From an uncultured Bacteroidales bacterium (GTDB lineage: Bacteria; Bacteroidota; Bacteroidia; Bacteroidales; UBA932), in assembly GCA_900319855.1 (NCBI GenBank), contig ONQC01000010.1:689-64688 (forward strand): 64,000 bases of DNA, in the 5' to 3' direction. The notes under the pieces were generated by a model. It had not been told where the DNA came from. It worked only from the letters and a program-made list of their open reading frames with translations, and ran no database searches. Made by a program: the position numbers and the translations under genes. Shown piece after piece: positions 1 through 64,000 of the stretch (its first letter is position 1; the number at the start of each line of letters is the position of its first letter).

Positions 1-2
1 CG

Positions 3-935
3 GAGGCGCCGACCGAGCCGCCCCCGCCAGTCGTCGTCGCACAGGCAGACGATGACACGATGATCCTCGACGGTGAGGTGCAGAGCGAGATGGCGCTGCT
101 CATCGACTGCGAGGCGAATCGTATCGTCGCCGTGAAGGGCGACCCCGATGCGAGGATCTACCCGGCCTCGATGACCAAGATCCTGACCGTCCTGACCGCC
201 ATCGAGCATATCGACGATTTTTCCGATACCTTTACGTTCACGGAGGAGATCATCGCCCCCCTCGAGGAGGCCGAGGCCTCCCGTGCCGGCTTCCTGCCGG
301 GCGAGACGGTCACGATGAACGATCTGCTCTACGCGGCCGCTCTGCCCTCCGGTGCGGACGGCACCATGGGCCTTGCCCTGGCGACTGCCGGCTCTGAGGA
401 GGCCTTTGTGGCGTGGATGAACGAAACGGTGGAAAAGCTCCACCTCGAGAACACCCATTTCACCAATAACAGCGGTCTGCATGACGAGAATCACTACAGC
501 TCGATGAACGACATCGCCGTGATCCTGCGCTATGCCATCATGAACGAGCGATGCAAGCAGATCCTGGGGACGTATACCTATACGACCTCCGAGACCGAGC
601 AGCATCCCGAGGGCATCCTCCTCGAGAGCACGATGTTCAGCCGTATGTACGGCACCGAGGTCGAGGGCATCCGCATCTGCGGCGGTAAGACCGGCTATAC
701 CGATGAGGCCGGCCAGTGCCTCGCGAACTGGGCCGAGACGCCTGGCGAACATCGCTACGTTACCGTGACGGCCAAGGGCATGAGCAAGTGGCACAACATT
801 TTCGATACGTTCCGCCTCTACGGCATCATCACCGGCACCTACGACCTGCTGACCCCGGAGGAGTCCGCAGCGCCCACCGATGAGGCGCCGGCAGAGGAGG
901 CCCCTGCCGAGGGCGAGGCAGCCGCACAGGAATAA
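3..935 (+). CDS. D-alanyl-D-alanine carboxypeptidase, peptidase S11 (DacB/DacF-like), 5'-truncated by window edge
   Basis: SxxK (ASMTK), SGAD at the SxN position, HFTNNSGL and KTG (GGKTGYT) motifs. Frame is open from base 3 (EAPTEPPPP...) to the listed Met at 60. Confidence 0.9.
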   Translation, partial: EAPTEPPPPVVVAQADDDTMILDGEVQSEMALLIDCEANRIVAVKGDPDARIYPASMTKILTVLTAIEHIDDFSDTFTFTEEIIAPLEEAEASRAGFLPGETVTMNDLLYAAALPSGADGTMGLALATAGSEEAFVAWMNETVEKLHLENTHFTNNSGLHDENHYSSMNDIAVILRYAIMNERCKQILGTYTYTTSETEQHPEGILLESTMFSRMYGTEVEGIRICGGKTGYTDEAGQCLANWAETPGEHRYVTVTAKGMSKWHNIFDTFRLYGIITGTYDLLTPEESAAPTDEAPAEEAPAEGEAAAQE

Positions 936-972
936 CAGTGCAGCACGTCCGCTGAGGCACCTGCTTTCATAT

Positions 973-981
973 TGATATAAT
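973..981 (+). promoter_or_regulatory. Extended -10 promoter (TGnTATAAT), sigma70/sigmaA type
   Basis: TGATATAAT in the AT-rich gap after the dac gene; perfect extended -10 consensus. Confidence 0.6.
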
Positions 982-1233
982 AGAGATAAGAGATAGGATA
1001 TCACGATGCCTGCGAAGGCATCCGCAAGCTGTCCGACCGACATAGACCGCAGGAGAGAGAAGCGGCGATGCGGGACGGGCAAATACTACAGATCGTGGCG
1101 CCGGCGACGGCGGCATGACCGAATAAGGTGGGTGAAGAGAACAGAACACCTGCCTGCGTCTAAGCGGCTCGACCGCGCGGTATGGAGGACCGAAGAAAAA
1201 GCTGCGGGAGCAGCACAAAGGAGAGCAAAACAT

Positions 1234-2310
1234 ATGAAACAGAGAAGAAGGCGCAGGGCTGCCGTCAGAAGGAAGCCGCCAAAGCCGACTTCCCGGATCT
1301 CGCTCGCAGGATGGTTCCTGATCATCGGAGCATTCGTCGGTGGGATCTTTGGGATCAACAAGGTGATTCGTGCAGCTTTCCCACAGCTCGTGAAGCGGGG
1401 GGATATCATCGTGGAAGGCGACTTCGCGGATACGCCAAAGCATGCCGAGCCTGTTGGGGACTATATCATCAGCAAAGACGATTCCATCCCGGCCGGCACG
1501 GACCCTCAGTCTGAGCCGCTCGAGCCGGGGGACGGCGCGGTCGATGCGGGCAGCTCGATCTTCGGGCGTTCCTATATCCCTGCCGGATGCGTCGCGATCG
1601 AGCCGGAGCAGAAGGACATCCACTCTGGTGCGCTCCTGCGTCTCGATTCGGAGAACGTCTACATCGGCAGCACCGGTGCGCTGACCGATCTGAGCGAGAT
1701 GAACGACTGCTACTGCGCACGCAGCAAGTCCCTCTCGATCAAGTCCGAGGTCGTTACGGCCATGAACGCGATGGCGAAGGACTGGCAGACCGTCATGCAT
1801 GAGGGCAAGCTCATGATCTACAGCACCACGGAGCCGTATGACGTGAACGGGAGCCTGTACCCGGAGGCGCTGCCCGACCGTGCGACAGGCTATTGCGTCG
1901 ATCTGTGCATCCTCAATGAGGACGGCACGATCTCGCGCATCGGCAGCGACACGACATGGCTCGCTGATCAGGCGTGGCATTACGGCTTCATCCTGCCCTA
2001 CACGGAGGCGGAGCAGGAGGCGACCGGCATCACGCCGGCACCCTACCATCTTCGCTATGTCGGGAAGGAGCATGCGGCGGTGATGCATGATCAGGGCCTG
2101 ACCCTCACCGCCTATATCGCGGCACTTCGCAAGCATCCGGTGAGCGACCCCTATATCTATAATGACGGCTCCAATGTCTGGAGCATCTACTTCACAGCAA
2201 AGGGCGTCGGCAAGACGACCGTGGCTGTGCCGATGAGCGGTGATTATGTGATGTCCGGCAACAACACGGACGGCTTCATCGTCGTCGCCGCCGGCCGCAT
2301 CGGGTCATGA
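1234..2310 (+). CDS. Membrane-anchored VanY-like (M15B) D,D-carboxypeptidase homolog with degenerate catalytic site
   Basis: WLADQAWHYGFILPY and HLRYVG match VanY/M15B. Basic N-terminus plus one TM helix (LAGWFLIIGAFVGGIFGI). AGGAG at 1219-1223 favours ATG 1234; the ORF is open from 1006. Confidence 0.7.
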   Translation: MKQRRRRRAAVRRKPPKPTSRISLAGWFLIIGAFVGGIFGINKVIRAAFPQLVKRGDIIVEGDFADTPKHAEPVGDYIISKDDSIPAGTDPQSEPLEPGDGAVDAGSSIFGRSYIPAGCVAIEPEQKDIHSGALLRLDSENVYIGSTGALTDLSEMNDCYCARSKSLSIKSEVVTAMNAMAKDWQTVMHEGKLMIYSTTEPYDVNGSLYPEALPDRATGYCVDLCILNEDGTISRIGSDTTWLADQAWHYGFILPYTEAEQEATGITPAPYHLRYVGKEHAAVMHDQGLTLTAYIAALRKHPVSDPYIYNDGSNVWSIYFTAKGVGKTTVAVPMSGDYVMSGNNTDGFIVVAAGRIGS

Positions 2311-2318
2311 TACATACG

Positions 2319-2349
2319 AACGTGCGGTGCTCTGGTACCGCACGTTTTT
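2319..2349 (+). terminator. Intrinsic terminator
   Basis: aacgtgcggt-gctctggt-accgcacgtt followed by T run, 8 nt after the stop at 2310. Confidence 0.75.
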
Positions 2350-2380
2350 GTTCCTCCGAGGCAGGCACTGCGAACAGGGA

Positions 2381-2407
2381 AGCCCCCGTTCGCGGTGAAC
2401 GGGGGCT
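2381..2407 (-). terminator. Probable terminator hairpin of the TIGR00266 gene
   Basis: Perfect 11-bp stem agcccccgttc/gaacgggggct just downstream of the minus-strand stop; U-tract is weak. Confidence 0.55.
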
Positions 2408-2425
2408 CGAGTCTGTTGGAGGTGA

Positions 2426-3103
2426 TCAGTCCTTCGAAGGGATGAAGCGTGCGATCGCGCCGGCGAGGTTGCTCAGCGGCATGGTCTGCATCCAAACGCG
2501 GCCGGGGCCGGTGACCTTCGTATTGAAGAGGCCCTCACCGCCGAGGAGCATGTTGCCGATGCCCTTGACGGTCTGGATGTCGATGGAGCAGGTGGCGTCC
2601 ATCGCTGCGAGGTTGCCGGTGTCCACGAGCATGGACTGGCCGGCCTGGAGCTCATAGCTGATGAGGCTGCCGTCGATCTCGAGCAGGAGCGTGCCGGTGC
2701 CGGAGAAGCGCTGCATGATGAAGCCCTCACCGCCGAAGAAACCGGCGCCGAGCTTCTTCTGGAAGAACATCTCGAAGCTGACGGACGGCGAGGAGGCCAG
2801 GAACGCAGACTTCTGCGCCACGATGTCGCGGCCGGGGGCCATCTCGATCTCCATGATCTCACCGGGAACGGTCGAGGCGAAGGCGATCATGCCGGGGCCG
2901 CCCTTGGCGGTGTAGGTGTTCTGGAACATGGAATCGCCGCTGAGGGCACGGCCGAGCATCTTGCCGATGCCGCCGCCCTTGGTCTGCATCTCCATGTTAG
3001 AGGACATCCACGTCATCGCACCGCGCTGGCAGACGACGCTCTCGCCGGCCTCCAGGTTCATGATGGCTACTGGATAGGGTTTGCCTTGGATCTCGTAATT
3101 CAT
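2426..3103 (-). CDS. TIGR00266 / AIM24 family protein
   Basis: GAMTWMS, AQKSAFLA, GGEGFIMQ and GGEGLFNT..GPGRVWMQTMP are typical of the family. AGGAGG Shine-Dalgarno upstream (complement of cctcct at ~3112-3117). Confidence 0.88.
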   Translation of the reverse strand: MNYEIQGKPYPVAIMNLEAGESVVCQRGAMTWMSSNMEMQTKGGGIGKMLGRALSGDSMFQNTYTAKGGPGMIAFASTVPGEIMEIEMAPGRDIVAQKSAFLASSPSVSFEMFFQKKLGAGFFGGEGFIMQRFSGTGTLLLEIDGSLISYELQAGQSMLVDTGNLAAMDATCSIDIQTVKGIGNMLLGGEGLFNTKVTGPGRVWMQTMPLSNLAGAIARFIPSKD

Positions 3104-3164
3104 ATGTCATTCCTCCTATATCGACTGCCTTTGCGGCAGTTGTTAACATAACGTGGGCCTTGCT

Positions 3165-3357
3165 TCATTTCTCGAACTTGTTGGTCAGCTCGGTGATCTG
3201 GTCGGTGAGACGGGCAAGGTCCTTGTTCGTGCGGCCCTCGCTGCTGCGGATGACGGCCGTGAGGCGGTCGAGCGCGGTGAGCAGCCGCTGGTAGACGGTG
3301 TTTGCCTTGACACCGGGCTTCTTCTCGATGGGACGCGGCACGGCCTCGAGCGTGATC
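3165..3357 (-). CDS. 3' fragment of a Firmicutes MBL-fold metallo-hydrolase (C-terminal helical domain); left side of the chimeric junction
   Basis: VYQRLLTALDRLTAVIRSSEGRTNKDLARLTDQI resembles the RL..VI...EG..NKDLA...DQI C-terminus I recall from clostridial MBL-fold hydrolases, and is unrelated to DUF1015. Confidence 0.5.
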
Positions 3358-3530
3358 TCATCGGCGATGGGGTCGAAGTCGATTTCCGGCTTGGTGATGT
3401 GCAGCAGGGACTTCTCTCCGGCCATGGCCTTGGCCTCGGCGGAGTTGAGGACGTCATACGGAGGTGCCGCGACCTCGGTCACGATGTTCTTCGGGGGACG
3501 GACGGCGGCAAAGGGTTTTACGCGTACCAT
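3358..3530 (-). CDS. DUF1015 family protein, 5' fragment only (~58 aa), cut at the junction
   Basis: VKPFAAVRPP..VAAPPYDVLNS.EA...SLLHITKPEIDF is the DUF1015 N-terminus; it follows serC-serA as in Bacteroidetes. Confidence 0.8.
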
Positions 3531-3532
3531 AA

Positions 3533-4453
3533 CTATTTGTTCACTTGGAATTTACGGTTGCCGGTAGCAAAGAAATCGACGATCTGGCGGGCGGCGGCGA
3601 GGCCGGCGTTCATGTTGGCTTCCGCGGTCTGGGCACCCATCTTCTTCGGGGTGGCGAAGACGCGCAGGCCGAACTTCTCCTGCAGGGCGGCGTAGTTGTC
3701 CGGCATGACGTCGGTGACGTACTTGAGGTCCGGACGGTCTTCGAGGGCACGCATCAGGCCTTCTTCGTCAATGACTTCCTTGCGGGCGGTGTTGACGAGG
3801 GTGGCGCCCTTCGGCATCTTGGTGATCAGGTCGTAATTGATGCTCTTGATGGTCGCCGGGAGGGCCGGGATGTGGATCGAGACGAAGTCGGAGCTGGCGT
3901 ACAGTTCGCCCAGGTCGGTGACCGGCTTGGCACCGCCGGCTTCGATCTGCTCCGGTGTCAGGAACGGGTCCAGGGCGAGGATGTCCATGCCGAGGGCCTT
4001 GGCCTTGGCACCGACCAGGCGGCCGACATTGCCGAAGGCCTGGATACCGAGGCGCTTGCCCATGACCTCACTGCCGGTGGCAGGGGTGAACTGGGTGCGG
4101 CTCATGAAGATCATCATCGCGATGGCGAGCTCGGCGACGGCGTTGGAGTTCTGGCCCGGAGTGTTCATGACGACCACGCCATGGGCGGTGGCGGCGGCCA
4201 GGTCGACGTTGTCGAAGCCTGCACCGGCGCGGACGACGATCTTGAGGTTCTTCGCGGCGTCGAGGACTTCCGCGGTGACCTTGTCGGAGCGGATGATCAG
4301 GGCGTCGACATCGGCGACGGCGGCGACGAGGTCCTTCTGTTCCGGATATTTTTCGAGGGTGGCGAATTCATGACCCGCGGCGAGGACGATCTCCTTGATG
4401 CCTGCCACGGCAGCCGCGGAAAACGGCTTCTGGGTTGCAACCAATATCTTCAT
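3533..4453 (-). CDS. serA: D-3-phosphoglycerate dehydrogenase (short type, D-2-hydroxyacid dehydrogenase family)
   Basis: RAGAGFDNVD, MNTPGQNSNAVAE, FGNVG NAD-binding motif, NTARKEV; directly downstream of serC. Confidence 0.88.
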   Translation of the reverse strand: MKILVATQKPFSAAAVAGIKEIVLAAGHEFATLEKYPEQKDLVAAVADVDALIIRSDKVTAEVLDAAKNLKIVVRAGAGFDNVDLAAATAHGVVVMNTPGQNSNAVAELAIAMMIFMSRTQFTPATGSEVMGKRLGIQAFGNVGRLVGAKAKALGMDILALDPFLTPEQIEAGGAKPVTDLGELYASSDFVSIHIPALPATIKSINYDLITKMPKGATLVNTARKEVIDEEGLMRALEDRPDLKYVTDVMPDNYAALQEKFGLRVFATPKKMGAQTAEANMNAGLAAARQIVDFFATGNRKFQVNK

Positions 4454-4462
4454 GATCCTGAA

Positions 4463-5536
4463 CTATTTGTGAAGTTTTTCAAATTCCTGCATGCAGGCCA
4501 CGAGGGCTTCGACATCTTCGATCTTGCAGGCGTTGTACAGGGAGGCGCGGAAGCCGCCGACGCTGCGGTGGCCCTTGATACCGATCATGCCATGCTCTTT
4601 GGCGAAAGCCATGAATGCATCCTGCAGGTCTTCCTTGCCCGGGGCCATGACGAAGCAGACGTTCATCAGGGAGCGGTCTTCCTTGGCGGCGGTGCCGACG
4701 AACATCGAGTTGCGGTCGATTTCATCGTACAGCAGGGCGGCCTTCTTCTGGTTAATCTTCTGGATGGCTTCCACGCCGCCGATGCCCTTGAGCCACTTGA
4801 GGGTCTCGTTCATGACATAGATGGCGAAGACCGGCGGGGTGTTGAACATGGACTCCTTCTCGATGTGGGTGCGGTAGTCGAGCATCGTCGGGATGTAGCG
4901 GCTGACCTTGCCCAGCATGTCTTTCTTGATGATGGCGAAGATCACGCCGGCAGGACCGACGTTCTTCTGGGCGCCACCGTAGATGAGGACGTATTTGCTG
5001 ACATCGACGGGACGGGACATGATGTCGGAGGACATGTCGGCGATCAGCGGGACCGGGCAGTCATAGTCTTCCTTGATCTCGGTGCCGTAGATCGTATTGT
5101 TGGTGGTAATGTGGAAATAGTCGAGGTCGGTCGGGATTTCGTAACCCTTCGGGATGTAGGTGTAGTTCTTGTCCTTGGAGCAGGCGATGGCGTAGGCTTC
5201 ACCGATGCCCTGGGCCTGCTGGAGGGCCTTGTGTGCCCAGACGCCGGTATCCAGGTAGGCTGCCTTGTGCTCGAGATAGTTCATGGCGACATACAGGAAC
5301 TGGAGGCTGGCGCCGCCGCCGAGGAAGACGACTTCGTGCGTATCCGGGATGTGGAGGAGTTCCTTCCAGAGTGCGCGGCACTCGTTCATGGTCTCTTCCC
5401 ATTCTTTGGTGCGGTGGGAGATGGAGAGGACGGAAACGCCCGTTCCCTTGAAGTCTTTCAGCGCTGCAATGGCATTGTCGATGGCCTGCTCAGGCAGAAT
5501 GCAAGGGCCGGCATTGAATACGTGAACTTTTCCCAT
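4463..5536 (-). CDS. serC: 3-phosphoserine/phosphohydroxythreonine transaminase
   Basis: [29 protein letters not shown] (PLP lysine), [19 protein letters not shown]. Confidence 0.96.
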
Positions 5537-5592
5537 ATCAGATTTTAAGTAAATGTTATTATTGTGGTTAAGATTTCTATTCGAAATCGCTG

Positions 5593-5600
5593 CGAATATA
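5593..5600 (-). promoter_or_regulatory. Bacteroidetes -7 box (TATATTCG) for serC-serA-DUF1015
   Basis: One mismatch to TAnnTTTG, in the AT-rich pyrB-serC gap. Confidence 0.45.
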
Positions 5601-5608
5601 CAAAAATT

Positions 5609-6514
5609 TTAACGATATCCCAATAAATACGCAATAACTGCCATCCGGACGTACATTCCGCCGCGGGCCTGCTGGAAATAGTAGGCATACGGGGTCGTAT
5701 CGACATCCGTATGGATTTCGGTGATGCGCGGAAGCGGGTGCAGGATCTTCATGTTCGGCCGGGCGTTCCCGAGCATGGAGGCCCTCAGTTCATAGACATC
5801 CTTGACCCTCTCGTAATCCTCCCGGGTGGGGAAGCGTTCCTGCTGGACGCGGGTCATGTAGAGGATGTCGCAGTCGTCGATGTGGTCCTCGAGCGATTCG
5901 GTCTGCTCATAAGGAATTCCCTTTGCATCGAGGAAGTCGAGGTATTTGCGGGGCATCTTCAGTTCTTCGGGGGCGGTGAAGATGAAATGCGGGTCGAAGT
6001 CGGACATGGCCTCGGACAGGGAATGGACGGTGCGGCCGTACTTGAGGTCGCCGACCATGTTGACGGTCAGGCCTTCCAGCCTGCCCTGGGTTTCGCGGAT
6101 GGCGAACAGGTCGAGCAGGGTCTGCGTCGGGTGCTGGTTGGCTCCGTCTCCGGCGTTGACCACGGGGATCCCGGCTACGGAGGCGGCGATGGCCGCGGCG
6201 CCTTCCATCGGATGGCGCATCACGATCATGTCGGCATAGCCGGAGACGATCCGGATGGTGTCCTCCAGGGTCTCTCCCTTGCTCTGGGAGGTGTTCTTGT
6301 TGTCCGGGAAGCCGATGACGCGGGCTCCGAGACGGTTTACGGCCGCTTCAAAGGAGAGGCGGGTGCGGGTGGAGGGCTCGAAAAAGAGGCAGGCGACCAC
6401 TTTCCCGGCCAGGAAGTTTTGTTCGCGGTCCTTTTCGAATTCCTTGGCGACGTCGAGGATGTGGAGGATCTCGTCTTTGGAGAAGTCCTGGATGGAAATG
6501 AGGTTCTTTGTCAT
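5609..6514 (-). CDS. pyrB: Aspartate carbamoyltransferase catalytic subunit
   Basis: FFEPSTRTRLSFE, HPTQTLLDL, GDLKYGRTVHS, TRVQQERF, HPLPR. Confidence 0.96.
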   Translation of the reverse strand: MTKNLISIQDFSKDEILHILDVAKEFEKDREQNFLAGKVVACLFFEPSTRTRLSFEAAVNRLGARVIGFPDNKNTSQSKGETLEDTIRIVSGYADMIVMRHPMEGAAAIAASVAGIPVVNAGDGANQHPTQTLLDLFAIRETQGRLEGLTVNMVGDLKYGRTVHSLSEAMSDFDPHFIFTAPEELKMPRKYLDFLDAKGIPYEQTESLEDHIDDCDILYMTRVQQERFPTREDYERVKDVYELRASMLGNARPNMKILHPLPRITEIHTDVDTTPYAYYFQQARGGMYVRMAVIAYLLGYR

Positions 6515-6529
6515 ATCTGTTCGTTTGGT

Positions 6530-7135
6530 TTAAATTTCGGTGATGCGGCAGACGGCGCCGAGCCGGTCCTGGAAATCCTGCAGTGCGGCCAGTCTTACGC
6601 GCGTACGCAGGGAACACGTGGCGCCGAAATCCTGTCCTTCCTGGGGGAGTCCCATGTCTTTGAGGACCTTCATGACGGCGTTCATGGCCATGTAGTCGAA
6701 ATCCAGGCGGAAGTTCTTTCCGGCGACCTTTTCAATGACCGTGGCAGCGGCAAGGGCGTCGGCGGTGGAAGTCTTGTACGCCCGGATCAGTCCAGGAATG
6801 CCCAGTTTGATGCCGCCGAAATAGCGGACGACGACCACCAGGATGTCGCTCAGGCCCAGGGAATCGATCTGGCCGAGGATGGGCCGGCCGGCCGAGCCGG
6901 AGGGCTCCCCGTCATCGTTGGCGCGGAACGTATCGCCCAGGTATCCGAGGCGGTAGGCGTAGCAGTGGTGGCGGGCGTCGTGGTATTCTTTCTTGAGGGA
7001 ATCGACGATATCCTTGACCTGGTCCGGGGTCTCGACGGGGAAGGCGAAGGCGATGAAGCGGCTTCCGTTGTCCTTGAAAAGCCCCTCCGAGCGAGCAGCG
7101 ATGCTCTTGTATGCGTCTTTGATGACCGGGTCCAT
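6530..7135 (-). CDS. yigZ: YigZ/IMPACT family protein
   Basis: SRFIAFAFP, DARHHCYAYR, DDGEPSGSAGRPIL, VVRYFGGIKLG..GLIRAY. Confidence 0.9.
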   Translation of the reverse strand: MDPVIKDAYKSIAARSEGLFKDNGSRFIAFAFPVETPDQVKDIVDSLKKEYHDARHHCYAYRLGYLGDTFRANDDGEPSGSAGRPILGQIDSLGLSDILVVVVRYFGGIKLGIPGLIRAYKTSTADALAAATVIEKVAGKNFRLDFDYMAMNAVMKVLKDMGLPQEGQDFGATCSLRTRVRLAALQDFQDRLGAVCRITEI

Positions 7136-7148
7136 ATCTCGTATCTCC

Positions 7149-7156
7149 CAAAAATA
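7149..7156 (-). promoter_or_regulatory. Bacteroidetes -7 box (TATTTTTG) for yigZ-pyrB
   Basis: Exact TAnnTTTG 13 nt upstream of the ATG. Confidence 0.55.
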
Positions 7157-7228
7157 GTCAAAATCCCCGGATTTTCCAACCCGGAAGCAGTTTTTGCAGC
7201 ATTTTGCGCGACGTGCCGAAATATTTTG

Positions 7229-7236
7229 TACCTTTG
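7229..7236 (+). promoter_or_regulatory. Bacteroidetes -7 box (TACCTTTG) for the 7263 gene and miaA
   Basis: Exact TAnnTTTG upstream of ATG 7263. Confidence 0.6.
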
Positions 7237-7262
7237 CCGGCGTTAACTGAAAGATCGCTTTT

Positions 7263-7853
7263 ATGGTGCTACGTTACCGCATTTCCCTGGCCGGCCTGAA
7301 GGGCTTCGCACGGGTCTATGAACTGAAACCGACCATGTCGCTGTATGATTTCCACAAGCGGCTGCGTGATGATTTGGATTTCCCGCATGACCAGCTCATC
7401 CAGTTCAAGGCCTTGGATGCGGCGGGCGGACTGGTAGCCCGTTACGGCCTGTTCGACCTGGGCAGCGGCGCCGTCGATGCCGTCTCCCTCGCCGAGACCG
7501 TGGAAAAGGGCGTGGCTTCCTTCCTGTATTTCTATGACGTAGCCAACCGCAAGAGCGTCATCGTCACCTACGAGGGCGAAGTCGAGGCGCGCAAGGGCGT
7601 CGTCTATCCGGCCCTGGTCGAGACGAAGGGTCCGAACCCGATCGAGTTCGAGAACGGCTACGTGGCCTATGAAGACCTGCCGGACGAGCAGAAGCACATG
7701 CCCGGCGAGCGCAGCTGGAGCAAGGACAAGGGCGATACCTCCTTCGATGATGACGATGAGGACCTCGATGACGAGGATCTCGACGAAGAGGATGACGAGG
7801 AAGAAGACGGCGACGAGGACGGCAAGGAGATCTTCGAAGAAGGCGAGCTGTAG
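7263..7853 (+). CDS. Hypothetical protein, pRiA4b ORF-3/TnpR-like, with acidic C-terminal tail
   Basis: N-terminal ..YDFHKRL..DLDF pattern and position upstream of miaA resemble the Bacteroidetes pRiA4b-ORF3-like gene; D/E-rich tail. Confidence 0.55.
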   Translation: MVLRYRISLAGLKGFARVYELKPTMSLYDFHKRLRDDLDFPHDQLIQFKALDAAGGLVARYGLFDLGSGAVDAVSLAETVEKGVASFLYFYDVANRKSVIVTYEGEVEARKGVVYPALVETKGPNPIEFENGYVAYEDLPDEQKHMPGERSWSKDKGDTSFDDDDEDLDDEDLDEEDDEEEDGDEDGKEIFEEGEL

Positions 7854-7856
7854 TCC

Positions 7857-8753
7857 ATGCGCCGCAGGCTGGTCATCGTGGTCGGACCCACGGCCGTGGG
7901 CAAGACGGATTGGAGCATAGACCTGGCGCTCAGGCATGGCTCTCCGGTGATCTCCTGCGATTCCCGGCAGATATACAAGGAAATGACGGTCGGTACGGCC
8001 GTTCCCGATGCTTCGCAGCTTGCGGCTGTGAAGCATTATTTCATTCAGGATCATTCCATCCATCAGTACTATACGGCCGGCAAATACGAGATCGAGGCCC
8101 TTGCCCTGATTCACAAACTGTTTGATGAGGGACACGAGACGCTGGTCATGGCGGGCGGGTCCGGTTTCTATGTCGATGCCGTGTGTAACGGACTGGACGA
8201 CATCCCCGATGCAGATCCCGTCCTGCGGGCCGATCTGACGCGCCGGCTTGCGGAAGAAGGCGTGGAAAGCCTGCGCGCGGACCTCAAACGTCTGGATCCC
8301 GAAGCGTGGCGGACCATCGACATCGCCAATCCGCAGCGGGTCCTGCGGGCGGTGGAGGTATGTCTGCTCTCCGGCCGGCCTTTTTCCTCTTTCAAATTGT
8401 CCGCGCCGAAACAGCGCGATTTCGAGATTGAGAAAATCGGGCTCACCCGGCCCCGTGCGGAATTGTACGACCGCATCGACCGGCGTGTCCTGCAGATGCT
8501 GGACGACGGCCTGGTCGAAGAAGTCCGCGGCCTGCTCCCGGACCGGAATCTCCCGGCCCTGCAGACCGTCGGCTACAAAGAGATCTTTGCCTATCTGGAT
8601 GTCCTTGACGGCCGTGCCCCGGCCTCCGACCCGTTTGCCATCCGGACGCTCGACGATGCCGTACGGGCTATCCAGACCAACACCCGGCATTATGCCAAGC
8701 GCCAGCTCACCTGGTGGCGCCGCGACCCTTCCATCCGCTGGGTCGAGCTCTGA
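7857..8753 (+). CDS. miaA: tRNA dimethylallyltransferase
   Basis: GPTAVGKT, DSRQIY, GTAVP, GGSGFY, NPQRVLRA, VGYKE, TRHYAKRQLTW. Confidence 0.96.
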   Translation: MRRRLVIVVGPTAVGKTDWSIDLALRHGSPVISCDSRQIYKEMTVGTAVPDASQLAAVKHYFIQDHSIHQYYTAGKYEIEALALIHKLFDEGHETLVMAGGSGFYVDAVCNGLDDIPDADPVLRADLTRRLAEEGVESLRADLKRLDPEAWRTIDIANPQRVLRAVEVCLLSGRPFSSFKLSAPKQRDFEIEKIGLTRPRAELYDRIDRRVLQMLDDGLVEEVRGLLPDRNLPALQTVGYKEIFAYLDVLDGRAPASDPFAIRTLDDAVRAIQTNTRHYAKRQLTWWRRDPSIRWVEL

Positions 8754-8953
8754 CCCTCCGGGGCCCCCGGTCGTAGAATACTTACGAGATATAGGATGGC
8801 GGGAAAAGGAATTAACTGATTATTAAGGTATTGAGGAATCTTTACCGCAAATCAATTTGCGATAAAGGTAGGTGATTTATTTGAATACCATTGATTTACA
8901 TTTCTCGCCCTTTGGCGGACCGGGGGGGGAAAAAAATAGTCAGGGGGAAACAA

Positions 8954-8986
8954 AAAAACTGAAGCCGATACTGGGCTTCAGTTTTT
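8954..8986. terminator. Bidirectional intrinsic terminator between miaA and the DUF3127 gene
   Basis: aaaaactgaagcc-gatactg-ggcttcagttttt, with A-run before and T-run after. Confidence 0.8.
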
Positions 8987-9045
8987 ATTTAACAGCGTTC
9001 CGGGCTTTTCTGCCGCCTGTCGGACCCTATCCTCGGGCTTGAATC

Positions 9046-9558
9046 CTAGAACGGGAGGTCGTCGCCGGAATCGGCTCCGGGCATGTCCTCGATCGTCGGT
9101 GCGGGTGCGGAGGCGTATCCGGCGCCCTGGGGATCGCGCGGGGCGAATCCGGCGGGGACGTCCTGGCTGCCGCGCGGAGCGGATGGCTGCTGGGCGTAGT
9201 TCGGGGCGGACGGCTGCGGACCGTAAGCCTGCGGTGCAGACGGGGCATAGCCCTGGGCCTGCGGCTGGGCGGCCTGTCCGGCCGGGGCGATGCGCCAGGC
9301 GCGGAGGTCGGTGTACCAGCGTCCGTTGAATTCGCGGCTGCTCGGCGCAAAGGAAACGCGGATTTCATCGCCTACCTGGTAGCGCTCGAGGTCACGGACC
9401 TTGTCGGCGCCCCAGACGTTGAAGACGACATTGGACGGAAAATTGCCGTCCTGGAACTCCACGACGAATTCCTGCTTCGACCAGTCGCCGCGGGCCGACC
9501 GTCCGGACTGGACGGCCAGCTTGCGGACGAGCCGGCCTTCGATTTCAAGATTGGCCAT
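9046..9558 (-). CDS. DUF3127 domain protein (OB-fold/SSB-like) with Pro/Gln-rich linker and DDLPF tail
   Basis: W.KQEFVVE, V.F.VWG.DK, SREFNGRWYTDLRAWRI; C-terminus DSGDDLPF. Confidence 0.85.
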   Translation of the reverse strand: MANLEIEGRLVRKLAVQSGRSARGDWSKQEFVVEFQDGNFPSNVVFNVWGADKVRDLERYQVGDEIRVSFAPSSREFNGRWYTDLRAWRIAPAGQAAQPQAQGYAPSAPQAYGPQPSAPNYAQQPSAPRGSQDVPAGFAPRDPQGAGYASAPAPTIEDMPGADSGDDLPF

Positions 9559-9560
9559 CC

Positions 9561-10373
9561 TTATTTCTTCTCCTCTTCGACGACGGGTTCGACGAACGGA
9601 TGGACCTCGGTCATCTCCACTTCAAAGGTGAGCGGAGTGTTCGGCTCGATGCCGCGGTTGCCGTTCTCGCCATAAGCGAGCTTGGACGGGATAACGAGGT
9701 TGATCTTGCCACCTTCGCCGATGAGCTGCAGGCCTTCGGTCCAGCCGGCGATGACCTGGTTCAGGCGCATGGAGATCGGGTCGGCGCCTTCCGGAGTCTC
9801 ATCGAACACGCTGCCATCCGGCAGGGTGCCTTTGTAACGGACGAGGACGGTATCCTGCGGACCCGGCTTGACATCGTTACCGGCCTCGACGATCTGATAT
9901 TGCAGGCCGCTTTCGGTCTCGGTGAAGCCCTTGCCCAGGTTCTTGGCGAGGAATTCCTTCTCCTTCTGGATGTTGAGGGTGGCGACATAGTCCTGGCGCT
10001 TGGCGAGGTACTCGTTGAAGATGCGGGTCATCTCGTTGGGATCGATCTTGAACTGCTTGACGAATTCCGGATCCTGCTGGTTGCCCTTGGCGTTGACGAA
10101 GTCGTCCATGCCGCGCTTCATCTGGGAGTAGTTGATGTCATCGCCGAAGTTGTAACCCTTCAGGAAGCTGCCGAAGTTGATGCCGAGCAGGTAGCTGACG
10201 GAATCGATCTCAGCCTTGGACGGGAGATAGTCTTTCGGGTTGGTGGATTTGACGGTCTGGGCGACTCCGAGGGAGTCGGTCTGGGCACCGGCGGAAGCGT
10301 TGCCGCCTTTCTGCCCGCATGCGACAGTCATGGCAAGTACCATGGCCGCTGCGAAGAATTTGGTTGTCTTCAT
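9561..10373 (-). CDS. FKBP-type peptidyl-prolyl cis-trans isomerase, lipoprotein (Mip/FkpA-like)
   Basis: Lipobox TVAC; DSVSYLLG dimerization domain; SGLQY, YKGTLPDG.VFD, VIAGWTEGLQL, IPSKLAYG. Confidence 0.92.
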   Translation of the reverse strand: MKTTKFFAAAMVLAMTVACGQKGGNASAGAQTDSLGVAQTVKSTNPKDYLPSKAEIDSVSYLLGINFGSFLKGYNFGDDINYSQMKRGMDDFVNAKGNQQDPEFVKQFKIDPNEMTRIFNEYLAKRQDYVATLNIQKEKEFLAKNLGKGFTETESGLQYQIVEAGNDVKPGPQDTVLVRYKGTLPDGSVFDETPEGADPISMRLNQVIAGWTEGLQLIGEGGKINLVIPSKLAYGENGNRGIEPNTPLTFEVEMTEVHPFVEPVVEEEKK

Positions 10374-10590
10374 ATATGATACCTTTTAGTTGATTTGCCT
10401 AATCACAAAATCGTACAAATATCGCAATAAAAATCGGAATAACCGCGTTTTGGTCCGGAAGTTTTCTCGCTCAGTCATTCACTGTAACGAAAACATTGAA
10501 AAAAACACCAAAAATTGGAGATTTAAGCCAAATTGATTAGGAAAATGTAAAAATTTGCTTATATTTATAAGGTTTTCAAAACCGGCCTCT

Positions 10591-12801
10591 ATGATCGACA
10601 CCCAATCCATCCATGCCAAACTGAAGGAATTCTTCGGTTATGACACCTTTAAAGGAGATCAGGAGGAAGTCATCCGCCATCTTGTCGATGGGGGAAATGC
10701 CTTCGTCCTGATGCCGACCGGAGGCGGAAAATCTCTCTGTTATCAGTTGCCTGCCCTGCTCATGGAGGGAACGGCCATCGTGATTTCTCCGCTGATCGCC
10801 CTGATGAAAAACCAGGTGGATGCCATCCGCGGATTCGTGGCCGGCAACGAAGGCATCGCCCATTTCCTCAATTCTTCCTTGAACAAGGCCCAGGTCCTGG
10901 CTGTGCGCGACGACTTGCTCAGCGGCGTGACGAAACTTCTGTACGTCGCTCCGGAGTCCCTGACCAAAGAGGAAAACATCGCCTTGCTCAAGGAAATCAA
11001 GATTTCGTTCTATGCCGTCGACGAGGCCCACTGTATCTCCGAATGGGGCCATGATTTCCGGCCGGAATACCGGCGGATCCGTGCCATCGTCGACGAAATC
11101 GGCCGGGCTCCGATCATCGCGCTGACCGCCACGGCGACACCGAAGGTCCAGAGCGACATCCTCAAGAACCTGGGCGTACCGGATGCCAAGGTTTTCAAGA
11201 GCTCCTTCAACCGTCCCAACCTGTACTATGAGGTACGCGACAAGGTCGAGCCGGAGAAGGACATCATCAAGTTCATCCGCCAGAACCCCGGCAAGTCCGG
11301 GATCATCTACTGTCTCAGCCGGAAAAAGGTTGAGGAGATGGCCCAGCTCCTGAACATCAACGGTATAAAGGCGCTTCCGTATCATGCCGGCCTGGATGCG
11401 AAGACCCGGGCCGACAACCAGGACGCCTTCCTGATGGAGTCGGTCGACGTCATCGTGGCGACCATCGCTTTCGGCATGGGCATCGACAAGCCGGACGTCC
11501 GTTTCGTGATCCACTACGACATCCCGAAGAGCATCGAAGGGTATTACCAGGAGACGGGCCGTGCCGGCCGCGACGGAAAAGAGGGGAGATGCATCACCTA
11601 CTACAGTTACAAGGATATCCAGAAACTGGAAAAATTCATGCAGGGAAAGCCGGTTTCCGAGCAGGAAATCGGACGTCAGCTGCTGATGGAAACGGTGGCG
11701 TACGCCGAGTCTGGCGAATGCCGGCGGAAGCTGCTGCTCAATTATTTCGGTGAGGATTATCCGAAGGACAACTGCGGCTCGTGCGACAATTGCGTGACGC
11801 CGAAAACCCGCTTTGACGGCCAGAAGCATATGCTGCTGGTAATCGGCCTGATCCAGGCCCTTCCGGAGCACTTCAAGCTCGAACACCTGGCAGCCATCCT
11901 CGCCGGCAAGTCCGGCGCCATGATCAAATCCTACCAGCATGACCGGCTGACCTATTTCGGCGCGGGCAAGGAGCACGATGAGAAATTCTGGTGCATGGTC
12001 ATCCACCAGGGACTCATCCTGCATCTGCTGGAAAAAGAGATCGAAAGCTATGGCCTGATTGCCGTGACCGAGGCCGGAATCGCCTTCCAGGCGGCGCCCT
12101 ATCCCATCCAGATGGCGGAAGACCGCGTCTTCTCGGACGGGACCGATGATGAAGAGGACGAGGAAGCGGCGGCCGCCCATGCGGCCATGCGCGGAGGCGG
12201 CGCCGCCGGGGACCCGACGCTCCTGGCCATGCTGAAGGACTTGCGCAAAAGCGTAGCCAAACGGCTGCATCTCCAGCCTTGGGTCATCTTTACCGACCCC
12301 TCGCTGGACGACATGTCGATCATGTATCCGCTGACTGTCGACGAGCTCAAGAACTGCCAGGGCGTAGGCGAGGGAAAGGCGAAGAAATTCGGCAAGGAGT
12401 TCATGGACCTCATCCGCAAGTATGTGGAAGAGAACGACATAACCCGCCCGGATGATTTTGTCGTCAAATCGATTGCCTCGAAGTCCCAGAACAAGATCTA
12501 CATCATCCAGTGCATCGACCGCCGTCTCGACCTGGAGGACATCGCGGAGTCCAAGGGCATGGAGATGGACGAGTTGCTTTCCGAGATCGAGAACATCGTC
12601 GAATATGGTACCCGGCTGAACCTGGACTACTATATCAAGGCGAACCTGGATGAAGATGTCGTGGAGGAGATCTACGATTATTTCCGGAATGAGGCCCAGT
12701 CCGACTCTGTCGCCGATGCCATCAAAGCCCTTGGCCCGGATTACGAAGAGATTGAAATCCGTCTCGTCCGCCTCAAATTCCTCAGCGAGGTGGCCAACTG
12801 A
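10591..12801 (+). CDS. recQ: ATP-dependent DNA helicase RecQ
   Basis: TGGGKSLCYQ, DEAHCISEWGHDFRPEY, ATIAFGMGIDKPDVR, YYQETGRAGRDG, RQC zinc Cys cluster, HRDC region. ATG 10591 preferred over the upstream TTG. Confidence 0.96.
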   Translation: MIDTQSIHAKLKEFFGYDTFKGDQEEVIRHLVDGGNAFVLMPTGGGKSLCYQLPALLMEGTAIVISPLIALMKNQVDAIRGFVAGNEGIAHFLNSSLNKAQVLAVRDDLLSGVTKLLYVAPESLTKEENIALLKEIKISFYAVDEAHCISEWGHDFRPEYRRIRAIVDEIGRAPIIALTATATPKVQSDILKNLGVPDAKVFKSSFNRPNLYYEVRDKVEPEKDIIKFIRQNPGKSGIIYCLSRKKVEEMAQLLNINGIKALPYHAGLDAKTRADNQDAFLMESVDVIVATIAFGMGIDKPDVRFVIHYDIPKSIEGYYQETGRAGRDGKEGRCITYYSYKDIQKLEKFMQGKPVSEQEIGRQLLMETVAYAESGECRRKLLLNYFGEDYPKDNCGSCDNCVTPKTRFDGQKHMLLVIGLIQALPEHFKLEHLAAILAGKSGAMIKSYQHDRLTYFGAGKEHDEKFWCMVIHQGLILHLLEKEIESYGLIAVTEAGIAFQAAPYPIQMAEDRVFSDGTDDEEDEEAAAAHAAMRGGGAAGDPTLLAMLKDLRKSVAKRLHLQPWVIFTDPSLDDMSIMYPLTVDELKNCQGVGEGKAKKFGKEFMDLIRKYVEENDITRPDDFVVKSIASKSQNKIYIIQCIDRRLDLEDIAESKGMEMDELLSEIENIVEYGTRLNLDYYIKANLDEDVVEEIYDYFRNEAQSDSVADAIKALGPDYEEIEIRLVRLKFLSEVAN

Positions 12802-12825
12802 CGCAACGCGCGAATTACCTGCCTG

Positions 12826-12851
12826 AAAGCCCGGAAAAGTCCGGGCTTTTT
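12826..12851 (+). terminator. Intrinsic terminator after recQ
   Basis: aaagcccgga-aaag-tccgggctttt. Confidence 0.8.
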
Positions 12852-12853
12852 GC

Positions 12854-12861
12854 TATATTTG
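12854..12861 (+). promoter_or_regulatory. Bacteroidetes -7 box (TATATTTG) for the DUF308-dnaG-metG-murB-murA unit
   Basis: Exact TAnnTTTG immediately after the recQ terminator. Confidence 0.65.
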
Positions 12862-12889
12862 CAAGTTAAAGCACAAATCAGACGCAGAC

Positions 12890-13576
12890 ATGATTTTTTT
12901 CGGATACAAAACCAAGTTCAGCAGCATCCTGAGGGCCTTGTCGGCCATCGCCATCGGTTTGGTGATGCTGCTGCGGACGGATGCTTCCGTCATGGTTGTC
13001 AAGATCATAGCGGCCTTGCTGATCGTCGCGGGCATCGTTTCGCTTATACATGGCTATAAGAAACGCGCCGAAGGCGCACTCCCGCTGATGGGCATGAACG
13101 GTGGCGTAGACATCCTGCTCGGTCTGGTCCTGTTCTTCTGGCCGGGTGCCGTGGCCGGTTTCATCGTGGCGGCCATCGGCATCGTCCTGATCCTGTTCGG
13201 CATCCTGCAGTTCATCGTCATGAGCGGCACCATTTCCCTGCTGGGGCAGGGGCTGATTCCGTTGCTCCTGTCCGGCCTGGCCGTGATCGGCGGCATCACC
13301 TTGTTGGCCAATCCTTGGGAAAATACGGTGATGAGCCGCCTGGCGGGCATCTTGCTGATCTACTATGGCGTGACGGAACTCCTTTCGACCCGGCGGATGG
13401 TCCGGGCCAAGGAAGAGTATGAGATCCGTTTCGCCCCCAAGAACGAGGACGCTGCCCCTTCGCCGGCGCCGGAGACGGACTTGGCCGAGGTGAAAGACAT
13501 TGAATATGAAAAGGTGGATGACCCGGCGGAAACCGGATTCTGGTACCGGAATTCCACCCATCCTGACGAGCAGTAG
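12890..13576 (+). CDS. HdeD/DUF308 family inner-membrane protein
   Basis: About six hydrophobic segments in a duplicated three-helix pattern; acidic C-tail; usual position upstream of dnaG. Confidence 0.75.
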   Translation: MIFFGYKTKFSSILRALSAIAIGLVMLLRTDASVMVVKIIAALLIVAGIVSLIHGYKKRAEGALPLMGMNGGVDILLGLVLFFWPGAVAGFIVAAIGIVLILFGILQFIVMSGTISLLGQGLIPLLLSGLAVIGGITLLANPWENTVMSRLAGILLIYYGVTELLSTRRMVRAKEEYEIRFAPKNEDAAPSPAPETDLAEVKDIEYEKVDDPAETGFWYRNSTHPDEQ

Positions 13577-13582
13577 CCCAGT

Positions 13583-15574
13583 ATGATTCCGCAGGACACC
13601 GTAGCCAAGATCCTTGATTCGGCGCAAATCGTCGAAGTGGTCGGGGATTTCGTGACGCTCAGGCGCCGCGGGGCCAACTACGTGGCCTGCTGTCCGTTCC
13701 ACAACGAGAAGACCCCGTCTTTCTACGTTTCGCCGTCCAAAGGCATCTACAAGTGCTTCGGTTGCGGCAAGTCCGGAACGGCCGTGGGATTTGTCATGGA
13801 ACATGAGAACCTGTCTTATGTCGAAGCCCTGAAATACCTGGCCCGGAAATACCACATCGAAGTCGTCGAAAAAGAGCAGACCGCCGAGGAGATCGCCGCC
13901 CGTCAGCGCAGTGAAAGCCTCCTGCTGGTCAGCGAATTCGCCGGACAGTTTTACAAGGACGCCCTGAAGGAAGGGGAGGGTCGCGCCGTCGGCCTGGCCT
14001 ACTTCCGCAGCCGCGGGCTGGAAGATGCGACCATTGAGAAATACGGCCTGGGCTGGGCCCCGAAAGGGCGGCATGCCCTGCTGGATGCCGCGCGCGCCAA
14101 AGGCTACAAGGACGAGTACCTGACCGCCACCGGCCTGTGCAAGCAATACGAGGACGGTCACCTGGCCGACCTCTTCTCGGACCGGGTCATGTTCCCGATC
14201 CATTCCGTCAGCGGACGGGTGGTGGCCTTCGGCGGCCGGACCCTGTCTTCGGATAAATCCGTCCCGAAATACGTCAACTCCCCGACGACGGAAATCTACC
14301 TGAAGGATAAGACCCTGTATGGCCTGTATTTCGCCCGTACGGAGATCGTCCGCCAGGGTCGGTGCTATATCGTTGAGGGCTACCTGGACGTGCTGAGCAT
14401 GCACCAGCTGGGCATCACCAACGTCGTGGCCCCGTGCGGCACCTCGTTCACGGTCGACCAGATCCGGGTGGTCCGGAAGTTCACGGAAAACCTGGTGCTG
14501 ATGTTCGACGGCGACGGCGCCGGCATCCATGCGGCCGAGCGCGGCATCGGACTGGCCCTGAAAGAGGGCCTGAATGTCAAGGTGGTCCTGATCCCCGACG
14601 GGGACGATCCGGACTCCTATTCCCGCAAGCATACCTTGGAAGAGGTCCAGGAGTTCCTCGCCGCCAACGAGCAGGATTTCATTTCCTTCAAGACCGACCG
14701 GACCCTGGCCGAGGCGGGCAATGACCCCCTCAAACGGGCCGAACTGATCAATGACATCGCCGATACCATCGCCCTGATTCCGGACCAGGTAAAGCGGACC
14801 GTGTTCGTCCAGGCTACGGCCGAGCGGTTCGACATCGACTCCCAAATCCTGTTCCAGCGGGTTCGGCGGACCCGGGAGAAAATGCTGGTGGATGACCAGG
14901 CGGCCGCCGACCGGGAGCGCGCCCGCCGGGAGAGGCTGTCCGAAGTTCCCGAGGCCCAGCCGGGCGATCCGGGGCCACAAGACGTCCCGGTCCCGACGGT
15001 AGAAGACCTGGCCTTCGAGAATCCGGTCCTCGCCCCGTGCGAGCGGGAACTGCTCTGGTTTATCCTGAACTGGGGCGTCTCCGAACTGGAATTCGAAACG
15101 GACCATGAGTTCTATGACCCGGAAGGGAACAGTACCGTGGCCGATTTTATCCGGAGCAACCTGGAAGCCGATCATTTCGCCTTTGTCAATTCCGTCTACG
15201 GGCGCACCTATGACGCGTACTTCGCTTTGTACGACGGGCGGCCGGAACTCGATCAGGACGGCATCGTGCGGATGCTGATGGACGGTGCCGACCGGACCGT
15301 CGCCAACATGGTTGCCCAATTGACCCAGGAGCGTTACAACTTGACGGTCAAGAACTACCAGGCGGCGATGACCGCGACGGCGACCATGCTGGTCATGCGG
15401 GTACCCCGGGCCATCCGGGTCTACCAGGAAAAACGCGTGACGGTGCGGCAGCGCGAAGTCGAAGCGGCCCTCAAAGATGCTCCCGTCGAGCAGCAGCTGG
15501 ACCTGCTGCGGGAGCTGCAACGGCTTTCCGTCCTGCGGGCCCGGGTGCTGAAGACCCTGGGCCGTGTACAATAG
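13583..15574 (+). CDS. dnaG: DNA primase
   Basis: CHC2 zinc finger CPFHNEKTPSF..CFGC, FGGR, KYVNSP, TOPRIM VEGYLDV and FDGDGAG. Confidence 0.96.
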   Translation: MIPQDTVAKILDSAQIVEVVGDFVTLRRRGANYVACCPFHNEKTPSFYVSPSKGIYKCFGCGKSGTAVGFVMEHENLSYVEALKYLARKYHIEVVEKEQTAEEIAARQRSESLLLVSEFAGQFYKDALKEGEGRAVGLAYFRSRGLEDATIEKYGLGWAPKGRHALLDAARAKGYKDEYLTATGLCKQYEDGHLADLFSDRVMFPIHSVSGRVVAFGGRTLSSDKSVPKYVNSPTTEIYLKDKTLYGLYFARTEIVRQGRCYIVEGYLDVLSMHQLGITNVVAPCGTSFTVDQIRVVRKFTENLVLMFDGDGAGIHAAERGIGLALKEGLNVKVVLIPDGDDPDSYSRKHTLEEVQEFLAANEQDFISFKTDRTLAEAGNDPLKRAELINDIADTIALIPDQVKRTVFVQATAERFDIDSQILFQRVRRTREKMLVDDQAAADRERARRERLSEVPEAQPGDPGPQDVPVPTVEDLAFENPVLAPCERELLWFILNWGVSELEFETDHEFYDPEGNSTVADFIRSNLEADHFAFVNSVYGRTYDAYFALYDGRPELDQDGIVRMLMDGADRTVANMVAQLTQERYNLTVKNYQAAMTATATMLVMRVPRAIRVYQEKRVTVRQREVEAALKDAPVEQQLDLLRELQRLSVLRARVLKTLGRVQ

Positions 15575-15598
15575 TAAACAAAACAGAATCAAAGATAT

Positions 15599-17809
15599 AT
15601 GGACAAGAAATTCAAGAGAACCCTCGTTACCTGTGCGCTCCCGTACGCCAACGGACCGGTGCACATCGGCCACCTGGCCGGTGCCTACATCCCGGGCGAC
15701 ATTTACGTGCGGTACCTGCGCCTCCGGGGCGAGGATGTCGTTTTCATCTGCGGCAGCGACGAGCATGGCGTGCCGATCACGATCAAGGCCCGCGAACAGG
15801 GTGTCAGCCCGCAGGACATCGTCGACAAGTACCACCAGATCATGAAGGATGCCTTCACCGGACTGGGCATCAATTTCGATATCTATTCCCGCACGACCTC
15901 CAAGGTCCATGAGCAGAACGCTTCCGAGTTCTTCCGCAAGCTCTACGACGATGATAAGTTCATTACGCAGGAAAGCGAGCAGTACTATGACGTTGAGGCG
16001 AAGACCTTCCTGGCCGACCGCTATATCGAAGGAACCTGCCCGAAATGCGGCAATCCGCACGCCTATGGCGACCAGTGCGAGAAATGCGGCAGCACCCTCA
16101 GCCCGACCGAGCTGATCGACCCGCATTCCCGCCTGAGCGGCGGCGTGATCGAAAAGCGCAAGACCAAGCACTGGTACCTGCCGCTGGACCGCTACGAGCC
16201 GTGGCTCCGGGATTGGATCCTCGAACAGCACAAGGAATGGAAATCCAATGTCTACGGCCAGTGCAAGAGCTGGCTGGACGGCGGCCTGCAGCCGCGTGCC
16301 GTGAGCCGCGACCTGGACTGGGGCGTGCCCGTCCCTGTGGACGGCGCCGAGGGCAAGGTCCTCTATGTCTGGTTTGACGCGCCGATCGGCTACATTTCCA
16401 ACACCAAGGAGCTGCTTCCGCAGAGCTGGGAGAAATGGTGGAAATCCGAGGATACGAAGCTGGTGCATTTCATCGGCAAGGACAACATCGTCTTCCATTG
16501 CATCGTCTTCCCGTCCATGCTGAAGGCCTATGGCGACTATGTCCTGCCGGACAATGTCCCTTCCAACGAGTTCCTGAACCTCGAGGGTGACAAGATCTCG
16601 ACCTCCCGCGGCTGGGCGGTCTGGGTCAATGAGTTCGTCGACGAGTTCAAGGGCCAGGAGGATGTGCTCCGCTACGTGCTCTGCGCCAACGCCCCGGAGA
16701 CCAAGGACAACGATTTCACCTGGAAGGATTTCCAGCAGCGCAACAATTCCGAGCTGGTGGCCATCTTCGGCAACTTCGTCAACCGCGCCGTGGTCTTGAC
16801 CCATAAGTACTTCGGTGGCAAGGTCCCGGCCAACCTGAAGCCCGAGGCCGTCGATGCCGAAACGCTCGCCCAGATCATTCCCGCGAAGGAGGCCCTCGAG
16901 AAATACATCGAGACCTACCATTTCCGCGAGGCCCTGAAAGAGGCCATGAACATCGCCCGCATCGGCAACAAGTACATCTCCGATACCGAGCCGTGGAAGG
17001 TCGCGAAGACGGATATGGACCGCACGGCTTCCATCCTGTATACCTGCCTGCAGATCTGTGCCGACCTGGCGCTGGTCTTCGAACCTTTCACCCCGTTTGC
17101 AGCGGAGCGCCTGCGTACCATGCTGCGCGTGGGCGTGAACGCCGGTACCGACCACCGCGCCGGCGAAGGGACGGTCGCCGTCTCCGATTTCGGCGTCAAG
17201 GGTACCCCGGGCGAGAACTTCTACCGTCCGGACGAGGGTTGCGCCTTGCATACCGGCAAGCCTTCGGAATTCCCGCTGGTGCTGGAATGGAACATGCTCG
17301 GTGCGGATGAACTGCTGCCGGCCGGCCATGAACTCGGCACGGCGGAACTGCTATTCCAGAAGATCGAAGACAGCGTCGTGGACGCCCAGATCGCCCGGCT
17401 CGCCGCCATCAAGGCCGAACGCGAGGCCGCTGCCGCCGCCAAGGAAGCCGAAGAGGCTGCCAAGCGGGTCGAGCCCCAGAAAGACGAGGTGACCTTCGAG
17501 CAGTTCGGCGCCATGGATATCCGCACGGCGACCGTCCTGGCGGCCGAGCGGGTCCCCAAGACCGACAAGCTCCTGAAACTCACCATCGATACCGGTATCG
17601 ACGAACGGACGATCGTCTCCGGCATCGCGGAATACTACAGCCCGGAAGACATGCTCGGCAAACAGATCTGCATCCTGGCGAACCTCGCCCCGCGCAAGAT
17701 CCGCGGCATTGAGTCCAAGGGCATGATCCTGATGGCCAAGCAGGGCGACGGGAAGATGCGTTTCATCACCCCGGCCGAGGTCGTGACCAACGGGGCCCAA
17801 GTCGGATAA
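15599..17809 (+). CDS. metG: Methionine--tRNA ligase with C-terminal tRNA-binding domain
   Basis: [19 protein letters not shown], zinc-knuckle Cys, KISTS, and C-terminal [25 protein letters not shown] domain. Confidence 0.96.
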
Positions 17810-17813
17810 GACC

Positions 17814-18845
17814 ATGAAAATCAGCTACGACGTCGATCTGCAGCCTTGGAACACCTTTGGCATGAAGGTGCGGGCCGCTGCGCTGCTGGAGTATGACTCC
17901 GAGGCAGAGCTGGCTTCTTTGCTGGCGGACCCCCTGTTCGTGGCGGAACTGCCGTTGCCGCTGCTGCCGGTCGGCGGCGGCAGCAACCTGCTCTTTACCG
18001 GGGATTTCCCGGGGACGGTCCTGCATTCCCGTATCCGGTTTATCCAGCCGGTGGGGGACCGGGTCCGCGTCGGCGCGGGCGTGGTGTGGGACGAATTCTG
18101 CGCCTGGGCGGCGTCACAGGGCCTGTGGGGACCGGAGAACCTGTCCCTGATTCCCGGTGAAGTCGGTGCCGCGGCAGTCCAGAACATCGGCGCCTACGGC
18201 CGGGAGGTCTGCGAACTGATCGAGACGGTCGAGTGTTTCGACCTCCTGCATCGGCGCAAGGTCGTTTTCCCTGCCTCGGAGTGCCGCTATGCCTACCGGG
18301 ATTCCCGGTTCAAGGGGGAGTGGAAAGGCCGGTACATCGTGCTGGCCGTCAACTTCCGGCTGTCCGGGGACTATACGCCGGTACTGGACTACGGCCATGT
18401 CCGCCAGGCGATGGAGAAAGCCGTCGGGGCGGAACCGTATACCCCGGCGCAGGTGCGGGACGTGATCATCGCCATCCGCAAGGACAAGCTCCCGGAGCCT
18501 TCCGAGGTCGGGAGCGCGGGCAGTTTCTTCCGGAATGCCTTCGTCCTGCCGGAGCAATATGCGCAGGTCGAACGGATTGCCGTGGCGGAAGGCCTGGGAC
18601 CGGTGCCGCATTTCCTGACGGAAGACGGCCTGGTCAAGATCCCGGCGGCCTGGCTGATTGACAAGTGCGGCTGGAAAGGCGTACGTCGCGGCAATGCGGG
18701 CGTATGGCCGGTGCAGCCGCTGGTGCTGGTCAACGCGACCGGCGCTGCCACTCCGGAGGAGATCCTTGCGTTGGAGGAAGAAATCGTGGCTTCCGTCCGA
18801 GCGCGTTTCGGGATCACCCTCCGCCCTGAAGTAGAACACATTTAA
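17814..18845 (+). CDS. murB: UDP-N-acetylmuramate dehydrogenase
   Basis: NTFG, GGGSNLL, ENLSLIPGEVGAAAVQNIGAYG, GSAGSFFRN, LRPEV. Confidence 0.95.
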   Translation: MKISYDVDLQPWNTFGMKVRAAALLEYDSEAELASLLADPLFVAELPLPLLPVGGGSNLLFTGDFPGTVLHSRIRFIQPVGDRVRVGAGVVWDEFCAWAASQGLWGPENLSLIPGEVGAAAVQNIGAYGREVCELIETVECFDLLHRRKVVFPASECRYAYRDSRFKGEWKGRYIVLAVNFRLSGDYTPVLDYGHVRQAMEKAVGAEPYTPAQVRDVIIAIRKDKLPEPSEVGSAGSFFRNAFVLPEQYAQVERIAVAEGLGPVPHFLTEDGLVKIPAAWLIDKCGWKGVRRGNAGVWPVQPLVLVNATGAATPEEILALEEEIVASVRARFGITLRPEVEHI

Positions 18846-18854
18846 CACTGAAAT

Positions 18855-20168
18855 ATGGCCAGTTTCATCATCGAAGGCGGACACAAGCTGTCCGGCTCCA
18901 TCCAGCCCCAGGGCGCCAAGAACGAAGCCCTGGAGGTCATCAGCGCCGTCCTCCTGACCCGGGAGGAAGTCGTCATGGAAAACATTCCGGAGATCCTGGA
19001 TGTCAAGAACCTGATCGTCCTGCTCCAGAGCCTGGGTGTCAAGGTGCACCGGCTGGAGAAAGGCAAGTACAGTTTCCAGGCGGACAGCCTGAACGCGGAA
19101 TACGCCGACAGCGAGGAGTTCATCAAGACCTGCGCGAAGTTGCGCGGCTCCGTGATGGTCGCCGGCCCGCTGCTGTGCCGGCTGGGCCATGTCTGGTTCC
19201 CGAAGCCGGGCGGCGACAAGATCGGCCGCCGGAGGGTGGACACCCATATCATGGGCATGGTCAACCTCGGCGCGAAACTGAATTACGACAGTAACCGGAA
19301 GGCTTATCGCCTGGACGCGCCCCAGGGGCTGAAAGGCACCTACATGCTGCTGGACGAGGCTTCCGTGACCGGTACGGCCAACATCCTGATGGCGGCGACC
19401 CTGGCCAAGGGGGAGACGACGATCTACAACGCGGCCTGCGAGCCTTATATCCAGCAACTCAGCAAGATGTTGGTGCGGATGGGCGCAAAGATCGAAGGCA
19501 TCGGCTCCAACCTGCTGAAGATTTGCGGCGTCGAATCGCTCGGCGGCGCATCGCACCGGATCCTGCCGGACATGATTGAGGTGGGTTCCTTTATCGGAAT
19601 GGCCGCCCTGACGCGCAGCAGCCTGACCATCAAGGACACTTCGTATGATGACCTGGGCATCATCCCGGCCCAGTTCCGCCGGCTCGGCATCAACATCGAG
19701 CAGCGCGGGGACGATATCTTTGTCCCGGAGCAGGAAAGCTACGTCATCGACTCCTTCCTGGACGGCTCCATCATGACGATTGCGGACGCTCCCTGGCCGG
19801 GCCTGACCCCGGACCTGCTGAGCGTGATGCTGGTCGTGGCGACCCAGTGCAAGGGCAGCGTGCTGATCCACCAGAAAATGTTCGAGAGCCGTCTCTTTTT
19901 CGTGGACCGGCTCATCGATATGGGTGCGCAGATCATCTTGTGCGACCCGCACCGCGCCGTGGTCATCGGCCACGACCACCATTTCCAGCTCCGTGCGGGC
20001 CGGATGTCCTCGCCGGATATCCGCGCCGGTATCGCCCTGCTGATCGCCGCCATGTCCGCCAAGGGCACGAGCGTGATCGGCAACATCGAGCAGATTGACC
20101 GGGGCTATGAGGATATCGACCTGCGGCTCAATGCCTTGGGCGCCCATATAATCCGCCAGAACGACTAA
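18855..20168 (+). CDS. murA: UDP-N-acetylglucosamine 1-carboxyvinyltransferase (Asp at the Cys115-equivalent position)
   Basis: GAKNEAL, LRGS, PGGDKIGRR, SVTGTAN, EPY, PDMIE, WPG..PD, DIRAG, IDRGYE. Confidence 0.96.
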   Translation: MASFIIEGGHKLSGSIQPQGAKNEALEVISAVLLTREEVVMENIPEILDVKNLIVLLQSLGVKVHRLEKGKYSFQADSLNAEYADSEEFIKTCAKLRGSVMVAGPLLCRLGHVWFPKPGGDKIGRRRVDTHIMGMVNLGAKLNYDSNRKAYRLDAPQGLKGTYMLLDEASVTGTANILMAATLAKGETTIYNAACEPYIQQLSKMLVRMGAKIEGIGSNLLKICGVESLGGASHRILPDMIEVGSFIGMAALTRSSLTIKDTSYDDLGIIPAQFRRLGINIEQRGDDIFVPEQESYVIDSFLDGSIMTIADAPWPGLTPDLLSVMLVVATQCKGSVLIHQKMFESRLFFVDRLIDMGAQIILCDPHRAVVIGHDHHFQLRAGRMSSPDIRAGIALLIAAMSAKGTSVIGNIEQIDRGYEDIDLRLNALGAHIIRQND

Positions 20169-20171
20169 TCC

Positions 20172-21257
20172 ATGACACAGGAATCCTTACAGGCCATCGC
20201 CGCCCGGTTCGCCATCCGGGGACGGGTCCTGACGGTGCAACCGTTGGGCAGCGGACTGATCAACGACACCTTCAAGGTGGAGACGGACGGTCCGGATGAC
20301 TATGTCCTGCAGCGGATCAACCGCGCCATTTTCCAGAACGTCCCCCTGCTGCAGCACAACATCGAAGCCGTGACCCGGCATATCCGGGAAAAACTCGCCG
20401 GAGATCCGGACATCGACCGCAAGGTGCTGCGGTTCATCCCTTTGAGCGATTCGCCCCAGACGTATTTCCAGGCCTCGGACGGGACCTTCTGGCGGGTGTC
20501 CGTCCTGATCCGCGATGCCTATACCCACGAGGCCGTGACCCTGGAGTCCGCCTACGATGCCGGCAAGGCCTTCGGCCGGTTCGAAGCCATGCTCGCAGAC
20601 CTGGAAGAGCCGCTCGGGGAGACAATCCCGGACTTCCACAACATGGAACTCCGCGCCCGCCAGCTGCGGGAAGCCGTCGCCGCGGACAAGGCCGGCCGGA
20701 TGTCGGATCCCGCCGTTCGGGATCTGGTGGAAGAGGTCTTTTCTTATGAGTGGGAAATGTGCAAGGCCGAGCGGATGCACCGCGAAGGACTCCTTCCGAA
20801 ACGCATCTGCCACTGTGATACCAAGGTCAACAACATGCTCTTCGATGCGGATGGCAACGTCCTCTGTGTCATTGACCTGGATACGGTGATGCCAAGTTTC
20901 GTCTTCTCTGATTTCGGGGATTTCATGCGGACGGCGGCCAACACCGGCGCGGAAGACGACCGGGACCTGGGGAACGTCCATTTCAGCCTGTCGATTTTCA
21001 AGGCCTTTTCCAAAGGCTATATCGAGTCGGCCTCCGTGTTCCTGACTCCGGTTGAACGGGAGAACCTGCCGTTCGCCGCCATGCTTTTCCCTTATATGCA
21101 GACGGTTCGTTTCCTGGCGGACTACATCAACGGGGATACCTATTACCGGATCCAATACCCGCAGCACAACTGGATCCGCAGCCTGGCCCAGTGGAAACTC
21201 TTTACCTCCGTCCGGGCCAGCGTTCCTGCCATGAAGGAATGGCTTGACTCGTTGTAA
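20172..21257 (+). CDS. APH-fold phosphotransferase (N-acetylhexosamine 1-kinase NahK-like)
   Basis: GLINDTF, YVLQRIN, ETIPDFHN, HCDTKVNNMLF (Brenner-type motif), IDLDTVMP, RFLADYINGDTYY. Confidence 0.8.
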   Translation: MTQESLQAIAARFAIRGRVLTVQPLGSGLINDTFKVETDGPDDYVLQRINRAIFQNVPLLQHNIEAVTRHIREKLAGDPDIDRKVLRFIPLSDSPQTYFQASDGTFWRVSVLIRDAYTHEAVTLESAYDAGKAFGRFEAMLADLEEPLGETIPDFHNMELRARQLREAVAADKAGRMSDPAVRDLVEEVFSYEWEMCKAERMHREGLLPKRICHCDTKVNNMLFDADGNVLCVIDLDTVMPSFVFSDFGDFMRTAANTGAEDDRDLGNVHFSLSIFKAFSKGYIESASVFLTPVERENLPFAAMLFPYMQTVRFLADYINGDTYYRIQYPQHNWIRSLAQWKLFTSVRASVPAMKEWLDSL

Positions 21258-22499
21258 TTACAGGAATACCAGCGTACTGAGACGGTCGGGGGCGAAGATG
21301 CGGCAGGCAGCCGTACGAAGGTCCTCGGCCGTCAGCGCTTCGATGGCGGCGCGGGTCTCGTCGCTGGAGGAGATGCGACCGAAGGACAGGAGGCTCTTGC
21401 CCATGCTGAGGCATTGCGCCTCCCCGGATTCGGCGCTGATGGCGAGCTGGCCGAGCAGCTGTTTCTTGGCGGCACGGAGTTTTGCGGGAGAAAGCGGCAG
21501 GGTCTGGAACTTGACGATTTCCTTGTGGACGGCGGCCAGGCACCGGTCCAGGTTGGTCTTGTCACAACCCAGGCAGACGGCCATGACGCCGGTCTCCGCA
21601 TACGGGGTATAGGAGACTTCGACGCTGTAGACCCAGCCGTTCCGTTCGCGCAGGATGCTGCCGAGAACGGAATTGGAGGCCGGTCCGCCGAGGATGTTGC
21701 CCAGCAGGTTGGCCGCCAGCCGTTCCTTTTCTTCGTAAAGGGACGGGGCAAAACCTCCGATGACGGCATTCACCTCGTGGTTTTTCTTGTCGGCGGTCTC
21801 TTCGAAGCGGTTCCCGGCCGGCAGCTGGATATCAGCCGGTTGGAAGCCGGTCAGCGGCTCCCGGTCCGGGGCGCCTTCAAACCATTTCCCGATGAGCCGG
21901 ATGACTTCTTTTTCCAGTTTTTCCTCCGGCAGGTCCGCCACCAGGGTGAAGACCATGACTTCCGGACGGAATTTCTCCGCGACGAATCGTCGCAGCTCCT
22001 CCGCCTTGATCTTCTTCACGGATGCGACGGTCCCGAGGATCGGCCGGGAGAGGGGATGGCCGGCGAACAGTTTCTCTTCGAACCGGTCGTAGACATCGTC
22101 GGCCGGACTGTCTTTGTAGGAAAGGATCTCTTCGATGACCACGCCGCGTTCCGTCTCGATCTCGGCCTCGGGGAAGGTCGCCTCGGTCGCCAGTTCGAAT
22201 AGCAGGTTGCCGGCTTTGCGCAGGTCTTCCTTGAGGACGGTGGCGTGGATGACGATTTCTTCCTTGGTGGTATAGGCGTTCAGCTCGCCGCCCAGCCGCT
22301 CGAGGCAATTGTTGATGGTAGCGGCGCGCTTGCGGCGCGTCCCTTTGAAGAGGGTGTGTTCGGTAAAATGGGCGATACCGGCATGGAATCCGGCTTCGTC
22401 CCGGGTCCCGCAGCGGATGCTGAGGGCGCAGTAGGCGGCGGCATTACCGCCGCGACGGACGGCATAGCGGATGCCGCAGGAAGTTTTTCCGATGATCAT
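21258..22499 (-). CDS. M16 family (pitrilysin) zinc peptidase
   Basis: GTRDE, GIAHFTEH (HxxEH), GGELNAYT.KE, ERGVVIEEI. Confidence 0.9.
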   Translation of the reverse strand: MIIGKTSCGIRYAVRRGGNAAAYCALSIRCGTRDEAGFHAGIAHFTEHTLFKGTRRKRAATINNCLERLGGELNAYTTKEEIVIHATVLKEDLRKAGNLLFELATEATFPEAEIETERGVVIEEILSYKDSPADDVYDRFEEKLFAGHPLSRPILGTVASVKKIKAEELRRFVAEKFRPEVMVFTLVADLPEEKLEKEVIRLIGKWFEGAPDREPLTGFQPADIQLPAGNRFEETADKKNHEVNAVIGGFAPSLYEEKERLAANLLGNILGGPASNSVLGSILRERNGWVYSVEVSYTPYAETGVMAVCLGCDKTNLDRCLAAVHKEIVKFQTLPLSPAKLRAAKKQLLGQLAISAESGEAQCLSMGKSLLSFGRISSSDETRAAIEALTAEDLRTAACRIFAPDRLSTLVFL

Positions 22500-23320
22500 C
22501 AGCGAGGTTTGACAAGGTCGTTCAGGTCGGATTTGAGCAGGCCCGCCCCGGTGCTGCCGCTGATCTTGTGCTGCTTGTACCAGAGGATTTCATGGGTCCG
22601 TGCATCCACGTAATATTTGTAACAGGAGGAACCCTTGACGATCTCGGCCGGGCGGATGCAGAAGGCGACGACGGCGTCCAGCCCATCCCGGACGGCAGCG
22701 TCGGCCGTGGCGGCGTCCACCAGGTGAATCCCCTCATCGAACTTTTTGTCAATGAAGTCTTTGCCGATCTGCGGGGAGAGTTCGTCCTCTACGAGGTAAA
22801 TGTCTTTTTCTCCGGTCCTGCGGAGGGAACCGATGGCCGATCCGAAGCGCTTGAAATCGCTGCTCCGGGCCTGTTGTACATAGCTCTGGATCGCCTCCAG
22901 CAACGCGGGGAGCAGGGCGGCTTCCCGGCCGGTCGGCTTCCCGGCGGGACAGAGGGCCAGGCGGGCGATATCCATCATGCCGTCCACTTCCTTCGCACCG
23001 CCTTTGAGGAGATGAAGGAAGGTCAGGCCGCCGGGTTCCTTCTTCCGGTCAGCCTCCCGGGTCACCAGGAAATACCAGTTGTCGCTGGTGCGCAGCCGGT
23101 CGAATTCTTCCTGCGTGCAGGTCTCGTAAGGGGAAAGGTTCCATGCATCCTTGGCGGCCTGGCGGAGCGCTTCGTCGAGGATGGGGTCTCCCGGCAGGAC
23201 CACTTTCAGGGTCTTGCTGTCGAAGTCGCTGAGTTTCTCTTTCTTCGTCGTGATCTGTGCCTGACCGGCGGCGGACAGGCAGAGCAGAAGCCCGAGAAGG
23301 AATGCAAAAATTCGTTTCAT
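22499..23320 (-). CDS. Hypothetical secreted protein
   Basis: Sec signal peptide MKRIFAFLLGLLLCLSAAG-QAQ; stop overlaps the M16 start; no family recognised. Confidence 0.7.
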   Translation of the reverse strand: MKRIFAFLLGLLLCLSAAGQAQITTKKEKLSDFDSKTLKVVLPGDPILDEALRQAAKDAWNLSPYETCTQEEFDRLRTSDNWYFLVTREADRKKEPGGLTFLHLLKGGAKEVDGMMDIARLALCPAGKPTGREAALLPALLEAIQSYVQQARSSDFKRFGSAIGSLRRTGEKDIYLVEDELSPQIGKDFIDKKFDEGIHLVDAATADAAVRDGLDAVVAFCIRPAEIVKGSSCYKYYVDARTHEILWYKQHKISGSTGAGLLKSDLNDLVKPR

Positions 23321-23325
23321 AAGCA

Positions 23326-23333
23326 CAAAGGTA
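23326..23333 (-). promoter_or_regulatory. Bacteroidetes -7 box (TACCTTTG), 5 nt before ATG 23320
   Basis: Exact TAnnTTTG, back-to-back with the dnaX promoter. Confidence 0.6.
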
Positions 23334-23347
23334 ATCAAAATAATGCG

Positions 23348-23355
23348 TACATTTG
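23348..23355 (+). promoter_or_regulatory. Bacteroidetes -7 box (TACATTTG) for dnaX-lptB
   Basis: Exact TAnnTTTG 25 nt upstream of ATG 23381. Confidence 0.6.
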
Positions 23356-23380
23356 TAAACTAGGCTAAACAGAAAGTACC

Positions 23381-25108
23381 ATGTCGCAGTATATCGTATC
23401 CGCGCGGAAATACAGGCCGGACTCCTTCGAGTCCCTGATCGGTCAGGACAACATCGTCCAGACCCTCAAGAACTCCATCATCCGGGGGCAGCTCGCCCAT
23501 GCCTACCTCTTCTGCGGTCCCCGCGGGGTCGGAAAGACCAGTGCGGCGCGCATCTTTGCCAAGACCATCAACTGCGCCCATCCGACGGCCGACATGGAAC
23601 CTTGCGGCGAATGCGAATCCTGCGTTTCTTTCCGCGAAGGCCGTTCCTACTGCATCCATGAGCTCGATGCCGCTTCCAACAACAGCGTGGACGATATCAA
23701 GCTCCTGATCGACCAGGTCAACATCCCGCCGCAGGTCGGCCGGTACAGCGTCTACATCGTTGATGAGGTCCACATGCTCAGCCAGGCCGCTTTCAACGCC
23801 TTCCTGAAGACCCTCGAAGAGCCGCCGGCACATGCTATTTTCATCTTGGCGACCACCGAGAAACACAAGATCCTCCCGACCATCCTTTCCCGTTGCCAGA
23901 CGTATGACTTCAACCGGATCGGAGTTCCGGATATCGTCCGCAATTTGCGGGCCATTGCCGGAAAGGAGGGCATCACGATCGACGACGAGTCCCTGCATGT
24001 CATCGCATTGAAGGCGGACGGCGCCATGCGCGACGCCCTGACCATCTTCGACCAGACGGTGGCTTTCTGCGGCACGGAAGTCAAGTATGAAGATGTCCTG
24101 CGGAACCTCAATGTCCTGGATTACGAGCATTGTTTCCGGCTTGTCGACGCCTTCCTGGCTGGGGATTATCCCACGGCCCTGCTGAAATTCGACGAGATCC
24201 TGTCCAAGGGATTCAACGCCCTGCATTTCGTGGCATCCCTGAGCAGCCACCTGCGTGACCTGATGGTCGCCCGGAGCGGGGGACTCGACGCCCTGCTGGA
24301 ACTCCCGGAATCCCTCAAGGCCAAATACCGCGAGCAGGCCGCGCGCTGCCCGATGCAGTTCCTTTACGATGCCCTGGCGACGACGACCGCCTGCGAGGCC
24401 GGCTACAAGGCCGCCGTCAATCCGCGCCTGCACATCGAATTCGCCCTGATGCGGCTGAGTTTCCTGTGCGGAAGCGGAGAAGTCTCCCTCCGTCCGGCTG
24501 CCCCTGCGGCCCCGGTTGCCAAACCGGTCGCCTCGGCCGCCCCTGCCGTTAAACCGGCCCCTTCGTCCCAGCCTGCGACTCCTACGGCACCGGCACCTGC
24601 AGCACCTGCGGCTCCGGCCGAGCCCGCCCCGACCCGCCGGCGCTCCGCCAAGACCAGCGGCGCCCTGTCCCTGACCGGCATCAAGGAAGCTGAAGAGGCC
24701 GCCCGTCCCGCTTTCGACCCCGCCGCCGGCGGAGATGTCCTCCCTGACGATGCCAAGGTCGCCGAGATGTGGAAAGAACTGGCAAAAGACTATGCGGGCC
24801 GTCCGCGCCTGGCCTCCATGCTCTCCACCTCGAAGACTGAGATCAGCGAGCAGGACGGAACCAAGGTCCTTTCCTTCTATGTGATGAACGTATCCCAGCA
24901 GGACTGGATCAAGGAGAAGATCCTCTCCGAGTTTGAAACCAAGCTCCGCCGGCTGCTCGGTACGGCGAAAATCCGCCTGGAAGTCCTCGTGACCCCGGAC
25001 GAAGAAGTCAAGAAAATCAATTACACCCAGCAGGAACAGGCCGCCGCCCTGATGCAGGACAATCCGGAGGTCAAGAACCTGGTCACCGACATGGGACTCG
25101 ATATTTAA
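23381..25108 (+). CDS. dnaX: DNA polymerase III subunit gamma/tau
   Basis: [42 protein letters not shown]; Pro/Ala-rich linker. Confidence 0.96.
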
Positions 25109-25112
25109 GCGT

Positions 25113-25925
25113 ATGAGACTGCACTGCGAAAACCTCGTCAAGAAATACGGCGTACGGACCGTCGTTAAAGGCGTGTCCATGGAAGTGGAACAAGGAGAAA
25201 TCGTCGGATTCCTCGGCCCGAACGGCGCCGGCAAGACGACCAGCTTCTACATGATCACGGGCCAGATCGTCCCGAACGACGGCCGGATCTTCCTGGATGA
25301 CACCGAAATTACCGGCCTACCGATGTACAAGCGCTCCCAGATGGGCATCGGTTACCTTCCGCAGGAAGCCTCCGTCTTCCGTAAGATGAGCGTTGAGGAC
25401 AACATCTTGTCCGTCATGGAGATGCATGATATGACCCGGGCCGAACGCCATGACCGGCTGGAGTCCCTGATCGACGAGTTCAACCTCAGCAAGGTCCGCA
25501 AGAGCCTGGGTATCCAACTCTCCGGCGGTGAGCGCCGCCGTTGCGAAATCGCTCGAGCCCTGGCCATCGATCCCAAGTTCATCCTGCTGGACGAACCTTT
25601 CGCCGGCGTCGACCCGATCGCCGTCGAGGATATCCAGTATATCATCGCCAAACTGAAATACAAGAACATCGGCGTCATCATCACCGACCACAACGTTGGC
25701 GAGACCCTGGCCATCACCGACCGTGCCTACCTGCTGTACGAAGGAACCATCCTCCAGCACGGTACCCCGGCGTCCCTGGCGGCCGACGAGGATGTCCGCA
25801 CCAAGTATCTCGGTTCCGGTTTCGTCCTCAAGCGCTCCGTCTCCGTCGACCGCGCCCAGCGGGAGCATGAAGAAATGCTGAAAGCCCAGGCCGCAGCCCA
25901 GGCTTCCGCACCCTCCGGGGAATAA
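25113..25925 (+). CDS. lptB: LPS export ABC transporter ATP-binding protein
   Basis: [58 protein letters not shown]. Confidence 0.94.
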
Positions 25926-25931
25926 TCCTTT

Positions 25932-28157
25932 TTATTCGGCCGTCAGCCGCAGCACGCGGCTGGAATAGCCCTGCATGGCGACCTGTTCGGCATAGGCGGA
26001 CGGGTAGGCCGGTATGTCCAGGCCGTTTTCCATCAGGTATTTTCCGCTGAATGACTTCCCTTCGAACGACAGCGGTCCCCCGATGCGGTCGAGTTCCGTT
26101 ACGGTGTACCGGCGGTCCGGATCCAGGCCGGCCATCTTAACGCGCGGCAGATGCTGGTCGTAGTAGTGGTCGGTCTTCCACCAGAAGAAGACGGCCTCAT
26201 CCTTTTTCTCCGATACATACATCAGCGAGGCGAGCCCCAGCCGGTCATACGGGGAGACGAGCCGGTACTGGTCGCCCAGCTGGACGACCGGGCGGATCTG
26301 CTTGTATTCGGCGATGGCCTTCCTGCATTGGGCAATCTCCTGTTCGGTCATGTCCTTGGGCTGCAGTTCCATGCCGAGGCGGCCGCTCATGGCCACATCG
26401 ATGCGGAATTTCAGCGGGGTGACCCTGCGGTTGGTGTGGTTCGGGACGGCGCTGATGTGCGAGGCCATGGCGATGGCCGGGAAGAAATAGGACGTGCCCC
26501 ACTGCATGTAGATGCGCTGCAGGGCGTCGGTGTTGTCGCTGACCCAGAACTCGTCGAACCAGGGCAGGACGCCGTAGTTGGCGCGGCCGCCGCCACTGGC
26601 GCAGGCCTGGATGGTCACTTCCGGATATTTCGCCCGGATCCGGTCGCAGACGGCGGCGAATCCGCGGTGGTATTCGATGAGCAGTTTGCCCTGGTCTTTC
26701 AGGTAGGTGCTGCCGTGGCTCTGGAGGGGCATGTTCGCATCCCATTTGATGTAATCGATGCCCGGATAGTCCGTGAGCAGGTCATCCACGATGCCGAAGA
26801 CGAAGTCCTGTACGGCCGGGTTGCCCAGGTCGAGGACGAGCTGGGTGCCGCCACGGCCTTGCGAGAGCGGGCGGGACGGGGCGTTGAGGACCCACTCCGG
26901 ATGCTTCTCGTAAAGCTCGGATTTGGAATTGGTCATCTCGGGCTCGATCCAGATGCCGAAGCTGATCTTGTGGCCAGAGGCCGCATCGACCAGCCACTGG
27001 ATGCCGTGCGGCAGTTTGCGGGTGTCGACCTGCCAGTCGCCCAGGGAACTGTTGTCGATGTTGCGCGGATACTTGACGCCGAACCAGCCGTCGTCCATGA
27101 CGAAGAGTTCGCCGCCCATGCCCGCGATGTCGGCCATCATCTTGTCCATAGTGGGCTCGTTGATGTTGAAGTAGACGCCTTCCCAGCTGTTCAGCAGGAT
27201 CTTGCGCTCCTTGTCGCCATGGGCGATCCGGTGGTCGCGGGCCCAGCGGTGGAAGTTGCGGGAGGCGCCGCTCAGACCTTCCCCGGACCAGGTGAAAGCG
27301 AGTTCCGGGGTGCGGAAGGTCTCGCCGCCCGCGAGTTCATAGGCGCTGTGGTCGGGGCTGATGCCGGCGAAGAACCGGTGGTAATCGGTGTCGTTCGTGA
27401 CGGTCTCCAGGTGGTAGTCGCCGCTGTAGCAAAGCGCGGCGCCCAGGACCGCCCCTTCCGTTTCGGACGGCCGCCCATCCAGGCTGAACATCATTTCGGC
27501 GTGGGACGTATGGGAGTTGCGTACGCCGTCTTTGTTCTCGATCTTGAGGATGCCCGGCTGGAGTTCTTCCTGCACCAGCTGGCCTTCATTGGCCCAGGTC
27601 CCGGTCAGGTGGGACGCCCAAACGTGGCCGCGGCGGACCGGCAGGCAGGCCGAGTCGAAACGGCGCAGCAGGACGGATTTCTTTTTCTCCCCGTTGGTGA
27701 TTTCGGTCCAGGTCTCGATCATGTCGACATCCTGGAAGGCCTTGTAAAAGACCTTGACGGTGAAGGGGTATACCTTGTCTTTCAGGATGATCGTCGCCAG
27801 GGTCGCGTCGCAGGCGGCGTGGATGCCATCCGCTGCTTCATGGATGTCCCGGACTGTCCAGCTTTCGACGGCCAGGTCGAGGGTCATGTCTCCGCCAGGG
27901 TGGGTGACGGCCAGCGCATCAAGCGTGATATTGCCCTGGCCATAAGCCGGATAGGCGTCCTGCGGCTTCCATCCGGATGCCTCCAGGCCGTCGACGTCCG
28001 TGTCCTGGATCCGGGCACCGAAATAGACATATTGCAGGGATCCGCCTTCGTCGGCCTTGAGCACCAGGGAGGTGCTGGGGGTCGTCAGATGGATGTTCTC
28101 AGCGAAAAGGGTGGCTGCCATCGTCAGCAGCAGGAAGGAAAGGAAGAAGCGTCTCAT
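25932..28157 (-). CDS. Alpha-galactosidase, GH36, secreted
   Basis: Signal peptide; LNSWEGVYF, FVMDDGWF, LGDW, FGIWIEPEM, YIKWDAN (nucleophile), CASGGGR, WVSDNTD (acid/base). Confidence 0.93.
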   Translation of the reverse strand: MRRFFLSFLLLTMAATLFAENIHLTTPSTSLVLKADEGGSLQYVYFGARIQDTDVDGLEASGWKPQDAYPAYGQGNITLDALAVTHPGGDMTLDLAVESWTVRDIHEAADGIHAACDATLATIILKDKVYPFTVKVFYKAFQDVDMIETWTEITNGEKKKSVLLRRFDSACLPVRRGHVWASHLTGTWANEGQLVQEELQPGILKIENKDGVRNSHTSHAEMMFSLDGRPSETEGAVLGAALCYSGDYHLETVTNDTDYHRFFAGISPDHSAYELAGGETFRTPELAFTWSGEGLSGASRNFHRWARDHRIAHGDKERKILLNSWEGVYFNINEPTMDKMMADIAGMGGELFVMDDGWFGVKYPRNIDNSSLGDWQVDTRKLPHGIQWLVDAASGHKISFGIWIEPEMTNSKSELYEKHPEWVLNAPSRPLSQGRGGTQLVLDLGNPAVQDFVFGIVDDLLTDYPGIDYIKWDANMPLQSHGSTYLKDQGKLLIEYHRGFAAVCDRIRAKYPEVTIQACASGGGRANYGVLPWFDEFWVSDNTDALQRIYMQWGTSYFFPAIAMASHISAVPNHTNRRVTPLKFRIDVAMSGRLGMELQPKDMTEQEIAQCRKAIAEYKQIRPVVQLGDQYRLVSPYDRLGLASLMYVSEKKDEAVFFWWKTDHYYDQHLPRVKMAGLDPDRRYTVTELDRIGGPLSFEGKSFSGKYLMENGLDIPAYPSAYAEQVAMQGYSSRVLRLTAE

Positions 28158-28178
28158 TGGTCAATCCGTTTTGTATCA

Positions 28179-28186
28179 CAAAGATA
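28179..28186 (-). promoter_or_regulatory. Bacteroidetes -7 box (TATCTTTG) for the GH36 gene
   Basis: Exact TAnnTTTG about 20 nt upstream of the ATG. Confidence 0.6.
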
Positions 28187-28198
28187 AATAAATGATAG

Positions 28199-28225
28199 AA
28201 AAAAGACGGGCTAGAACCCGTCTTT
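28199..28225 (-). terminator. Intrinsic terminator after the NtrC-family regulator
   Basis: Minus strand aaagacggg-ttctag-cccgtctttttt. Confidence 0.75.
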
Positions 28226-28253
28226 GATAAGATTGTATGAAACTTCGGCAGAA

Positions 28254-29399
28254 TTATACGTAATCCTTGACATCCTGCGCGGAGATGACCGGCCCGCCGA
28301 GGATGAGGAGGCGCTCGACGACGTTGCGGAGCTCGCGGATGTTGCCGGGCCATTCGCGCTGTTGCAGCAGGGTGATGGCTTCAGGATCGAACGGCCGGAC
28401 ACTCTTTCCGCTCTCGGCGCAGATCTGTTCTGTGAAGTAATTGACCAACAGGGGGATGTCGTCCTTTCGCTCATCCAGCGAGGGGACGCGGACGATGATG
28501 ACGGAGAGGCGGTGATAGAGGTCTTCGCGGAAGGTGCCTTTCTCGATTTCTGCCTTGAGGTTCTTGTTGGTCGCGGCTACGACGCGCACGTTGACTTCGA
28601 TGTCCTTGTCGCCGCCGACCGGGGTCAGTTTCTTTTCCTGGAGGACGCGGAGCACCTTGGCCTGGGCGGCCAGGGACATGTCTCCGATTTCGTCGAGGAA
28701 GAGGGTGCCGCCGTCGGCCTGCTCGAATTTGCCCTTGTGGTCCTTGACCGCGGAGGTGAAAGAGCCTTTCTTATGGCCGAAGAGCTCGCTTTCAATGAGT
28801 TCGGACGGGATGGCGGCGCAGTTGACCTCGATGTAGGGCATGGCGCTGCGCTGGCTCTGCTGGTGCAGGCTGCGGGCGACCAGTTCCTTGCCGGAGCCGT
28901 TGGGACCGGTGATCAGGACACGGGCGTCGGTCGGGGCGACCTTCCCGATGATGTCGCGGATATGCTGGATCGGCTCGGACTCGCCGATCATCTGCTGGCC
29001 ATAGACTTTCTTCTTGAGGATCTTGTTCTCCTTGGCGAGGTTGGCCTTGTCGGTGGCGTTCTTGATGGTGATGAGGATGCGGTTGAGGTCGAGGGGTTTT
29101 TCGATGAAGTCGAAGGCGCCCTTGTGCATGCATTCCACGGCCGTGGCGATGTCGGCGTGGCCGGAAATCATGACGACCGGGGTCTCGATGCCTTCTTCGA
29201 CCAGCTTGACCAGGACTTCGGTGCCCTCCATCCCGGGCATCTTGATGTCGCAGAAAATCACGTCATACCGTTCTTTCCCGGCCAGTTCCAGACCCTTGGG
29301 GCCGTCTTCGGCCACATCGACCGTATATCCTTCATCCATCAGGATTTCTTTCAGTGAATTGCGGATGGCGCGCTCGTCATCGACTACCAGAATCTTCAT
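28254..29399 (-). CDS. NtrC/NtrX-family response regulator (receiver + sigma54-activator AAA+ domain), no C-terminal HTH
   Basis: MKILVVDDE..CDIKMP receiver; GPNGSGKE, NCAAIP..LIESELFGH, GSFTSA, LFLDEIG, FREDLYHRL, WPGNIRELRNVVERL; ends 16 aa later. Start set at ATG 29399. Confidence 0.92.
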   Translation of the reverse strand: MKILVVDDERAIRNSLKEILMDEGYTVDVAEDGPKGLELAGKERYDVIFCDIKMPGMEGTEVLVKLVEEGIETPVVMISGHADIATAVECMHKGAFDFIEKPLDLNRILITIKNATDKANLAKENKILKKKVYGQQMIGESEPIQHIRDIIGKVAPTDARVLITGPNGSGKELVARSLHQQSQRSAMPYIEVNCAAIPSELIESELFGHKKGSFTSAVKDHKGKFEQADGGTLFLDEIGDMSLAAQAKVLRVLQEKKLTPVGGDKDIEVNVRVVAATNKNLKAEIEKGTFREDLYHRLSVIIVRVPSLDERKDDIPLLVNYFTEQICAESGKSVRPFDPEAITLLQQREWPGNIRELRNVVERLLILGGPVISAQDVKDYV

Positions 29400-29494
29400 A
29401 TGTATCAATCTCTTTACCTGGCGGCTTTCCTGCCGCCGGTCCTTATTCTTACGCAAATATCGGATAAAAATCGCGGACTTTGCACAAATTTTCC

Positions 29495-29502
29495 TAATTT
29501 TG
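29495..29502 (+). promoter_or_regulatory. Bacteroidetes -7 box (TAATTTTG) for cmk-ispH
   Basis: Exact TAnnTTTG about 19 nt upstream of the cmk ATG. Confidence 0.55.
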
Positions 29503-29521
29503 CTTCCTAACAAGCAAATCC

Positions 29522-30211
29522 ATGCAAGTTCCTGATATCATCATCGCCATCGACGGCTTTTCCGCTACCGGAAAAAGCACCCTCGCCAAACTGATTGCAG
29601 AGACGTTTTCCTTCCTGTACCTGGATTCCGGCGCCCTGTACCGCGGGGTGACCCTGTTTGCCCAGGAGAACGGTTACATCGACCCGGACAACACCATCCA
29701 CGAAGCGGAGCTGAAGGCTGCGCTGGATGCGGGTCTGGACCTGCATTTCGGCCTGGACGGCACCTATATCGGCGACCGGCGGATCGAGAAAGAGATCCGG
29801 ACCATGGAGGTCTCCGGCCAGGTGAGCCCGATCGCGGCCGTGCCGTTCGTCCGCGCGTTCGTGGACGGCAAATTGCATGAAGCCGGGGCGAAAGGGCGCG
29901 TGGTGATGGATGGCCGGGATATCGGTACGGCCGTCTTCCCGAACGCCGAGGTGAAGATTTTCGTGACGGCCCGCGACGAGGTCCGGGCCCAGCGGCGCTA
30001 TGACGAGCTGAAGGCGAAGGGGGAGAATCCCGACCTGCAGGAGGTGATGAAGAACCTCGCGGAGCGGGATTACATCGATTCCCACCGGGAGACCAACCCG
30101 CTGCGGCGGGCGGAGGATGCCTATGTGATGGACAACTCCGAGATGACCCTCCATGAGGAGATCGTCTGGACCCAGGGTCTGCTCCAGGGACGTTTCCGCA
30201 TCCTGGAATAA
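29522..30211 (+). CDS. cmk: (d)CMP kinase
   Basis: IAIDGFSATGKST, YLDSGALYR, MDGRDIGTAVFP, RAQRRY, ERDYIDS.R..NPL. Confidence 0.94.
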   Translation: MQVPDIIIAIDGFSATGKSTLAKLIAETFSFLYLDSGALYRGVTLFAQENGYIDPDNTIHEAELKAALDAGLDLHFGLDGTYIGDRRIEKEIRTMEVSGQVSPIAAVPFVRAFVDGKLHEAGAKGRVVMDGRDIGTAVFPNAEVKIFVTARDEVRAQRRYDELKAKGENPDLQEVMKNLAERDYIDSHRETNPLRRAEDAYVMDNSEMTLHEEIVWTQGLLQGRFRILE

Positions 30212-30212
30212 C

Positions 30213-31088
30213 ATGCATTTACAAGTCGAAATCGACGCCCATTCGGGTTTTTGCGGCGGGGTCATCCGGGCCATCGGCCAGGCGGAGGACTATCTGGCCG
30301 CCCATCCCGGAGAGCAGTTGCTGTCCCTGGGATCGATCGTCCACAATGAAGCCGAACTGGAACGCCTGCACGGCAAGGGCCTGCGGACGATTACTTCTTT
30401 GGACGGCCTGTCCGGCGGGTCGGTCCTGATCCGGGCCCATGGCGAGCCGCCGCGCACCTATGCCCAGGCCGCAGAGCAGGGAATCGAATTGATTGACTGT
30501 ACCTGCCCGGTGGTGCTGCAGCTGCAGCGCCGGATCCGGGAAGCGTATACGCGGATGCAGGAGGCTGGGGGACAGGTTGTTATCTTTGGAAAAGTGGGAC
30601 ATGCCGAGGTGCTGGGTCTGGTTGGTCAGGTCGGCGGGGACGCCCTGGTGGTAGAGAACATGTCCATGCTTTCCGAGGCCGTCGACCGCGGGCTTGTCCA
30701 TCCGGACGGACCGGTCGAGGTGTTTTCCCAGACGACGAAGAGCCCTTCGGAATATGCCGCGATCTGTGCGGCGCTGCGTTCTTTCGTGCGGGGGGAGGTT
30801 ACCGTACATGACACCATCTGCAAACAGGTGTCTTCGCGGCATGCCCAGCTGACGGCCTTTGCCCGTTCGCATGATGTGATCATCTTCGTGTCGGGGCGGG
30901 AGAGTTCCAACGGGAAGGTCCTGTACGGGCTGTGCAAAGGGGTGAATGAACGTTCCCACCAGGTGGGCTCCGCGGCGGAGGTGGATCCTTCATGGCTGCG
31001 GGACGGAGACCGGGTCGGGGTCTGCGGGGCGACGAGCACGCCGAAATGGCTGCTGGAGGCGGTCGCGCAGAAAATTTTGCATGTGTAG
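30213..31088 (+). CDS. ispH: 4-hydroxy-3-methylbut-2-enyl diphosphate reductase
   Basis: GFCGGV, GSIVHN, IRAHG, DCTCPVV, GHAEV, SQTT, DTICKQV, SSN, GATSTP. ATG 30213 follows the cmk stop. Confidence 0.94.
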   Translation: MHLQVEIDAHSGFCGGVIRAIGQAEDYLAAHPGEQLLSLGSIVHNEAELERLHGKGLRTITSLDGLSGGSVLIRAHGEPPRTYAQAAEQGIELIDCTCPVVLQLQRRIREAYTRMQEAGGQVVIFGKVGHAEVLGLVGQVGGDALVVENMSMLSEAVDRGLVHPDGPVEVFSQTTKSPSEYAAICAALRSFVRGEVTVHDTICKQVSSRHAQLTAFARSHDVIIFVSGRESSNGKVLYGLCKGVNERSHQVGSAAEVDPSWLRDGDRVGVCGATSTPKWLLEAVAQKILHV

Positions 31089-31099
31089 CGACAAATTAT

Positions 31100-31107
31100 T
31101 ATTTTTG
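31100..31107 (+). promoter_or_regulatory. Bacteroidetes -7 box (TATTTTTG) for efp
   Basis: Exact TAnnTTTG 35 nt upstream of the efp ATG. Confidence 0.6.
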
Positions 31108-31142
31108 CGGGCTGAACGATTATAATTTAACTATTTATCCAT

Positions 31143-31715
31143 ATGGCAACAACTGCAGATTTCAAGAACGGGCTCTATCTGAATTTCAACGGCAAGCCGT
31201 GCTCCATCGTATGGTTCCAGCATGTCAAGCCGGGTAAAGGTCCCGCTTTCGTAAAGACCAAGCTCCGCAACCTGGAGAACGGCCGCATCCTCGAGAATAC
31301 CTTCACCGCCGGTGCCAAGATCGAGACCATCAATGTCGAACATCGTGGTTATCAGTTCCTTTATGCCGATGAAGAAGGTTTCAACTTCATGAACGAAGAC
31401 AACTACGAGCAGATCTCCCTCCCGAAGGACCTCGTCGAGAACGCCGACCTCATGAAGGAAGGCCAGCACGTCGAGATGATCTTCGTGACCGAGCCGGAAG
31501 AGCGCTGCCTCACCTGCGAGCTCCCGACCTACGTGACCCTTCAGGTTACCTATGCCGAGCCTGCCGTCAAGGGCAACACCGCCTCTACCTCCGCCCTCAA
31601 GGAAGTCGAGCTCGAGACCGGTGCCAAGATCATGGTCCCGCTCTTCATCAACACCGACGACATCATCACCGTCAACACCACCGACCGCAGCTACGGTCAG
31701 CGCGTCAACGGTTAA
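31143..31715 (+). CDS. efp: Elongation factor P
   Basis: HVKPGKGPAFV.TKL, FMNE.NYEQ, EPAVKGNTA, LETGA.I.VPLFI. Confidence 0.96.
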   Translation: MATTADFKNGLYLNFNGKPCSIVWFQHVKPGKGPAFVKTKLRNLENGRILENTFTAGAKIETINVEHRGYQFLYADEEGFNFMNEDNYEQISLPKDLVENADLMKEGQHVEMIFVTEPEERCLTCELPTYVTLQVTYAEPAVKGNTASTSALKEVELETGAKIMVPLFINTDDIITVNTTDRSYGQRVNG

Positions 31716-31800
31716 TTCCGCTCCGACCGCAGTCGCATCTCATTGTCGAACGGCTCGTTTCGCTTTGACGTTCAAAGACTGCGCAGCGGTCCCGCCCTAC

Positions 31801-31831
31801 AAGCGGCCACCCTCTCCGGGCGGCCGCTTTT
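31801..31831 (+). terminator. Intrinsic terminator after efp
   Basis: aagcggccaccc-tctcc-gggcggccgctttt (one mismatch). Confidence 0.7.
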
Positions 31832-31885
31832 CGTTTCCTCGGTCGTCACTTCCCGTTTCCTCGCCCGTCCCTTCCCGTCTCCTCA
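31832..31885. repeat. Degenerate 22-nt tandem repeat (2 full copies + partial), pyrimidine-rich on +
   Basis: cgtttcctcggtcgtcacttcc / cgtttcctcgcccgtcccttcc (19/22 identical) / cgtctcctca. Confidence 0.7.
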
Positions 31886-31957
31886 TATGGCCGCCTCATT
31901 TGCACCTTGAGCCGGCTTCCCCATGTACATTCGTTAAGCATTCCTCGCTCAAGACCC

Positions 31958-32073
31958 AAACGGGTGGCATATAAATGCCTATAGGTCAATGAAAACGTGA
32001 ATTTAAAGTGCAGATTTCTGCACTTTAAATTCAGCATCTTTCCGAATAACAATAAGTTGCCTGCCACCCGTTT
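31958..32073. repeat. 116-bp element with concentric inverted repeats
   Basis: Outer perfect 12-bp IR aaacgggtggca (31958-69) / tgccacccgttt (32062-73). Inner 36-bp palindrome tgaatttaaagtgcaga-tt-tctgcactttaaattca (31998-32033). Both centred on 32015/32016. Confidence 0.85.
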
Positions 32074-32166
32074 CTATGTCCGAACATGTCGCCAGCGCTG
32101 CCTCGGGAATGCAGAAGCCCGATTTTGTTCCCGGGGGTCAATGTGAGGCGGAATTGCAACGAGCGA

Positions 32167-32265
32167 GCGGCGCAGGTGTGTTTTTTTCTGCGACACCTGC
32201 GCCGCAAAACAGTATTCTGCGCGCTGAAGCGTCGCAGGTACAACACTCTTTTGCACACCTGCGTC
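32167..32265. repeat. Twin REP-like hairpins sharing CGCAGGT...ACCTGCG arms
   Basis: gcggcgcaggtgt-13nt-acacctgcgccgc (32167-32205) and cgcaggt...acctgcg (32233-32263), with related flanks. Confidence 0.7.
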
Positions 32266-32718
32266 GGGCAACGCCCGGCGGGCGAGCCGGGCCGCTGGGC
32301 CCGAGCCCGGCGAAGCCTGCCGGAGCGTAGCCGCCGCGTCTCGTGGTCGCGCGGCGGCGGTGCAGCAATAAATAATGTCGCGAAAATGTACTATCATCGC
32401 GACATCAATGACAACCGATATCAGGACTTCTTCGTCCTATCTAACTATTGTTCAATATCGGTAAACTTTTTTCAGGACTAGACATTACGACACATTTGGT
32501 AAGAAATGTAATGCGCTAAGGTTCAATGAATTCCGTACTTGTCATGTCGTCAGAATACAACAGGGAGGACGGATAAATGATTGGCTAACAGGGTTTTGCA
32601 TTTTCTGACAATTCCTCTTCGGCCTGTCCTGTGCCGGCTGATGTCACGGGCAAACTTCGGAACGGGCGCGATGCCATTCGTAAAAGGGAGCTTGAAAAGA
32701 TATTGCGCAAAGAATTCT

Positions 32719-32726
32719 TATCTTTG
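32719..32726 (+). promoter_or_regulatory. Bacteroidetes -7 box (TATCTTTG) for the GH43 gene
   Basis: Exact TAnnTTTG 18 nt before ATG 32745; argues against the listed GTG start at 32631. Confidence 0.6.
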
Positions 32727-32744
32727 GGTGATGATAAAGTGACG

Positions 32745-34121
32745 ATGCCCATGTCTCGTATTTCTTCGATTGCCGGCCTGCTGGTTTCCGCGGTCCTTGC
32801 GCCTGCGATCTTTGCCGGCTGTCCGGCGAAAGCCCAGAACCCCATTTCGCCGATGGGGGTGTACATCGCTGACCCGACCGCCCGGGTCGACCGTGACGGG
32901 AAGCTCTATGTCTATGGTTCCCTCGACACCGAGCCGGGAAGTTATTGCTCAAAGGATTACCATGTCCTCTCAAGCAGTGATGCAAAGACCTGGACCCTGC
33001 ATCCGAACCGGTTCTCCTGGAGTGAAACGCTGTACGCCCCGGACCTGATCCGAAAGGGCGACACGTACTATCTGTACTTCGATATCCCGAACGGCGATGA
33101 ATTCGTCGCGGAAGGGAAGGCCCCGACCGGTCCGTTCGGGGATGCCGCGAAAATCGAAGGCCCGAAGCAGATCGACCCGAACATCTTCATCGACGATGAC
33201 GGACAGGCGTATTATTTCTGGGGACAGTTCTCCGGAAAAGGCGCCAAAATGAATCCGGACATGAAAACCCTGGACCTGAACACGATGGTGGATGGTCTCG
33301 TGACGGAGAAGGACCACTTTTTCCATGAGGGGAGTTTTGTCTTCAAGCGCGGGAAATACTATTATTATTTGTATGCGGACATCAGCCGGAACCATCGTCC
33401 CACGAGTCTGGGTTATGCCATGGCGACTTCGCCGCTCGGCCCCTACGTGTACAAGGGCGTGATCATCGACAATGCCGGCTGCGACCCGGAGACCTGGAAC
33501 AACCACGGGTCGATCGTCGAATACAAGGGACAGTGGTACATCTTCTATCACCGCTCCACCCATGCCAGCCGGGCGATGCGAAAGGCTTGCCTCGAGCCCA
33601 TCACCTTCAACGAAGACGGAACGATCGACGAAGTAGAGATGACCTCGCAGGGGGCCGGTGGGCCGCTGGATGCCAACCAGGAAATCGATGCGGCGCGGGC
33701 CTGCCTGCTGCAAGGCCATGCAAGGATTCAGCGCAATGATGAAGAAACAGGCCTCGCCAGGCGGGAGAGAGAAGTGCTGACCGGCATCCGGGACGGGGAT
33801 GCGGCGGCATGGAAGTATCTGGATTTCAGAAAGGGTGCAAAGAAGATCGAGCTCAAGGTAAAACCGGCGGCAGGCGGCGTGATTCGGGTCCGGACCGGAG
33901 CACCCGACGGCCCGGTTCTCGGAACGGTCCGGATCCCTGCTTCCGTGTCTTCTCCGGGACAAAAAGGGGCAAAAGTCGCAGCGGTACCGGAATGGAAAAA
34001 GGTTTCGGCCCGGATCCGGAAAACCAGAGGCGTCCAAGCTCTCTGGCTGACCTTCGAGTCTGGCGGTGATACGCCGACAGAAGAAGACCTTTTCCTCCTC
34101 GATTCCTTCCGGTTCCGGTAA
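32745..34121 (+). CDS. Secreted GH43 glycoside hydrolase (xylosidase/arabinofuranosidase type) with C-terminal CBM6-like domain
   Basis: Signal peptide; IADP (base), QIDP (pKa modulator), FHEG (acid), NNHGSIVEYKGQWYIFYH; CBM6-like WKYLDF..G..IRVR.GAPDGPVLG..LTF..D.FRF. Confidence 0.9.
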   Translation: MPMSRISSIAGLLVSAVLAPAIFAGCPAKAQNPISPMGVYIADPTARVDRDGKLYVYGSLDTEPGSYCSKDYHVLSSSDAKTWTLHPNRFSWSETLYAPDLIRKGDTYYLYFDIPNGDEFVAEGKAPTGPFGDAAKIEGPKQIDPNIFIDDDGQAYYFWGQFSGKGAKMNPDMKTLDLNTMVDGLVTEKDHFFHEGSFVFKRGKYYYYLYADISRNHRPTSLGYAMATSPLGPYVYKGVIIDNAGCDPETWNNHGSIVEYKGQWYIFYHRSTHASRAMRKACLEPITFNEDGTIDEVEMTSQGAGGPLDANQEIDAARACLLQGHARIQRNDEETGLARREREVLTGIRDGDAAAWKYLDFRKGAKKIELKVKPAAGGVIRVRTGAPDGPVLGTVRIPASVSSPGQKGAKVAAVPEWKKVSARIRKTRGVQALWLTFESGGDTPTEEDLFLLDSFRFR

Positions 34122-34178
34122 GATGCCTGGCGCCAGTCTCCGGAATCCTTGCCGGGGAAAAGGATCACGACACCGGCT

Positions 34179-34242
34179 TCCGGAGATAAACAGGGAAGTA
34201 TCCGGAGATAAACAGGGAAATATCCAGAGAAATAAACACGGG
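34179..34242. repeat. 22-nt tandem repeat (2 near-perfect copies + degenerate third), purine-rich on +
   Basis: tccggagataaacagggaagta / tccggagataaacagggaaata / tccagagaaataaacacggg. Confidence 0.8.
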
Positions 34243-34280
34243 CGCGACCGGATACGAGAACGACAGAAACGGATAGAAAC

Positions 34281-34318
34281 AAAAAAGACGGCTTTCCGGA
34301 AGGAAGGTCGCCTTTTTT
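34281..34318. terminator. Bidirectional intrinsic terminator (GH43 on +, candidate sRNA on -)
   Basis: aaaaaa-gacggctttcc-ggaa-ggaaggtcgcc-tttttt. 10/11 pairs on + (2 GU), 9/11 on - (1 GU). Confidence 0.7.
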
Positions 34319-34350
34319 GAACCCTATTATTATCAACTAAACTAACCGAC
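34281..34350 (-). ncRNA. Candidate sigma54-dependent small RNA (~65-70 nt)
   Basis: Lies between a perfect sigma54 promoter and a terminator; no ATG. Predicted sequence GUCGGUUAGUUUAGUUGAUAAUAAUAGGGUUCAAAAAAGGCGACCUUCCUUCCGGAAAGCCGUCUUUUUU. Confidence 0.6.
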
Positions 34351-34359
34351 AAAACAAAT

Positions 34360-34375
34360 TGCAAGTCGCGTGCCA
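34360..34375 (-). promoter_or_regulatory. sigma54 (RpoN) -24/-12 promoter
   Basis: Minus strand TGGCACG-CGAC-TTGCA is an exact match to TGGCACG-N4-TTGCW with GG-N10-GC spacing, in an intergenic position. Confidence 0.8.
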
Positions 34376-34393
34376 AACTTTACGTGTGGGCAC

Positions 34394-34416
34394 AAAAAAA
34401 CCGACTCATCAGTCGG
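34394..34416 (-). terminator. Intrinsic terminator overlapping the DUF4783 stop codon
   Basis: Minus strand ccgact-gatg-agtcgg followed by ttttttt. Confidence 0.7.
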
Positions 34417-34819
34417 ATTTTGCAATTTTCAGCTGCTGGATCTTGTAGCTTTGGTCCTTGATGCTGACGAAGATCGTTACTTCGAAGACCTCTCCGCCGG
34501 CCTTCAGGCGGCCGAGCGCGTATTTCATGTTGCTCCGTCCGGCGGTATGTTCGATGTTGAAGGTGCTCGGCGTGTAAGATTCGAAGAAGGAGCGTACGAT
34601 TTGTTTGGCCTGGTTCCGGCTGGAGTCGTTGGTGTTGGAGAAAACGGTAACTTCCAGATTTTCAGCGAACCAGGCGGAAAGTTTGTCTGCATCGCCGAGC
34701 CGGATGTATTTGGCGATCGGAATGAAGACATCATAGTTGTCCGTCGGCGCCTGGGCACGGGCCGAAACGCCGAGACACAAAGCCAAGGCGGATGCAATGA
34801 CGAGGGGCAGATGCTTCAT
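34409..34819 (-). CDS. DUF4783 domain secreted protein
   Basis: Signal peptide; I.K.I..GDA.KLS.WF..NLE, SRNQAKQI..SFF, F.I.H pattern; typical neighbour of rlmH in Bacteroidetes. Confidence 0.8.
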   Translation of the reverse strand: MKHLPLVIASALALCLGVSARAQAPTDNYDVFIPIAKYIRLGDADKLSAWFAENLEVTVFSNTNDSSRNQAKQIVRSFFESYTPSTFNIEHTAGRSNMKYALGRLKAGGEVFEVTIFVSIKDQSYKIQQLKIAKSD

Positions 34820-34879
34820 TACAAACCTTTACAATAGAATATAGCTACCGCCTTTATTGCAAATTCCGAGCCATCTTGG

Positions 34880-34887
34880 TAAATTTG
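34880..34887 (+). promoter_or_regulatory. Bacteroidetes -7 box (TAAATTTG), 6 nt before the rlmH ATG
   Basis: Exact TAnnTTTG. Confidence 0.55.
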
Positions 34888-34893
34888 CGGCAG

Positions 34894-35367
34894 ATGAAGA
34901 TCACTTTGCTCACTGTCGGCAAGACGGATGTGCGCTGGGTGCGCGAAGGCCTCGACCTCTATGTATCGAGGCTGAAGCATTATGTTCCTTTCGTACTGAA
35001 TGAGATTCCCGAGCTGAAGAATGTCTCCGCCCTTTCCCAGGACCAGATCAAGGAACGCGAAGGCGACCTGGTGCTGGCCGCCCTCAAACCGGGCGATGAG
35101 GTCTATCTGCTCGACGAACACGGGAAACAGTACCGCTCGGTCGATTTCGCCCGTTTCCTGCAGGACCGCATGAGTCGCAGCGGACGGGACCTGGTCTTCG
35201 TCATCGGCGGGGCCTATGGCTTTGCGAAGAAAGTCTATGACCGGGCCGAAGGGAAGGTTTCCCTTTCCGAGATGACGTTCTCCCATCAGATGGTGAGAAC
35301 GATTTTTGCAGAACAGCTCTACCGGGCCTTTACCATTATCAAGGGAGAACCTTATCATCATGAATAA
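34894..35367 (+). CDS. rlmH: 23S rRNA (pseudouridine1915-N3)-methyltransferase
   Basis: MKITLLTVGKT, LLDEHGK, FVIGGAYG, SLSEMTFSHQMVR.IFAEQLYRA..I.KGEPYHHE. Confidence 0.95.
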   Translation: MKITLLTVGKTDVRWVREGLDLYVSRLKHYVPFVLNEIPELKNVSALSQDQIKEREGDLVLAALKPGDEVYLLDEHGKQYRSVDFARFLQDRMSRSGRDLVFVIGGAYGFAKKVYDRAEGKVSLSEMTFSHQMVRTIFAEQLYRAFTIIKGEPYHHE

Positions 35368-38300
35368 GATCCGGGAAAATATGATCCGCCGCTATGCCTG
35401 GATTGTGCTGCTGCTCGCCGCCATCGTGCTCGTGGGCGTGTCGCTCTATGCGCGGCGGGGGACCGACTACACGGAGACGGCCGCCCGGAAAATCTCTGAA
35501 GTGATTGCCCGGCGGATGGCTGTCCTGGACACCTACACGGCACGCGCCCTGGCGCAGCCGCATGACCAATGGATGGACCTGGAAGGGTTGCCGGAGGACA
35601 TGGTCGTCTACCGGTATGTCGCTGATTCCCTGCAGTCCTGGTGCCATCAGTTTACCGTCGACAACGACGATATCAGCGCGCGGATGGTGATCCAGCGGTT
35701 CCCGGACCTGCGGTACAACCTCGTGTCGCCGCTCTCGCAGGTCGATACGCTGGTCAGCCTGCAGAACATCGGTCCGAAATGGTACCTGACCTACAGCCGG
35801 ACCGGTGATGACGGCTGCCGGGTCATTGCCGGCCTCGAAGTTAAAAATACCATGGACGGGTCTTCGGTCAACGGGGTCAATCCCCGGCTGAAACTCTCCG
35901 ACCATTTCTCCCTGTATCCCATCAGCTGGAGCGGCGGGGCCGCCGTCTCCGTACAGGGCCGGCCCTTGCTCAAGGTCATCCAGGAAAATGCCCGGTCCAA
36001 CCCGCGCCTGCCGGACGCCACCTCCCTGTGGCTCTCCGTCCTGCTGCTCGTGGGAGCGGCGCTGCTCTTCCTGAACTACCACAAGAGCCTGCGGAACATG
36101 TTGCTGGTCGTGACCGGCCTGACGCTGCTGATGGGTGCCTTCTACTGGCTCGGCCGCAGCCTCGGGACGATTTCCGACCTCTTCTCTCCGACCATCTATG
36201 CCGACGGTCCGCTGCTGTATTCACTGGGCGCCGTGCTGATCATCAACCTGAATATCGTCCTGGTCATCTGCTGTATCTATACGGTGCGGTTCCAGCTGCT
36301 CCGCCGGATGTTCTCCCGGCCGTCCAGCCGCTCCTCCGCCGTCCTGGTGCTGGGACTGATGCTCATCGGCCTGCTGGTCTACATCCACCTTTCTTTCCGC
36401 AGTGTCCTGATCAATTCCAACATTACGCTGGAACTATACAAGATCGACACCCTGAGCGGCTATACCGCCGCGGTCTACGCCTCCTGGCTGTCGCTGCTGC
36501 TGATGATCCCGGTCCTGCTGCAGATGATGCGGCCGATGCTGCGCCACCGTTTCGGCATCCGTTACAATGTCTTCTCCCGGACTTTCCGGACCGTTTTCGC
36601 GATCTTCTGCGCCGTCTACATGGTCAGCGTGTCCTCCCTGCTGGGGTTCCGCCGGGAGCGCAGCCGGGTCGAAATCTGGGCCAACCGACTGGCCATCGAC
36701 CGGGACCTGGCCTTTGAAATCCAGCTTCGCAGCGTCGAAAACGCCATTGCCGATGATCCGCTGATCGCGACGCTGATCTCCGGCGGCCTGGACTACCGGA
36801 TCATCCTGAACCGCATCTCCGAAAACTATCTCGGCCGGGCCGCGCAGGACTATGACATCTCCCTGTACATGTTCCGGGGCTCGCAGCCGGATGCCTATGT
36901 CCTGTCCTACTACAACGAGATCCTCCGTTCCGGAGTCCACATCTCCGGCGATTCACGCTTCCTCTACTCCCAGACCGCCAACGGCCGGCCCCGCTATACG
37001 GGTGTCTTCTCCTATTATTCACCTTCGGATGGATTGACAACCCTGCTGCTAGGCATCCAGTCCAAGGCGGAGAAAGAGGGGAGGGGCTATGCCGCCCTGG
37101 TGGACAATTCCGCATCCGGTCCGGTAGTCCTGCCGCCCCGGTACTCCTACGCGAAGTACCTGAACGAGAAACTGGTATCCTACCGTGGAGACTACGCCTA
37201 CCCGACCACGCTGTCCGGCCGTCTGCTCGAGGCGGACCGCGAGGGAGAGGCTTTCCTCATCCTGGACCGCTATGTGCATTTCTTGTCCCCGGTCTCGGAA
37301 GATGAATTCATCGTCATCTCGCGGGTCAACGAAGACTTCACCATGTACATGGTCGCCGGTTTCGTGGTCGCCCTTCTGGCTTTCTTCGTGCTGAGCCTCC
37401 TTTCGCTGGGCAACCGGCGCAAGGGCGCCTTCGAGAAGAACTACTACAAGTCCCGGATGAACACGGTCCTGTTCCTGTCCCTGATCGCGACCCTGGTCGT
37501 CCTGGCCCTGATCAGCGTGCTGTTCGTATACCGGCGCAACGAGGCCAACATCATGAACCTCATGACCTCGAAGGTCGGTACCGTCCAGGCCCTCGTCCAG
37601 GCGGACGCCCGTTATTTCCAGTCCATCAACGACTTTGATACCCAGGAATCGGTCCGCCGCCTGAGCGATATCAGCGACTACACCAAATCCGACATTACCC
37701 TTTATACGACCGCCGGCCGTTTCCACCGGTCCACCAGCCCCGAAGTGTTCGAACGGATGCTGGTCGGCACCCGCACCAACGAAGACGCCTACCGCAGCAT
37801 CATCTACGAGAATCTCCGCTACTACATCCACAAAGAGCGGCTGGGCCGCCGGAGTTTTTATATGCTGTATGCGCCCGTGATCAATGATGACGGCCGCCTG
37901 CTGGCCATCCTGGGTGCTCCGTATACCGATACCGGGATGGAGTTCCGCGACGAGGCGGTCTTCCACGCCATCTTCGTCATCACGGCCTTCCTGATCCTGC
38001 TGATCCTGACCCGCTGGGTCACCACCCGCCAGGTCGACAAGATGTTCCGTCCGCTCATCGACATGGGCAAGAAGATGGTCTCCGCCCGTACCGGCGGCCT
38101 CGAATATATCATCTACGACCGCGAAGACGAAATCTCATCGCTGGTGCGTGCCTACAACCTGATGGTCCACGACCTGTCCGAAAGTAGCAAGCAGGCCGCC
38201 CAGTTCGAGCGTGACAAGGCCTGGAGCGAAATGGCCCGCCAGGTTGCCCACGAAATCAAGAACCCGCTGACGCCGATTAAATTGCAGATCCAGCGCATCA

Positions 38301-38914
38301 TCCGCCTGAAGAACCGCGGCGATGCCGACTGGGGCGAGAAATTCGAGCAGATGGCCCCGGTCATCCTTGACAGCATCGACGGCCTGACCGATACCGCCAA
38401 CGAATTCTCCACCTTCGCCAAGCTCTACAGCGAGGCCCCGGTCGAGATTGACCTGGACCGCCTGGCCGCCGATGAGATCGCCCTCTTCGACGACAAGGAG
38501 CACATCTCCTTCCAGTACATCGGCCTCCAGGGCGCGAAGGTCATGGGCCCGAAACCCCAGCTCACCCGCGTCTTCGTCAACCTGCTGACCAACGCCGTCC
38601 AGGCGATCGAGAATCAGCAGAAAGAAGACGCCGAAGCCGGCCGCGCGCCGAAGCCGGGGCGGATCAACCTCAGCCTGCGCAACTCCGTGCGCGAAGGCTT
38701 CTATGACATTGTGTTTGAGGATAATGGCCCCGGCGTCAACGATGACAACCGTGGCCGGCTCTTCACCCCGAACTTCACCACCAAGAGCAGCGGCACGGGC
38801 CTGGGCCTGGCCATCTGCAAGAACATCCTCGAGCGCTGCGGCGGCGATATCGCCTACAGCCGCTCCTTCACCCTCGGCGGCGCCTGCTTCACCGTCCGTT
38901 TCCCGAAACGGTAA
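35360..38914 (+). CDS. Large multi-TM sensor histidine kinase, NtrY-like (HAMP-HisKA-HATPase)
   Basis: DEISSLVRAYN.M (HAMP), WSEMARQVAHEIKNPLTPI (H box), NLLTNAVQA, DNGPG, FTPNFTTK, GTGLGL. Many TM segments. Start overlaps the rlmH stop. Confidence 0.92.
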   Translation: MNKIRENMIRRYAWIVLLLAAIVLVGVSLYARRGTDYTETAARKISEVIARRMAVLDTYTARALAQPHDQWMDLEGLPEDMVVYRYVADSLQSWCHQFTVDNDDISARMVIQRFPDLRYNLVSPLSQVDTLVSLQNIGPKWYLTYSRTGDDGCRVIAGLEVKNTMDGSSVNGVNPRLKLSDHFSLYPISWSGGAAVSVQGRPLLKVIQENARSNPRLPDATSLWLSVLLLVGAALLFLNYHKSLRNMLLVVTGLTLLMGAFYWLGRSLGTISDLFSPTIYADGPLLYSLGAVLIINLNIVLVICCIYTVRFQLLRRMFSRPSSRSSAVLVLGLMLIGLLVYIHLSFRSVLINSNITLELYKIDTLSGYTAAVYASWLSLLLMIPVLLQMMRPMLRHRFGIRYNVFSRTFRTVFAIFCAVYMVSVSSLLGFRRERSRVEIWANRLAIDRDLAFEIQLRSVENAIADDPLIATLISGGLDYRIILNRISENYLGRAAQDYDISLYMFRGSQPDAYVLSYYNEILRSGVHISGDSRFLYSQTANGRPRYTGVFSYYSPSDGLTTLLLGIQSKAEKEGRGYAALVDNSASGPVVLPPRYSYAKYLNEKLVSYRGDYAYPTTLSGRLLEADREGEAFLILDRYVHFLSPVSEDEFIVISRVNEDFTMYMVAGFVVALLAFFVLSLLSLGNRRKGAFEKNYYKSRMNTVLFLSLIATLVVLALISVLFVYRRNEANIMNLMTSKVGTVQALVQADARYFQSINDFDTQESVRRLSDISDYTKSDITLYTTAGRFHRSTSPEVFERMLVGTRTNEDAYRSIIYENLRYYIHKERLGRRSFYMLYAPVINDDGRLLAILGAPYTDTGMEFRDEAVFHAIFVITAFLILLILTRWVTTRQVDKMFRPLIDMGKKMVSARTGGLEYIIYDREDEISSLVRAYNLMVHDLSESSKQAAQFERDKAWSEMARQVAHEIKNPLTPIKLQIQRIIRLKNRGDADWGEKFEQMAPVILDSIDGLTDTANEFSTFAKLYSEAPVEIDLDRLAADEIALFDDKEHISFQYIGLQGAKVMGPKPQLTRVFVNLLTNAVQAIENQQKEDAEAGRAPKPGRINLSLRNSVREGFYDIVFEDNGPGVNDDNRGRLFTPNFTTKSSGTGLGLAICKNILERCGGDIAYSRSFTLGGACFTVRFPKR

Positions 38915-38920
38915 GAAAGG

Positions 38921-40228
38921 CTATTTCTGCCGCATGTAGACCTGGACGGGGCAGCCGTGCAGGTCGAAATGCTCGCGCAGGCGATTCTCCAGGAAGCGCT
39001 TGTACGGGTCCTTGACGTACTGCGGGAGGTTGCAGAAGAAGGCGAAGGACGGAGAGGCGGTCGGGAGCTGGGTGATGAACTTGATCTTCACATACTTGCC
39101 CTTCCATGCCGGCGGGGGATAATTCTCGATCTCCGGGAGCATGGTCTCGTTGAGAACGGAGGTCGGGATCTTCCGGCTGTAGTTGTCATAGACATGGGCC
39201 ACCTCGTTGAGTACGTCCATGATCCGCTGCTTCTTCAGGACCGACGTGAAGATGATCGGAACGTCGGTGAACGGGGCGATGCGGGCCTTCAGGCCCTCGG
39301 TGTATTCCTTCATCGTGTGGGTGTCCTTCTCAATGGCGTCCCACTTGTTGACCACCAGCACGCAGGCCTTCTTGTTCTTCTGGATCAGGTTGAAGATGGC
39401 CATGTCCTGGGCTTCCATGCCGTTCTGGGCATCGATCATCAGGATGCATACGTCGCTGTGCTCGATGGCCCGGATGGCGCGCATGACCGAATAGAATTCC
39501 AAGTCTTCGCTGACCCGGTTCTTGCGGCGCATGCCGGCCGTGTCGACCAGCATGAACTCATGCCCGAACTTGTTGTAATGGGTAGCAATGGAGTCGCGGG
39601 TGGTGCCGGCGACGGGGGTCACGATGTTGCGCTCCTCGCCGAGCAGGGCGTTGGTCAGGGAGGACTTGCCCACGTTCGGCTTGCCCACGATGGCGATGTG
39701 CGGCAGGTTGGCATACGGATCTTCGACCACCTCCTCCTTCGGAAGCAGCTTGACGATTTCGTCCAGCAGGTCGCCGGTGCCGCTGCCGTTGGCCGCGGAG
39801 ATGCTCCAGACCTCGCCGAGGCCCAGGCTGTAGAACTGGTAGGCATCGTACATCTTCTCCCCGGAGTCTACCTTGTTGACGCACAGCACGACAGGCTTCT
39901 TGCTGCGGCGCAGCAGGTCGGCGATCTCGGCGTCATAATCGGTGACCCCGGTGGCGGCTTCCACCATGAAGAGGACCACGTCGGCCTCGTCGATGGCGAT
40001 GACCACCTGCTTGCGGATCTCCTCCTCGAAGGCGTCGTCCGAGCCGGTGGACCAGCCGCCGGTGTCGACGACCGAGAATTCGGTGCCGCACCACTCGCAT
40101 TTGCCGTAATGGCGGTCGCGGGTCACGCCCGCGGTCTCATCGACAATGGCCTGGCGCATGCCGACCAGCCGGTTGAAGAGGGTGGACTTGCCCACGTTCG
40201 GGCGTCCTACGATGGCTACAAGACTCAT
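38921..40228 (-). CDS. der: Ribosome biogenesis GTPase Der (EngA)
   Basis: Two G domains ([16 protein letters not shown] and [16 protein letters not shown]) plus KH-like C-terminus. Confidence 0.96.
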
Positions 40229-40494
40229 TTTTCTTTCTTTTCGAACGGATACAGCCCGCATCCGGCACAAGACTCGCTGTAGGTGCCGGAGCAGGTTGCG
40301 TCCGCAGGTTTCTTGCCGGTGCTGAACAGGTCGGCATCGACGTCCTTCATGCAGCGGATGCCCATGCGGCGCATGTTCTCGTTGGAACCGACGTCGCTGT
40401 TGGGGAACTCCTTCTTCCGGAAGATGACGTTGAAGCTCATCGCGAAAACGCCGGCTCCGATCAGGATGAGGGCTGCAAGGAAGGCTTTCAGCAT
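40225..40494 (-). CDS. Small membrane protein with Cys-rich C-terminus
   Basis: N-terminal TM helix; K.FPN.DVG.N..MR..GI.C pattern seen in a conserved Bacteroidales small protein; ATGA overlap with der. Confidence 0.7.
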
Positions 40495-40498
40495 AAGG

Positions 40499-41476
40499 CT
40501 AATGGATAAATTCGGAACTGATCTCCTCGAAGTTGTAGACCCGTTTGATGATGCGGGCGAAGGTGCCGGTCATGGAGACGACCTTGATCTTGCTCTTGTC
40601 CTTGGCGGGATCGGAGGAGAGGGGAATGGTGTCGGTGACGATGACTTCCTTGATGGCGGAGGCGGCGATGTTCTCGTAGGCCTTGCCGGAGAGAACCGCA
40701 TGGGTCGCGCAGGCACGCACGCTGGCGGCGCCTTTCTCCATCAGGACGTCGGCGGCCTTGGTTAGGGTGCCGGCGGTGTCGATCATGTCGTCGACGATGA
40801 TGATGTTCTTGCCCTCGACCTCACCGATGGCGGTGATGTTCGCCACGACGTTGGCCCGCTCACGGGACTTGTGGCAGATGATGACCGGGCAGGCGAGTTC
40901 CTTGGCATAGGCGTTGGCGCGCTTGGCACCGCCCATGTCCGGGGCCGCGATGGCCAGGTTGTCGAGGTTCAAGGACTTGATATAAGGGATGAAGACCTTG
41001 CTGGCATAGATATGGTCGACCGGGAAGTCGAAGAATCCCTGGATCTGGTCGGCGTGCAGGTCGCAGGTCATGACGCGGTCTGCGCCGGCGGCACGCAGCA
41101 GGTTGGCGACGAGCTTGGCGCCGATGGACACGCGCGGCTTGTCCTTGCGGTCCTGGCGGGCCCAGCCGAAGTAGGGCATGACGGCCACGACCGTGTCGGC
41201 GGAGGCGCGCTTGGCGGCGTCGATGGTCAGCAGGAGTTCCATCAGGTTCTCGGTGGGCGGGAACGTGGACTGGATGATGAAGACGGTGGCTCCGCGGACG
41301 GTTTCCGTGAAAGCCGGCTGGAATTCACCGTCGCTGAACATGGTGACTTCAGAGGCGCCCAGGTGCATCTGACCCTCTTCCGGGGTGCGGATGTTGTTGA
41401 GCTCTTCTACAACCTTGACTGCAAAGTCCCTGGAGGCCCTGCATGCAAACAATTCCATTCTGTGATCGTTGCGCAT
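40499..41476 (-). CDS. prs: Ribose-phosphate pyrophosphokinase
   Basis: FSDGE, MPYFGWARQDRK, DLHADQI, APDMGGAKRA, VDDMIDTAGT, ATHAVLSG. Start at MRNDH (41476) or MELF (41458). Confidence 0.95.
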   Translation of the reverse strand: MRNDHRMELFACRASRDFAVKVVEELNNIRTPEEGQMHLGASEVTMFSDGEFQPAFTETVRGATVFIIQSTFPPTENLMELLLTIDAAKRASADTVVAVMPYFGWARQDRKDKPRVSIGAKLVANLLRAAGADRVMTCDLHADQIQGFFDFPVDHIYASKVFIPYIKSLNLDNLAIAAPDMGGAKRANAYAKELACPVIICHKSRERANVVANITAIGEVEGKNIIIVDDMIDTAGTLTKAADVLMEKGAASVRACATHAVLSGKAYENIAASAIKEVIVTDTIPLSSDPAKDKSKIKVVSMTGTFARIIKRVYNFEEISSEFIH

Positions 41477-41484
41477 ATCTATGT

Positions 41485-42093
41485 TTAAGGGTTTTTGGTC
41501 TCTTGCTTGAGGATATTGTCGATGAAATCGAGGATTTCGTCTTTGCCCAGTCCGGTCTCGGCGCTGCTGGCCAGGCACTCTGGCAGTCCGGCCCAGCCCT
41601 GGAGGAGGGTGTTCTTGTAGGCGTCAATCTGCTTCTGGCGGGCGACGGGGCCGAGTTTGTCTCCCTTGGTAAAGATGATGGCGAAGGGAATCTCATTGTC
41701 CACCAGCTCGTTCATGAAGTCGAGGTCGACTTTCTGGACATCGTGCCTCACGTCGACCAGCACGAAGAGCAGGCGGAGTTCTTCGGAAAAATTCAGGTAA
41801 TTGCGGATGACGTCCTGCAGCTCCTGGCGCTCCTTGAGGGGCATCTTGGCATAGCCGTAACCGGGCAGGTCGACCAGGTACCACTGCCCGTTGATGCGGA
41901 AGTGGTTGACGAGTTTGGTCTTGCCGGGGGTGGCGGAGGTCTTGGCGAGCTTGCGGTTGCCCGTCAGCATGTTGATCAGCGAGGATTTGCCGACATTGGA
42001 CCGCCCGATGAAGGCGAATTCCGGCAGACGCTCGGCCGGCTTCTGGTGGACCCGGGTGCTGCTTCCCGCAAACTTGGCTTCGGAAATCTTCAT
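41485..42093 (-). CDS. engB: Ribosome biogenesis GTP-binding protein YihA/YsxC
   Basis: PEFAFIGRSNVGKSSLIN, PGKT, VDLPGYGYA, TKGDK. Confidence 0.94.
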   Translation of the reverse strand: MKISEAKFAGSSTRVHQKPAERLPEFAFIGRSNVGKSSLINMLTGNRKLAKTSATPGKTKLVNHFRINGQWYLVDLPGYGYAKMPLKERQELQDVIRNYLNFSEELRLLFVLVDVRHDVQKVDLDFMNELVDNEIPFAIIFTKGDKLGPVARQKQIDAYKNTLLQGWAGLPECLASSAETGLGKDEILDFIDNILKQETKNP

Positions 42094-42144
42094 ACTGTCT
42101 GCATTTGCGTCCGGAGCGGAAAACCCACTACCGGGACGGCGAGG

Positions 42145-42152
42145 CAAAGATA
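42145..42152 (-). promoter_or_regulatory. Bacteroidetes -7 box (TATCTTTG) for engB-prs-der
   Basis: Exact TAnnTTTG in the divergent intergenic region. Confidence 0.6.
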
Positions 42153-42209
42153 ACAATTTTATTTGAGTTTTCCCGTTTGCAGGAAGATACAAAGATGAAT
42201 AATAATTGT

Positions 42210-42217
42210 TATCTTCG
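42210..42217 (+). promoter_or_regulatory. Bacteroidetes -7 box (TATCTTCG), 6 nt before the xseA ATG
   Basis: One mismatch to TAnnTTTG. Confidence 0.5.
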
Positions 42218-42223
42218 CGGTGT

Positions 42224-43429
42224 ATGAAAGATTATGGTGAGCCGATCGATCTGCTGGCGCTGCAGAAGGGGCTGGGAAGGGCCATTGAAGGGGCCTTTCC
42301 GGACCGGGTCTGGGTGCGGGCGGAGATCGCCGGACTCAAGGTCAATGCGGCCGGCCACTGCTACCTGGAACTCTCCCAGAGCGAGGAAGGCCGGGTCGTG
42401 GCGCAGGTCCGGGCGGTGATCTGGCGCTCCCGTTATCCCGTTGTCAGCCAATATTTCGCAGCCACTGCCGGTGCCCCGCTTTCCGCGGGTATTCAGGTGC
42501 TGGCGCGGGTGCAGGTCTCCTATCATGAAGTCTACGGCATCTCCCTGGTCATCGACGAGGTCGACCCCTCCTTTACCCTGGGAGAGGCGGAGCGCCGCCG
42601 CAAGGAGACGCTGGCGCGGTTGGAAAAGGAAGACCTCCTCGACCGGCAGAAACGGCTGCATCTGCCCGACCTCCCGCAGCGCCTGGCGGTGATTTCCGCC
42701 GAGGGGGCGGCCGGGTACGGGGATTTCCGCCGGCACCTGCTGGAAAACCCTTACGGCTATGCGTATGCCGTGGACCTGATTCCGGCCACGATGCAGGGCG
42801 TCGCGGCCCCGGCCTCCATCCTGGCGGCGCTGGCGCGGGCCGGACGCGGCTATGACGCCGTGCTGATCCTGCGCGGAGGCGGGTCCGAACTGGACCTGGC
42901 CTGTTTCGACGACTACGACCTGGCGGCCGGCATCGCCCGGTGCCCGGTCCCGGTGCTGACGGCCATCGGCCACGACCGGGACAGCCATGTGGCCGACCGG
43001 GTGGCCCATACCGCCGTCAAGACCCCGACGGCCCTGGCCGACCTTTTCCTGGACTGCACGGCCGCGGAAGACCAGCGCATCACTGCCTGGGAATCCCGGC
43101 TCCAGACCGCTTTCCGCAACCGTTTTGCCCAACTGGACCTGCGGCTCCAGGCCCTGCAGCACCTGGTCCGGACCGCGGCCCTGGGCCGTCTGCAGACATC
43201 CGGTGCGAAGGTCGACCTGCTGGAAGCCAAGATTGCCGCGACCGACCCGCGGGGCGTCCTGCAGCGGGGGTTCTCCCTCGTGTTGGACGATAAGGGGGTG
43301 CGCCTTCGCGAGGTGCATGGCCGCAAAAAGGGTGACCGCATCCGCGTCCTGCTGCCCGACGGTCGGCTGGACTGCGTGGTGGAGGGCGTGACCGGCACTC
43401 CGGACAATGACAAGACTTTGAAAGCCTGA
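42224..43429 (+). CDS. xseA: Exodeoxyribonuclease VII large subunit
   Basis: WVRAEI, GHCYLEL (OB fold), AAGYGDF, MQG..A, RGGGS..DL..FD, GIARCPVPV.TAIGHDRD, KTPTA.A, LQRGFS. Confidence 0.94.
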   Translation: MKDYGEPIDLLALQKGLGRAIEGAFPDRVWVRAEIAGLKVNAAGHCYLELSQSEEGRVVAQVRAVIWRSRYPVVSQYFAATAGAPLSAGIQVLARVQVSYHEVYGISLVIDEVDPSFTLGEAERRRKETLARLEKEDLLDRQKRLHLPDLPQRLAVISAEGAAGYGDFRRHLLENPYGYAYAVDLIPATMQGVAAPASILAALARAGRGYDAVLILRGGGSELDLACFDDYDLAAGIARCPVPVLTAIGHDRDSHVADRVAHTAVKTPTALADLFLDCTAAEDQRITAWESRLQTAFRNRFAQLDLRLQALQHLVRTAALGRLQTSGAKVDLLEAKIAATDPRGVLQRGFSLVLDDKGVRLREVHGRKKGDRIRVLLPDGRLDCVVEGVTGTPDNDKTLKA

Positions 43430-43432
43430 GAT

Positions 43433-43624
43433 ATGGAAGAGAAATTCGATTATACGGCCGCCATGGCCGAGTTGGAGGCGATCGCCCGCAAGGTGGAGGA
43501 TCCCCAGACGAGCCTGGACGATATCGGCGGGCTCGTCGGCCGCTCGAAAGAGCTGGTCAAGGGGTGCCGCACCTATCTGCGGACCGTCCGCGAAACCATT
43601 GAAAACGAGGAGGAAGAGGCATGA
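43433..43624 (+). CDS. xseB: Exodeoxyribonuclease VII small subunit
   Basis: Y..AMAELEAI..K.E....LD.......RS.ELV..C...L; follows xseA. Confidence 0.88.
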   Translation: MEEKFDYTAAMAELEAIARKVEDPQTSLDDIGGLVGRSKELVKGCRTYLRTVRETIENEEEEA

Positions 43625-45621
43625 AACCGAAAATGATCTACGAGACCGATCCGTACCTGCTGCCTTACAAGGAGGCCATCGACGCCCGCCATGCGCGCAT
43701 CCTGGCGGCCCGCGACAGGATCGCCGGGGAGGGCCGGCTGGCCGACGCGGTCAACAACCACCTGTATTACGGCCTGCACCATGAGGGCCGGGAATGGGTC
43801 CTCCGCGAGTGGGCCCCGAACGCCAACCGGATCTACCTGATCGGGGAGTTCAACAACTGGAAACGCATCGCGACGTATGAGATGAAGCCCGTCGGCGGGG
43901 GCTCGTGGGAGCTCCGCCTACCGGAGATGTTCCTGCGTCACGGGGAGCTCTATAAGCTCTTCATCGAATGGCCCGGCGGGGGCGGGGAGCGCCTGCCCGC
44001 GTATTGCACCCGGGCGGTCCAGGACCCGGATACGAAGGTATTCTGCGCCCAGGTCTGGGATCCGGTGCCGTATCAGTGGAAACAGAAACGTCCGAAGGCC
44101 GTGAAGCATCCGCTGATCTACGAGTGCCACATCGGCATGAGCTCCGAAGAAGAGAAGGTTGCGACCTTCACGGAGTTCAAGGACACGGTCCTGCCGCATA
44201 TCAAAGAGCTGGGATATGACACGATCCAGATCATGGCCCTGCAGGAGCATCCGTATTACGGTTCCTTCGGCTATCAGGTCTCGAATTTCTATGCCCTGAG
44301 CTCCCGTTTCGGGACCCCGGAGGAATTCAAGGCCCTGGTCGACGCGGCCCACGGGATGGGCATCGCGGTGGTCATGGACATCGTCCACAGCCACAGCGTC
44401 AGCAACGAGGCGGAGGGCCTGAGCCTGTTCGACGGACGGGAGGATATCTATTTCTACCGGGGCTGGCAGGGCCATCATCCGGCCTGGGACTCCCGCTGCT
44501 TCGACTACGGCAAGGACGAGACGCGGTATTTCCTGCTGAGCAACTGCAAGTTCTGGATGGAAGAATACCACCTGGACGGCTTCCGGTTCGACGGCGTGAC
44601 GAGCATGCTGTACTGGGACCACGGGCTGGGCAAGGACTTCGTGGGCTATGACAATTACTTCAACAAGGGGGTCGACGAGACGGCCGTGGAATACCTGGCG
44701 CTGGCCTGCATCCTGACGCGGGAGATCTTCCCGGGCGCGATCCTGATTGCGGAAGACGTCAGCGGCATGGCCGGCCTGGCGGCGCCGCTGGAGTGCGGCG
44801 GCGTGGGCTTCGGTTTCCGGATGGCGATGGGCATCGCGGACCATTGGATCAAGTGGATCAAGGAGCGGACCGACGAGCAGTGGAGCCCGGGCGAGATCTG
44901 GTACGAGCTGACCAACAAGCGCGCGGACGAGAAGACCATCAGCTACGCCGAGTGCCACGACCAGGCGCTGGTGGGGGACAAGACGCTGATCTTCCGGCTG
45001 ATGGACAAGGAGATGTACTTCTCCATGAACACTTCTTCCCAGTCGCCGGTCGTGGACCGCGGCATCGCACTGCACAAGATGATCCGCTTGGTGACCCTCG
45101 CCACGGCGGGGGACGGCTACCTGACCTTCATGGGCAACGAATTCGGCCATCCCGAGTGGATCGACTTCCCGCGCGAGGGCAACGGCTGGTCCTACAAGCA
45201 TGCCCGCCGGCAGTGGTCGCTGAGCAAGCCGGATTACCTCCGGTACAGCTACCTGATGCGTTTCGACGAGGCGATGGTATCACTGGTGAAACAAGGGAAC
45301 GTTTTAGATGAGCGGCCGGTCCTCCTTGTGGCCGATGAAGAGAAGAAAATATTGATATTCATACGTAAAAGTTATATCTTTGCATTCAATTTCCATCCGT
45401 CCGCTTCCTTCGCCGATTACGGGGTCGCGGCGCCGGCTGGGGAATATGAGATGGTCCTCGATTCGGACGAGCGCAAGTTCAATGGCTTTGCGCGCGTAAA
45501 ACCGGATGAGCACCATCTCACGGTGCATGCTAAGTCGCCGAACGGCAACCAGGACTATGAAGATACTTTGTTCCTCTATCTCCCGAGCCGCTCTGCGTTG
45601 GTATTGAAGAAGATAAATTAA
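43621..45621 (+). CDS. glgB: 1,4-alpha-glucan branching enzyme (GH13)
   Basis: REWAPNA, IYECHIGMS, YGSFGYQV.NF, DIVHSH, FRFDGVTSM, AEDVSG, YAECHDQ, FMGNEFGHPEW.DFPR. Confidence 0.94.
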   Translation: MKPKMIYETDPYLLPYKEAIDARHARILAARDRIAGEGRLADAVNNHLYYGLHHEGREWVLREWAPNANRIYLIGEFNNWKRIATYEMKPVGGGSWELRLPEMFLRHGELYKLFIEWPGGGGERLPAYCTRAVQDPDTKVFCAQVWDPVPYQWKQKRPKAVKHPLIYECHIGMSSEEEKVATFTEFKDTVLPHIKELGYDTIQIMALQEHPYYGSFGYQVSNFYALSSRFGTPEEFKALVDAAHGMGIAVVMDIVHSHSVSNEAEGLSLFDGREDIYFYRGWQGHHPAWDSRCFDYGKDETRYFLLSNCKFWMEEYHLDGFRFDGVTSMLYWDHGLGKDFVGYDNYFNKGVDETAVEYLALACILTREIFPGAILIAEDVSGMAGLAAPLECGGVGFGFRMAMGIADHWIKWIKERTDEQWSPGEIWYELTNKRADEKTISYAECHDQALVGDKTLIFRLMDKEMYFSMNTSSQSPVVDRGIALHKMIRLVTLATAGDGYLTFMGNEFGHPEWIDFPREGNGWSYKHARRQWSLSKPDYLRYSYLMRFDEAMVSLVKQGNVLDERPVLLVADEEKKILIFIRKSYIFAFNFHPSASFADYGVAAPAGEYEMVLDSDERKFNGFARVKPDEHHLTVHAKSPNGNQDYEDTLFLYLPSRSALVLKKIN

Positions 45622-45627
45622 GCAGAT

Positions 45628-47568
45628 ATGGCATTTCTCAAGTTTAACAAGCAAGAACTCGTGAACCTGTCCTATTCGCTCAGGAGGGAGATCATCCTCG
45701 CGAACAAGACGGGCGCGTGCTGCAACACGTCGATCGTGACCTGCAACACCCGCCGTTACCACGGGCTGCTTTCCGTTCCGGTGGATGCTTTCGGCGGGAA
45801 CAAGTACGTCCTGCTGTCTTCCCTGGATGAAAGCCTCGTCATCGGCGGCAAGCAGTTCAATCTCGGGATCCACTGCTACGGCGACATCTATGAGCCACGC
45901 GGTCACAAGTACATCGTGGACTTCGGTGCCGACCCGGTTCCGGAGATTGTCTACAAGGTCGGCGAAGTCATCTTCGCCAAGTCGATCTGCCTGGCTCCCG
46001 ACAAGGACCAGGTCCTGATCCGTTACGAGCTCCGTCAGGCGCCGGGCAAGGTCCGGCTGCTGCTCAAGCCCTTCCTGGGCTATCGTGATCTCCACTCCCT
46101 GACCCACCAGAATCCGCAGGCCCGCACCGACTACCGCGAGATCCGCCAGGGTGTCGCCTTCAACATGTATCCCGGCTTCCCGGACCTGAACCTGCAGCTC
46201 AGCTCCGCGAAGGCAGAATTCAAGTACAATCCCAACTGGTACATCGGCATCACCTATTCCGACGAGATGCGCCGCGGGTTTGACTGCCGCGAAGACCTCT
46301 TCGTTCCCGGCTGGTTCCAGTGCGAAATGGCCCCGGGGGAGAGCATCGTCTTCTCCGCCAGCGTCGAGGAAGTCGCTCCGCGCGGCCTGAAGGCCCGCTT
46401 CGACAAGATCCTCGCCGAGCGTCCGCAGGTGAACAGCTTCCATGACCAGCTGCTGCTGCGTGCCGACGTGCTCAAGCGCGACCGTGGCGGCCACAAGCAG
46501 ATCACGGCCGGTTTCTCCTGGCTGTACACCGGTCTTCTCCGCGAAACCCTACTGGCCCTTCCGGGCCTGACCCTGTATGCCAATGGCGACGGTAAGGAAT
46601 TCGAGGAAATCCTCGACAACCTGATCGCTGACGAGCAGGAACGCCTCTTCAGCCGCACGACCCAGGTCGAGGCTCCGTTGATGATGGCTTCCGTCCTGCA
46701 GGAGTACATCGCCTTCGGCGCCGATGCCCGCAAGGTGTGGAAGAAATACGGCGAGACGGTCCGCGGCATCGTCGAGAGCTATGGCCCGGGCCGCCGCCAC
46801 GAAGTCAGCCTGCAGCCGAACGGCCTGCTCTGGGCCCAGATGGACCGCACCGCCCTGTCCTGGATGAACGCCTACATCAACGGCTATCCTGTGACCGAGC
46901 GTGCCGGCTATCAGGTTGAAACCAACGCCTTTTGGTACAACATGCTCTGCTTCGCTATCGAAATGGAGCGCAAGTATACTTCCCCGCGCAGCCCGTTCAT
47001 CGCGCAGTGGTCCCCGGTCCGCGACGCGGCCGGCGAGAACTTCCAGCCGATGTTCTGGTATGAGCGCGGCGGCTATCTGGCCGACTATGTGGACAACTGG
47101 GGCCAGAACCTGGACGTCCGTCCCAACCAGCTGATGGCGGTCAGCCTGCCGTACAGCCCGGTCGACGACGAGGTGGCCAGCAGCGTGATGGCCGTGATCG
47201 CCAAGGAACTGGTGACCCGCCGCGGCATCCGCACCCTCAGCCCGCGCGACGTCAAGTACCGCGGTGTCTATGAGGGCTCCCAGACCGACCGTGACCTGGC
47301 CTACCACCAGGGCAGCACCCGCACCTTCCTGCTGAAACCCTATATCGAGACCGCCTTCAAGATGAACGGCGCGTCCTTCCGCGGAAAAGCCCAGTGGCTC
47401 TGCGAGGGTTTCTACGAAGACCTGGGCGACCACGGCGTGGGCGCCTTCTCCGAGCTGTATGACGGCGATCCGCCGCACCAGCCGCACGGGGCGATCTCCT
47501 ATGCCCCTTCGACCGCGGCCCTGCTGGGGATCGACTATATCATGGATCAATACAAGGAGGACGAATGA
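45628..47568 (+). CDS. Glycogen debranching enzyme (amylo-alpha-1,6-glucosidase, hGDE-like N-terminus)
   Basis: TRRYHGLL, AGFSW, LLWA, W.NA..G.PVTER.G..VE.NA.WYN, VRPNQ, YHQG, ELYDGDPPH...GAIS.A.S. Confidence 0.88.
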   Translation: MAFLKFNKQELVNLSYSLRREIILANKTGACCNTSIVTCNTRRYHGLLSVPVDAFGGNKYVLLSSLDESLVIGGKQFNLGIHCYGDIYEPRGHKYIVDFGADPVPEIVYKVGEVIFAKSICLAPDKDQVLIRYELRQAPGKVRLLLKPFLGYRDLHSLTHQNPQARTDYREIRQGVAFNMYPGFPDLNLQLSSAKAEFKYNPNWYIGITYSDEMRRGFDCREDLFVPGWFQCEMAPGESIVFSASVEEVAPRGLKARFDKILAERPQVNSFHDQLLLRADVLKRDRGGHKQITAGFSWLYTGLLRETLLALPGLTLYANGDGKEFEEILDNLIADEQERLFSRTTQVEAPLMMASVLQEYIAFGADARKVWKKYGETVRGIVESYGPGRRHEVSLQPNGLLWAQMDRTALSWMNAYINGYPVTERAGYQVETNAFWYNMLCFAIEMERKYTSPRSPFIAQWSPVRDAAGENFQPMFWYERGGYLADYVDNWGQNLDVRPNQLMAVSLPYSPVDDEVASSVMAVIAKELVTRRGIRTLSPRDVKYRGVYEGSQTDRDLAYHQGSTRTFLLKPYIETAFKMNGASFRGKAQWLCEGFYEDLGDHGVGAFSELYDGDPPHQPHGAISYAPSTAALLGIDYIMDQYKEDE

Positions 47569-48860
47569 TGAGAGTCTTGATGTTCGGATGGGAGTTTCCT
47601 CCCCATATCGCCGGCGGTTTGGGTACTGCCTGCGAAGGAATTGTCCGGGGCCTGGCCTACAACGGCGTGAAGACCCTGTTTGTCATGCCGTCCGCCTCCG
47701 GTGACGAAGACCAGAGCGCGACGACGATCATCAATGCGAGCGACGTCCCGGTGTCCTTCACCGAGAACCTGGATGTGTCGGAGTTCCTGGACAAGGTCCA
47801 GTTCGTGCACATCGGCACCAACATGGTCCCGTACTGCGACCCGGAAGAGTTCCACAACCTGGTGGAAGAAGACCGCCGTCGCCAGGAACAGGATTTCAAG
47901 GTCCATCTCGGCGAGAAATACAAATTCTCCGGCAAATACGGCTCTAACCTCATGGAAGAGGTGGCCCGTTACGCCATGGTGGGCGGCACGATCGCCATGC
48001 AGCGCAAGGATGAATTCGATGTCATCCACGCCCACGACTGGCTGACCTATTACGCCGGTATCGCGGCCAAGCGCCTGACCGGAAAGCCGCTGGTGGTCCA
48101 TGTCCATGCGACCTCCTTCGACCGCGGCAGCGTCGACAACATCGACACCCGCGTCTACGCCATCGAGCGCCGCGGCATGGAAGCCGCCGACAAGGTCATC
48201 ACCGTGAGCGACCTGACCCGCAACATCGTCATCAGCAAGTACGGCATCGATCCGGCCAAGGTCGTGACGGTCCACAACGCCGTGGACTTCAGCGGCCGTG
48301 ATGACATGCACGTGGAACGGGGCATCACCGACAAGGTCGTGACCTTCCTCGGCCGCATCACCTTCCAGAAGGGTCCGGAATATTTCATCGAAGCCGCCGC
48401 GAAGGTCCTCAAGCGGACCGAGCACGTTCGCTTCGTGATGGCCGGCAGCGGTGACATGATGAACCGCAGCATCCGCCAGGTCGCCCGCCTGGGCATCTCC
48501 GACCGCTTCCACTTCACCGGCTTCCTGCGGGGCGCCGACGTGCAGAAGATGTTCGCCCTGTCGGACGTTTATGTCATGCCGTCCGTCTCCGAGCCGTTCG
48601 GCATCTCTCCGCTGGAGGCGATGCGGACCGGCGTGCCGTCCGTGATTTCCAAGCAGAGCGGTGCCGCCGAGGTCCTCAAATACGCCTTCAAGGTGGACTT
48701 CTGGGACGTGGACGCCATGGCCGACCAGATCTACGGCCTGATCCAGTATCCCGCCCTTGCCTCCTTCGCCGCCCGTGCCGGCTACGACGAAGTAAACACG
48801 CTCAAGTGGAACAACGCCGCTGCAAAAATGAAGAAAGTTTACGAATCAGTTGTAAAATAA
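47565..48860 (+). CDS. Glycosyltransferase family 4 (glycogen/alpha-glucan synthesis associated)
   Basis: GWEFPPHIAGGLG, IHAHDWLT, HATSFDR, FLGRIT.QKGP, PSVSEPFGISPLEA (EX7E). Confidence 0.9.
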   Translation: MMRVLMFGWEFPPHIAGGLGTACEGIVRGLAYNGVKTLFVMPSASGDEDQSATTIINASDVPVSFTENLDVSEFLDKVQFVHIGTNMVPYCDPEEFHNLVEEDRRRQEQDFKVHLGEKYKFSGKYGSNLMEEVARYAMVGGTIAMQRKDEFDVIHAHDWLTYYAGIAAKRLTGKPLVVHVHATSFDRGSVDNIDTRVYAIERRGMEAADKVITVSDLTRNIVISKYGIDPAKVVTVHNAVDFSGRDDMHVERGITDKVVTFLGRITFQKGPEYFIEAAAKVLKRTEHVRFVMAGSGDMMNRSIRQVARLGISDRFHFTGFLRGADVQKMFALSDVYVMPSVSEPFGISPLEAMRTGVPSVISKQSGAAEVLKYAFKVDFWDVDAMADQIYGLIQYPALASFAARAGYDEVNTLKWNNAAAKMKKVYESVVK

Positions 48861-48866
48861 GGTATT

Positions 48867-50219
48867 ATGGCCAAGAAAGATATTTGCCTGTATTTCCAGG
48901 TCCACCAGCCTACCCGCCTCCGTCTCTACCGTTTCTTCGATATCGGTAAAGACTCCCATTACTACGATGATTTCGCCAACCGGACCATCCTCCGCCGGGT
49001 GGCCCAGAAGTGTTACCTCCCCATGAACGAGCTGCTGCTCGAGCTGATCCAGCGGTACAATGGCGCCTTCAAGGTGGCGTTCTCGATCTCCGGATCCGCG
49101 ATCGAACAGTTCGACCGGTATGCCCCGGAGGTGCTCGACAGCTTCCGCAAGCTGGCCGATACCGGCTGCGTGGAATTCCTGGCCGAGACCTATTACCATT
49201 CCCTGGCCTCCCTGGCCCAGCCGGGCGAGTTCCGCCTGCAGGTCGACAAGCACAAGGCGGCCGTCGAGCAGTATTTCGGCGTGACCCCGGTGAGCTTCCG
49301 CAATACCGAGCTGATCTACTCCAACGGCATCGGCGAAATGGTCTATGACATGGGCTTCAAGACCATGCTGACCGAAGGCGCCCGCCACATCATGGGCTGG
49401 CAGAGCCCGAACTATGTCTATGCCGACGAGACCCAGCCGAAGCTCAAGCTCCTGCTGCGCAACTACAACCTCAGCGACGACATCGCCTTCCGTTTCTCCG
49501 ACCGGAGCTGGGAAGACTGGCCGCTGACCGCGGACAAGTACCTGGCCTGGCTGAAAGCCGGCGTCAAGGATGGCGGCAGCGTCATCAACCTGTTCATGGA
49601 CTACGAGACCTTCGGCGAGCACCAGAGCGCCCAGAGCGGCATCTTCGACTTCATGCGCGCCCTTCCGGAAGCGGTCATCGCTGACGGTACCTTCCAGTTC
49701 GAGACCCCGGCCGCGGTGGCCAAGGCCCACAAGGCCGTCGGTACCATCGATGTCCCGGAACCGATCTCCTGGGCGGACGAGGAGCGTGACGTGACCGCAT
49801 GGCTCGGCAACGAGCTCCAGCAGGATGCCTTCAACAAGATCTACGGCCTGTATGAAAAGCTCGCGATCGTCAATGCGCCGAACCTGTGGAACGACTTCGG
49901 TCACCTGCAGGAAAGCGACCACTTCTATTACATGTGTACGAAGTTCTTCTCCGACGGCGAGGTCCACAAGTACTTCAACCCGTACGACACCCCGTATGAG
50001 GCTTTTATCAATTACATGAACGCCCTGAGCGACTTCAGCATCCGCGTGGACCACGATTATGCCCTGGCGGAGAACAAGGAAGCCGCCCCGGCCCCCGTCT
50101 ACTCCGCCCCGGCGCCGAAGAAGGCTCCGGCCAAGAAAGCCCCTGCGAAGAAAACCCCTGCCAAAGCGGCGGCCGAAAAGGCTCCCGCCAAGCGTAAACC
50201 GACAGCGAAAAAGAAATAA
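48867..50219 (+). CDS. GH57 alpha-amylase family protein with Lys/Ala/Pro-rich tail
   Basis: YFQVHQP, CYLP, ETYYHSL, FRNTEL (nucleophile), SDDIAFRFS, FMDYETFGEHQ, SWADEERD..AWLGN, QESDHFYYM. Confidence 0.92.
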   Translation: MAKKDICLYFQVHQPTRLRLYRFFDIGKDSHYYDDFANRTILRRVAQKCYLPMNELLLELIQRYNGAFKVAFSISGSAIEQFDRYAPEVLDSFRKLADTGCVEFLAETYYHSLASLAQPGEFRLQVDKHKAAVEQYFGVTPVSFRNTELIYSNGIGEMVYDMGFKTMLTEGARHIMGWQSPNYVYADETQPKLKLLLRNYNLSDDIAFRFSDRSWEDWPLTADKYLAWLKAGVKDGGSVINLFMDYETFGEHQSAQSGIFDFMRALPEAVIADGTFQFETPAAVAKAHKAVGTIDVPEPISWADEERDVTAWLGNELQQDAFNKIYGLYEKLAIVNAPNLWNDFGHLQESDHFYYMCTKFFSDGEVHKYFNPYDTPYEAFINYMNALSDFSIRVDHDYALAENKEAAPAPVYSAPAPKKAPAKKAPAKKTPAKAAAEKAPAKRKPTAKKK

Positions 50220-53200
50220 TGGCTAAGAAAACACTGGTTCCGGACTATCTGTTCGAGGTAAGCTGGGAAGTTTGCAACAAAGTAGGTGGCATTTACACCG
50301 TTATCGCGACCAAGTCTTTGCACTTGAAGTCAGAACTCGGACAGCACCACATCCTCATCGGTCCGGACGTCTGGATGAACACCGATGACAATCCCGATTT
50401 CACGGAGGACATCCATCTTTTCAAGGCTTGGAAGGCTCGCGCCGCCCAGGACGGAATCCAGGTCCGCATCGGACGCTGGAACGTGCCCGGGCGGCCGATT
50501 GCCATCCTGGTCGACTATAAACAATTCCTGCCCGATACCGACCGGATCCTCGGCGAATACTGGAAACAGTTCGGCGTGGATTCCATCACCGGCAACTGGG
50601 ACTACAAGGAGAACGCCCTGTTCGGTGATGTCGCCGGACGGGTCATCGAGAGTTTCTACAAGGAGAACCTGGGACCTTCCTACAAGGTGGTCGCCCAGTT
50701 CCACGAGTGGCAGACCGCGTCCGGCCTGCTCTACCTGAAGTCCTGTAAAATCCCTGTGGCGACGGTCTTTACGACCCATGCGACCATGATGGGCCGCTGC
50801 ATCGCCGGCAACAATCTCCCGCTCTATGACAAGATGGAGACCTACAACGCCGACGAAATGGCCGCGCGTTTCGGCGTGACGGCCCGGCATTCCATGGAGG
50901 CGAAGGGCGCGGAGAACGCGGATGCCTTCACCACCGTCAGCGAGATTACGGCCCGCGAATGCGCGCAGTTCCTCCATCGCCCGGTCGACGTGGTGACCCC
51001 GAACGGCTTCGAGAACAGTTTCACCCCGGCGACGGACGAAGAGTATGCGCAGAAGCGCTCGGCGGCCCGCGCACGCCTGGTGGAAGTGGCCGGTGCGATG
51101 TCCGGAGAAGTCGTTGCGCCGGATTCCATTTTCATGGCCATCGGCGGCCGGTATGAATACCACAACAAGGGCATTGACGTGTTCATCGACGCCCTGGGCC
51201 AGATGCAGGATTGGAAAGGCCGTGAGATCCACGCCTTCATCATGATCCCCGCTGCGCACAACGGCGCGGACAAGGCCCTGCAGGCCAAATTGACCGACGG
51301 CGGCGACGAGCGCTATTCGACCCAGACTTCGCACAACCTGGCCTATCCCGAGAATGACCAGGTGACCCGTCGCTTCCGCGAACTCGGCCTGATCAATGCC
51401 GTGGGCTGCCGCGTGAAGGTCTACTTCGTCCCGTCCTACCTCAACGGTAACGACGGCATCTTCAACATGAAGTACTATGACCTGCTGGTCGGCATGGACC
51501 TGGCCCTCTTCCCGTCCTACTACGAGCCGTGGGGCTACACCCCGCTTGAGGCGCTGGCCTTCCGGGTCCCGACCCTGACCACGAGCCTGGCCGGTTTCGG
51601 CCTCTGGGTCCGCGACCACTACAAGAAGAAGAACCATCCGGGCATCACGGTTGTCGAGCGCAACGATTCCAATTACGACGAGGTGGTCGAAGCCGTCAAG
51701 GCCCGCATCCGCGAGATCGCCGGGCTGGACAAGACACAGCGTGCCACCTATATGGAGAATGCCCGTGACGTGGCCTCCATCGCCCTCTGGCAGAACCAGA
51801 TCGCTTATTACAAGGAGGCTTATTCCATCGCCCTCGGCAAGGTCGCCGATGCCGCTGCGAGCCTTCCTGAAACACAACATAAACCCATGAGATACGAAAA
51901 AATCGAAGTCAATGCTCCCTCCTGGACGAGTGTCATGGTGACACGCCACCTTCCTGCGGAGCTCTCCGGTCTTGAGACCCTTGCGAAAAACCTCTGGTGG
52001 TGCTGGAACGACAGCGCCAAGGCCCTGTTCAAGGCCGTCGATCCCGAGGTCTGGCACAAGTCCGGCCACAACCCGAAGGTCATCCTTGATACGATCAGCC
52101 TGAAGCGTTTCAACGAGCTGGCAAAGAACGAGGCTTTCCTTGCCCAGCTGAACGACGTCATGGACGAGTTCAACACCTACATGGCCGCGAAGGCCGAACG
52201 GACCGATCCTTCCATCGCCTATTTCTGCATGGAATACGGACTTGACACTTCCCTGAAGATTTACTCCGGCGGCCTGGGCATCCTGGCCGGCGATTACCTG
52301 AAAGATACCTCCGACATGAATGTCAACCTGGTCGCCGTCGGCCTGCTGTACCGCTATGGCTACTTCACCCAGATGCTGACCGCCCAGGGTTACCAGGAGG
52401 CACGCTATGAGGCCCAGAACTTCCTGAACATCCCGGCCGAGCCGGTATTGGACGCGGAAGGCAAGTGGGTGACCACCCAGGTCGCCCTTCCGGGCCGCAA
52501 CCTGAGCGCCCGCCTGTGGAAAGTCGAGGTCGGCCGCACCGACCTGTACCTGCTGGATGCCGATTATGAGGCCAACCGTCCGGAAGACCGCGAGGTGACC
52601 CACCAGCTGTATGGCGGCAACTGGGAGAACCGGCTCAAGCAGGAACTCCTCCTCGGTTTCGGCGGTATCCGCGCCCTGCGCGCCCTCGGCATGAATCCGC
52701 AGATCTATCACTGCAACGAAGGCCATGCCGCTTTCATCGGCCTGGAGCGCCTGCGCGAATACATCGAGAACGATGACCTGAGCTTCCCGGAGGCCATGGA
52801 AGTCGTGCGGGCTTCCTCGCTCTTCACGACCCATACCCCGGTCCCTGCCGGCCACGATGCCTTCGACGAGGGCATGATGCGTATGTACCTGGGCTACTTC
52901 CCGGCCCGCCTGAAGGTGGACTGGGAGACCATGATGGGTCTGGGCAAACACAACGCCACCGATCCGAACGAAAAGTTCTCCATGAGCCTGCTCGCGGCCA
53001 ACATCAGCCAGAATATCAATGGCGTGTCCATGCTGCACGGCAAGGTCAGCCAGGACATCTTCGCCAGCATGTACCCGGGCTACCTCCCGGAGGAACTGCA
53101 TGTCAGCTACGTGACCAACGGTGTCCATTATCCGACCTGGTGCGCCAAGGAATGGAAGCTCGCGGACAAGGAAGTGTTCGGCGAGGAATTCCAGACCCAT

Positions 53201-54451
53201 CACTATGACCTCAAGTGCTTCGAAGGCATCTACAAGATTTCCGACGAGGTGGTGTGGAACATCCGCAAACGCCTCAAGAAGAACTTGACCGACTTCATCA
53301 AGGAGCGCCTCTCCGACCCGACGATGAGCAGCCACTACTCCCCGCGCGAGATCATGACCATCAAGGACACCCTCCGCGACGACGTGCTGACCATCGGCTT
53401 CGCCCGCCGGTTTGCGACGTACAAGCGCGCGACCCTGTTGTTCAGCGACTTGGACCGTCTCGATGAGATCGTCAACAACCCGAAGATGCCGGTCCAGTTC
53501 TTCTTCGCCGGCAAGGCCCACCCGGCTGACAAGGCCGGCCAGGACCTGATCAAGCGCATCGTGGACATCTCCAAGGAACCTCGCTTCATCGGCAAGATCG
53601 TCTTCATCCCGGGCTACGACATCACCCTCGCCAAACGCATGGTCCAGGGCGTGGACGTCTGGATGAACAACCCGACCCGTCCGCAGGAAGCCTCCGGTAC
53701 ATCCGGCGAGAAGGCCGCGATGAACGGTGTCATGCACTTCTCCGTCCTCGACGGTTGGTGGGTGGAAGGCTACAAGCCGGGCGCCGGCTGGGCCCTCCAG
53801 CAGGAACGCACCTATGACGACCAGCACTACCAGGACGAACTCGATTCCGCAACGATCTATACGATCCTCGAAAACGAGATCGCCCCGATCTACTACGACA
53901 AGGACTATGTGACCGACCGCAGCACCCGCTGGATCGAATACATCAAGAACTGCATCGCCCAGGTGGCCTGCAACTTCACGACCAACCGGATGCTGACCGA
54001 CTACTGCAACCAGTACTACGTTCCGCAGGCCGAGCGTACCGCCCACATCGTGGCGGACGACTACAAGGCCGCCCGCGAGATCGCTGCGTGGAAAAAGCAC
54101 GTCGAGCGCCAGTGGGGCAACATCGACGTCGTGTCCTACACGAAACCGGACGCCTCCTACAACCTGGCTCCGGGTGCCCATATGCAGAGCGAAGTGGTCC
54201 TGAACATCGGTGACCTGACCCCGGACGATATCGGCGTGGAGATGCTCTTCTGCACCACCGACCGCAAGGGTCGCCTGCACATCCAGGACAAGACCGAGTT
54301 CGAGGTGGCCGAGTTTACCGACAGCGTGGCCAAGTACCGTACGTCCATCCTTCCGGAGCGGACCGGTATGTACCAGGTTGCGACCCGTATCTACGCCAAG
54401 AACCCGCAGCTCCCGCACAGGCAGGACTTCGGACTCGTCAGATGGTTGTAG
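50219..54451 (+). CDS. glgP: Fusion of glycogen synthase (GT3, N-terminal ~550 aa) and alpha-glucan phosphorylase (GT35, C-terminal ~850 aa)
   Basis: GT3: SWEVCNKVGGIYTV, FTTHAT..GR, PNG, PSYYEPWGYTPLE. GT35: NLWWCW, YSGGLGILAGD, HCNEGH, THTPVPAGHD, FARRFATYKRA, GKAHPAD, EASGTSGEK (PLP Lys). No stop codon between them. Confidence 0.93.
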   Translation: MAKKTLVPDYLFEVSWEVCNKVGGIYTVIATKSLHLKSELGQHHILIGPDVWMNTDDNPDFTEDIHLFKAWKARAAQDGIQVRIGRWNVPGRPIAILVDYKQFLPDTDRILGEYWKQFGVDSITGNWDYKENALFGDVAGRVIESFYKENLGPSYKVVAQFHEWQTASGLLYLKSCKIPVATVFTTHATMMGRCIAGNNLPLYDKMETYNADEMAARFGVTARHSMEAKGAENADAFTTVSEITARECAQFLHRPVDVVTPNGFENSFTPATDEEYAQKRSAARARLVEVAGAMSGEVVAPDSIFMAIGGRYEYHNKGIDVFIDALGQMQDWKGREIHAFIMIPAAHNGADKALQAKLTDGGDERYSTQTSHNLAYPENDQVTRRFRELGLINAVGCRVKVYFVPSYLNGNDGIFNMKYYDLLVGMDLALFPSYYEPWGYTPLEALAFRVPTLTTSLAGFGLWVRDHYKKKNHPGITVVERNDSNYDEVVEAVKARIREIAGLDKTQRATYMENARDVASIALWQNQIAYYKEAYSIALGKVADAAASLPETQHKPMRYEKIEVNAPSWTSVMVTRHLPAELSGLETLAKNLWWCWNDSAKALFKAVDPEVWHKSGHNPKVILDTISLKRFNELAKNEAFLAQLNDVMDEFNTYMAAKAERTDPSIAYFCMEYGLDTSLKIYSGGLGILAGDYLKDTSDMNVNLVAVGLLYRYGYFTQMLTAQGYQEARYEAQNFLNIPAEPVLDAEGKWVTTQVALPGRNLSARLWKVEVGRTDLYLLDADYEANRPEDREVTHQLYGGNWENRLKQELLLGFGGIRALRALGMNPQIYHCNEGHAAFIGLERLREYIENDDLSFPEAMEVVRASSLFTTHTPVPAGHDAFDEGMMRMYLGYFPARLKVDWETMMGLGKHNATDPNEKFSMSLLAANISQNINGVSMLHGKVSQDIFASMYPGYLPEELHVSYVTNGVHYPTWCAKEWKLADKEVFGEEFQTHHYDLKCFEGIYKISDEVVWNIRKRLKKNLTDFIKERLSDPTMSSHYSPREIMTIKDTLRDDVLTIGFARRFATYKRATLLFSDLDRLDEIVNNPKMPVQFFFAGKAHPADKAGQDLIKRIVDISKEPRFIGKIVFIPGYDITLAKRMVQGVDVWMNNPTRPQEASGTSGEKAAMNGVMHFSVLDGWWVEGYKPGAGWALQQERTYDDQHYQDELDSATIYTILENEIAPIYYDKDYVTDRSTRWIEYIKNCIAQVACNFTTNRMLTDYCNQYYVPQAERTAHIVADDYKAAREIAAWKKHVERQWGNIDVVSYTKPDASYNLAPGAHMQSEVVLNIGDLTPDDIGVEMLFCTTDRKGRLHIQDKTEFEVAEFTDSVAKYRTSILPERTGMYQVATRIYAKNPQLPHRQDFGLVRWL

Positions 54452-55335
54452 CAACCGGATTTTTCGACGGTGTCCATCTTGGGCACCGTCTTGTCTTGGG
54501 ACAGCTCGTGGCCGCCGCGAAGGAGCGGAACACCTCCTCCACGGTGGTCACTTTCTGGCCCCATCCCCGGACCGTGCTCCAGGACGGGGCGCGGGACCTG
54601 CGGCTCCTGACGACCCTCGAAGAGAAAAAGACGCTGCTCCGGGAAATCGGGATCGACCGCGTGGAAATCGTTCCGTTCACCCGGGCATTCAGCCGGATGT
54701 CTACGGAACAGTATCTCAGGGACTTCCTGATTGGTCGTCTGGGTGCCAAGACCCTCCTGCTGGGCTACGACAACCGCATCGGCCATGACGCTGGTTCGCC
54801 GGACCAGATCCAGGCCGTCGCCGAAGGCCTCGGACTCGAGGTGATCCGCACCGACCGGCTCGACCTTCCGGGCGAGCTGACCGTCTCTTCGACCAAGATC
54901 CGGCATGCCCTGGAAGCCGGGGACATCCCGCTCGCCACCCGGATGCTCGGGTACCGCTACAGCCTGCTGGGCGTGGTGGTCGCCGGCAACCGCCTGGGCC
55001 GGAAGATGGGCTTCCCGACGGCCAATATGCAGCTGTACGAGCCGCTGAAACTGATTCCCGGAAATGGGGTCTATCACGTTGAGGTAGAGACGCTTGGAGA
55101 GAAATTCAACGGCATGTGCAACATCGGTGTCCGGCCGACAGTGGGGCAGGGGAACGCCAAGACGGTCGAGACCCACATCTTCGGGTTCGACCAGGATATC
55201 TATGGGCTGGATATCCGCGTGACCTTCCTGGAGAAAATCCGGGACGAACGCCGTTTCGGTTCCCTGGAGGAACTGGCGGCACAACTGGCTGCAGACCGTG
55301 ACCGCTGCCTGGCGTTGCAGGCGGCTCGCAAATAA
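54442..55335 (+). CDS. ribF: Bifunctional riboflavin kinase/FAD synthetase
   Basis: GFFDGVHLGH, TFWPHP, GYDNR.G, VSSTKIR, LGR.MGFPTAN, GVY, NIGVRPT, ETHIF, IRDERRF. Confidence 0.95.
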   Translation: MVVATGFFDGVHLGHRLVLGQLVAAAKERNTSSTVVTFWPHPRTVLQDGARDLRLLTTLEEKKTLLREIGIDRVEIVPFTRAFSRMSTEQYLRDFLIGRLGAKTLLLGYDNRIGHDAGSPDQIQAVAEGLGLEVIRTDRLDLPGELTVSSTKIRHALEAGDIPLATRMLGYRYSLLGVVVAGNRLGRKMGFPTANMQLYEPLKLIPGNGVYHVEVETLGEKFNGMCNIGVRPTVGQGNAKTVETHIFGFDQDIYGLDIRVTFLEKIRDERRFGSLEELAAQLAADRDRCLALQAARK

Positions 55336-55366
55336 AGTTTTTTGGCGGATAATCGGGAAAAATGAT

Positions 55367-55374
55367 TATCTTTG
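55367..55374 (+). promoter_or_regulatory. Bacteroidetes -7 box (TATCTTTG) for the greA unit
   Basis: Exact TAnnTTTG in the intergenic region. Confidence 0.6.
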
Positions 55375-55443
55375 CCTCGTAACAAGGGTTCTGTCATCGG
55401 GCAGGACTCCTTTTTAATTATGTTTGACTAACCCACATTGATT

Positions 55444-55914
55444 ATGGCAGATATACATTACATGACCCAGGAGGGCCTCGACAAGCTGAAGAAGGACCTC
55501 GCTGATGCGCTGGCCCAGCGCCCGGTCATTTCCGCCGCCATCGCGGAGGCCCGCGAGAAAGGCGACCTCAGCGAGAATGCTGAATATGACGCCGCGCGTG
55601 ACGCCCAGGCGTTGCTCGAGCTCAAGATCGCCAACCTCAAGAACATGGTGGCCAATGCCAAGGTGATCGACGAGTCCCAGGTCAATACTGACACCGTCCA
55701 GATGCTGACCCGCGTCAAGTTCCAGAACGTGGCCAACAAGATGACCATGGAATACACCATCGTCGGCGAGACCGAGGCCGACTTCGCCCACGGCAAGCTC
55801 GCCGCGACGACCCCGATCGCCAAGGCCCTGATGGGCCACAAGGTCGGCGAAATCGTCGATGCGCAGGTCCCGCAAGGCATCATCAAATTCAAGATACTTG
55901 ATATTTCCCTGTAA
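55444..55914 (+). CDS. greA: Transcription elongation factor GreA
   Basis: AR..GDLSENAEYDAAR, YTIVG..EAD......PIA.AL.G..VG..V....P.G. Confidence 0.95.
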   Translation: MADIHYMTQEGLDKLKKDLADALAQRPVISAAIAEAREKGDLSENAEYDAARDAQALLELKIANLKNMVANAKVIDESQVNTDTVQMLTRVKFQNVANKMTMEYTIVGETEADFAHGKLAATTPIAKALMGHKVGEIVDAQVPQGIIKFKILDISL

Positions 55915-55916
55915 AT

Positions 55917-56321
55917 ATGGCTACCATTTTCTCCCGTATCGCAGCCGGTGAAATCCCTTCTTGGAAGGTCGCCGAGAATGAGGACTTCTATGCGTTCCTT
56001 GACATCAACCCTGTGGCCAAAGGCCATACGCTGGTGATTCCCAAGCATGTGGAAGACGACTATATCTTCCATCTCGACGAACGGACCTATGCCGGCCTGT
56101 GGGCGTTTGCCCGGGAAGTGGCCGTCGCCATGAAGGCCGCCGTACCCTGCAAGCGGATCGGCGTGGCCGTGCTGGGCATGGAAGTGCCGCATACGCACAT
56201 CCACCTGGTCCCGCTCCAGACCGAGGGTGACCTGGATTTCCGCAAGCCGCACCTCAGCCTCGAGGCGGAAGAAATGAAAACCATCGCAGATTCAATTCTC
56301 GCTGAATATGAGAAACGTTAG
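55917..56321 (+). CDS. HIT family protein
   Basis: TIFSRI.AGEIP, AFLDINP...GHTLVIPK, EVPHTHIHLVP (HxHxH triad). Confidence 0.92.
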   Translation: MATIFSRIAAGEIPSWKVAENEDFYAFLDINPVAKGHTLVIPKHVEDDYIFHLDERTYAGLWAFAREVAVAMKAAVPCKRIGVAVLGMEVPHTHIHLVPLQTEGDLDFRKPHLSLEAEEMKTIADSILAEYEKR

Positions 56322-57456
56322 CCTGTCTCTCGCAGCCCTGGCTGCCGCCGCCCTGCTGGTATCCTGCACCGGAAAGACCGCCATCGAAGGCGTGGTTACG
56401 GACGCTCCGGAATCGGATGTCGTCGTCTCCCTGCTGGATGTCAACCGTTACCAGGTCCTGGATACGGTCAAGACCGATGCCACCGGGCATTATAATTATA
56501 AACTGGATCTCAAGAAGGGACAGCCGGAATTCATCTATCTGTTCCACGGTGACCGCCGGATCGCGTCCCTGCTCCTCCAGCAGGGTGACAAGGTCAAGGT
56601 GACCTCCGATACGTTGGGCAATTATTCGGTGACCGGATCCGCCGAGTGCGACCGGCTGGCCGAGGTGGAGCGGGTTCAGACCGAATTCGGTAACAAGTTC
56701 GCCGCGACGCAGGCCCGCCTGGCTGATATGGATCCGTCTTCTCCGGAAGCGGCCGTGATCCGGGCCGACCTTTCCCGCCAGTATGTGGCGTACTACCGCG
56801 AGCGGGTCAAGTATATCCTGGAGAATTCCAAGTCCCTGACCGTGGTCCCGGTCCTGTATGAATCCGTCGGCGGTACGCTCCCGGTGTTCGGACAGGCGAC
56901 CGACGCCATCCATTTCCGTAACATCAGCGACAGCCTGAAGACCGTCTATCCGGAATCCCGGTATGTCAAGGCCCTCGAGAATGAGGCGGCCCGCCGTACC
57001 TCCTACCTGGAGATCGACAACCGCATCAAGTCGGCCGGGGAAGTCAGCTTTATCGATATCGAGATGCCTGACATCAACGGCAAGAACCTGAAACTGAGCG
57101 AGGTGGATGGGAAAGTCGTGATGGTTTATTTCTGGGCTTCGGAGAATGCCGAGCAGAAGATGTTCAACCTGGATGTGATGAAGCCGGTCTATGCCGACTA
57201 TAAGGACAAAGGGTTTGAGATCTATGCCGTCTCCCTCGATACCGACAAGACCCGCTGGGCGTCCACCGTCCGTAACCAGCACCTGGACTGGATCAATGTC
57301 TGCGACGGCCGCGGCGCCTCTTCTCCGGTGATTGCGACGTATAATGTGCAGACCATCCCGTCCCTGTTCTTCCTGGTGGACGGCGAGGTGGTCAGCAGTA
57401 CCGGCGTGCGCAACGAAGCGACCCTGCGGTCCTTCCTCTCCGCCCGGCTGAAATAA
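56308..57456 (+). CDS. TlpA/AhpC-TSA-like thioredoxin-fold lipoprotein lacking CxxC
   Basis: Lipobox LLVSC; C-terminal D..GK...LS..DGKVVMVYFWAS, YK.KGFEIYAVSLD, W..V.D, YNVQTIP..FLVD. Confidence 0.8.
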   Translation: MRNVSLSLAALAAAALLVSCTGKTAIEGVVTDAPESDVVVSLLDVNRYQVLDTVKTDATGHYNYKLDLKKGQPEFIYLFHGDRRIASLLLQQGDKVKVTSDTLGNYSVTGSAECDRLAEVERVQTEFGNKFAATQARLADMDPSSPEAAVIRADLSRQYVAYYRERVKYILENSKSLTVVPVLYESVGGTLPVFGQATDAIHFRNISDSLKTVYPESRYVKALENEAARRTSYLEIDNRIKSAGEVSFIDIEMPDINGKNLKLSEVDGKVVMVYFWASENAEQKMFNLDVMKPVYADYKDKGFEIYAVSLDTDKTRWASTVRNQHLDWINVCDGRGASSPVIATYNVQTIPSLFFLVDGEVVSSTGVRNEATLRSFLSARLK

Positions 57457-57479
57457 GCGTCCGACAGACCCTGAAAATG

Positions 57480-57508
57480 AAAAACGGCTCCTTAAAAGAG
57501 CCGTTTTT
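57480..57508. terminator. Bidirectional terminator between convergent genes
   Basis: aaaaacggctc-cttaaaa-gagccgttttt. Confidence 0.8.
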
Positions 57509-58178
57509 TGCTTACTGTCGCAACGAAGTCCTTGAGATAGAAGGGTTCGAAATAGGCGACATCCTCAAACTTGCGTTCCTGCCAGGCTTGCAGGGCGGGG
57601 TGCAGCATCGAGGCGGCTTCCGGATAACAGCCGGCAAAATGCGCATTCGGGTGGGCGAGGACTTCGCGGCATTTCTCCGCTCCGTCGCCGATGAAAAGGA
57701 CGGGACCTTCCGCCAGCAGCGCATCATAGCTGCCCGTTTCTATGATTTTCGGTTCGATCTCCGTCAGCTGCCGTGCATCGGGGGAGAAGACGGCCGTATA
57801 GACTTCCATCCGGCGGGCGTCAATCATCGGGACGATGGCCGTGCACCCTTCCGGGAGCAGGCCCCGGTCACGGGCCTGCCAGACCAGCGTATCCAGTGAG
57901 CCGACTGCGATCAGCGGGATCCCGGCGCCGAAACAGAGCCCCTTGGCCGTGCTGGCGCCCACGCGCAGTCCGGTAAAAGAACCCGGTCCCTTGCCTACAC
58001 CTACGGCGCAGCAGTCCCGGAGGGTCAGTCCGCGCTCGTCCAGCATCTCCTTGACGAAAGGGGCTGTGTGGGCGGCATGATCGCGCTGGGCGGTCCGGGT
58101 GCAGGTAACCTGCCCGTCTTCCACCAGGGCGGTGGAGCACAGGGCGGTCGAAGTATCGATGAGGATGAATCTTTCCAT
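57492..58178 (-). CDS. tsaB: tRNA threonylcarbamoyladenosine biosynthesis protein TsaB
   Basis: IDTST..CS, HA, AVGVGKGPGSFTGLRVG.STAKGL, PMIDARRMEVY, FEP.YLK.F. Confidence 0.93.
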   Translation of the reverse strand: MERFILIDTSTALCSTALVEDGQVTCTRTAQRDHAAHTAPFVKEMLDERGLTLRDCCAVGVGKGPGSFTGLRVGASTAKGLCFGAGIPLIAVGSLDTLVWQARDRGLLPEGCTAIVPMIDARRMEVYTAVFSPDARQLTEIEPKIIETGSYDALLAEGPVLFIGDGAEKCREVLAHPNAHFAGCYPEAASMLHPALQAWQERKFEDVAYFEPFYLKDFVATVSKKRLF

Positions 58179-58181
58179 GGT

Positions 58182-58676
58182 CTATTTGACGAGCAGTTCC
58201 TTGAAATAGGGGAACACGGCATAGGCGATGTCCTTGCAGGGGCCGTAGAGGACGCTCCCGTCCAGAACTTCGGGCTTAACCAGTTCCAGTTTCGTATTCA
58301 CGGTATTGAACAGGATGATGATCAGGCCGATGACCAGCCCGGTCTTGAGCAGGCCCAGGACGGCTCCCAGCAACTTGTCCACGCCGCCGAGCAGGACGAC
58401 TTTCAGAAGAGCCTTGATCCCTTTCCCGACCAGATAGAGGAGGGCGGCGACCACCACCATGACCAGGACGAAGGCGATGACCTGCACCATTGCGGGAGAA
58501 GCATCGGCCAGGTAGGGGGTGATCCAGTCGCTGACCAGTCCGGCGAAGCGGAACGAGAGCCAGGCGCCGAGGAAAAGGGAGAGGAGGGAGACCACCTGGG
58601 AGACCAGCCCCTTCCGGAATCCTTCTATGGCGGCGGGTACCAGGCAGACCAGCAGGATGATGTCAAGGATATTCAT
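58182..58676 (-). CDS. cvpA: CvpA family membrane protein
   Basis: DIILL......AIEGFRKGLVSQV.SL, DKLLGAVLG.LK, S.LY. The real gene is the last 165 codons of the long listed antisense ORF. Confidence 0.85.
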   Translation of the reverse strand: MNILDIILLVCLVPAAIEGFRKGLVSQVVSLLSLFLGAWLSFRFAGLVSDWITPYLADASPAMVQVIAFVLVMVVVAALLYLVGKGIKALLKVVLLGGVDKLLGAVLGLLKTGLVIGLIIILFNTVNTKLELVKPEVLDGSVLYGPCKDIAYAVFPYFKELLVK

Positions 58677-58705
58677 GCTCTTTTGAATAATTCCAATGAA
58701 ATACG

Positions 58706-58713
58706 TATCTTTG
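58706..58713 (+). promoter_or_regulatory. Bacteroidetes -7 box (TATCTTTG) for ileS-dksA-lspA
   Basis: Exact TAnnTTTG. Confidence 0.6.
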
Positions 58714-58754
58714 TAAGTTAAAAGGAGCATCCGGCCGTAGGCCGGGCTCGGCTG

Positions 58755-58762
58755 CAAAGATA
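58755..58762 (-). promoter_or_regulatory. Bacteroidetes -7 box (TATCTTTG) for cvpA-tsaB
   Basis: Exact TAnnTTTG on the minus strand. Confidence 0.55.
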
Positions 58763-58781
58763 CACAAAAAGTCAGAATAAT

Positions 58782-61700
58782 ATGTTTAAGGAGTATAAAG
58801 GATTGGACCTGGTGGGGACCGGCGCGCAAGTGCTGGACCGGTGGAAGAAATTGCATGCTTTCGAGAAGTCGCTCGAAATCAGGGAGGGAGCACCGGAGTT
58901 CATATTCTTCGAGGGGCCGCCGTCCGCCAATGGCATGCCGGGTATCCACCATGTCATGGCCCGCTCCATCAAAGACGCCATCTGCCGTTACAAGACGCAG
59001 ACCGGTTACCGGGTAGCCCGCCGGGCTGGCTGGGATACCCATGGCCTGCCGGTCGAACTGGGCGTCGAGAAAAAGCTGGGGATCACCAAGGCCGACATCG
59101 GCACCAAGATCTCCGTCGCCGAATACAATGACACCTGCCGCAGGGAGGTCATGAAATACACCGCCGAATGGGTGGCGATGACCGAGCGCATCGGATACTG
59201 GGTCGACATGGACGATCCGTATATCACGTATGACAACCGGTATATCGAAACTCTGTGGTATCTGCTGCGCCGGATCTATGACAAGGGCCTGCTCTACAAG
59301 GGTTACACGATCCAGCCGTACTCTCCGACCGACGGTACCGGCCTGAGCTCCCACGAGCTCAACCAGCCGGGCTGCTACAAGGATGTGACCGATACGACGG
59401 CAACCGTCCAGTTCGAGGTGATCAAGGATGAGAAATCCCAGTTCGTCTACGGGACGGAGACCCTTCCGGTCTATTTCCTGGCCTGGACGACGACGCCCTG
59501 GACCCTGCCTTCCAATACTGCGTTGTGCGTGGGCCCGGACATCGACTATGTCCGCGTGCGCAGCTTCAATCCCTATACCGGCGCCGAAGCCATTTATATC
59601 TGTGCCCAGGCCCTGGTCGGCTCGCTGTTCAACCCGAAGGCGGCCGACGCTCCGCTGGAGGAGTACAAGCCGGGTGACAAACTGGTACCTTACCGCGTAC
59701 TCGACGGCACGTTCAAGGGTTCCGAACTGGTCGGCATCCGTTACCGCCAGCTGATCCCGTGGTTCCGTCCGGACGGCGATGCATTCCGCGTCATTCCGGG
59801 TGACTATGTCACGACCGAAGACGGTACGGGCATCGTCCATATCGCACCGACTTTCGGTGCGGATGACAAGCGGGTCGCCGCTGCTTCCGGCATCGCCGGC
59901 ATCATGCCCCTGGACAAGGACGGCAATCCGCAGGCGCAGGTTGACCGCCAGGGCCGTTTCTACCGCCTCGAGGACATGGACCCGGCCTATGCCGCCACCG
60001 TCGACGCTTCCTACAAGCCGTACTCCGGCCGCTATGTCAAGTCCGGTTTCGTGAAATATTTCGAGGGACATGAGGAAGAAACGTCGCTGGACGTGGACCT
60101 CTGCCTGATGATGAAGGCCGACAGCCGTCTCTTCAAGATGCAGAAACATGTCCACAGCTATCCGCACAGCTGGCGTACCGACCTTCCGGTCCTTTACTAT
60201 CCGCTGGACTCTTGGTTCATCAAGGCTTCCGCCGTCAAGGACGAGATGGTCGCCTTGAACAAGCAGATCACCTGGAAGCCGGCTTCCACCGGTACCGGCC
60301 GTTTCGGCCAGTGGCTGGAGAACATCCAGGACTGGAACCTGAGCCGCAGCCGCTACTGGGGTACCCCGCTGCCGATCTGGCGGACCGAGGACGCGAAGGA
60401 AGAGAAATGCATCGGCTCCGTCGCAGAACTCTACGCGGAGATCGAAAAGGCGGTCGCTGCCGGAATCATGCCGTCCAACCCGCTGAAAGAGAAAGGTTTC
60501 GACCCGGCTGACATGAGCCTGGAGAACTATAATAAGATCGACCTGCACCGTCCCTACGTGGACGAAATCTACCTGGTTTCCGACACCGGTCGGAAGATGG
60601 TCCGCGAAAGCGACCTGATCGACGTCTGGTTCGATTCCGGCGCCATGCCGTATGCCCAGGAAGGCCTGCGCAACCTCGGCAGTCCGGCTTTCGGCTGCAC
60701 CGCCGACTTCATCGCCGAAGGTGTCGACCAGACCCGCGGCTGGTTCTATACCCTGCATGCCATCCATACCATGGTCAGCGGGACGCCCGCTTTCAAGCGC
60801 GTGATTTCCAACGGCCTGGTCCTTGACAAGAACGGCAACAAGATGTCCAAGCGCCTCGGCAACGCCGTGGATCCGTTCTATGCCCTCGATACCTATGGCC
60901 CCGATGCCCTGCGCTGGTACATGCTGACCAACGCCCAGCCTTGGGACAACCTCAAGTTCGACGAGGACGGCGTGGATGAGATCCGCCGCAAGTTCTTCGG
61001 GACGCTCTACAATACCTACTCTTTCTTCGCCCTGTATGCCAATGTCGACGGTTTCGATCCGGCTGCGGCGCAGGTGCCTTACGCGGAGCGCCCGGAAATC
61101 GACCGCTGGATCATCTCCCTGCTCAACACCCTGATCGGGGAAGTCCGCGCCGCGTATGAGGACTATGACCTGACCCTGGCGGGCCGCCTGATCCAGGAAT
61201 TCGTCTGCGACCACCTGAGCAACTGGTATGTCCGCCTGAACCGCAAGCGTTTCTGGGGCGGAGAGAAGGGTGCCGAAAAGCAGGCCGCCTACCAGACCCT
61301 GTATGAGGTGCTGAAGGATGTGGCCGTGCTGGCCGCTCCGATTGCCCCGTTCTACATGGACCAGCTCTGGCTCGACCTGGTCCCGTCTTCCGAATCGGTC
61401 CATTTCGAACTGATGCCGGAGGCGGATTCCGCCCTGGTCGACAAAGACCTCGAAGAGCGGATGGCCCTCGCCCAGAAGGCGACGTCCATGATTCTGGCCC
61501 TGCGCAAGAAGAGCCGGCTCAATGTCCGCCAGCCGCTGGCCAAGGTCCTGATTCCGGTGATCTCCGAAAAGGTCCGGGGCCAGTTGGAGAAGGTCAAGGA
61601 TTTGATCCTCAATGAAGTGAATGTCAAGGAAGCTGAGTTTATCACGGATACGGCCGGCCTGATCACCAAGAAGATCAAGCCGAATTTCAAGACCCTCGGC

Positions 61701-62204
61701 AAGGCATATGGCAAGCAGATGAAGGAGATTGCGGCCGCTTCGACCATCTCCGCGATCCAGGAGGCGGAAACGGCCGGTACGGCTTACGCCCTGGCGCTGC
61801 CGGGCGGCGAAGTCCTGCTGAATCCGGGTGACTACCAGATCACCTCCGAGGACATGCCGGGCTGGCTCGTCGCGACGGAAGGCCAGCTGACCATCGCCCT
61901 GGATATCGCCGTGACCGACGAACTGAAGAAAGAGGGCCTGGCCCGTGAGCTGATCAACCGGATCCAGAACGCCCGCAAGGACGGCGGCTTCGCCGTGACC
62001 GACCGGGTGCTCGTGGAGATCTGGGCGGAGGGGAATGACTTCTTCGAGATCGCCGCGGCCGTAGACGACCACTATGAGTATGTTACCTCCCAGACGTTGT
62101 CCGAGATTGACTCCGTCAGCCCCGATCCGGCACCCGCTGATGCCGTCGAGGCGGAATGGAACGAGGGCGTCATCTGGCTGCGTATAACAAAGAACACTAA
62201 CTAA
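58782..62204 (+). CDS. ileS: Isoleucine--tRNA ligase (IleRS2 type)
   Basis: EGPPSANG.PGIHH, GWDTHGLP, WTTTPWTLP, GTGIVH, WNLSRSRYWGTP, DVWFDSG, EGVDQTRGWF, KMSKR. Confidence 0.96.
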   Translation: MFKEYKGLDLVGTGAQVLDRWKKLHAFEKSLEIREGAPEFIFFEGPPSANGMPGIHHVMARSIKDAICRYKTQTGYRVARRAGWDTHGLPVELGVEKKLGITKADIGTKISVAEYNDTCRREVMKYTAEWVAMTERIGYWVDMDDPYITYDNRYIETLWYLLRRIYDKGLLYKGYTIQPYSPTDGTGLSSHELNQPGCYKDVTDTTATVQFEVIKDEKSQFVYGTETLPVYFLAWTTTPWTLPSNTALCVGPDIDYVRVRSFNPYTGAEAIYICAQALVGSLFNPKAADAPLEEYKPGDKLVPYRVLDGTFKGSELVGIRYRQLIPWFRPDGDAFRVIPGDYVTTEDGTGIVHIAPTFGADDKRVAAASGIAGIMPLDKDGNPQAQVDRQGRFYRLEDMDPAYAATVDASYKPYSGRYVKSGFVKYFEGHEEETSLDVDLCLMMKADSRLFKMQKHVHSYPHSWRTDLPVLYYPLDSWFIKASAVKDEMVALNKQITWKPASTGTGRFGQWLENIQDWNLSRSRYWGTPLPIWRTEDAKEEKCIGSVAELYAEIEKAVAAGIMPSNPLKEKGFDPADMSLENYNKIDLHRPYVDEIYLVSDTGRKMVRESDLIDVWFDSGAMPYAQEGLRNLGSPAFGCTADFIAEGVDQTRGWFYTLHAIHTMVSGTPAFKRVISNGLVLDKNGNKMSKRLGNAVDPFYALDTYGPDALRWYMLTNAQPWDNLKFDEDGVDEIRRKFFGTLYNTYSFFALYANVDGFDPAAAQVPYAERPEIDRWIISLLNTLIGEVRAAYEDYDLTLAGRLIQEFVCDHLSNWYVRLNRKRFWGGEKGAEKQAAYQTLYEVLKDVAVLAAPIAPFYMDQLWLDLVPSSESVHFELMPEADSALVDKDLEERMALAQKATSMILALRKKSRLNVRQPLAKVLIPVISEKVRGQLEKVKDLILNEVNVKEAEFITDTAGLITKKIKPNFKTLGKAYGKQMKEIAAASTISAIQEAETAGTAYALALPGGEVLLNPGDYQITSEDMPGWLVATEGQLTIALDIAVTDELKKEGLARELINRIQNARKDGGFAVTDRVLVEIWAEGNDFFEIAAAVDDHYEYVTSQTLSEIDSVSPDPAPADAVEAEWNEGVIWLRITKNTN

Positions 62205-62215
62205 TCGTGAAAGAT

Positions 62216-62620
62216 ATGGCAGAAGAAATGAACAAAACGCGTTACAGCGACGAGGAATTGGAAGAATTCCGCGGCATCATCAACGGGATGCTGGAGAAGG
62301 CGCGGGGCGAGTATGACACCTTGCGCAAGATCATCATGCACAATGGTACCAACGACATCGAGGACACCACTCCTTCGTTCAAGACTGTCGAGGACGACGG
62401 TGCCATGCAACTTTCCAAGGAGGAGGCCAGCCAGCTGGCCCAGCGCCAGTACAAGTTCATCCAGAACCTGGAGAACGCGCTGATCCGCATTGAAAACAAG
62501 ACCTACGGCATTTGCCGCGTGACCGGGAAACTGATCCCGAAGGAGCGGCTGCGCCTGGTCCCGCACGCAACGACGACCGTGGAAGGCAAGGCCATCCTCG
62601 AGAAGCGCGGCAAGCGGTAG
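62216..62620 (+). CDS. TraR/DksA family protein, Bacteroidetes type with degenerate zinc finger
   Basis: AL.RI...TYGIC..TG..I..ERL..VPHAT; between ileS and lspA as conserved in the phylum. Confidence 0.85.
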   Translation: MAEEMNKTRYSDEELEEFRGIINGMLEKARGEYDTLRKIIMHNGTNDIEDTTPSFKTVEDDGAMQLSKEEASQLAQRQYKFIQNLENALIRIENKTYGICRVTGKLIPKERLRLVPHATTTVEGKAILEKRGKR

Positions 62621-62633
62621 AGCAGGCTGCGCC

Positions 62634-63239
62634 ATGAAGATATCCAAAGGCAAGCGGCTGCTCATACTCGGTATCGTGTTGGTCATCATCGACCAGGTCA
62701 TCAAGGTCCTGGTCAAGACCAACATGTCGATCGGGGAGCATTTCAACGTACTGGGGAACTGGTTCCAGATCCTGTTCATCGAGAACGAGGGCATGGCGTT
62801 CGGCATGAAGTTCGGCGGGGCTGTCGGCAAGTTGCTGCTTTCCCTGTTCCGGATCGCCCTGTGCGGCGTGCTGTGCTGGTGGATCACCAAACTGGTCCGT
62901 GGAAAGAAGCCTGTCCCGACGGGCGTCCTGGTGGGTCTGACCCTGATCACGGCGGGCGCCTTCGGCAACATCATCGACTGCCTGTTCTACGGAATGGTCT
63001 TCTCGGCTTCCGAGCCGGGGGGCGTCGCCGCATTCGGCGGCAGTTACGCCCCGTTCCTGTTCGGCCGGGTGGTGGACATGTTCTATTTTCCGCTGTGGCG
63101 CTGGCCCGACTGGGTCCCGCTGATCGGAGGGGATATCTTCTTTGAGCCGGTCTTCAATTTCGCAGACAGCTGCGTGACCGTTGGCGCGATCTACCTCATC
63201 CTTTTCCAGTATAAATTCTTCTCGGCTGAGGACAAATAA
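62634..63239 (+). CDS. lspA: Lipoprotein signal peptidase II
   Basis: DQ..K, N.GMAFG, GAFGNIID, G.VVDMF, PVFNFADS. Confidence 0.93.
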   Translation: MKISKGKRLLILGIVLVIIDQVIKVLVKTNMSIGEHFNVLGNWFQILFIENEGMAFGMKFGGAVGKLLLSLFRIALCGVLCWWITKLVRGKKPVPTGVLVGLTLITAGAFGNIIDCLFYGMVFSASEPGGVAAFGGSYAPFLFGRVVDMFYFPLWRWPDWVPLIGGDIFFEPVFNFADSCVTVGAIYLILFQYKFFSAEDK

Positions 63240-63265
63240 CGCCGGGGGAAAGACCCTTTCAAGAC

Positions 63266-64000
63266 TCAGGCTTCTTCGAGCAGGTGCTGTCCGGCACGCT
63301 CGCCGATGGCCTGGGTCTTGTTCATTACTGTGGTGAGCATCAGCATATTGGCGGCAATCTCCTTGATGGTCTGGTCGGTGCTGACCTTGAGGGCGTACCA
63401 GTTCTTGTCCCGGTGCTCTTCGATGGAATCGACGAACTCGACCTTGTCTCCGAACCGGCCTTTGATGCTCTCATGCAGGGCGGCGGTGTATTGGCTGCAG
63501 AGCGCCTCCACTTCCTCTTCCATGCCTGCCTTGACACCCTCCGCCTGGGCGGAGCGGTATTGCTGCTTGAGGTCGTCATAGACCTTGTCCTGCCGGATTT
63601 CCAGCTTGTCCCCGGTGACCTTGAGGATTTCGCAGTGGTCGATGTCTTCCCGGTCGGGCTGCAGTTCGCTGCTGATATCGTGGAGTTTCTCGAAGCGGAC
63701 GCCGTAGAAGAGGGCGGTGCCGCCGTCGAAGGCATACATGATCTTGCTGAAGTCGATGCCCAGGGAGACCTTGTAATAGAATTTGTGGATATACAGGAGC
63801 TTGCGGATTCCGGGGTCATGCTTGATGTTTTCATCCCACATAGCCTCGAGGAAGTTCTTGTCCGGAATGGTGAACCGTTCCTTGTCCAGATTGCCCAGTT
63901 CCTCTTCCTTGACGACATAGCCGGTCTTGGCGTATTCCATCTGCTCGACCTTGAACGTATAGCCGAGGTTGTAGGGGAGGGCGCCGGTCTGGACCCTGGT
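63266..64000 (-). CDS. Hypothetical protein, 5'-truncated by window edge
   Basis: Frame is open from 64000 (TRVQTGALPYNLG...) through the listed ORF, with normal GC3-rich codon usage; no family recognised. Confidence 0.65.
   Translation of the reverse strand, partial: TRVQTGALPYNLGYTFKVEQMEYAKTGYVVKEEELGNLDKERFTIPDKNFLEAMWDENIKHDPGIRKLLYIHKFYYKVSLGIDFSKIMYAFDGGTALFYGVRFEKLHDISSELQPDREDIDHCEILKVTGDKLEIRQDKVYDDLKQQYRSAQAEGVKAGMEEEVEALCSQYTAALHESIKGRFGDKVEFVDSIEEHRDKNWYALKVSTDQTIKEIAANMLMLTTVMNKTQAIGERAGQHLLEEA

Follow-up and report, generated by a model that had tools for sequence, protein, structure and literature searches.

What can a sigma-54-type promoter drive when the next gene on its strand lies some 5 kb away? 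This is the question raised by a short minus-strand interval within the 64-kb stretch of DNA analyzed here, which we call the window. The earlier note on this DNA had proposed that a promoter, an exposed 5' segment, a hairpin, and a U6 tract on the minus strand together form a small RNA (sRNA) gene, and all of these elements were recovered in place. The exact motif TGGCACG-N4-TTGCA (TGGCACGCGACTTGCA) runs from 34375 to 34360 on the minus strand and is followed after 13 nt by a block of 28 nt (GGTTAGTTTAGTTGATAATAATAGGGTT, 34347 to 34320), a hairpin, and a T6 tract that ends at 34281. The whole predicted RNA (34281 to 34347, minus strand), which combines the 5' block with the terminator, would be about 67 to 70 nt long; an nhmmer profile of the family scores the window copy at an E value of 2.6e-14. 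We consider it reasonably likely that it is the product of an independent sRNA gene, transcribed from a sigma-54 promoter, gated by an activator, and acting through a 5' segment that pairs in trans.

Upstream of the promoter lies the gene of a DUF4783 protein with its own short terminator (34394 to 34819, minus strand), identified by Pfam and a terminator scan. The open reading frame (34819 to 34409; Pfam match with an E value of 8.4e-25) encodes a product with a signal peptide and a hydrophobic N-terminus. Its TGA stop falls inside the loop of a 6-bp hairpin (34416 to 34401) with a T7 tract directly after it, and the terminator as a whole spans 34416 to 34394. The rlmH gene, encoding a SPOUT methyltransferase (34876 to 35367, plus strand; Pfam, E value of 6.1e-53), matters here only as context. 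Two further minus-strand open reading frames were rejected as genes, as the one at 34819 to 35361 is the shadow of rlmH and the second is the shadow of cmk. Consequently, the DUF4783 gene is monocistronic, and rlmH and the kinase gene described below are transcribed away from it. A GH43/CBM6 glycoside hydrolase gene (32631 to 34121, plus strand; Pfam), convergent with the sRNA and situated between it and efp, is likewise only context; it is missing from this position in relatives, and a tblastn search detected no GH43 anywhere in their 80 genome loci. As had been claimed, the nearest real minus-strand gene beyond the RNA is ~5 kb off, at 29402, and it encodes a sigma-54 activator.

The full promoter element (TTTGGCACGCGACTTGCA, 34360 to 34377, minus strand) is of the sigma-54 type, with the -24 GG at 34374 to 34373 and the -12 GC at 34362 to 34361. 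Exact TGGCAC-N5-TTGC occurs a single time in the 64 kb, with ~0.12 occurrences expected (2 x 64000/4^10); when one mismatch is allowed, the motif is found six times in the window versus 4.0 expected, which is the chance level. A single window is insufficient to exclude chance, and it is the comparison with other loci that excludes it. A total of 120 metagenome loci were picked by a 20-nt core alone, ignoring the promoter, which was scored as TGGCAY-N5-TTGC with at most one mismatch. A -24/-12 promoter was present upstream of the core in 109 of them, at a fixed spacing, typically 14 to 17 nt away; the other 11, which are without the GGGTT extension and the hairpin as well, resemble chance matches. 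The extended promoter consensus across copies is TTTGGCAC...TTTGCAA. The spacer that separates the -24 from the -12 element varies freely, as does all sequence upstream. Elsewhere in 1.4 Mb of related loci, the promoter motif has eight other matches, six of which are sRNA copies with a longer spacer; the promoter-to-block distance is 21 to 24 nt in six copies, compared with 13 to 16 nt in the others.

Sigma-54 promoter geometry, counted 12 nt past the -12 C at 34361, puts the predicted +1 at ~34349 +/- 2, in a predicted transcription start zone of 34346 to 34350 (minus strand). Across 40 genome loci, TTGC and GTTAGT are separated by 14 to 16 nt, which means that the conserved block begins at or beside the predicted +1. 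We regard it as likely, from promoter sequence and spacing, that transcription of the RNA depends on sigma-54. RNA polymerase with this factor would bind TGGCAC-N5-TTGC and remain closed until an ATP-hydrolyzing activator opens the promoter; transcription would then begin at or beside the GG that opens the block, whose consensus is GGUUAGUUUAGUUGWUAAUAAUAGGGUU, and end at the intrinsic terminator. No RpoN box was found within the 64-kb window. The C-terminus of this box, ARRTIAKYR, was found in a related MAG locus (L010), and the sigma-54 activator encoded in the window would itself imply the presence of rpoN.

The block at the predicted 5' end (GGUUAGUUUAGUUGAUAAUAAUAGGGUU, 34320 to 34347, minus strand) is marked by its conservation and its predicted unpaired state and is a putative seed or protein-binding segment. 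Most copies are identical or carry a one-position variant (A/U at position 15 or G/U at position 24), and this constraint exceeds that on the neighboring protein: the 28-mer is essentially invariant, whereas DUF4783 is 57 to 89% identical. In four representative copies, the block is predicted to be unpaired in both the minimum-energy and the centroid folds. The absence of a start codon, also claimed earlier, was borne out, as the block in the window contains neither AUG nor GUG. An invariant and unpaired 5' segment of this kind would be the working part of the RNA, most likely pairing with A/C-rich mRNA regions, for example, translation starts that lack a Shine-Dalgarno sequence, and altering translation or stability. 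We lean slightly toward the view that the RNA acts by base pairing in trans.

Several searches for a partner mRNA bear on this view. A duplex scan of the whole window gave no mRNA target better than those of shuffled seeds, complementary 10-mers were not enriched across the 1.4 Mb of related loci, and no conserved pairing site was found at the kinase start, a region that scored no better than shuffled seeds. The dksA start, to which the earlier note had pointed as a possible site, was not supported, with only 6 to 7 nt of complementarity, a chance-level match. The best lead, although a weak one, is an FkpA-like lipoprotein gene (9561 to 10373) with 10 nt complementary to the block at -21 to -12. 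This site is partly kept in two of six orthologues, a result equaled by 1% of shuffled seeds, and it is lost in the closest orthologue. Since the search covered only the 64 kb and the 1.4 Mb of flanks, the failure to find a target is weak evidence.

The same segment might instead serve to titrate an RNA-binding protein, possibly of the RRM or KH type, through its UUAGU(U/A) units, with the RNA still driven by sigma-54. The conserved block holds two UUAGU units, and the lack of an mRNA target in the window, the flanks, and the kinase start favors this explanation. Furthermore, the divergent members L066 and L074 have insertions within the "seed" and keep UUAGU-like repeats, about three loose, in part degenerate units whose spacing is altered (GGUUAGUAUUUAGUAUUAGUU in L074). 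A protein-binding motif explains this pattern no less well than a pairing seed does, and the pattern suits motif recognition over a fixed seed. However, 28 contiguous near-invariant nucleotides, including AAUAAUAGGGUU outside the repeats, exceed the needs of a short protein motif, and the locus has no linked gene for a candidate protein. Titration is, on balance, an unlikely mode of action.

Under either mode of action, the RNA would be a gene of its own, and its distribution supports this. When Bacteroidales intergenic regions were searched for the promoter together with UUAGUU repeats, a check of the kind suggested in the earlier note, the outcome was as predicted, and both promoter and seed are conserved in relatives. 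Promoter, 28-mer, and hairpin stand directly after DUF4783 in 40 of 80 species-level Cryptobacteroides/Bacteroidales genome loci, and the RNA unit recurs in ~150 loci of uncultured Cryptobacteroides from rumen and gut. Roughly 77 copies lie away from DUF4783; in the contigs examined, they come after engB-prs-der or face convergent genes, and two contigs were seen to carry two copies each. These ~77 copies in another context indicate that the RNA is an autonomous gene and not an appendage of DUF4783. Thus, the self-contained unit of sigma-54 promoter, 5' segment, and terminator that had been proposed from a single locus is found again in at least two unrelated contexts, with a hairpin that is strand specific and covarying. 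As far as the comparison of loci can tell, the element is real, conserved, modular, and independent of its neighbor genes. All named matches of flanking proteins were to Cryptobacteroides, Bacteroidales, or Rikenellaceae MAGs. A mobile or viral origin was considered and rejected, the scan of viral contigs having given two chance matches, both without the promoter.

A different account of these data would make the block and hairpin the 3' untranslated region (UTR) and terminator of DUF4783 or der, with the short RNA released by processing and the promoter motif incidental or serving another purpose. Fifteen of the 40 genome loci have the promoter only 2 to 5 nt past the DUF4783 stop, which leaves no room for a separate terminator, and the upstream mRNA must consequently end there at the sRNA terminator. 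This shared-terminator layout is absent in the window, where DUF4783 is served by a separate hairpin and T7 tract, and in the der-linked copies; moreover, DUF4783 is separated from the promoter by that terminator in the window and by a gap of 246 nt in another locus (L001). RNA-derived contigs, which extend from DUF4783 over the promoter into the block, are also compatible with a 3' UTR. They were obtained from 12 metatranscriptome runs as unstranded assembled Logan contigs, which either break at the conserved block or include the promoter; because the promoter is included, they reflect upstream read-through or DNA, and no start site is readable from them. The read depth over the block is high, as expected if many species collapse onto shared k-mers. 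The fixed -24/-12 spacing in nearly all loci chosen without regard to the promoter, and the retention of this promoter behind two unrelated upstream genes, are hard to reconcile with an incidental motif. Besides, a position in a 3' UTR can coexist with a promoter of its own, a known layout of some 3'-UTR-embedded sRNAs. We therefore hold simple processing from an upstream mRNA to be improbable.

It is more improbable by far that the transcript encodes a tiny protein or acts as a leader for some gene farther downstream. A TTG at 34336 does open an open reading frame of 202 codons in the window, but this frame runs antisense through GH43, finds as its sole Pfam match PsiB at an E value of 0.012, below the cut-off, and stops after six codons in the common U variant of the block. 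No conserved open reading frame passes through the RNA, and those that cross the block are without credible Pfam support. The genes downstream of the RNA differ between loci and are mostly convergent, which argues against a leader.

The independent sRNA gene that we favor would end at an intrinsic terminator (34281 to 34318, minus strand), a hairpin extended by an A-tract and a U-tract, with its core stem at 34310 to 34289 and U6 at 34286 to 34281. This terminator is bidirectional, and on the plus strand it also follows the convergent GH43 gene. The hairpin had been described as weaker on the minus strand, which is correct for this copy (-15.8 kcal/mol versus -20.6 kcal/mol on the plus strand) and for its nearest relative but does not extend to the family: of 130 unique copies, 103 give the better fold of the same 60 nt on the RNA strand and 25 on its complement (Wilcoxon p = 1e-13), and G-U pairs in these copies number 305 on the RNA strand versus 59 on the opposite one. 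The fold of the 67-nt RNA from the window has a z-score of -0.5 relative to shuffles, and the mean over the 130 unique copies is -5.35.

In relatives, the hairpin is always present with a different sequence. Covariation was tested for a hand-specified helix on an in-register subset of 26 sequences. Stem pairing was kept in 91.6% of cells compared with 69.2 +/- 1.9% after shuffling (0 of 500 shuffles reached 91.6%), it fell to 31 to 47% when the partner column was slid, and changes on both sides were seen in 8 of 11 stem pairs. RNAalifold predicted no pairs on MAFFT alignments because the hairpins are of unequal length, which misaligns their 3' arms, and a simple pairwise tally of compensatory changes gave noisy and only mild support. 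Taken together, the fold comparisons and the helix test show that the terminator is under selection as an RNA hairpin on the sRNA strand, with stems that covary. That a promoter-like pair fell by chance beside the bidirectional terminator of convergent genes, with no RNA product, is extremely improbable, for although the window hairpin is stronger behind GH43 and the one-mismatch motif occurs at chance frequency, this idea is refuted by a unit kept in ~150 loci with a covarying hairpin selected on the RNA strand.

A promoter of this class calls for an activator, and the nearest minus-strand gene (28254 to 29402) encodes one. By Pfam, it is an NtrC-family sigma-54 activator with a receiver (Response_reg, E value of 3.9e-32), an AAA+ domain (Sigma54_activat, E value of 2e-70), and a lid but no DNA-binding HTH (no HTH_8). 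It aligns to positions 1 to ~378 of the NtrX, NtrC, AtoC, and ZraR profiles, which are 441 to 463 positions long, and it carries GSFTSA, a variant of the GAFTGA loop. Its candidate partner is a large sensor histidine kinase (35306 to 38914, plus strand; HisKA and HATPase_c, with ~10 hydrophobic segments), encoded downstream of rlmH and divergent from DUF4783. AtoS and ZraS are among the NCBIfam models nearest to this kinase, none of which reaches the cut-off. Of the 80 genome loci, 77 contain the kinase, and activator, kinase, and DUF4783 occur together in 13 of the 17 loci with enough flank. On the evidence of gene order, the DUF4783-linked RNA copies are genetically linked to two-component genes.

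The likeliest activator would then be this neighboring response regulator without a DNA-binding domain, with the adjacent histidine kinase, a multi-pass membrane protein, phosphorylating it. We consider its role at the sRNA promoter plausible, though somewhat short of an even chance. The der-linked copies have no activator or kinase nearby, which makes the link to this two-component system circumstantial. In 64 copies without DUF4783 linkage, the region from -160 to -3 showed neither a conserved position nor a conserved 7-mer that would mark an upstream enhancer, and this lack fits an activator without a DNA-binding domain.

The architecture has counterparts in other phyla. Qrr1 of Vibrio is sigma-54 dependent (PMC10162802). 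Like the Qrr sRNAs of the LuxO system, the RNA described here is short and has a sigma-54 promoter, a candidate NtrC-type activator, a highly conserved unpaired region, an intrinsic terminator, and possibly several copies per genome. Unlike them, it belongs to another phylum, has no similarity to Qrr in sequence or structure, and has no Rfam match; LuxO has a DNA-binding domain, which the activator here lacks. Qrr RNAs depend on Hfq, and to our knowledge, Bacteroidota have no Hfq, ProQ, or CsrA. In Enterobacteriaceae, GlmY and GlmZ are transcribed from sigma-54 promoters under the nearby-encoded two-component system GlrK/GlrR (PMC3045617). The likeness lies in an sRNA gene with a sigma-54 promoter and two-component genes nearby; GlmY, however, titrates a protein and folds into a larger structure of another kind, and GlrR binds upstream sites, whereas no conserved upstream motif is present here. 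CJnc230 (FlmE) of Campylobacter jejuni is an RpoN-dependent RNA encoded directly behind a protein gene in a host without Hfq (PMC11187230). It shares with our RNA the sigma-54 class and the position behind a coding sequence but is unrelated in sequence and belongs to the flagellar hierarchy, for which there is no context at this locus. The FlgR activator of Campylobacter and Helicobacter can act without DNA binding.

MicL and DapZ are sRNAs with their own promoters embedded at the 3' ends of genes, and MicL is under an alternative stress sigma factor. Many relatives of the window copy resemble them, with the promoter just past the DUF4783 stop and a terminator shared with the mRNA, but the promoter follows the upstream coding sequence, about half of the copies lie in another context, and the sigma class is different. 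Within Bacteroidota, GibS, DonS, FopS, and MasB are Hfq-independent Bacteroides sRNAs whose single-stranded seeds pair with start regions lacking a Shine-Dalgarno sequence, and they are transcribed from the housekeeping TAnnTTTG promoter type. Our RNA would share the single-stranded seed, which is putative here, and differs in having a sigma-54-type promoter in place of TAnnTTTG.

At the gathering thresholds of Rfam 15, no family, with Qrr, GlmY/GlmZ, and the Bacteroidales motifs among those covered, was found in the window, and none was found at the sRNA in four other representative loci; the best permissive match, L20_leader, reached 18.6 bits versus a gathering score of 58.7 (E value of 0.64) and was driven by the terminator. 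Literature searches, with the sequence itself included as a query, returned no description of this RNA and no sigma-54-dependent sRNA of Bacteroidota. The characterized Bacteroidota sRNAs are, as far as we know, few and all from cultured Bacteroides. The RNA is best described as a new sRNA family whose architecture is of a kind already known, probably sigma-54 dependent and trans-acting.

In Bacteroidota, genes for chaperones, proteases, and the envelope are driven by sigma-54 (PMC9723704, PMC12316311), and the RNA could consequently be a non-coding arm of that response. A link to envelope or protein-folding physiology may exist. As a tentative proposal, which we hold to be possible and distinctly less secure than its parts, this would be the first sigma-54 riboregulator of Bacteroidota, the output of a conserved module that pairs a multi-pass membrane sensor kinase with an enhancer-independent activator devoid of a DNA-binding domain, retuning through its invariant 28-nt 5' end the translation of mRNAs without Shine-Dalgarno sequences and doing so without Hfq or ProQ. 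Envelope or periplasmic-folding proteins, such as the FkpA-like lipoprotein, are the possible targets named in this proposal.

Post-transcriptional control in Bacteroidota is poorly charted, and this RNA family is an unusually clean candidate defined purely by comparison, with a fixed alternative-sigma promoter, a 28-nt invariant end, and ~150 sequence-diverse copies. The locus suggests a circuit that would lead from the sensor kinase through an activator without a DNA-binding domain and sigma-54 to the sRNA; if this is true, the regulator would serve a dominant, largely uncultured lineage of the rumen and hindgut. The invariant block can be used as a probe for Northern blots, pull-downs, or metatranscriptomes, and the alignment could seed an Rfam family.

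On the minus strand of the window, the DUF4783 gene (34819-34409; Pfam E 8.4e-25) ends with a TGA stop (34411-34409) placed within the loop of a hairpin of 6 bp (34416-34401) with T7 behind it. Next along the strand come a sigma-54-type promoter, TGGCACGCGACTTGCA (34375-34360), 13 variable nt, a conserved 28-nt block, GGTTAGTTTAGTTGATAATAATAGGGTT (34347-34320), and a terminator hairpin with a core stem at 34310-34289, lengthened by an A-tract and a T-tract, and the run TTTTTT (34286-34281). All these elements, including the DUF4783 stop inside its own terminator, are present as the earlier note described, and together they delimit a predicted sRNA at 34347-34281. The exact promoter pattern TGGCAC-N5-TTGC occurs once in the 64-kb window; with one mismatch allowed, six occurrences are found versus 4.0 expected, which is the chance level. 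The hairpin is bidirectional in this copy, and its plus strand is the stronger (-24.3 kcal/mol, z = -4.6, versus -15.8 kcal/mol for the minus-strand stem). A chance promoter beside a shared terminator is not excludable from one window alone. Two direct repeats of 22 nt in tandem (TCCGGAGATAAACAGGGAAGTA, 95% identical, 34179-34222) lie between this terminator and the stop of a GH43 gene (34121).

The search of relatives for promoter, block and terminator found them conserved. A genome scan with a DUF4783 alignment gave 80 loci, one per species. Behind DUF4783, 40 of these carry the same unit, made up of TGGCAY-N5-TTGC (TTGT or TTGA in a few), a variable stretch of 13-15 nt, GGTTAGTTTAGTTGWTAATAATAGGGTT or a near variant of it, and a hairpin. 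Across these 40 loci the 28-mer shows no more than one difference, whereas the adjoining DUF4783 proteins are only 59-89% identical. The metagenome scan used only the 20-nt block core, GTTAGTTTAGTTGNTAATAAT, as query and returned at least 120 loci; a promoter with at most one mismatch lies directly upstream, typically 14-17 nt away, in 109 among the 120 matches listed. The remaining 11 have no promoter and also lack the GGGTT extension and the hairpin, and serve as internal chance controls. A pattern search of 2.9 million viral contigs gave two matches, both due to chance, and only eight further promoter matches occur in 1.4 Mb of fetched loci, six of them sRNA copies with a longer spacer. Information content is highest at TTTGGCAC and TTTGCAA; the N5 spacer, the promoter-to-block stretch and all of -160 to -3 have almost none. 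An nhmmer profile recovers about 150 true copies, among them one in the window and a pair on each of contigs L083 and L118. We conclude that this is very probably a real, conserved RNA gene.

Several copies depart from the common form. In L147, L149, L152, L171, L186 and L194, the -12 element lies 21-24 nt from the block, compared with the usual 13-16 nt, so that the RNA would bear a short variable 5' extension. L069, L153, L166 and L197 are divergent members in which the block lacks its GGGUU end.

The stem sequences differ between lineages. Over 130 unique copies, MFE z-scores relative to shuffles for the 60 nt that follow the block average -5.35, with 99% below -2, and the RNA strand folds better in 103 copies and the opposite strand in 25 (Wilcoxon p = 1e-13, n = 130); G-U pairs number 305 on the RNA strand versus 59 on the opposite one. 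The weak minus-strand hairpin, raised as a caveat by the earlier note, is therefore a property of the window copy and L001, where the plus-strand stem is stronger, and not of the family. RNAalifold found no pairs on MAFFT alignments because the 3' arms were out of register. Covariation was consequently evaluated on an in-register subset of 26 sequences with an 11-bp helix specified by hand. In this subset 91.6% of cells pair, compared with 69.2 +/- 1.9 in shuffles (0/500 reach it) and 31-47% with the partner slid; changes occur on both sides in 8 of the 11 pairs, and the covariation score is 0.61 versus 0.19 in shuffles and at most 0.21 in slid controls. The hairpin is selected as RNA on the sRNA strand. 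Folds calculated from the predicted +1 for four representative copies show 27-33 unpaired nt at the 5' end and, after them, one terminator hairpin; a fifth, the divergent L074, has a weak extra 5' stem in the minimum-energy fold that is absent from the centroid. The predicted layout is minimal, a 5' working end plus a terminator.

The sRNA is a gene in its own right. DUF4783 is nearby in only 32 among the 120 metagenome matches listed. Where longer contigs were examined, copies without it either lie behind engB-prs-der, in the same orientation, or meet a convergent xth or ogt-like gene. The nearest proteins to Der of one such contig are named Cryptobacteroides, Bacteroidales or Rikenellaceae, which places the der-linked copies in the same lineage, in which the gene then has a second site. 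Genes downstream of the sRNA vary among loci and are mostly convergent, leaving the promoter without anything else to drive. In the window, ORFs through the sRNA are not conserved, and Pfam lends them no credible support, the one match (PsiB, E 0.012) being below cut-off. Two contigs carry same-strand pairs about 2.8 kb apart (L083, ~168-235 and 2951-3017; L118, ~651-718 and 3415-3482); the second copy, with the variant block AAUGAUAGGG, has a sigma-54 promoter to itself, and each pair looks like sibling sRNAs. On L122, the der-linked sRNA is followed downstream by a 287-aa ORF (4889-5752, plus strand) without a Pfam domain, which has weak, below-cut-off similarity to REP-associated tyrosine transposases (E 1.8e-5).

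Rfam 15 holds no match to the sRNA, and a literature search that included its sequence found no description. As a probably sigma-54-dependent sRNA it may be likened to Qrr (PMC10162802), GlmY/GlmZ (PMC3045617) and Campylobacter CJnc230 (PMC11187230), but it is unrelated to each in sequence and structure and stands outside these families. The arrangement in many relatives resembles that of sRNAs with their own promoter and a terminator in common with the preceding gene.

Twelve metatranscriptome runs were examined as assembled contigs. These cover the sRNA region and include the promoter sequence, and they break where species converge, at the conserved block; the peak in depth there is as expected from many species collapsing onto shared k-mers. 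Such contigs neither show nor exclude the predicted start. Those from X5, X13, X14 and X26 (window 34322-34833) run from inside DUF4783 past its hairpin and T7 and on through the sigma-54 promoter into the block, which points to transcription past the DUF4783 terminator or to DNA carried over into the libraries.

By the names of the nearest DUF4783 and Der proteins, the window belongs to a 'Candidatus Cryptobacteroides' (Bacteroidales) of the ruminant gut. Its gene map was drawn from Pfam matches. Plus-strand cmk (29522-30211, E 1.6e-60), ispH/lytB (30153-31088) and efp (31143-31715) are separated from the sRNA by a 131-aa ORF without a domain (32086-32481) and a plus-strand GH43/CBM6 hydrolase gene (32631-34121). 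By tblastn, no GH43 was found in the 80 related genome loci; the hydrolase gene and the 131-aa ORF look like a recent insertion, which may explain the plus-strand-optimised terminator of the window. On the other side are rlmH (34876-35367, plus strand; SPOUT_MTase, E 6e-53) and a 1202-aa histidine kinase (35306-38914, plus strand), whose start overlaps the rlmH end. Minus-strand ORFs at 34819-35361 and 29507-30274 were rejected as genes, being shadows of rlmH and cmk; long shadow ORFs are frequent in the G+C-rich window. In nine loci (L006, L008, L011, L013, L023, L024, L029, L035 and L054), cmk directly follows DUF4783 on the same strand and the sRNA is absent; cmk-ispH-efp is inverted there relative to the window, with the breakpoint at the sRNA position of other genomes.

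As the earlier note held, the nearest real minus-strand gene downstream of the promoter is ~5 kb away; it encodes an NtrC-family sigma-54 activator (28254-29402). Receiver, sigma-54 AAA+ and lid domains make up this protein, which ends ~15 residues past the lid. Its alignment stops at position ~378 of the NtrX, NtrC, AtoC and ZraR profiles (441-463 positions), so the HTH_8 DNA-binding domain is absent, and GSFTSA replaces the canonical GAFTGA in the loop that contacts sigma-54. Across relatives the activator is 70-94% identical, more conserved than the kinase. The latter has ~10 hydrophobic segments with two large loops between them and a core nearest to LIC_11548-type kinases, AtoS and ZraS, all below cut-off; a faint sCache match is the only one upstream of HisKA. 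rlmH, kinase and DUF4783 are syntenic in 77 of the 80 genome loci, and among the 17 loci reaching beyond the kinase 3' end the activator is directly adjacent in 10 and somewhere in the locus in 13. An RpoN-box C-terminus was found in a related locus (L010), and the sRNA is probably sigma-54-dependent. No upstream enhancer motif is conserved from -160 to -3, which fits, without proving, activation from solution by an activator devoid of a DNA-binding domain. Neither kinase nor activator lies near the der-linked copies, which makes their link to the sRNA circumstantial; control by this neighbouring pair is a tentative proposal.

No mRNA target emerged from the searches made: non-self duplexes in the window reach -24 kcal/mol at best, inside the shuffled-seed range (-21 to -28), the 1.4 Mb of fetched loci show no excess of complementary 10-mers, and the kinase start region does no better with the seed than with shuffled seeds. 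The proposal of dksA as a target is not supported, the match being only 6-7 nt. The single lead is an FkpA-like lipoprotein gene (FKBP_N + FKBP_C; 9561-10373, minus strand), which is followed by a DUF3127 gene and divergent from recQ; it has perfect complementarity over 10 nt, AUCAACUAAA, at -21 to -12 (to 10394). Of this match, 8 nt remain in two of six orthologous 5' UTRs and at most 6 nt in the other four, which include the closest orthologue (83% identical); match length summed over all seven is reached by 1% of shuffled seeds, a figure uncorrected for the choice of the gene on the window's own match. We give base pairing in trans slightly better than even chances. Titration of a protein through UUAGU-like repeats is kept alive as an alternative, since the divergent L066 (4413-4482) and L074 (4440-4506) carry insertions inside the block yet keep the repeats, as about three loose UUAGU-like units.

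In Flavobacterium psychrophilum, sigma-54-motif promoters precede genes for chaperones, proteases, Skp and gliding (PMC9723704), and a comparative study found the same chaperone theme for sigma-54 in Bacteroidota (PMC12316311). Given this theme and the signal peptide of the DUF4783 protein, an envelope or protein-folding role for the sRNA is at most a reasonable guess. On L080, a further good sigma-54 promoter, TTCTGGCACACGACTTGCAA (7468, plus strand), lies 32 nt upstream of a lipoprotein-like gene beginning MKKFTYILGLGLAVLAVSSCG, possibly a protein-coding member of the same regulon.
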